From a virus (lineage: Duplodnaviria; Caudoviricetes): a DNA stretch of 26,747 nt. Made by a program: the position numbers and the translations under genes. This document shows positions 1-26,747 of this stretch, one piece after another (positions within the stretch are counted from its first letter, which is position 1; every line of letters starts with the position of its first letter). The stretch spans positions 1 to 26,747 of IMG/VR virus record IMGVR_UViG_3300030376_004613, one strand, 5' to 3'. The notes beneath the pieces are model-generated. The model did not search any database and was not told the origin of the DNA. It worked only from the letters and a program-made list of their open reading frames with translations.

Positions 1-129
1 CGTTATGCGTCTGATCCTAATAATCAACAACGAATAACTGAATACGCAAACTTGTTCTATAACAGTCCAATTAATTCGGACATTATTCCACCACCAGAGC
101 CAGCACCAGAGCAAGGAGGTTTAGCATGA
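1..129 (+). CDS. 3' end of a hypothetical phage protein (partial)
   Basis: Frame 1 is open from base 1 (RYASDPNNQQ...EQGGLA) to TGA 127-129, overlapping the next ATG as ATGA. Confidence 0.65.
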   Translation, partial: RYASDPNNQQRITEYANLFYNSPINSDIIPPPEPAPEQGGLA

Positions 130-656
130 GTAGCGCCGGAATAAGAATGGCTTTGCAGAAATTGCAGCCATTACTAACAAAGGGAGCAAAGTTTGCTTAC
201 CAAACAGTTAAGCCTCAGACATTAGGCGAAGGTTTAATGAGGTATGGACCAGACATCTTGCTTTGGCCTGCAATCTCAGCGGGGATGGCTCCAGAAGGAA
301 CAGATGCTATGGGGCGTAGTTTATTAGCAGCAGAAGATGCAGGGATTGGAGTTGGTGCTTCCTTGTTAGGTCAATTAGTTGGTGGTGGAGTAGGTAGGAA
401 TCTGATGAGAATGAATAGGTTTAAAGACAATAAAAATCTTCTTTCAACTGCTATTACGTTGGGTGACATGGCTGCGATGCCTTTGAATATCGTTTCACCT
501 AGGCCAGCGATGAATAAGATTTATGGTGACGCACAGTTAACAGCAGAAGAAGAATTAAGAGCAAAGATTGCTGTAGAAGAACGTGAGAAATACGAAGCTC
601 TCCTAGGAACATTGCTTACTGGTGGTGGTTTAGGTCTTAAAAATTTACAGAATTAA
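126..656 (+). CDS. Hypothetical Gly/Ala-rich protein, possible internal virion/ejection protein
   Basis: 176-aa ORF with GGAGG RBS just upstream and a glycine-zipper-like segment (AGIGVGASLLGQLVGGGVG). Confidence 0.6.
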   Translation: MSSAGIRMALQKLQPLLTKGAKFAYQTVKPQTLGEGLMRYGPDILLWPAISAGMAPEGTDAMGRSLLAAEDAGIGVGASLLGQLVGGGVGRNLMRMNRFKDNKNLLSTAITLGDMAAMPLNIVSPRPAMNKIYGDAQLTAEEELRAKIAVEEREKYEALLGTLLTGGGLGLKNLQN

Positions 657-658
657 TA

Positions 659-1993
659 ATGGCAGAACTTCCCCGCGACCTTAGTTTTGACGAACTAAAA
701 AATATTGTCAAAAAAGCTTTTCTTGCTGAACCGTTAGGAAAGTTAGGGGTGCAGGGTGAAGTAAGTCCTTATCAAGGAATGTTAGGTAGATCAAATATTG
801 TTGATTATGCAAGGCAGTCACTCCCAGCAAAGTTAGAAAATACAAATTGGTATTCCAAACTGCAAAGCAAATTACCTGATGCAGATTTAGGAACTGTTTC
901 TGGAGCAAGAAGACGACTAGCGAATCAAATAGGCCAGATACCTCTTGGTGGTTATGACCCTGAGACTCTTAAAAAATTACGAGATTTAAGATCAAGTGAT
1001 TTAGTCAATATTGAACAAACAGTTGACGCGAGAAAAGTACCTTTGCTTTCAGGCCAAGAAGCAGATATTGGAGATGGTTTCAGGGCTAGAGCTGCACAAA
1101 CTACAGGGGTTGTAGCATCTGATGTCGCTAGGGACGGTTTAAGAAATATATGGTGGTTTTTAAATGCACCACAGGCCGTAGCTCAGATTGCAAGTTTGCA
1201 GGCGATGCATAATACAAGTCTGCCTTACACCAAAGTATTAGGACAAAATAAAAACCTTATAGGAAGAGGTGCTTTGAGATACGCAGCAACTGCGCCTGCT
1301 GTTATCGCAATGTCTACAGGGATAGGAAATATTGGTAGACCTGCTGGATACAAAGCGATACTTCCTAGTGACGAAGATCCAAGAAAGACAGATAGTCCAG
1401 TTGGGGAATTATTGAGTCGTTACTTCTTAGGTCGCACAGGAAGGTTGCTTCCATACGACGAGTTTGCGAAAGAAAGACCAGATGTAGACAAAGGTGAGTA
1501 CCAAAGATATAAGGCGTATCAATTCAATAAACAGACCGATCTCAACCCGTTGGATGGTAATTTCAATGTCCTTGGCGCATTAAGAGGAACAACTGAAGGA
1601 ATTCATGGTCCTGAGATAAATTTCATGGGTAAAGCAATTCCATTGTTAACTGGAGTTCTTCCAACCGCTGCGGCTGTTGCTGGTATAAGGAGAGGAATAA
1701 CTAAAGCAGGTGACAGGTTAAGAGATAGGGGAGATATAGCTAAAGTTAAAAACTTACAAATAAAAGAAAAAGAAGCAAAAGCAAGAAGATATCCAATTCA
1801 AAGCGAGGCTGACGAAGAAAGAAAAGAGAAAGCTCTTCAGCAAATTAAATTGAAATTAGCTCAACAGGAAACTGATAATAGTATCGAAGCAGCTAAGCAG
1901 GCGTTGCTATATGGAAGTGGATACACAACTGCTGCTGCTCTAACTGGACAAGCTTTAGAATCAATAAGAAGAGATATGGGTCGGGAGGATTAA
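659..1993 (+). CDS. Hypothetical protein, possible internal virion protein
   Basis: 444-aa ORF, tightly coupled to the previous gene (TAATAATG), with hydrophobic Ala/Gly helices and a C-terminal charged coiled-coil-like stretch. Confidence 0.65.
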   Translation: MAELPRDLSFDELKNIVKKAFLAEPLGKLGVQGEVSPYQGMLGRSNIVDYARQSLPAKLENTNWYSKLQSKLPDADLGTVSGARRRLANQIGQIPLGGYDPETLKKLRDLRSSDLVNIEQTVDARKVPLLSGQEADIGDGFRARAAQTTGVVASDVARDGLRNIWWFLNAPQAVAQIASLQAMHNTSLPYTKVLGQNKNLIGRGALRYAATAPAVIAMSTGIGNIGRPAGYKAILPSDEDPRKTDSPVGELLSRYFLGRTGRLLPYDEFAKERPDVDKGEYQRYKAYQFNKQTDLNPLDGNFNVLGALRGTTEGIHGPEINFMGKAIPLLTGVLPTAAAVAGIRRGITKAGDRLRDRGDIAKVKNLQIKEKEAKARRYPIQSEADEERKEKALQQIKLKLAQQETDNSIEAAKQALLYGSGYTTAAALTGQALESIRRDMGRED

Positions 1994-2002
1994 AACAAAG
2001 TA

Positions 2003-2407
2003 ATGGCTTTTGACGGTTTAAATTTAAATCCTTATAGCAGCGTGAAATCAAGCGCAGGCACTAAAGGAATGTCTAATCTGCCAATGCTGGAGAACAAGGC
2101 AAAGGCAAGATTACTAGCTAATCAATATCAAAATGAACAAGCTATAGAAGCAGCAAAATTGGGATATCAAACTCAATTAGATGCATTCAAACCAAAAGAA
2201 ACAAGTTGGGGAGATATAGCTATGGGTGTTGCTGGGTCGGCAGCGAAAGCAGGTTTATTTGATGGCTTTGGAGGTGGTTTAAGCAATAGCAGCAGTATTT
2301 GGCAAGGTAAAGACTTAGATCCTGGTATGACTTATTGGGATACAGACATGCCTATTCCTTCCTCTGGTGGAAATGCATGGTACAACCCATTCGGGTGGGG
2401 TAGTTAA
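2003..2407 (+). CDS. Hypothetical Gly/Ser-rich protein
   Basis: 134-aa ORF in a contiguous operon, GGAGG upstream. Confidence 0.6.
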   Translation: MAFDGLNLNPYSSVKSSAGTKGMSNLPMLENKAKARLLANQYQNEQAIEAAKLGYQTQLDAFKPKETSWGDIAMGVAGSAAKAGLFDGFGGGLSNSSSIWQGKDLDPGMTYWDTDMPIPSSGGNAWYNPFGWGS

Positions 2408-2869
2408 ATGGCATACCAACTAGATCCAGTTAAGTGGTTAGCAGCAAAAAAACAACGCGATGCTTTTGACAGTGCTGGAACAATTTCTCCATTCACGAAA
2501 GGTGCATTCCCGACTGCGGTAATGAAGAATAGAGAAGATACTGGCAGCACAAAAGGTTTAGGCTCTTTTGGTGATATCAGCGGCACTGAAGGTAAGAAAA
2601 CATTGTACGGCGGTAAGTTTGATGAGATGGGAGATACGGTGAATATGTTTACTTCGATGGATGATGCGGATACCGTTTATGCAATGGCTGTAGAGAATAA
2701 AAAATATCAAGATGCATTAATGGCAAAACAGAGAGCTGCTTGCAAGAGTAACAAGAGGAAAGGATTATTTGGAAGTATTATTACTGGTGGTATTGGTATC
2801 GCAACTGGTAATCCTGCATTAATAGCAAGTGGAGCGACAGGTGCTCTTGGTTCGATGGGTGGTTGTTAG
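2408..2869 (+). CDS. Hypothetical protein with C-terminal glycine-rich hydrophobic helices
   Basis: 153 aa, abuts the previous stop; ends GLFGSIITGGIGIATGNPALIASGATGALG. Confidence 0.6.
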   Translation: MAYQLDPVKWLAAKKQRDAFDSAGTISPFTKGAFPTAVMKNREDTGSTKGLGSFGDISGTEGKKTLYGGKFDEMGDTVNMFTSMDDADTVYAMAVENKKYQDALMAKQRAACKSNKRKGLFGSIITGGIGIATGNPALIASGATGALGSMGGC

Positions 2870-2896
2870 TAGGTATTAGTATCGTGATACCTACTA
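2867..2896. other. Intergenic inverted repeat/hairpin
   Basis: TAGTAGGTAT (2867-2876) and ATACCTACTA (2887-2896) form a perfect 10-bp stem; no U-tract follows. Confidence 0.55.
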
Positions 2897-2931
2897 GAAT
2901 CAAATCATAGGTTTTTAGTGTCTGGAATTAG

Positions 2932-3570
2932 ATGAATTGGCTAGATAAATTATTACCTGGCTTAGCAGGTGCTACCGAGCCAGGTCAAATGTCACTGGAT
3001 TTAGGAAAATACGACGCAGGGAAGGGATTAATACCTCGGAATTATTTGACAACGTCTGGGAAAGTATTTAAACCACCTTCAACAGCAAATAGATTGCTAG
3101 GCAGAATGGCGATGGGAGATAAAGCAGTTGGTCTTCTGAAGAATTCAAGCAAGGTAGCAGGTAGAGCGGTACCACTATTTATTGCTCTGGACGCAGCAAC
3201 TGAACTTGCAGACGAGTCTGATCCATTCCAGAAGAATTTAGCAGAGGGTTTAGGAGAAGCTGGTGGTACTCTTGGCGGTTTCTATGGCGGGGCTGCATTA
3301 GGTACTCCACTTGGTCCGGTTGGGGCAGGGATTGGAGGAATACTAGGTGCAATATTAATGAGTGATATAGGTAAACAGCTCGCAGGAGGTGCTTATAAAG
3401 CAGTTAATCCTAGAGGTGAGCTTGAATATGCAAAGAAACAAATCCAAAAACAAGCAGAAATACAAAAAGAAATTGATTCCGTGAACAGGGAGCTTGCAAG
3501 GGATAGAGCAAGAGACCAACAAAGACTTGCTTTTGAAACTGCAATTCTTAACGCAGCTATGGGACGCTAA
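2932..3570 (+). CDS. Glycine-zipper protein, possible ejection/membrane-interacting virion protein
   Basis: 212 aa; GGTLGGFYGGAALGTPLGPVGAGIGGILGA followed by a coiled-coil-like tail. Confidence 0.65.
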   Translation: MNWLDKLLPGLAGATEPGQMSLDLGKYDAGKGLIPRNYLTTSGKVFKPPSTANRLLGRMAMGDKAVGLLKNSSKVAGRAVPLFIALDAATELADESDPFQKNLAEGLGEAGGTLGGFYGGAALGTPLGPVGAGIGGILGAILMSDIGKQLAGGAYKAVNPRGELEYAKKQIQKQAEIQKEIDSVNRELARDRARDQQRLAFETAILNAAMGR

Positions 3571-3572
3571 TT

Positions 3573-4079
3573 ATGTCAGTACCAAACGTAAGCGGATTAG
3601 CTAGGCAATATATCGCTGGATTCGAAGGCGATGATTTTGTACCAAAAACTCTTGAGCAGGCAGGCTTATTAAGTGATGCAGGGAAGACTTTAATGGCTTC
3701 TATCCCCGCTACTAATTTGGCTGCTGAAGTTGCAGCGATGAAAGGTGGTATGACTTTGGAACAGCAAAAAGGTATCAACGAAACTGCAATCGCTATACAA
3801 GAAATGAAAGATGAACAGACAAGAAAAAGAATGATCCTTGATCAGTTAGGTGGAACGAATATGGCTGGCACGGCATTATCAGCGTTCCTAGGAGGTGGCG
3901 GAGGTGGCTTCGATCTAGGTTCTATGTTGGGTAATATTGGAGATACGTCTAGCCCATCACAGACCAGTGCTATATCTTCAGACGTAGATTCAGTGCTTGC
4001 ACAGGTTGATGAATTACCGGTTGAAGGAAAGGCTAAACTATTAAAGAGATATAACGAGCTGTTGCAAAAGAACAAATGA
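3573..4079 (+). CDS. Hypothetical protein
   Basis: 168-aa ORF with a poly-Gly stretch, in the same operon. Confidence 0.6.
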   Translation: MSVPNVSGLARQYIAGFEGDDFVPKTLEQAGLLSDAGKTLMASIPATNLAAEVAAMKGGMTLEQQKGINETAIAIQEMKDEQTRKRMILDQLGGTNMAGTALSAFLGGGGGGFDLGSMLGNIGDTSSPSQTSAISSDVDSVLAQVDELPVEGKAKLLKRYNELLQKNK

Positions 4080-4456
4080 ATGATTTAGGTGTTGATGAAG
4101 CGATTAATTTAAAGATTGAATCTATCATTAAACAGATAGAAGGATTGGACGATGACAATCGTTTAAAAGTTATAGACAAGTTTGGTTCTACCACCTCTGA
4201 CGCTAATAAAAAAAGTGGATCTCTACAATTTTTTACGCAAGAAGATGTAGACCTTGCTAAACAAATAGGTGAATACGAGCAAGCTCAAAAAACAAAAGGT
4301 TATTTAAATAAATTAGAAGGATACGACCCAAATAAGCTTGGGGTAGCAGGATTTCAAAAGAGAGAACTTTCAGCTCGAGATAAAGATCGCTGGCTTACAG
4401 GTGGAATGGCAGTAGCAGATATGTTGCAAAGAATGGCGTTAATCAACAAGCTTTGA
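4076..4456 (+). CDS. Hypothetical protein
   Basis: 126-aa ORF with ATGA overlap on the previous stop. Confidence 0.6.
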   Translation: MNDLGVDEAINLKIESIIKQIEGLDDDNRLKVIDKFGSTTSDANKKSGSLQFFTQEDVDLAKQIGEYEQAQKTKGYLNKLEGYDPNKLGVAGFQKRELSARDKDRWLTGGMAVADMLQRMALINKL

Positions 4457-4467
4457 GGTAATACAAA

Positions 4468-5310
4468 ATGACAGCTAACAAAAACGATTTAGTTAACAAC
4501 TCTCTTAGTAAGATCAAGACCTCACCTGGCTTTGGTGGTCGTATAGGTGCAGGAATAGGTTACATAGGGACTATGGATTACATCGATACAGATAAAGATG
4601 GGGTAGACGATCGAAATCAAAGAGGTCCAGGTCAGCCATACATTACGTTCGAGAAAGCGACCCAAGAAGAAAAAAATAAATTTAAACAACCCAGAGGCAA
4701 AGGTGTAGATCAAGGAGGCAGCCAACCAAGAGCTAATTATGCAAAAAACTATATGGACACGTTTGCGAGATCGGCGCAAGGCCAGAAAACGCAAGCTTCA
4801 AAAGATTTTGGCGACTATACTCCCTCGTCGTTTGGCGGTAGTATGTACAACCAAGGCTGGGGCAACATGGTCGATTGGGGCAATAAATTCCAAGATAATG
4901 AGGCGATTCAAGGTTTCATCTCGGGCTCGAGGTTGGATGCGAACCAAACGATGATGAATATGGGAATGGACCTGCTTTATCAAAAAGGTCAACTTTCCCA
5001 AATGGCTGATTATCAGGGAGGTATGGAGAAATTAAAGACAGGTAATACTTTAAAATTATTAGCTGCTGAAGGTGGAATAACTAGAGATTTAATGTGGGAT
5101 CAAGGTGATATCAAGAGTCGTCAAATTGGAGAACAAGGTACAGAAGATCGTGCTCAGATTAGAACGCTTGGAACTGAGAATCGTCTAACGAAAATGACAG
5201 AAGGAGATCAAGATAGGAAAACTCAACGAGATAAGTACAGAGAAGAAAGAAAGATGAGAGCAGATGCAAGGGGTGCAATTACAAGAACAGGCTCCAAATT
5301 TTTCGGTTAA
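4468..5310 (+). CDS. Hypothetical protein, possible internal virion protein
   Basis: 280 aa with GAGG RBS, a DxDxDG-like motif (DTDKDGVDD) and a C-terminal ~11-aa periodic G-x-[ED]-x-R repeat. Confidence 0.6.
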   Translation: MTANKNDLVNNSLSKIKTSPGFGGRIGAGIGYIGTMDYIDTDKDGVDDRNQRGPGQPYITFEKATQEEKNKFKQPRGKGVDQGGSQPRANYAKNYMDTFARSAQGQKTQASKDFGDYTPSSFGGSMYNQGWGNMVDWGNKFQDNEAIQGFISGSRLDANQTMMNMGMDLLYQKGQLSQMADYQGGMEKLKTGNTLKLLAAEGGITRDLMWDQGDIKSRQIGEQGTEDRAQIRTLGTENRLTKMTEGDQDRKTQRDKYREERKMRADARGAITRTGSKFFG

Positions 5311-5361
5311 TTAAAATCGTTGGCAACGTAGGGGGAATTTCTCGAATAGAATTACCAGAAA

Positions 5362-5871
5362 ATGGTTAAAGATATTCCACCCGAGATTCAGTCGTTCTTA
5401 ACAGCGCTGGATCACGGGTCAAGAGAAGCTTTTATCGCATATGTCGAAAATACGTATTCGATTTATGAAATATATTTATACGCTGGCATTCTTGGTTATG
5501 ACGGTGGATTCACTGCTTTAGAAAAGTGGGTTCGCAAACATTACCCAAAATTGAATCGCAAGGAGTTAATGCTTGCAGAGATTGTCAAATTAGAAGCAGA
5601 TATCGATTTCCTAAGACAGCAAGTCCAGGCAGATATTGTCAAACCAGATTCGGCAGCTACTAGGATTGCTCATCTCTCCAAGGAACTACGAGGTCACGTT
5701 GTTGAGGTTGAGCGGATGACCAAAGGAGCAGATAGAAGGGGATTGGTTATGTCAGGAGCCGACAAAGTGATGCGAGAATTGAAATCTATTTTCAAAGGGA
5801 ATGACGACGTTATTAAAGCTTTGGATTTAGCATATGAATCAGTATGGCAATTACTTGTCGATGAACGCTAA
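5362..5871 (+). CDS. Putative terminase small subunit
   Basis: 169-aa helical/coiled-coil-like protein shortly upstream of TerL; the assignment rests on position and size only. Confidence 0.4.
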   Translation: MVKDIPPEIQSFLTALDHGSREAFIAYVENTYSIYEIYLYAGILGYDGGFTALEKWVRKHYPKLNRKELMLAEIVKLEADIDFLRQQVQADIVKPDSAATRIAHLSKELRGHVVEVERMTKGADRRGLVMSGADKVMRELKSIFKGNDDVIKALDLAYESVWQLLVDER

Positions 5872-6043
5872 TCCATTAAATCTAAAACTTGCAACTAAGG
5901 CAGAAGTAAAAGAGATGATTGATGCTGCTATAGATCAACACAATAAGAATGCAACATTAATCTCCATGGCTATTGGTTTCAGCCTTTTAGGCTTCTATGC
6001 GGACGGGTTACTAAGGGTTGTCGAGAAAGTTACGACGAGTTAG
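5861..6043 (+). CDS. Small single-pass membrane protein
   Basis: The ORF track starts at 5834; ATG 5861 is more likely. One hydrophobic helix (ATLISMAIGFSLLGFYA). Confidence 0.55.
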   Translation: MNANPLNLKLATKAEVKEMIDAAIDQHNKNATLISMAIGFSLLGFYADGLLRVVEKVTTS

Positions 6044-6107
6044 TAGAAATAGTCTCCAAAAATAGGGAAAACATTTAAACTCTAGGTAAGCCAATAAAAG
6101 AGGTTAA

Positions 6108-6341
6108 ATGAATAAAGAAGAACAGAACAAAGTAAAAGATATACCCATGTATGACTTGCTTGATGCTTGTTGCGCCCTGCAAGGTGGAATGGAGTTAGAA
6201 AAATTTGAAGATAAGAATTACGCATTAAAACATGCATTAAATCGGATCTTTGGTTATCTAACTCCAGAAGCAAAAGCGGAATTCAATCATTGGGTGGATA
6301 TCAAAGGATGGCAGAAAAAAGAATCAATCATTTTGTTATAG
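6108..6341 (+). CDS. Hypothetical protein
   Basis: 77-aa ORF, GAGG RBS, immediately before terL. Confidence 0.6.
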   Translation: MNKEEQNKVKDIPMYDLLDACCALQGGMELEKFEDKNYALKHALNRIFGYLTPEAKAEFNHWVDIKGWQKKESIILL

Positions 6342-6344
6342 CTG

Positions 6345-7877
6345 ATGCCTAATTCCTCTATTGCTTTAGCAAGACGAAGAAGTGCTCAGTTAGCAGCTAA
6401 AAGTATTACGACTGAACCAGAGGTTGTAGTCACCCCGCCTCATGTCATCAAAGCAAGAGCAAACTTCGGTTACTTCTGTGAACTGATGGGGAAGCCTGCT
6501 GCAAAGCATATGAAGGAATGGCACAAAGCTTTCCTGACGAATAAAAGCAATGAACACTTATTAGATATAGCTGGACCAAATACCTGCTTATTAAGCCCAC
6601 GAGGAAGCGCTAAATCCACTGTGATTGGCTTGCTTGTGGCGTGGCTCATTGGCAGGCATGCAACGGCTAAGAAGCTACTAAGAACTCTTTACGTTTCGTA
6701 CAACGTGGACGTGTCGAGGAACAAGAGTGCTGCGATAAAAAACCTGATAATGAACAAGGAATATCAGGAAATTTTTCCGACAGTTCGTTTATCGAAAACC
6801 CGCACGAGCGATGAACTATGGTCGATCGATTTTGACTTCGCTGAAATTGATATCAGAGGAGAAGATGCCTTTACCGTTGCTTGCGCTGGATTAAAAGGAA
6901 CAATCACATCAAAGCGTAGTTCGTTAATCATTGTTGATGACGCAATCAAAAGTGCAGCAGCGATTGCTAACCCAGATATCAGGCGAGAGATGGAAGCAAA
7001 CTGGAATAACGTCATTGTTCCAACCATGTTCCAAGGGGCTCGTGCAATTGCACTAGGTACCCGATTCCATTTCGATGATTTATTTACAACTACATATTGT
7101 GAGAAACGTGGATGGAAAGTAATAACACAAGGAGCATTGCATTACACAGATGAAGGCACTCCTAAGTCTTACTGGCCTTCTATGTGGTCAGCAAAGTATC
7201 TACTGAAGTTGCAATCAGAAGATCGAATTGCTTTCTCTTATCAGTATTTAAACCAACCAGTTAAGACTACAGAATTAGGATTATCTCCAGAACTGTTTGT
7301 TCGAGGGGAAGTTCCTGATGATTATGACGTAGTTGGAGTGGGTATTGATTTATCTGCTGGCATGAGTGAACGGAATGACTGGACTGTATTCACTCTTGCT
7401 GGTCGTGTGGATGACAAGGTTTACATCATTGATTACCGAAGAATGAGATCAATGGGAAATATTGAAAAGATAGAAGCATTATGTGAGTTGTTGATGGAGT
7501 GGAATCTATTAAGTCAGAACGATGAGGGTCAATATTTTCAAACCGATTCGCCAGTAGTCGTATGGCCTGAAGTTGTTGCTTATCAGAAGAGTTTTGAGGG
7601 TGATCTAAAACGAATACTTTTTAATGAGTGGCAGCTCTATAATTTAAGTGTCAGTCCTGTAAAAGGTTTCAGGGGAGATAAGCTCGCTCGCCTTAGAGGG
7701 ATTATTGGTCTTTTTCAGGGCAAGAAGATTATTTTCAATAAATATCGAGATTTCAGTTACATGATCGACGAAGTCATCAACTTCGGCCACGCTCCACATG
7801 ATGACTGTGCAGATTCACTTAACATAGTGGTACAGGGTCTAATGAAACGAGGGGGAGCACAAATCGAATGGAGATAA
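6345..7877 (+). CDS. terL: Terminase large subunit
   Basis: Walker A-like SPRGSAKST, Walker B LIIVDD, GTRFHFDD motif, RNase H-like nuclease motifs GIDLS and HDDCADS. Confidence 0.93.
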   Translation: MPNSSIALARRRSAQLAAKSITTEPEVVVTPPHVIKARANFGYFCELMGKPAAKHMKEWHKAFLTNKSNEHLLDIAGPNTCLLSPRGSAKSTVIGLLVAWLIGRHATAKKLLRTLYVSYNVDVSRNKSAAIKNLIMNKEYQEIFPTVRLSKTRTSDELWSIDFDFAEIDIRGEDAFTVACAGLKGTITSKRSSLIIVDDAIKSAAAIANPDIRREMEANWNNVIVPTMFQGARAIALGTRFHFDDLFTTTYCEKRGWKVITQGALHYTDEGTPKSYWPSMWSAKYLLKLQSEDRIAFSYQYLNQPVKTTELGLSPELFVRGEVPDDYDVVGVGIDLSAGMSERNDWTVFTLAGRVDDKVYIIDYRRMRSMGNIEKIEALCELLMEWNLLSQNDEGQYFQTDSPVVVWPEVVAYQKSFEGDLKRILFNEWQLYNLSVSPVKGFRGDKLARLRGIIGLFQGKKIIFNKYRDFSYMIDEVINFGHAPHDDCADSLNIVVQGLMKRGGAQIEWR

Positions 7878-7886
7878 CTTAAATAA

Positions 7887-10106
7887 ATGAGCGCACAATC
7901 CAACCAAAAATTTCGCCAGATTTTAGAAGCTGCTCGTAAGCGAGACGGCATGAGTGGCACTGACACGATGATTGTCAATAGCCACTTAGCTCAGATGAAG
8001 TTATTCATGCTTCGTCAGGGGCTTGAATTTTTTCCTTCGCAAGACACTTTCGGTTTCCGCAAGATGTTCCTTGCTCAGTTAGTCGAAGAGAATGAAATTG
8101 ACACACGCCTAGAAGGAATCGTTGATGATTTCTTATTAGATGGAAAAGGATTATTTTATTTCAGACCTGTAGACGATTCATACAGGATCATGTGGTTCAG
8201 CAAGGATAATTACCGTGCTTACTATGATTCCTCTTCTCAACTAGAAGAGATCGAACTAATTTATAGCTTTTCCGTTAGGTCAGGGCTTGGAGCACTAGCA
8301 ACACCTAATTCGGAGAACGGTAGTGAACGATGGGTCAAGCTTCAAATTAGGCGAGATGAGATCAAAGAATCAATTACCACTGAGAGACCATCTTTTGAGC
8401 ATGGAGTAGGGAATAACTTCTCTTGGAATCCAAACGCAACAAGAACACTTACAAACAGCCTTGGCTTTATTCCAGCAGTTGAATCGTTTAATACGATGCG
8501 TTCAACTGGAATGGATTCAACGGGTGATTTTGATTGGTTGGCAGAACAGATTGTTCTCCATGATGATTTAGTCAAAAACATACGTACAAATATTCACTTC
8601 TTTGGTAATCCAACTCTTGTTTCCAGTAGACCAAAGCATGATCTAGTGGAGTCAGGTAGTGAAGATCAGTTAAGACCAACAATTAGTTCACAAGCAGGTT
8701 TCTACGCATCGAATAGACCTTCAACCCGTTTAAGCGAACCAACAGGAATGGGTACTTCAGGAATGAAGGTTCCAAGAGTAATTGCGAATGTTGAGCCAAC
8801 TGACCGTGCTGTTTACTTAACGCCAGATGCTGTCTCAGGTGACCAGAACTTATATGCAAGGCAATACCGCGAGGAATTAAGAACTGCTCTAGGTGGAGTG
8901 GATGAATTAGGAATTAGTTCAGGTGCTACTGCTTATGAAATTAAATCTCTTTATGGTCGTGCTGCTACTACTGCAACACGTAGATGTAAGGGCTTGTTGA
9001 CTTACGGTTTATGTAAGTTATTTGGGCTGATTATTTATCACGAAGAAAAGATCTTCCGTGATTCATTTGCAGAAGCAATAGGCTTGCCTAGACCTATACC
9101 TCCTATCAGAGAGGAGATACAGGATGATGCTGCATTTAATCAGTTGATGGCTGAGTATGATGGAGCTAATAGAGAGTTTGAGCAGACTCTTGAAAATACT
9201 ATTCGAGAAGCTGTTCAAAACACTCAACTACCTCCCGGTGTCGTTGGTTTAATACCTGATGGCAACAGAAAAGTAGAATGGAGGTGGAAAGGTCCAGTCT
9301 TCGAAGATGGGACTGAAGATATACTGAATTCAAGTATTGTTGTTCGCAACTTACAAGAACTCGGTGTAAATAGCATTGAGGCGCTGAGATATCTCTTCCC
9401 TGATAAGACAGACGAAGAGAGGAGCGCAATGTTGAGTGGCTATCCATTCAGGATGGCTCAGGCAACACAACAAAGTATTGGTCAATTCATGTCGTTAATA
9501 AATGACATGCGACAAACACCACATCCGCAAGCTCCTGATTTACCACTGCTTGCTGATCCGAAGCTCGACTTGACACCTTACGTATATCGAGCACTTGATT
9601 TCCTTAAGCGAGAATTAACTTATGCAGGCGCATACAACGACGACACAGGATCAGGCGATCCAACAACCCTCGATTCCATCGAGCGCACCCGTGCCGAGCG
9701 CGGCTACCCAGCAAGCTCCGGTCCAGAACGCCCAACCTTCGTACCAGATACCTTCGGCTCCACAGGTGGAGACACAGCCACAGGTAGCGGCACCGCAGGT
9801 AGCGGACCAGAATCCATGGCAGGAGGCGTACAACAGGCTAACCGACAGTCTGAGCGCGACGCAGAACTCCCAACCGCAGGCAGCTTACTCAACTCCGACC
9901 CCACAGGCAGCGGAGCCAACCAGCTATCCCTCTCAGGCACCGACTTACCAAGCAGCACCGTCCGCTTCGGGGATGCAGACTTATCTGCCCCAAGCAACGC
10001 AGGCGTACTCCCAGACACCACAGGTACAGGAGCAGACCTTACAGCAGCAGCAGAGCGTACAAAGTCAAGACGGGTATCTAGGAGCAGTAAGCGACGAAAG
10101 TCTTGA
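7887..10106 (+). CDS. Portal protein with a long low-complexity C-terminal extension
   Basis: 739 aa directly after terL; ~580-aa ordered region, with the last ~160 aa encoded in an alternative frame of the next gene. Confidence 0.75.
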   Translation: MSAQSNQKFRQILEAARKRDGMSGTDTMIVNSHLAQMKLFMLRQGLEFFPSQDTFGFRKMFLAQLVEENEIDTRLEGIVDDFLLDGKGLFYFRPVDDSYRIMWFSKDNYRAYYDSSSQLEEIELIYSFSVRSGLGALATPNSENGSERWVKLQIRRDEIKESITTERPSFEHGVGNNFSWNPNATRTLTNSLGFIPAVESFNTMRSTGMDSTGDFDWLAEQIVLHDDLVKNIRTNIHFFGNPTLVSSRPKHDLVESGSEDQLRPTISSQAGFYASNRPSTRLSEPTGMGTSGMKVPRVIANVEPTDRAVYLTPDAVSGDQNLYARQYREELRTALGGVDELGISSGATAYEIKSLYGRAATTATRRCKGLLTYGLCKLFGLIIYHEEKIFRDSFAEAIGLPRPIPPIREEIQDDAAFNQLMAEYDGANREFEQTLENTIREAVQNTQLPPGVVGLIPDGNRKVEWRWKGPVFEDGTEDILNSSIVVRNLQELGVNSIEALRYLFPDKTDEERSAMLSGYPFRMAQATQQSIGQFMSLINDMRQTPHPQAPDLPLLADPKLDLTPYVYRALDFLKRELTYAGAYNDDTGSGDPTTLDSIERTRAERGYPASSGPERPTFVPDTFGSTGGDTATGSGTAGSGPESMAGGVQQANRQSERDAELPTAGSLLNSDPTGSGANQLSLSGTDLPSSTVRFGDADLSAPSNAGVLPDTTGTGADLTAAAERTKSRRVSRSSKRRKS

Positions 10107-10689
10107 AGTAATACAGCACTTCGGAGCAGAAGCACCAGCATTGCTTAACCGCTATGCATGCGTAGTCGAGGATGCACTTATAAATCAGGCACAAGAGACA
10201 GCTAAGTCTTTACAGCAAGTTGAAAAGCTTACTCAGTCTGTTGAAGGTGCTAAAAAGGTAGTGAAGGCAGCGGCTGAAGACAATGCTGCTTATCATGTGA
10301 TGCTTACCAACCCTGACATGTTGTCAGAGTATGTGAATGAGTTTTTCGGACCTCAAGGACCACATCCAGTAGAGTTACCACAAGATCGTCTAGCTGCTGA
10401 AGTTGCAGCGAACGAAGCACGCACACAGCAAGCTCAGTTCACACCAACTCCACAGGCAGCTCCACAGGCATCTCAGGAAGCTCCAAAGCAGGCAGCGCCA
10501 ACAAAGCAACCAGCTTTCCAGCGCCCTCAAATGGATATGCCAGCCCCTGGAACCCAAGCTGCAAGGCAAGGTGATTTCTGGGCAGCATTCTCTAACTTGA
10601 GCGATAAGAATCCAGCAGCGGCATGGCAAGCACTTAGCCAAGCAACTCCTGATCAGTTACGCAGCAAGGTATTGGTATCCGAAGCTTAA
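9622..10689 (+). CDS. Probable capsid scaffolding protein
   Basis: 355 aa; Q/P/A-rich N-terminus, central coiled-coil-like region, short C-terminal helical domain; follows the portal. Confidence 0.6.
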   Translation: MQAHTTTTQDQAIQQPSIPSSAPVPSAATQQAPVQNAQPSYQIPSAPQVETQPQVAAPQVADQNPWQEAYNRLTDSLSATQNSQPQAAYSTPTPQAAEPTSYPSQAPTYQAAPSASGMQTYLPQATQAYSQTPQVQEQTLQQQQSVQSQDGYLGAVSDESLEVIQHFGAEAPALLNRYACVVEDALINQAQETAKSLQQVEKLTQSVEGAKKVVKAAAEDNAAYHVMLTNPDMLSEYVNEFFGPQGPHPVELPQDRLAAEVAANEARTQQAQFTPTPQAAPQASQEAPKQAAPTKQPAFQRPQMDMPAPGTQAARQGDFWAAFSNLSDKNPAAAWQALSQATPDQLRSKVLVSEA

Positions 10690-10710
10690 GCAACATCTTT
10701 TAATTTTTTA

Positions 10711-11073
10711 ATGCTTAGACAAGTAACATTAGCCGCTCTTTTTTCAGCGGCTACTTTACCGGCAAGTGCTGGTGTTTATTTGAACCCTGAATTCAACAAA
10801 GCCTACGTAGGCACGGATGCATGGGGTTCAGCACTCGATCTTCATATTGGATATGAAGGTAGTGCAACAGAAAAACTTGACTACTACGTTCAAGGCGGTC
10901 CTACAGTTCTTTATCCAATCAATGGTGAAAGATCTACAGAGATCAGTGGCAAGGTTGGCGGTTCTTATGGATTAACAGAAAGACTTTCTGCTTATGGAGA
11001 GTTTGCTGGAATATCTAACGAAGACGCAGACAATGCTTATGGCTTGAAGCTTGGCGGTAAGTTTAGTTTCTAG
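10711..11073 (+). CDS. Small outer-membrane beta-barrel-like protein of the picocyanobacterial/cyanophage type
   Basis: Signal peptide ending ASA-G, amphipathic beta strands (DLHIGYEG, YYVQGGP, LSAYGE), C-terminal KFSF. Confidence 0.7.
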   Translation: MLRQVTLAALFSAATLPASAGVYLNPEFNKAYVGTDAWGSALDLHIGYEGSATEKLDYYVQGGPTVLYPINGERSTEISGKVGGSYGLTERLSAYGEFAGISNEDADNAYGLKLGGKFSF

Positions 11074-11086
11074 ATAAATAAACAAT

Positions 11087-11120
11087 AAGACCACTGCTGT
11101 AATGGCGGTGGTTTTTTATT
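11087..11120 (+). terminator. Rho-independent terminator
   Basis: ACCACTGCT-GTAAT-GGCGGTGGT stem-loop running into a TTTTTTATT tract. Confidence 0.75.
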
Positions 11121-11122
11121 GC

Positions 11123-11133
11123 CTAAAATAAAG
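11123..11133 (+). promoter_or_regulatory. Putative phage promoter motif CTAAAATAAAG (one copy of a recurring element)
   Basis: Lies right after a terminator and before ATG 11145; near-identical copies at 12171, 20917, 21384 and 26548. Confidence 0.5.
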
Positions 11134-11144
11134 AAAAAACTGTA

Positions 11145-11750
11145 ATGACTAGGTTTGCAGGACAAGATAATATCCTTGGAAAAATACAGGAATTAGAAAG
11201 GGCAAGCGAAGAGGGTAGTGTTCCCTACTTAACTCCTTACATGAGTAGTCAGAACAAGCGTTCTCAAAAGTCAGGTGGCCGCTCCTATTTTGATACCATT
11301 GAAGACAAGAGGAAAGAACTAGACGATATTGTTAACACCGACGGTGGTCCATGGAAGAAGCCTGACAAGCCTGAAGAGGAAGTTAAACCTGTAAAGCCTG
11401 AAGAGCCCGAAAAACCTAAAGATCCAGAAGATGAAAAAACAGATGGACGGAAATTTACTGAAAAGTTATACGGGGGTCAATCACTGACAGATGATGAATT
11501 AGAGTGGAGAATGAAAACCAATCCAGCCACTACTCCAGAGGACTGGGCGAGAGCATTTGGCAAATGTAGGACTACGAGAAGTAGCGATAAGCATGCTAGT
11601 ATTCCAAGCGATTGTTACTGGCCTGAAGAAGGTGGTTTAGAAGGGAGTGATTTTTACAAGGTAGGAGGAGGTGGTCGTAAAAGTGCTCCAAAAGGGAGAA
11701 CAAAAAAAGCTTCTAGAAGCGGCGGTGGTGTCGGTCATGGTGGCGGGTAA
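11145..11750 (+). CDS. Hypothetical charged low-complexity protein
   Basis: 201 aa with KP[DE]E repeats and a basic Gly-rich tail. Confidence 0.6.
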   Translation: MTRFAGQDNILGKIQELERASEEGSVPYLTPYMSSQNKRSQKSGGRSYFDTIEDKRKELDDIVNTDGGPWKKPDKPEEEVKPVKPEEPEKPKDPEDEKTDGRKFTEKLYGGQSLTDDELEWRMKTNPATTPEDWARAFGKCRTTRSSDKHASIPSDCYWPEEGGLEGSDFYKVGGGGRKSAPKGRTKKASRSGGGVGHGGG

Positions 11751-12160
11751 TGAGTACAACCATCACAGATGATCCAGTTTGGGCTAGGTCAGGAAAATGC
11801 CCTACCGCAACGCAGAATGTAAAAGAGAACACAAAAAATAGGGATTGGACAATTGAAAATTTTGGTTACGGTCCCTTGAATCCTGATAATCCTGATCCAG
11901 GTTTTTGGGAAGGTAAGGCTGAACTATGGAAAACGAACGTTGAAGTTGCAAAAACGGCACTATGCGGTAATTGCGCTGCTTTCGATCAAACACCAAGAGT
12001 ATTGGGCTGCATTATTAAAGGAGTGAATGAGAAGGGTACAGTGGCTAACCCAGCGCATGTTCAACAATATGGAAACCTTGGTTATTGCCAATTATTTAAA
12101 TTTAAATGTGCAGGAGAGCGTACTTGTGACGCATGGGTTCACGGTGGACCAATTCAATAA
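11750..12160 (+). CDS. Cys-rich, probably metal-binding protein
   Basis: CGNC...GYC-x6-C-x5-CDAW; 8 Cys in 136 aa; TAATG coupling to the previous gene. Confidence 0.6.
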   Translation: MSTTITDDPVWARSGKCPTATQNVKENTKNRDWTIENFGYGPLNPDNPDPGFWEGKAELWKTNVEVAKTALCGNCAAFDQTPRVLGCIIKGVNEKGTVANPAHVQQYGNLGYCQLFKFKCAGERTCDAWVHGGPIQ

Positions 12161-12202
12161 AAAATTTTTCCTAAAATAAGATCTGCTAGTAGACGTATTA
12201 GC

Positions 12203-12234
12203 ATTCCCTAACCGAGACCATGGGAATAAGTCTC
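12203..12234 (+). ncRNA. psbA 5'-leader pseudoknot, probably a PhotoRC-II-type RNA motif
   Basis: ATTCCC (12203-08) pairs with GGGAAT (12222-27); loop GAGAC (12214-18) pairs with GTCTC (12230-34). The position upstream of a phage psbA fits the PhotoRC motifs; the family assignment is from memory. Confidence 0.6.
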
Positions 12235-12268
12235 TCATCATACAAGTTTCAAACGTACTTTTCTTAAG

Positions 12269-13354
12269 ATGACTACATCATCCTCTCTTAGAGGTGGTAG
12301 CTTACTGAACGGATGGGACGAGCTTACTAGTTGGGTTACTTCAACTAATAATCGCATCTACGTTGGCTGGTTCGGGGTATTAATGATCCCTTGCCTGCTT
12401 GCTGCTGCAACTTGTTTCATAATCGCTTTCATAGCTGCACCTCCCGTTGATATCGACGGAATTCGTGAACCAGTAGCTGGTTCATTTCTATATGGCAACA
12501 ACATTATTTCTGGTGCTGTTGTACCTAGTAGTAACGCAATTGGGTTACATTTCTACCCCATATGGGAAGCGGCGACGCTAGACGAATGGTTATATAACGG
12601 TGGTCCTTACCAGCTCGTTGTTTTCCATTTTTTAATTGGAATATCTGCATATATGGGAAGACAGTGGGAACTGTCATACCGTTTAGGAATGCGTCCTTGG
12701 ATCTGTGTTGCTTATTCAGCACCAGTATCTGCTGCATTCGCTGTATTCCTTGTATACCCTTTTGGTCAGGGTTCTTTCTCTGACGGAATGCCTTTAGGAA
12801 TATCAGGAACATTTAACTTTATGTTCGTATTCCAGGCTGAACACAACATTTTGATGCACCCCTTCCATATGGCTGGAGTAGCAGGAATGTTTGGAGGAGC
12901 TTTATTCTCCGCAATGCATGGCTCACTTGTGACTTCTTCTTTGATTAGAGAGACTACTGGTCTTACTTCTCAAAACTATGGTTATAAGTTTGGTCAAGAA
13001 GAAGAGACCTATAACATCGTGGCCGCTCATGGCTACTTCGGAAGATTAATCTTCCAATATGCGTCATTTAATAACTCAAGAAGTCTTCACTTTTTCCTTG
13101 CTAGCTGGCCTGTCATCTGTATATGGCTAACAAGTATGGGGATTTGTACTATGGCTTTCAACTTAAATGGTTTCAACTTTAATCAGTCTGTCGTAGACTA
13201 TAAAGGAAAAGTCATTCCTACTTGGGGAGACGTACTTAATCGCGCCAACCTCGGAATGGAAGTTATGCACGAGCGCAATGCTCATAACTTCCCGCTAGAC
13301 CTCGCTTCTACAGCATCTAGTGAAGTAGCCTTACTTGCACCTGCAATCGGCTAA
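12269..13354 (+). CDS. psbA: Photosystem II D1 protein (phage auxiliary metabolic gene)
   Basis: Full 361-aa D1: [49 protein letters not shown]; uninterrupted. Confidence 0.99.
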
Positions 13355-13367
13355 TCGAGAAGCTATC

Positions 13368-13385
13368 GCCCCGTTCACGCGGGGC
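13368..13385 (+). other. GC-rich hairpin after psbA (3'-end stabiliser or weak terminator)
   Basis: GCCCCGT-TCAC-GCGGGGC, no U-tract. Confidence 0.5.
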
Positions 13386-13393
13386 TACACCAT

Positions 13394-13732
13394 ATGAATT
13401 TGCCACCAGTAGATATAAATGTTGACGCAGCTCGCATGAACGAGTTGGGTCCATCAAGCTATCAAGAAAACCAAGCAGTTAATCAAACTCTTAAAACTCA
13501 AGAAGTTAGGAACGAAGTCTCTGCTAACCAAGGCACTGCTGCCCTACAAGAAGCTGCTAAAACAGATGCTCTAAGAGCAAGACAAGAACAACATCAAATG
13601 GCAACATTGGATATGTATTACGTTGCTGAAGCTAAAAAAGCAGCGGGTATCAATCCAGCCAATTCAGCCGTTAATGATTTGGCTCAGTTCACAGCAAAGT
13701 ATCCAGAAGCTATTAGAGCTCTCCTTAGTTAA
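13394..13732 (+). CDS. Hypothetical protein
   Basis: 112-aa Ala/Gln-rich ORF. Confidence 0.6.
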   Translation: MNLPPVDINVDAARMNELGPSSYQENQAVNQTLKTQEVRNEVSANQGTAALQEAAKTDALRARQEQHQMATLDMYYVAEAKKAAGINPANSAVNDLAQFTAKYPEAIRALLS

Positions 13733-13769
13733 AGTTCATAGTTAACATAAACGTAGTCGTAATTACCTA

Positions 13770-14042
13770 ATGCGCCTAGCTGGCAATGGGTCAATTGATG
13801 ATGCCAGTGATTATCCTTACGAAGAAGGGGATGATACAAGGTTTGCGGGTCGTGATAATGCGGAGATATTTCTAGAAACATACGAGTTACTTCAATCAAA
13901 AGGATACAGTAGTAGTGCGGCTCAAGACGTAGCTGAAAGAATGACGTTGAACCAAGAGCCGATGGCAAAGAAAACAGTACGATTTGCAAGAATTTACGAT
14001 GACCCATCCGCTGACGATCAAGAAAGCAGCATCTCTGATTGA
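13770..14042 (+). CDS. Hypothetical acidic protein
   Basis: 90-aa ORF; its tail overlaps the lysin start. Confidence 0.55.
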   Translation: MRLAGNGSIDDASDYPYEEGDDTRFAGRDNAEIFLETYELLQSKGYSSSAAQDVAERMTLNQEPMAKKTVRFARIYDDPSADDQESSISD

Positions 14043-15144
14043 GAGATTTGAAGGAACAGAAGTTGAATCTTATTTAGATCCTTTAGGCGTTCCAACAATA
14101 TGCACAGGCATGACTCGTTACTCCAATGGCGAACCAGTTCGACTAGGTGATGTCTGTTACGAATCTATCTGCACTGCTTATACAGAAGAACTGATCGGAC
14201 GGGATATTCTTCCTGAGATGACGAAGATTCCTGGGTGGAATAATTTAGGTTCTTGCAGACAAGCAGCATTGATTAGCTTTGCTTGGAATATGGCATATGA
14301 TTTCTTCGAAAAGCCAGAATACGAGGAACTTCAAGAAGTTTTAATAGAGGGATCAAGACGACCAGAAGCGTATGAAGATGTCGGTTATGTCTTAAGTAGA
14401 TTTGCCAAATCTGCGGGTGTGGAAATGCCTGGATTAATGTATCGACGTGAAGTTGAAGCAACCGAATGGCAAAAAGAATCTGTAAGTCCTATCCATCTCA
14501 CTGCTTCTCAAGATACGTACCTGAAGAAAGCACCAATCGATAGCTTGCAATTATCAGATAAGGGAAAAGAATATATTGAAGTCGAAGAAGAATTAACTGT
14601 TTCTCGTATAACAGAGATTCCAAGAGATGCTCACTGTAAGGTGAAGATGCTTGGTAGTGGGGAAGAGTGGATTATCTACCAGCCACACTGGAGAGAAAAA
14701 GTTGCAACAAACTTCATTACGAAGAAAGCAGAGTCCATCGATTGGAATGTTTTAGAGGATCGGGCTGGAATATATCTAACCGTAGGAGAAATACTTCAAT
14801 ATGACCCATGTAGAGCGCCTTTAAGAGGCAGTGAAGACGAAAGACAGCTCATTGAATTAGCTAAGCAGTTTGACGCGATCAGAGAGGCATGGGGAGCGCC
14901 TATAGGAGTAGTGGGTGGATATAGGCCAGAAGAGAAGATTATTGATAATTATCATTCAAAAGGAATGGCACTAGATATTTATCCAGTTAATGATTCATTA
15001 GCTGAATTTAGTAAGTGGCTAGGAAAAAGATGGAATGGAGGAATCCTCTTAAATAACAAAAAAGGTTATGTCCATATTGATATTCGTCGCAACGCAACCT
15101 TCTCGTCTAGACCTCAACAGTCTTTAAAATCCTTAGCCATCTGA
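13999..15144 (+). CDS. Modular lysin: GH24-type lysozyme plus C-terminal M15-type zinc peptidase
   Basis: N-terminal LIERFEG...YLDPLGVPTICTG (E-x8-D-x5-T); C-terminal GYRP...YHSKGMALDI...GYVHIDIR. ATG 13999 preferred over TTG 13984. Confidence 0.8.
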   Translation: MTHPLTIKKAASLIERFEGTEVESYLDPLGVPTICTGMTRYSNGEPVRLGDVCYESICTAYTEELIGRDILPEMTKIPGWNNLGSCRQAALISFAWNMAYDFFEKPEYEELQEVLIEGSRRPEAYEDVGYVLSRFAKSAGVEMPGLMYRREVEATEWQKESVSPIHLTASQDTYLKKAPIDSLQLSDKGKEYIEVEEELTVSRITEIPRDAHCKVKMLGSGEEWIIYQPHWREKVATNFITKKAESIDWNVLEDRAGIYLTVGEILQYDPCRAPLRGSEDERQLIELAKQFDAIREAWGAPIGVVGGYRPEEKIIDNYHSKGMALDIYPVNDSLAEFSKWLGKRWNGGILLNNKKGYVHIDIRRNATFSSRPQQSLKSLAI

Positions 15145-15662
15145 GATCCAATCTCAGCACCCTTATCCATACCAACCATTGCAGCAGCTCCTGCTAAGAA
15201 TGGCCCTAGTATTGGCACTCCGGCGAATGCAGGCGCAGCAGCCGTTCCAACTGCGGAGCCAACGAGCCTTCCCGTGTTCTTACCTGAGCCACCTGCTTCA
15301 ATACAGGCAATTTGCTTTGCCGTGAGTTCGGGACTGTGAATTGATGATTGGTTAAATTCATCTCCAACAGGCGATTGTTTGAGTATGTAGGTATCTGATT
15401 TCCCTTTTCCAAAGAAGCCCGAAGGCTTATTTATTGTTCTTACCTCCTCTACTATCTTAGGATCATGCATCCGATGCTTGATGTTATAAGACTGAGCTTT
15501 CTCAGACTTGAATACATCAATGCTGTAGGAAGAATATTGGCTTACAGGTAAGTTGAATTTCGGTAGTCCACTTTGATTTCGACCCAGCAACGATATCGCG
15601 AATAGGTTGGAAGCTCCGAAAGCTAAACCGGCTCCAACGATGAGCCATCTTTGCTGGGACAT
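15114..15662 (-). CDS. Membrane protein with glycine zipper
   Basis: N-terminal hydrophobic helix; C-terminal GRLVGSAVGTAAAP...GPFLAGAAAMVG bracketed by two Cys. Confidence 0.65.
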   Translation of the reverse strand: MSQQRWLIVGAGLAFGASNLFAISLLGRNQSGLPKFNLPVSQYSSYSIDVFKSEKAQSYNIKHRMHDPKIVEEVRTINKPSGFFGKGKSDTYILKQSPVGDEFNQSSIHSPELTAKQIACIEAGGSGKNTGRLVGSAVGTAAAPAFAGVPILGPFLAGAAAMVGMDKGAEIGSQMAKDFKDC

Positions 15663-15665
15663 AAT

Positions 15666-16088
15666 TTAAATCACTTTAATTGCCATCGCACCGGCATTGA
15701 ATTGAACGGTGTCGCCTAGCTGAACGTCAACATTGGTAGTTAACGAACCTGATGCTAGGAAATTTCCAGACGAAGCGGCGTCCCAAATGCCGAAATGAGT
15801 AACAGTGGTGCCACTTGAGTTCTGTGCGCTGGTCGTAATTTGGCATACTCCAGAGTTGGTGATTTGAAATCCACCACCACTTGCAGATCCAACAGTACTA
15901 AAAGCAGAAGCTGCTATTGCAACACGAGTACTATTACCACGAATAGACGCAGTTGCATCATTATTAGTTCCTGCAACACCTGGATCAGCAGTATGTAAAG
16001 AGACGTATACGTTCGTTAATGCTGTTGGAAAACTTGTATTCTTGTACCAACTAAGAACCTTGGTCGCAAGATATTGAGAAAATGCCAT
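15666..16088 (-). CDS. Probable virion structural (tail/fibre-associated) beta protein
   Basis: VYVSLHTADPG...TVTHFGIWDAASSGNFL...GDTVQFNAG pattern, which I recognise from small phage tail-associated proteins. Confidence 0.65.
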   Translation of the reverse strand: MAFSQYLATKVLSWYKNTSFPTALTNVYVSLHTADPGVAGTNNDATASIRGNSTRVAIAASAFSTVGSASGGGFQITNSGVCQITTSAQNSSGTTVTHFGIWDAASSGNFLASGSLTTNVDVQLGDTVQFNAGAMAIKVI

Positions 16089-16135
16089 TAAATCTCTAGT
16101 TCATCAATTACATTCTGGCAAGAATGGTAGACGTA

Positions 16136-16927
16136 TTAGCCGTAACCGCCGCCAGGGGATGTAACTGTTAGTGTAGCTGTATTTGAACTTGAACCGCTGG
16201 CTGTTCCCTCAATTCTCCAAGTCATTCTTAATCGTCCATAAGTTTGATCAGACATGGTTATAGTACCCTTCATAATTGTTAGAGCACCAGTTGTCTGATC
16301 TTCTGAAACCGAAGTACCAGCCAGTTGATCTAAGGAATTGACAGGTACAAATGTCAGACTTGCTTCCGAAGTACCAGATAGAGTTCCATATAGTTTTACA
16401 AGAGCTAAGCGAGCACTTAATTCGTGCTTATCTTCTGTCGATCCATCAAGTAAAACGTATCTAATAACTTGGACGTTGACGCTAAATGGTATGGATTGCC
16501 ACTGGGAATTAGTGATCGTAAAGTAGTAGGTTCCTTTCGGTTGCTGAAGAATTGCTTCTATCGGAACGGTATTAACAATTTCATTGAAATAAGTAAATCC
16601 ATTCTCATCAATTTGCATCTGGTCGTAATTGCTATTCAGCACCCCTATAGCAAGATATTTATCTTCGAATTTATTGAGAATGTTCTTGGTTATTTTTAGA
16701 TCAGATTCACCGTTAGTGACAACCTTGAAGTAAAGAGTATTGGCTCCATCTTGAGATCCAACAGAACCAGTTAAGGTTGTAGCGAGGTTATCGACAGTAC
16801 CAAGATCTTTTGCTTTTGCTGGAGAATTATATTTAACACGTTCTGGCCTTAAAAAAGACGGTGATGACTTATCACTACCGCCATAGGCTCCAGTTAATGT
16901 ATTAATCGAATCGGAGACGGAAGTCAT
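16136..16927 (-). CDS. Ser/Thr-rich probable structural protein
   Basis: 263 aa, beta-rich composition, co-oriented with 15666-16088. Confidence 0.55.
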   Translation of the reverse strand: MTSVSDSINTLTGAYGGSDKSSPSFLRPERVKYNSPAKAKDLGTVDNLATTLTGSVGSQDGANTLYFKVVTNGESDLKITKNILNKFEDKYLAIGVLNSNYDQMQIDENGFTYFNEIVNTVPIEAILQQPKGTYYFTITNSQWQSIPFSVNVQVIRYVLLDGSTEDKHELSARLALVKLYGTLSGTSEASLTFVPVNSLDQLAGTSVSEDQTTGALTIMKGTITMSDQTYGRLRMTWRIEGTASGSSSNTATLTVTSPGGGYG

Positions 16928-16975
16928 TCAGACATGAGATCCCTTGTATAGTCGTATTTTAGTTAATCTCAAAGA

Positions 16976-17103
16976 TCAGGAGCCCTGCACGATAGCTAAA
17001 CGCACAGGGTGCAGATTAAAGCTCTAAGAAACTACAAAAATTAGAACTCCTGACATGGACCAAACCCCTGACGTAGTTCTGCTTCGGGGCAAGTTTAATC
17101 TAC
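16976..17103 (-). ncRNA. Candidate structured RNA of unknown family
   Basis: Six complementary segment pairs tile the intergenic region; G-U pairs work only on the minus strand (see findings). Confidence 0.55.
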
Positions 17104-17690
17104 CTGAATTTTGAGATCTGTGGCCTTAGAGTTTTCTTCATCGTGTAGTGCATCATTGGTTTTAAGAGTCTGAATAATTCTTCTAATGAATCTTTCTTGA
17201 AGCTCAACTGAATGATGCTGACATTATTGCGATGAATCTTTGCAGGAATACTTAGATCGTTAAACCAAGATTCCAGCGCTAAATAATCATTCTCTGAATA
17301 GCGACCACGAATAGAACCACGCTTACCTGAGATACGACCTTGATCAATCCATAAAGCAGCAGCTCCTTTTAATCCAGCAATATTGAGAACCTCTCTCGAA
17401 ATACGTTTACTGTCTTTTGGGTACATCAGTTCATAGACCCTCCAGAGCAGATCACCATTAAAACGTATGCGCTCTAAATCGTAGAAGCCATCTGTAGGAA
17501 CCCGATCAGCTAGGTAATCAACAGCTCCATCATGGGTTTGCTTAAGTGTCCTTAGTTGATGGGTGAGATAAGTACGATCAACTTCTGATCTGACAATTTC
17601 CAGCCATGGCCTCTGATTCTTCCCCTTGAGGCTGATGCTCCCCTTTCCTAAGTTGTAACTCAGTGCGTGCGCTACGAATTGAACTGACAT
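17100..17690 (-). CDS. Degenerate LAGLIDADG-family (LAGLIDADG_2-like) protein, probably nuclease-dead
   Basis: Motif 1 ALSYNLGKGSI, motif 2 AAALWIDQG, and linker YELMYP...KRISREVLN parallel to the neighbouring gene; AGGAG RBS. Confidence 0.65.
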   Translation of the reverse strand: MSVQFVAHALSYNLGKGSISLKGKNQRPWLEIVRSEVDRTYLTHQLRTLKQTHDGAVDYLADRVPTDGFYDLERIRFNGDLLWRVYELMYPKDSKRISREVLNIAGLKGAAALWIDQGRISGKRGSIRGRYSENDYLALESWFNDLSIPAKIHRNNVSIIQLSFKKDSLEELFRLLKPMMHYTMKKTLRPQISKFR

Positions 17691-18336
17691 CCCATAACTC
17701 CTGTTTAAATAAATGCAAACGACTTTTTGGTGCGTAAGGTATTAATTGCTCTTGAAGCTTCTTGGTTTGTTCAGCATCGAAGATCAATCTTGGTCTGATA
17801 TGGTCTTCATCGAGCTTTCCATTAGCACCAACTAACATTTGTAGCCATTGAGCAATTAGAAGAGCTTCTTCTTCTGTAGTTCCGACTCTGACCAGAGAAG
17901 ATGAACCGTTTTTATTGATTTTCGCTCCTTCTGCCCATAACCATGCAGCAGCTTGAGCACCTAACAAATCAAGTGCTATTTGCGTGATTTGCCTTTCACC
18001 GACTGGGTAGAGAAGATTGAAGATAGGACGTAATTTATTGGTTGAGACTCTAAATCGCAGAATCGAAGTCCTACTACCGTTTAATCGAGGCTTTGTTTTA
18101 TAGGGAACAATTTTGGCCCTAGTGAAAATAAATTGCTTAAATTCTTCAACTTTTTCTTCTAGAAATGCGTTCTCAGATAACCCAGCAGTGAGTGTTAGTT
18201 GAACATATCCCCCACTAGGAGTGCGATATGGGACAAGACTACCATCTGCTATCAATAATCCGAGCAGTCCACGAACGTCTGTGGCCTCCAAAAGTTTTAC
18301 CCTATGAGATGTACTTATGATATAGACAACACACAA
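17578..18336 (-). CDS. Free-standing LAGLIDADG homing endonuclease (LAGLIDADG_2-like)
   Basis: Motif 1 LLGLLIADGS, linker FNLLYP..ERQIT...LDLL, motif 2 AAAWLWAEG. The true start may be TTG at 18291. Confidence 0.8.
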   Translation of the reverse strand: MCVVYIISTSHRVKLLEATDVRGLLGLLIADGSLVPYRTPSGGYVQLTLTAGLSENAFLEEKVEEFKQFIFTRAKIVPYKTKPRLNGSRTSILRFRVSTNKLRPIFNLLYPVGERQITQIALDLLGAQAAAWLWAEGAKINKNGSSSLVRVGTTEEEALLIAQWLQMLVGANGKLDEDHIRPRLIFDAEQTKKLQEQLIPYAPKSRLHLFKQELWDVSSIRSARTELQLRKGEHQPQGEESEAMAGNCQIRS

Positions 18337-18381
18337 TAGGTGTGTATTTGTTCCCTATAAGTTTCGGAGTTATAAATCCCA

Positions 18382-20249
18382 ATGTGGATTGATAATGATT
18401 CAGTCGTAAGACTCTAGGATCATTTAAAACCGGATGAATTGCTGGAAACCTAAGTCGCGAGATAAGGCAATCAGCAGCCAAGCCAGAGATACATCTCTGG
18501 AAGGTTCACAGACTACCTGAGAGATACAGTTCTCTTAATTACAGGCACGAGCGTCCGGCACTGTAAAAAGTGATGATATAGTCGGTGCCCTATGAAAGTA
18601 GGGGTATTCACGTTCCAAAACTGTTAGGTGCAGAGCTTTATAGACCTCATCCCGGTTATATCATCGAGATGGCTGTAGAGCCTGTGGTTGTTCACGACTT
18701 CGATGGAGTCCATACAACGTAAGTTGTTTGAAAAATTGGGTGAATTGCTGGAAGACCGGATCTGAAAAGAAGGTTAATCAGCAGCCAAGCCAGACGACAA
18801 TCTGGAAGGTTCAGAGACTAGACGACGAGAGGAAACTCGGTAATTCGTCCACGAGCGCCCAACCCCTGATCAAGGGTGAAGATATAGTCCAATCACAAGA
18901 GTCCTTAATCTTGTGGGTGAGGATAAAGAGCCACACCATTAATACTTGTTCGAAACAACCCGGTCAAACTGTTCAATTAGACAGATATCGCTTCTGGGGC
19001 AATCCTGGTAACAAGGATTCCAGAGAGCGTACTGCTGATCAAACACTTGGCACAGCATCTAGCAGAAATATTGTTAAGGACAAAGTTCTCGTCAACCTAA
19101 AAGAGTACACCGGTCCTGCTGATCCAGCAGCTCCAACTACTCCTTCAACATTCAAGGTTGCACGTGAGACTCTCTTAACAGCACAGCGTCTTTTATTAGA
19201 CACTGGTAATCTCAACGTTTTTCATCAGAGCATAGGTAGTCTTACCCTTCTAGATGACTACAGACGTTGGAGAGATAGAGTATTTGCTGACGAACTATTT
19301 AAGGCAGAAGCTAACGGACTTGCATCTTCAAGTGTCGGTGGTTACTACTTCCCTGGTGGAGCTGCAAAAGCAGCAGGTAACCCTGTTTACACATACGGTG
19401 CAGGCGTTTCAGCTAAGTTCGACGTAAAGACTGACCTGCTTCAGGTCGTCAAGGATATGCGTAAGAGAAACGTACCTACGTTCTCTGATGGCTACTACAG
19501 ATGTATTGCTGATCCAACAGCAATGATGCATCTTCGCCAGAACGACGCATTCAGAGAGATCGCAAGGTATGCCGGTAATGGCATGGTTAACCCCATGAAC
19601 CCATCCGAGGCTCCTAATGCGAACTTCTTCCAAGGTATGGGTCCAGCTTATGGACAAGCAGGATTCGTAGCTGGACAGCCAGTAATGCCTAAACAAACAG
19701 TGGGCCAACAAGCTGCGTGAGCCTTGTTGCAAATAGGGTGAATTCAAGGAACCCCTTCTAAAGCGGGGAATCTTGAGCCAAGCCAGACGACAATCTGGAA
19801 GGTGCAACGACTAGAGATCGACAGGAAACTGAGTAACATCTCCAAGAGTGCCCTACAACTTAATTACTAAGTTGATGACATAGTCTGACCAACATCGATG
19901 ATAAAGATGTTGAACCGAAAGATAAAGAGCTTTCGGGATAACAAAAGTGACTGGTTTCTTATTTGAAGGCGTAAGATGGTTCGAATCAACCAACTTGCCT
20001 GAGAAGACTATCAATGCAAATATTGCAGTTGACACAGCAAATGCTGGTGCAGCTAACTACACAATTGCTCCAATGTTGTTCTTCGGACCACAAGCAGTTG
20101 GCGTAGGTATTGGTGGTAACAATGCTCAGATTCTTCTTAATAACAATGATGACTTCTCAAGATTCATCATTATGATTTGGAGTCTCTTTGCTGGTTTTGA
20201 AATTCTTAATAAGGACTTCATTACCGTTGCTTACTCATTCGTATATTGA
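18382..20249 (+). CDS. Major capsid protein, spliced from 4 exons (18382-18400, 18613-18700, 18949-19690, 19950-20249; 382 aa)
   Basis: Joined exons give 1149 nt of open frame: MWIDNDF-PKLLGAELYRPHPGYIIEMAVEPVVVHDF-SKQPGQTVQLDRYRFW...GQPVMP-TGFLFEGVRWFES...AYSFVY. GGAG upstream. Size, position and sequence character indicate a capsid protein. Confidence 0.88.
18401..18612 (+). ncRNA. Group I intron 1 in capsid gene (212 nt, ORF-less)
   Basis: Exon ends in U and intron ends in G; P1 ATGATT/C pairs with GGATCAT with U-G at the splice site; P3 CCGGATG/CGTCCGG; P AATTGCTGGAA, Q AATCAGCAGCC, R GTTCACAGACTA, S GATATAGTC. Confidence 0.93.
18701..18948 (+). ncRNA. Group I intron 2 in capsid gene (248 nt, ORF-less)
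   Basis: P1 GACTT/C-GAT-GGAGTC with U-G; P2 ACAAC-GTAA-GTTGT; P3 TTGGGTG/CGCCCAA; P AATTGCTGGAA, Q AATCAGCAGCC, R GTTCAGAGACTA, S AAGATATAGTCC; terminal G 18948. Confidence 0.93.
19691..19949 (+). ncRNA. Group I intron 3 in capsid gene (259 nt, ORF-less)
   Basis: P1 GCCT/A pairs with TGGGC with U-G; P10 CAGT pairs with 3' exon ACTG; P3 TAGGGTG/TGCCCTA; P4 TTCAAGG/TCTTGAG; R GTGCAACGACTA, S GACATAGTC; terminal G 19949. Confidence 0.93.
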
Positions 20250-20263
20250 GGAGGTAACTAATA

Positions 20264-20899
20264 ATGGCTAAAAAGATATACCCCGGTAACTGGGTTACTA
20301 ATTTAAGTAGTTACCAAGGACAGCCAGTAGTCGCTGTTCCAGGTCGTGTTTATTACCATCAGGTTGGTTATGCACTCGTAACTTCCACAGGAGCTACTGA
20401 GTTTGCAATTACCATTCCTAGCCCTGATATGCGTGGCGACGACAAAGTTCGTGCCGACATCACAGGACTAACAGTTCCAGCAGGAGCAAGCGTATACCAC
20501 GTAGGTATCCGTGTTCCTGATATGCGTAAAGATCTTGGAACCGGCACTGCCGCTTCTGGTCTAGTTGGTACTAACTCAGACACAATCGCAGTTAAGGATG
20601 CTGCTGCCTCAGCGGCTGCTACCATCTCAGCTACTGTTGTTTCATCCCCAACTATCGCAGTTGCTAGTACAACTATTGCACCAGCATCTGCAAAGAAAGG
20701 AATCGTAACCGCAGCAGTTCTTTCAGGAGCAGAGACTCTTAAGGTCTATGTTCGTAATGCAGCAGGTAATGGCGCTGGAAGTGCTTTATCTTCTACACAA
20801 ACTGGTGGTACACCAATCATCGTTGAAGTTTCATACTTCATAGACGATGATGTCGCTGGATTGGATGATACATACATCCCATTCATCACAGAGACCTAA
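20264..20899 (+). CDS. Probable head decoration/cement or other structural protein
   Basis: 211 aa, Ala/Thr/Val-rich, strong GAGGAGG RBS, directly after the capsid gene and before a terminator. Confidence 0.6.
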   Translation: MAKKIYPGNWVTNLSSYQGQPVVAVPGRVYYHQVGYALVTSTGATEFAITIPSPDMRGDDKVRADITGLTVPAGASVYHVGIRVPDMRKDLGTGTAASGLVGTNSDTIAVKDAAASAAATISATVVSSPTIAVASTTIAPASAKKGIVTAAVLSGAETLKVYVRNAAGNGAGSALSSTQTGGTPIIVEVSYFIDDDVAGLDDTYIPFITET

Positions 20900-20923
20900 A
20901 TTACTAGGTTTTCTCACTACAAT

Positions 20924-20953
20924 AAGAGCATCTCTAACGGGGTGCTCTTTTTT
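20924..20953 (+). terminator. Rho-independent terminator
   Basis: AAGAGCATCTC-TAAC-GGGGTGCTCTT followed by a T-run. Confidence 0.75.
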
Positions 20954-20958
20954 AATTT

Positions 20959-21387
20959 ATGGCGTTATATCAAAATCAAAAGAACGGTCAAGTTGTCGAG
21001 TTCATTGGACACCACGACAAAGACTGGGCAATGGTCAAGAATGCAACAGGTGTAGTTCAATACGTTGCCTTAGATGATCTTGTTTCTTACGAAGCAAACA
21101 AAGGTCGAACAGGTCAAAAGGTCGAACCAGTTGTTATGGAGGAGAAGGATGAGGATAAGATTCCAGAAGCTGTAATCCCACTAGATACAAGGCTTAATGT
21201 GAATGTTGCTACAGCAGAATCATTAGCAAAGCAAGTCAAAGGGATTGGATATGCAACTGCTAAGAAGATTATCGAACTCAGACTATCTCTACCCGGAGAA
21301 AGATTTTCCAAATTAGATCAGCTTAAAAAGATCGCAAGAGTTGACTGGGAAGAGGTATTTAAAGAAGACCTTATCTACATTGCCTAG
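20959..21387 (+). CDS. Helix-hairpin-helix (ComEA-like) DNA-binding domain protein
   Basis: RLNVNVATAESLAKQVKGIGYATAKKIIELR...FSKLDQLKKI. Confidence 0.8.
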   Translation: MALYQNQKNGQVVEFIGHHDKDWAMVKNATGVVQYVALDDLVSYEANKGRTGQKVEPVVMEEKDEDKIPEAVIPLDTRLNVNVATAESLAKQVKGIGYATAKKIIELRLSLPGERFSKLDQLKKIARVDWEEVFKEDLIYIA

Positions 21388-21416
21388 AATAAAGCGAAAG
21401 TCGCTTTTATTTACGG

Positions 21417-21902
21417 TTGGAACTTAACGACTACGACAAAAGCCGTACAAGGTTCCATCTTGGCTATAACACCGGAGCGAATTTACCTGCCGGTGATATT
21501 GCTCGTCTAGAAGAAGCAATGGCTCGGGTTCCTGATAGTTATTTCTATGAGCGAATCATTGAGCATCTAAATCGTTGCGATAAGGTCTACAGGCTTTCTC
21601 AGATCTTTAAGACTGAGAGTGCTCCACAGCCCAACATGGTCCAACGTATTACTGGGGATACTGACAGGCAGATCATGCAGTCAGATCCTATTAAGGCAGA
21701 TAAGACCTATCGAGAGGTTTACCTCAGAGAAGTTGATCGTTTAGCTGAAACTCTGTATGTGGCTAACTATCGACGAGACGAGGTAAGGAGATACGCATTC
21801 GATCGATCTGGATCTGAATACATCATGGCAATTAAAGGTCCGGCTGATACAGCGGTTGGAACAAGAATTGCACAAGCCGTTGGATCACAAAACTGGAGGT
21901 AA
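21417..21902 (+). CDS. Putative head-tail adaptor/connector
   Basis: 161-aa helical-looking protein, TTG start, located after the head genes; function inferred from synteny. Confidence 0.45.
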   Translation: MELNDYDKSRTRFHLGYNTGANLPAGDIARLEEAMARVPDSYFYERIIEHLNRCDKVYRLSQIFKTESAPQPNMVQRITGDTDRQIMQSDPIKADKTYREVYLREVDRLAETLYVANYRRDEVRRYAFDRSGSEYIMAIKGPADTAVGTRIAQAVGSQNWR

Positions 21903-21911
21903 TCACTCAAA

Positions 21912-22805
21912 ATGGACACTCAAATCAGAGGGCATGGAAGCCTTTACAAGCATTACCAAGATCGCAATAGGGAAGGGAAAGAGAATAGAGCATTAGATGT
22001 CCTTAGAAAGACTGGGTATTTCGATGACAAACAAATTGTTGATATAGATCAGGTAAAGCAGAATATTGAAGGTGCTTCCAAAGGTGGAGGTGGTGAAGAA
22101 ACAGAAGTATTACCTACTTACAACGCTGGTGCTCAGACAGAAAGAAATCGTCAGAGTCAGATGAATCAAATGCTTCAGCAGCATGGGAAGGTTTTACTTG
22201 ATCCTGCTGGTGGTGCTGTCATGGGTGCAGGTTTGGGGATGATTGCAAGTGGAGGAAAACTTTTACCTACAGCGTTAGGAGCTGGAGCTGGTTATTTATT
22301 AGCAAGGTCAAATACAATCAACTTGCCAAGAGGAAACAAGCCATTTGATGCAAGTCAGGCAATAGAAGGCACTCAGCCCATAAATCAGCCAGGGAATGAG
22401 CAAGTAATACAGCCAGCACCTCAGTTACAAAGAGATGAGGTACCTAGCCAAAGTGAAGCAGTATATGAAAAGAAAGCGGATATTTCTGGTATAGATCCTG
22501 ATCAAGGTGGATTGGAAATCGCTCCAAGTCTTACTGATGCAGGTGCAAATAGAGAAAAAGCTTTCGCTGATCCCGTTACGTTGCTAGCTCAGTCATATAA
22601 AACAACAACCGAGAATGATTTTAATCCTGCCTTTAACTCCAATATGCAACCACAAGTTGGCGGAGAATCAGGATTAGAATTACCTGCCCCTGGAGGACAA
22701 CCCGGAAATGTTCCTAATCCAGCAGACGAATTAATCACATCATTCACAAAAGGAAGAGTCCCTAATTATGTATTCCAAGCTCTAGGCGGAGGATCTGTGG
22801 CATGA
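21912..22805 (+). CDS. Hypothetical protein with glycine-zipper segment
   Basis: 297 aa; AGGAVMGAGLGMIASGGKLLPTALGAGAGYLLA; GGAGG RBS. Confidence 0.6.
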   Translation: MDTQIRGHGSLYKHYQDRNREGKENRALDVLRKTGYFDDKQIVDIDQVKQNIEGASKGGGGEETEVLPTYNAGAQTERNRQSQMNQMLQQHGKVLLDPAGGAVMGAGLGMIASGGKLLPTALGAGAGYLLARSNTINLPRGNKPFDASQAIEGTQPINQPGNEQVIQPAPQLQRDEVPSQSEAVYEKKADISGIDPDQGGLEIAPSLTDAGANREKAFADPVTLLAQSYKTTTENDFNPAFNSNMQPQVGGESGLELPAPGGQPGNVPNPADELITSFTKGRVPNYVFQALGGGSVA

Positions 22806-23239
22806 CTAAAAAAGCCGAGCACATGAAGTATAAAGAAGGTGCTAAAAGATCTTTCCGACCAAATGAGTGGTACATCAACAGGCAGGAAGAAAGAGAAGTT
22901 AACAACTACTTAGCTGGATCTAAAGGTGGAGTACCTAACAATCCGCAAAATATAAAATCATTCCAACCAGTACCAGCCCCAGCAGACCCTGCTGGTTCTA
23001 TGCAAGGAGATCAAGTCGTTAGAAGAAATCCATATGGTGATGGTGAACAGATCGTTAATAACGAAACACCTACATTAACGAGACCTAATCAAAGGGGATC
23101 ATCATTCGATCCACCACCAGTTCCAGTTGAAAGAGCTGGAAAAGTTAAACCTGCAAAGAAAAAGCCACAGAGAAAAGGAATGAGTACATCTTTAGGTCTA
23201 ATGAATAGCGGACCTCTCAGGGATATCTCTCCTGTCTGA
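22802..23239 (+). CDS. Hypothetical Pro-rich basic protein
   Basis: 145 aa with ATGA overlap on the previous gene. Confidence 0.55.
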   Translation: MTKKAEHMKYKEGAKRSFRPNEWYINRQEEREVNNYLAGSKGGVPNNPQNIKSFQPVPAPADPAGSMQGDQVVRRNPYGDGEQIVNNETPTLTRPNQRGSSFDPPPVPVERAGKVKPAKKKPQRKGMSTSLGLMNSGPLRDISPV

Positions 23240-23293
23240 TTGAGATCTTCCGGTATTGATTTCTCAGTAAACTTTCTATAGATGGTTAATTAA

Positions 23294-23830
23294 ATGGCAA
23301 CGAGTAGTTCAAACAAAATGCCTCTGTTGGTCGATAGACCTCTGCATTCATTCGCAACAATTGGTGGCACTGCTGCACTAACAGCAGCAACCAATTTCAA
23401 TACACCAGCACCAGCAGGATTTGTCGTTCTTGTTGACTGCTCTGGAAACGATGGAGCTGTAGTTGATAGTTTGTCTATCGTTGCGTTAGAAGCTAATACT
23501 ACTGCTAGGAATGTTTTAGTTTTCTTAAGTACAGCGACAACTGCAACATCTATAACAACCGCAAACTCAGCGTATGTAGGAGGAGCAGCAATTGCTTCCT
23601 CTGCTGTTGGCACTAGAACAAATATTCCTTTACCTCCATTAAGTGTTCCTGTCCCTAATTTGGCGAGCCCAGCAGCGACGATGGCTGCGTATCCAACTGA
23701 AACGGATAAGAAAAACACAGGATTATATGTTCCATCAAGTGCATTGCTTTACGTAGGAGTTGATGCAGCTATTACTGCCCCTAGTGCAAATACACGAGTC
23801 CACGTTTTTGCTCAAGGAGGTTTCTTCTAA
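23294..23830 (+). CDS. Probable virion structural protein
   Basis: 178 aa, Ala/Thr-rich beta composition, ends AQGGFF. Confidence 0.6.
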   Translation: MATSSSNKMPLLVDRPLHSFATIGGTAALTAATNFNTPAPAGFVVLVDCSGNDGAVVDSLSIVALEANTTARNVLVFLSTATTATSITTANSAYVGGAAIASSAVGTRTNIPLPPLSVPVPNLASPAATMAAYPTETDKKNTGLYVPSSALLYVGVDAAITAPSANTRVHVFAQGGFF

Positions 23831-23833
23831 GTC

Positions 23834-25132
23834 ATGTCGTCACTTGCTGATACAGGAGCATATTTAGATCAGCTTTACCAAGAGAAATTTGGTAGAGTCC
23901 CTGACGCAGCAGGTAAAGCCTATTGGAAGGCTGAGTTAGATTCTGGAAACTTAAACGCGGATCAAGTAGCTGCATCATTTGATGCGTCTGATGAAGCAAA
24001 AAAAATCAAAGAAGACAAGGAAGCGGAAACACAGAAGTTCATTGAAGATACATATAAGATTGAATTAGATAGAGAGCCGGACACCGCAGGAGCTAATTAC
24101 TGGGCTGAACAAATCAATAGTGGCGCACAAACGCAGCAAGAAGTTGTAGATAATTTCAGGCGTAGTAATGAATATCAAAATATTCATGACACAGAAGGTG
24201 CTGGTCAAAATGATGAGGAGTGGTTAGAGAGTACTTACCAAACAGTTTTAAATCGTGGTCTTGGCGACGAGGGCAGAGAATACTGGTTAGGAGATTTAGG
24301 TAAAGGTGCTACTCGTGAAGAAGTTTTAGCAGACATCAATCTCAGCAACGAAAAATGGTTAAATGATATTTACGAGAGTGAGCTTGGTAGAGAATTAGGA
24401 GATGAGGGCAGAAATTACTGGATGGGTGATTTAAGAGGCGATACCGAATTAACTTATGGTCAGGATGAGAGACCTAAGCAGACAAGAGAACAAGTCTTGG
24501 CAAGTATTAGACAAAGCGATGAGTATGCATGTCGTCAATCTGGTGGCTCTTGGGATGGCTCTAACTGTGATACAAGTACCGAAGAAGAAGAAATACCAAT
24601 TGTGTGTGGCTCGGGTCAGCAATTAAACAGCGCAGGTACTGGATGCGTACCTCTGCCTAATGATGACGATGATACCGATGATACTGATAACACAGACAAC
24701 ACAGACAATACTGATAACACTGATAACACTGATGATACTGATAACACTGATAACACTGATAACACTGATAACACTGACGATGGAGGTACTCAGATCGAGT
24801 ACGACGATGCACTGAATGAAAATAAAGAAAAATATGCAAAATTAGAATCTGATTATGACGATGCCAGAAGAGAAGCAGATTCTTATATCAATGCTCAACG
24901 TGCTGACGAAACATCACAGTTAACAAGGGGATTCAGTGTTGGAAGTTTTCCAGGGAGAAGAAGAGGTGATCTCACTTCAGGAGCAACTGCAACGTCTGAT
25001 CGCTCAAGAAAAAGAAGCAGAATCACTGCTGGTCCAAGAGTGAGAGAGGACAGACCATATGCAAAAGCAGGATTAAGGTCTGGAGAAGAGCGAGGTAGTA
25101 CTTACTTCGATCCATCAAGTAGTTTTAGATAA
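23834..25132 (+). CDS. DUF4214-like repeat protein with Cys-rich and TDN-repeat segments
   Basis: Four copies of Y-x4-(G/D/N)R-x2-D-x1-2-G-x2-YW...(E/Q)V...S-x-E; Cys-containing segments; acidic repeat; Arg-rich tail. Confidence 0.7.
   Translation: MSSLADTGAYLDQLYQEKFGRVPDAAGKAYWKAELDSGNLNADQVAASFDASDEAKKIKEDKEAETQKFIEDTYKIELDREPDTAGANYWAEQINSGAQTQQEVVDNFRRSNEYQNIHDTEGAGQNDEEWLESTYQTVLNRGLGDEGREYWLGDLGKGATREEVLADINLSNEKWLNDIYESELGRELGDEGRNYWMGDLRGDTELTYGQDERPKQTREQVLASIRQSDEYACRQSGGSWDGSNCDTSTEEEEIPIVCGSGQQLNSAGTGCVPLPNDDDDTDDTDNTDNTDNTDNTDNTDDTDNTDNTDNTDNTDDGGTQIEYDDALNENKEKYAKLESDYDDARREADSYINAQRADETSQLTRGFSVGSFPGRRRGDLTSGATATSDRSRKRSRITAGPRVREDRPYAKAGLRSGEERGSTYFDPSSSFR
24674..24781 (+). 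repeat. In-frame 9-bp tandem repeat (ACTGATAAC consensus, 12 units)
   Basis: Encodes (TD[ND])x12. Confidence 0.9.
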
Positions 25133-26541
25133 TGGGTAAAGGTCTTGGAAACCTAGGCACAGGTTTCGGACTTCAACCTGTTACGAAAGGAATTGGATTA
25201 AACAAAGCAAAAGGTTTATACCCGAGCAAAGGTAAAGGATTAGGTCTTTATGGAACAGCTCAGTTCCCTACAATTCTTGAGTCGTATAATCGTCAAAGTG
25301 ATTACAAGAGATGGCAGCTAGGTCAAGCCTATTACTTCGGTACGGGTAGGAGCTGGGATGATTTGTCGATATACAGCAATAGTCGATTCACAACAGGTGC
25401 TGTTAGCGGCGTATCAAAGGACATTGTCACAATGTTCCCAAGTGAGACTAGCCCTGAGAAAACTTGGTATGTAGGACAGAGAACACGAGGAAGTATCACT
25501 ATTCCAGTAACTATTGGTAATAGGCAGCAGACTTTCACAAGTGATCCTGATCCCTCTAATCACAGACTTCGATTTGATGCTAATGGGGTCTTAAGTTTTT
25601 CTCAGTTACAAATTTTCAATATTTTTATTGGGGATCAATTTGAAGACACAGGTACAACGGGAAACTACCCAGACAATGTTGTTCCAAGGCCAGCAGGAAG
25701 TGTTGCTTTAACTTTGGTTGAAGTAAACGCTTCGACAGGACATTTGTTTTTTGATCTTTCAAGACCATATGGAAGGGTTGAAGTTAATGGAACAATTTAC
25801 TGGAAAAAGTTGGATTATGATCCTTCAAATCCTCATATTTTTAATTCTGGAAGACGATTAAACTCATCAACTAAATTATTTTGTTGTTGTCCTGATCATT
25901 TAGGTGGTGCATTAGCCAACCTTGAATTTCCAAAAGGTGAAGTAGATCAAGACATGTTCCCATTACCGAACGCCAGCAGAACTGTTCGAGCTGCTTGGGA
26001 AAGGCAAGGTGCTGGTTATTACAGGCAGTGGCGCAGTTTAAATAGCAGAGTTGATATGAGACGTGAATGCAAACACATGCATGCGATGAGGTGGGAGTGT
26101 GGAATTCCATGGTATGAACCAAGCGATTACCCGACCCAATATTACGGTGACAATACCAGCGGTCTCCTTACTGACTCAAGCATGGAAAGGGAATTCAGTG
26201 ATGAGGTATATGACGAATACAATGCAAGGCATCGAGTTAACTACGACCGGTATGCCTTAGCCCTGGCGGAAGTTGTTGGGTTAGAACTCTTTCCAGGTAC
26301 AGATGTCAGAGACAATGTCAGACCTGATGCTAGGCCAATGCTCTGGAATGACCACGAAGAACCAGAGGCAAGCTGGTGCAGACAAAACGATTGGTGGTGT
26401 AAAAGAGGTACGCAAGAGATCAGAATTTTTAACGCAACGACACAACAATTCGAAAGTACGGTAACAATTGGAGGTGTAAGTTACCCGATGATTGAAGTAG
26501 TAAAAGAAGGGTCAAACACAGCTCCAATAATCATTCCTTAG
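25132..26541 (+). CDS. Hypothetical protein with SWIM-like zinc-binding motif
   Basis: 469 aa; FCCCPDH...ECKH fits C-x-C-xn-C-x-H. Confidence 0.6.
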   Translation: MGKGLGNLGTGFGLQPVTKGIGLNKAKGLYPSKGKGLGLYGTAQFPTILESYNRQSDYKRWQLGQAYYFGTGRSWDDLSIYSNSRFTTGAVSGVSKDIVTMFPSETSPEKTWYVGQRTRGSITIPVTIGNRQQTFTSDPDPSNHRLRFDANGVLSFSQLQIFNIFIGDQFEDTGTTGNYPDNVVPRPAGSVALTLVEVNASTGHLFFDLSRPYGRVEVNGTIYWKKLDYDPSNPHIFNSGRRLNSSTKLFCCCPDHLGGALANLEFPKGEVDQDMFPLPNASRTVRAAWERQGAGYYRQWRSLNSRVDMRRECKHMHAMRWECGIPWYEPSDYPTQYYGDNTSGLLTDSSMEREFSDEVYDEYNARHRVNYDRYALALAEVVGLELFPGTDVRDNVRPDARPMLWNDHEEPEASWCRQNDWWCKRGTQEIRIFNATTQQFESTVTIGGVSYPMIEVVKEGSNTAPIIIP

Positions 26542-26560
26542 AAGTCTTTAGAATAAAGAG

Positions 26561-26747
26561 ATGGCGGCTTACCCTGAAAATACTGGTGGCATTATTTCAG
26601 CCATTAAAGCTTGCATTGTCGCAGCGGGAGGAACATTGACGGGAGAGTATCTCAACAATACTGGAGGCGTTATTCAAGCCTTGTTGGCATTGCAAACTGC
26701 AATCGCTGGAATGGGTGGTTCTGCTCTTGAAATCGAATTAACTGCCG
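26561..26747 (+). CDS. 5' part of a hypothetical (probably structural) protein, truncated by the window end
   Basis: Open frame MAAYPENTGGIISAIKACIVAAGG...YLNNTGGVIQALLAL... with an internal Y-x-x-NTGG-[IV]-I-x-A repeat. Confidence 0.7.
   Translation, partial: MAAYPENTGGIISAIKACIVAAGGTLTGEYLNNTGGVIQALLALQTAIAGMGGSALEIELTA

Follow-up and report, generated by a model that had tools for sequence, protein, structure and literature searches.

Three ORF-less group I introns split the major capsid gene of an S-EIV1-like cyanophage

Group I introns have been described in several phage genes. The orf142 gene of Staphylococcus phage Twort was originally reported by Landthaler and Shub (1999) and is described here through papers citing that report, according to which it is interrupted by group I introns at three places and exons may be skipped (PMC10136302, PMC11878797, PMC3073962) and encodes the tail tube (PMC11878797). 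In mycobacteriophage LittleE, capsid gene 13 carries a group I-type intron for which splicing was shown by RT-PCR (Pope et al. 2013, PMC3706429), and the same paper cites a capsid intron in lactococcal phage Tuc2009. The major capsid protein gene of the crAss-like Zeta group is found in five fragments (Yutin et al. 2021, PMC7886860). Cyanophage S-PM2 has a group I intron, devoid of an ORF, in psbA and a free-standing F-CphI (PMC5931967, PMC2988022).

Capsid-gene introns are already known from other phages, and the locus described here, where a cyanophage related to S-EIV1 has its major capsid gene split by three ORF-less group I introns, demonstrates neither a new kind of element nor a regulatory gate. 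An earlier note on this DNA had implied that such introns are rare, which finds no support, since both capsid-gene introns and three introns in one virion gene had already been published. The introns of Twort orf142 are not known to contain ORFs. In Twort, as here, one late virion gene is cut by three group I introns, although there it is the tail tube gene and here it is a cyanophage major capsid gene. The skipped exon in Twort is 23 nt, in contrast to internal exons of 88 and 742 nt here, and the P7 extension described for Twort is P7.1/P7.2, whereas here it is nested. A further difference is that presence and absence have been mapped across many relatives for the present gene. LittleE likewise has its group I-type intron in the gene for the major capsid protein, with an antisense LAGLIDADG ORF, as do distant site-849 introns in relatives of the virus studied here, but it has one ORF-bearing intron rather than three ORF-less ones. 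The crAss-like Zeta gene is similar in having several group I introns in the major capsid gene, with intron-type domains reported in three of the four inserts, whereas all introns in the close clade of the present virus are ORF-less. The likeness to S-PM2 is in an ORF-less cyanophage intron near a free-standing nuclease gene and in the stops that a retained intron brings. The S-PM2 psbA intron interrupts the target of the nuclease, whereas the LAGLIDADG pair beside the present gene is found with or without introns, which occupy many sites. No report of capsid introns in S-EIV1-like cyanophages was found in a literature search that covered mostly openly accessible papers.

The window, which is the whole stretch of DNA that was analysed, is 26,747 nucleotides (26.7 kb) long. 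A cmscan search of the window against Rfam matched RF00028 three times and matched nothing else. The matches are at 18381-18604 (86.6 bits), 18683-18915 (74.3 bits) and 19681-19912 (71.2 bits), against a gathering cut-off of 50 bits, with E-values from 4e-21 to 2e-16, and they bear out the proposal of the earlier note that three group I introns lie within the capsid stretch. All on the + strand, the gene consists of exon 1 (18382-18400; 19 nt from the ATG), intron 1 (18401-18612; 212 nt), exon 2 (18613-18700; 88 nt), intron 2 (18701-18948; 248 nt), exon 3 (18949-19690; 742 nt), intron 3 (19691-19949; 259 nt) and exon 4 (19950-20249; 300 nt to the stop). The introns come after nucleotides 19, 107 and 849 of the coding sequence, by which the sites are named below. 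Each is directly preceded by an exon U and has G as its last base. Exons 1 and 2 are collinear with intron-less relatives, and when the spliced protein is compared with intron-less capsid homologs it is collinear with them at 81-96% identity.

In-silico removal of the introns gives 1149 nt, encoding 382 aa and a stop, with no internal stops and with intron phases of 1, 2 and 0, just as the earlier note had claimed. Three further statements of the note are also correct: the ORF track has only two mis-started fragments (18728-19720 and 19947-20249), retention of an intron brings an early stop (starting at 18415, 18720 and 19718), and all three products in which internal exons are skipped are frameshifted. 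Three splicing events are required for the full capsid protein from this allele. No intron-encoded endonuclease ORF, as expected of a homing intron, is present in introns 1 to 3 (212-259 nt), where the longest stop-free frames are 42, 82 and 42 codons. An open frame of 74 codons that crosses from intron 2 to exon 3 is taken to be a chance mis-start.

The interrupted gene is the major capsid gene, as had been proposed, with matches to capsids both by profile and by fold. Exon 3 and exon 4 match phrog_1357, major head protein, with E-values of 4e-10 and 1e-9, and an intron-less relative that is 96% identical (L004) matches it at 1e-21. The capsid model of this relative, made from a 34-sequence alignment, has a pLDDT of 81; its best Foldseek matches are all phage capsids and the closest is the capsid of cyanophage P-SCSP1u (E 2e-13). 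A first structure prediction from 16 close homologs had a pLDDT of 33.8 and was discarded. Profile searches of solved structures gave no match with a shallow alignment and, with a deeper one, weak capsid matches only (best E 0.007).

Synechococcus phage S-EIV1 was the sole match among 50,697 phage records, at 72% over exon 3. The window also codes for terminase, psbA and lysozyme, and the RNA runs holding parts of the stretch are mostly marine. The psbA gene (12269-13354) is intact and intron-free and lies within the virion gene block. In S-EIV1 (L081, KJ410740.1) there is an intact, intron-less capsid ORF of 383 aa at 7893-9044, which in the annotation of KJ410740.1 appears as an antisense hypothetical CDS and a 3' fragment. 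Upstream of the window's capsid gene, there is a small hairpin in the 5' leader (18329-18345, + strand), which recurs in L007, L012 and L014 with its stem made of another sequence. A promoter scan gave 7 sites against 5.1 expected and is uninformative.

P3, P4, P6 and P7 could be placed in each of the introns. In intron 1, the internal guide sequence (IGS) is at 18418-18424, P3 at 18430-18436/18552-18558 and P7 at 18511-18515/18579-18583. The corresponding positions in intron 2 are 18706-18710, 18736-18742/18856-18862 and 18816-18820/18885-18889, and in intron 3 they are 19702-19705, 19734-19740/19849-19855 and 19809-19813/19881-19885. Intron 1 lacks a separate P2 and the P9.1 extension, both of which are present in introns 2 and 3. 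A set of 23 aligned ORF-less introns from 9 sites, with 37 named pairs, was used for covariation. Of its cells, 91.5% pair, and two-sided changes are seen in 24 of the 37 pairs, including all five of P7.1. P3 is 97.5% paired with two-sided changes, and the five pairs of P7 are invariant. The values for pairing, two-sided changes and covariation were matched by none of 500 shuffles, and the slid controls were all lower, although in the number of further pair types the introns were no better than the shuffles (332/500). P8 is only 58.7% paired because loop lengths misalign. Several single-hairpin folds are no better than shuffles, and the structure claim rests on the covariation.

The earlier note had described an IA-like topology, and an extra helix in two nested parts was indeed found between P7 and P3' in all three introns. 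A helical extension at this place marks subgroup IA, and nested P7.1/P7.1a is a mark of IA1. The three are group I introns whose P7 extension fits class IA. A purine-rich P9.1 loop (18921-18930 and 19921-19929) is conserved in introns 2 and 3 and in most relatives, and may form a tertiary contact.

P1 helices of 7, 5 and 4 bp in introns 1, 2 and 3 set a U-G pair at the predicted splice sites. This feature and the terminal G, both noticed earlier, are seen in all three introns, with the P1 control weak for intron 2. When exons of other sites were scored as controls, 1 of 54 did equally well for intron 1 and 1 of 52 for intron 3, but for intron 2 it was 12 of 50, so its P1 on its own is weak evidence. 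Pairing of P10 with the 3' exon amounts to 4 bp for intron 3, 2 for intron 1 and 1 contiguous for intron 2.

Seawater RNA contigs from 4 of 24 listed runs were compared with DNA loci, not with matched DNA runs. The X1 and X6 RNA contigs join 19690 to 19950 exactly, that is, exon 3 to exon 4, and the X6 contig has a single difference in the 173 nt 3' of the join. All 212 alleles without intron 3 have at least 2 differences in the first 20 nt after this site, and those scored over the 173 nt have at least 8 each. The window's 20 nt after intron 3 are found in two IMG/VR contigs, and the intron precedes them in both. For intron 2, an exon-2 RNA contig from X3 runs on into the first 13 nt of exon 3, which are matched exactly by none of 238 alleles without intron 2. 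The 23 nt before intron 2 occur in 29 contigs: all 10 with close-clade context bear the intron, and the remaining 19, which are distant, lack it. None of 343 DNA loci has the joined forms seen in RNA for introns 2 and 3. The intron 1 join is uninformative for splicing since the same join exists as DNA. RNA libraries can contain DNA; X1 also has intron pieces at low depth, and X3 and X9 have joins of the intron-less type. The joins at introns 2 and 3, being on haplotypes seen only in carriers, are indirect support for splicing, not proof. The X6 and X1 contigs also have, at 19192-19243, what appears to be the exon haplotype of site-397 carriers without the intron, as read from difference tables rather than whole contigs; this join is likewise in none of the 343 DNA loci.

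Most relatives of this gene have no intron. Of 80 relatives found with exon 3, 67 align in a single match, at 81-96% identity, across whichever junctions they include, and 13 have introns. Among 180 distinct near-full genes, derived from 240 loci in three untargeted samples, an intron is absent from 154 and present in 26, the latter being a lower bound as each sample selects against introns inside its own query. All intron counts are lower bounds, because the first introns of L057 and L092, at a minimum, escaped the census.

With targeted scans included, introns are found at positions 9, 12, 19, 51, 92, 107, 111, 144, 265, 321, 397, 414, 418, 432, 627, 696, 849, 872 and 1055. These are 19 positions in total, but the gene is best described as a hotspot of 18-19 sites since 9 and 12 may be one, the junction being ambiguous. 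The site counts exclude site 838 of L312, where the contig is truncated, L066, in which the intron is truncated and the frame broken, and L168, which is partial. The sites fall in conserved residues (0.934 versus 0.842, p 5e-5), and 8 of the 19 are within the first 150 nt (p 0.002). In L066 the site-19 intron (3734-3911) is truncated at its 3' end and the capsid frame is broken, which is either a defective allele or an assembly error.

Presence and absence are polymorphic even among the closest genes. Of 34 alleles with an identity of 80% or more, among which carriers are enriched by the targeted scans and some genes are partial, 16 carry between 1 and 5 introns, ORF-less throughout. No intron is fixed in this clade, where sets range from 0 to 5. 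The site-19 intron is in 9 of the 34 alleles and the site-107 intron in 8, the window included in both cases. All four combinations of presence and absence are seen at 11 of 15 site pairs. Carriers have a flanking exon haplotype in common at sites 107 (p 0.0005), 849 (p 0.0045) and 397 (p 0.0005), the sharing is weak at site 144, and the test showed none at site 19 (p 0.25) and the opposite trend at site 696 (p about 1). The capsid tree omits 16 loci with stops after in-silico joining. Among close relatives, L221 has five ORF-less introns in the capsid gene and L153/L202 have four (sites 107, 144, 397, 696 and 849), and L335, a diverged phage that bears the LAGLIDADG pair, has ORF-less introns at sites 19 and 107. 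Since both are filled in L335, these two sites have been occupied over a long divergence.

Among the records searched, the exact triple of 19, 107 and 849 is found in the window only, while pairs are found elsewhere (19 and 107 in L229 and L335; 107 and 849 in L153 and L221) and the gene is mosaic among close alleles. This would fit a three-intron allele that is an assembly chimera of relatives with one or two of the introns, but natural alleles with 3, 4 and 5 introns are present on other contigs (L229, L210, L153 and L221), and a chimera is highly improbable.

These observations are best explained, with a probability of about 0.72, by capsid introns that probably splice themselves out of the late message to restore the 382-aa protein, and that are likely near-neutral mobile passengers, moving between related phages together with short flanking stretches of exon. 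Two-step splicing initiated by guanosine, and homing with co-conversion of exon sequence, are established for group I introns (PMC3984707, PMC2988022). Splicing here would follow the established group I chemistry, with guanosine attacking in P1 at the U-G splice site and the exons then being ligated at the terminal G. During co-infection, homologous recombination or gene conversion would reshuffle the introns along with short pieces of exon, probably with occasional help in trans from a LAGLIDADG nuclease. Plain recombination accounts for shared flanks no less than homing does. The persistence of the introns presumably reflects their position in highly conserved codons of an essential gene, in which no loss other than an exact one would be tolerated.

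The earlier note had instead suggested that the three splicing events could act as a timing or physiological gate on assembly; on this reading the introns are kept and their splicing slows or conditions capsid synthesis. Each retained intron does bring an early stop, intron 1 is only 19 nt past the start codon, and light-dependent splicing has been reported for the ORF-less S-PM2 psbA intron (PMC5931967). The 154 of 180 untargeted relatives without an intron, the lack of any fixed intron in the close clade and its sets of 0 to 5 speak against a gate. The frameshift upon skipping is not conserved either: the internal exons in multi-intron genes of the relatives are multiples of three in 14 of 29 cases, making in-frame skipping possible. 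For LittleE, efficient splicing of the capsid intron has been inferred (PMC3706429). The suggestion is not supported and a gate is very unlikely, although the splicing rate may be subject to some physiological effect, given the report on S-PM2. Because related viruses carry different mixes of introns or none, the introns are likely to be passengers rather than a timing switch.

In the intron tree, which omits four site-12 introns because of trimming and is used for same-site groupings only, intron 1 is a lineage separate from introns 2 and 3, and the deep nodes of the core tree are unsupported (30-75%). Intron 3 matches same-clade introns at site 696 (196/251) and site 397 (190/249) better than the distant introns at its own site (166-180), with which the weakly supported tree does not group it. 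Introns 2 and 3 share an 88-nt stretch (18776-18863 and 19769-19856) at 78%, with an identical run through P6, possibly the result of conversion between the two introns. Such likenesses, and the long identical core, could mean that new sites arose by transposition within the gene, through reverse splicing or ectopic conversion, the introns being a self-seeded swarm. This is improbable, given the unsupported deep nodes, a base composition that may itself group close-clade introns, and the separate lineage of intron 1. It also accounts for new sites and not for spread among alleles.

LAGLIDADG ORFs are found within introns of distant relatives at sites 107, 144, 265, 321, 418, 432, 849 and 872. 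None was found at site 19 in the relatives examined, and none at any site in the close clade. The ORF-bearing site-107 intron (L115) is of a different lineage from intron 2, and with intron 3 apart from the distant site-849 introns, the idea that the window's introns are remnants of homing cognates is unsupported. In distant-relative introns at sites 849, 872, 418 and 432, LAGLIDADG_3 ORFs lie between the P7 strands and on the strand opposite to the intron (L218:3687-4625, L222:2479-3336, L281:4051-4908, L053:4906-5946 and L255:3641-4567).

Two overlapping ORFs lie head-to-head with the capsid gene, on the - strand. ORF A (17578-18336) is a free-standing member of the two-motif LAGLIDADG family (PF03161, 33.5 bits, above the cut-off), and ORF B (17100-17690) is free-standing, degenerate and LAGLIDADG-like (PF03161 E 0.027, below the cut-off). 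ORF A keeps the acidic residue in both motifs, with D at motif 1 in all 70 homologs and E/D at motif 2 in 69 of the 70, whereas ORF B has no acidic residue at the catalytic positions. From its kept catalytic residues, ORF A is predicted to be an adjacent free-standing nuclease of the kind involved in collaborative homing. Both ORFs are 20-31% identical to the intron-encoded LAGLIDADG ORFs of this capsid gene.

The pair might serve the ORF-less introns in trans, with A cutting intron-less capsid alleles and B acting as a dead subunit or a maturase, and degenerate LAGLIDADG maturases acting in trans are known. The residues kept in A and lost in B and the similarity of both to intron-encoded ORFs are in keeping with such a role, as is the cluster of sites in the first 150 nt, which adjoins the pair. 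Introns are also commoner with the pair (14 of 59 relatives) than without it (11 of 98; Fisher p 0.045), and pair-bearing relatives have them at many more sites. The pair, however, is conserved within one clade and marks it, so the association is a single phylogenetic contrast. Nor do nuclease and intron travel together as in collaborative homing: 45 of the 59 pair-bearing relatives are intron-less, and introns are present in the 11 without the pair. An identical intron 1 is found in L209 beside an ORF A only 73% like that of the window, and is absent in L202 and L221 beside an ORF A that is 98-100% like it. With intron 1 uncoupled from the ORF A allele, the pair is not a dedicated partner. 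In addition, 18-19 different sites are too many for one nuclease, and the 5' cluster of sites is also present in phages without the pair. A role in trans for these introns is unlikely. It is doubtful, too, that one cyanophage clade has domesticated the pair beside its capsid gene as a mobiliser in trans or a splicing helper; if true, a swarm of ORF-less introns could thereby colonise the clade's most expressed gene, occupying numerous sites in combinatorial sets of as many as five.

The gene is a good natural test bed. With its 18-19 sites, and with close alleles that carry from 0 to 5 ORF-less introns, it can be used to study the spread of introns that have no nuclease of their own and the burden they place on a gene with high expression. 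The capsid introns are also a compact (212-260 nt) natural set of ribozymes. In addition, intron-bearing capsid alleles of this widespread cyanophage lineage are mis-annotated, as gene callers split or mis-start them. Elsewhere in the window, two + strand ORFs, at 7887-10106 (a virion structural protein) and 9622-10689 (a protein rich in Q, P and A), are in different frames and have 485 nt in common.
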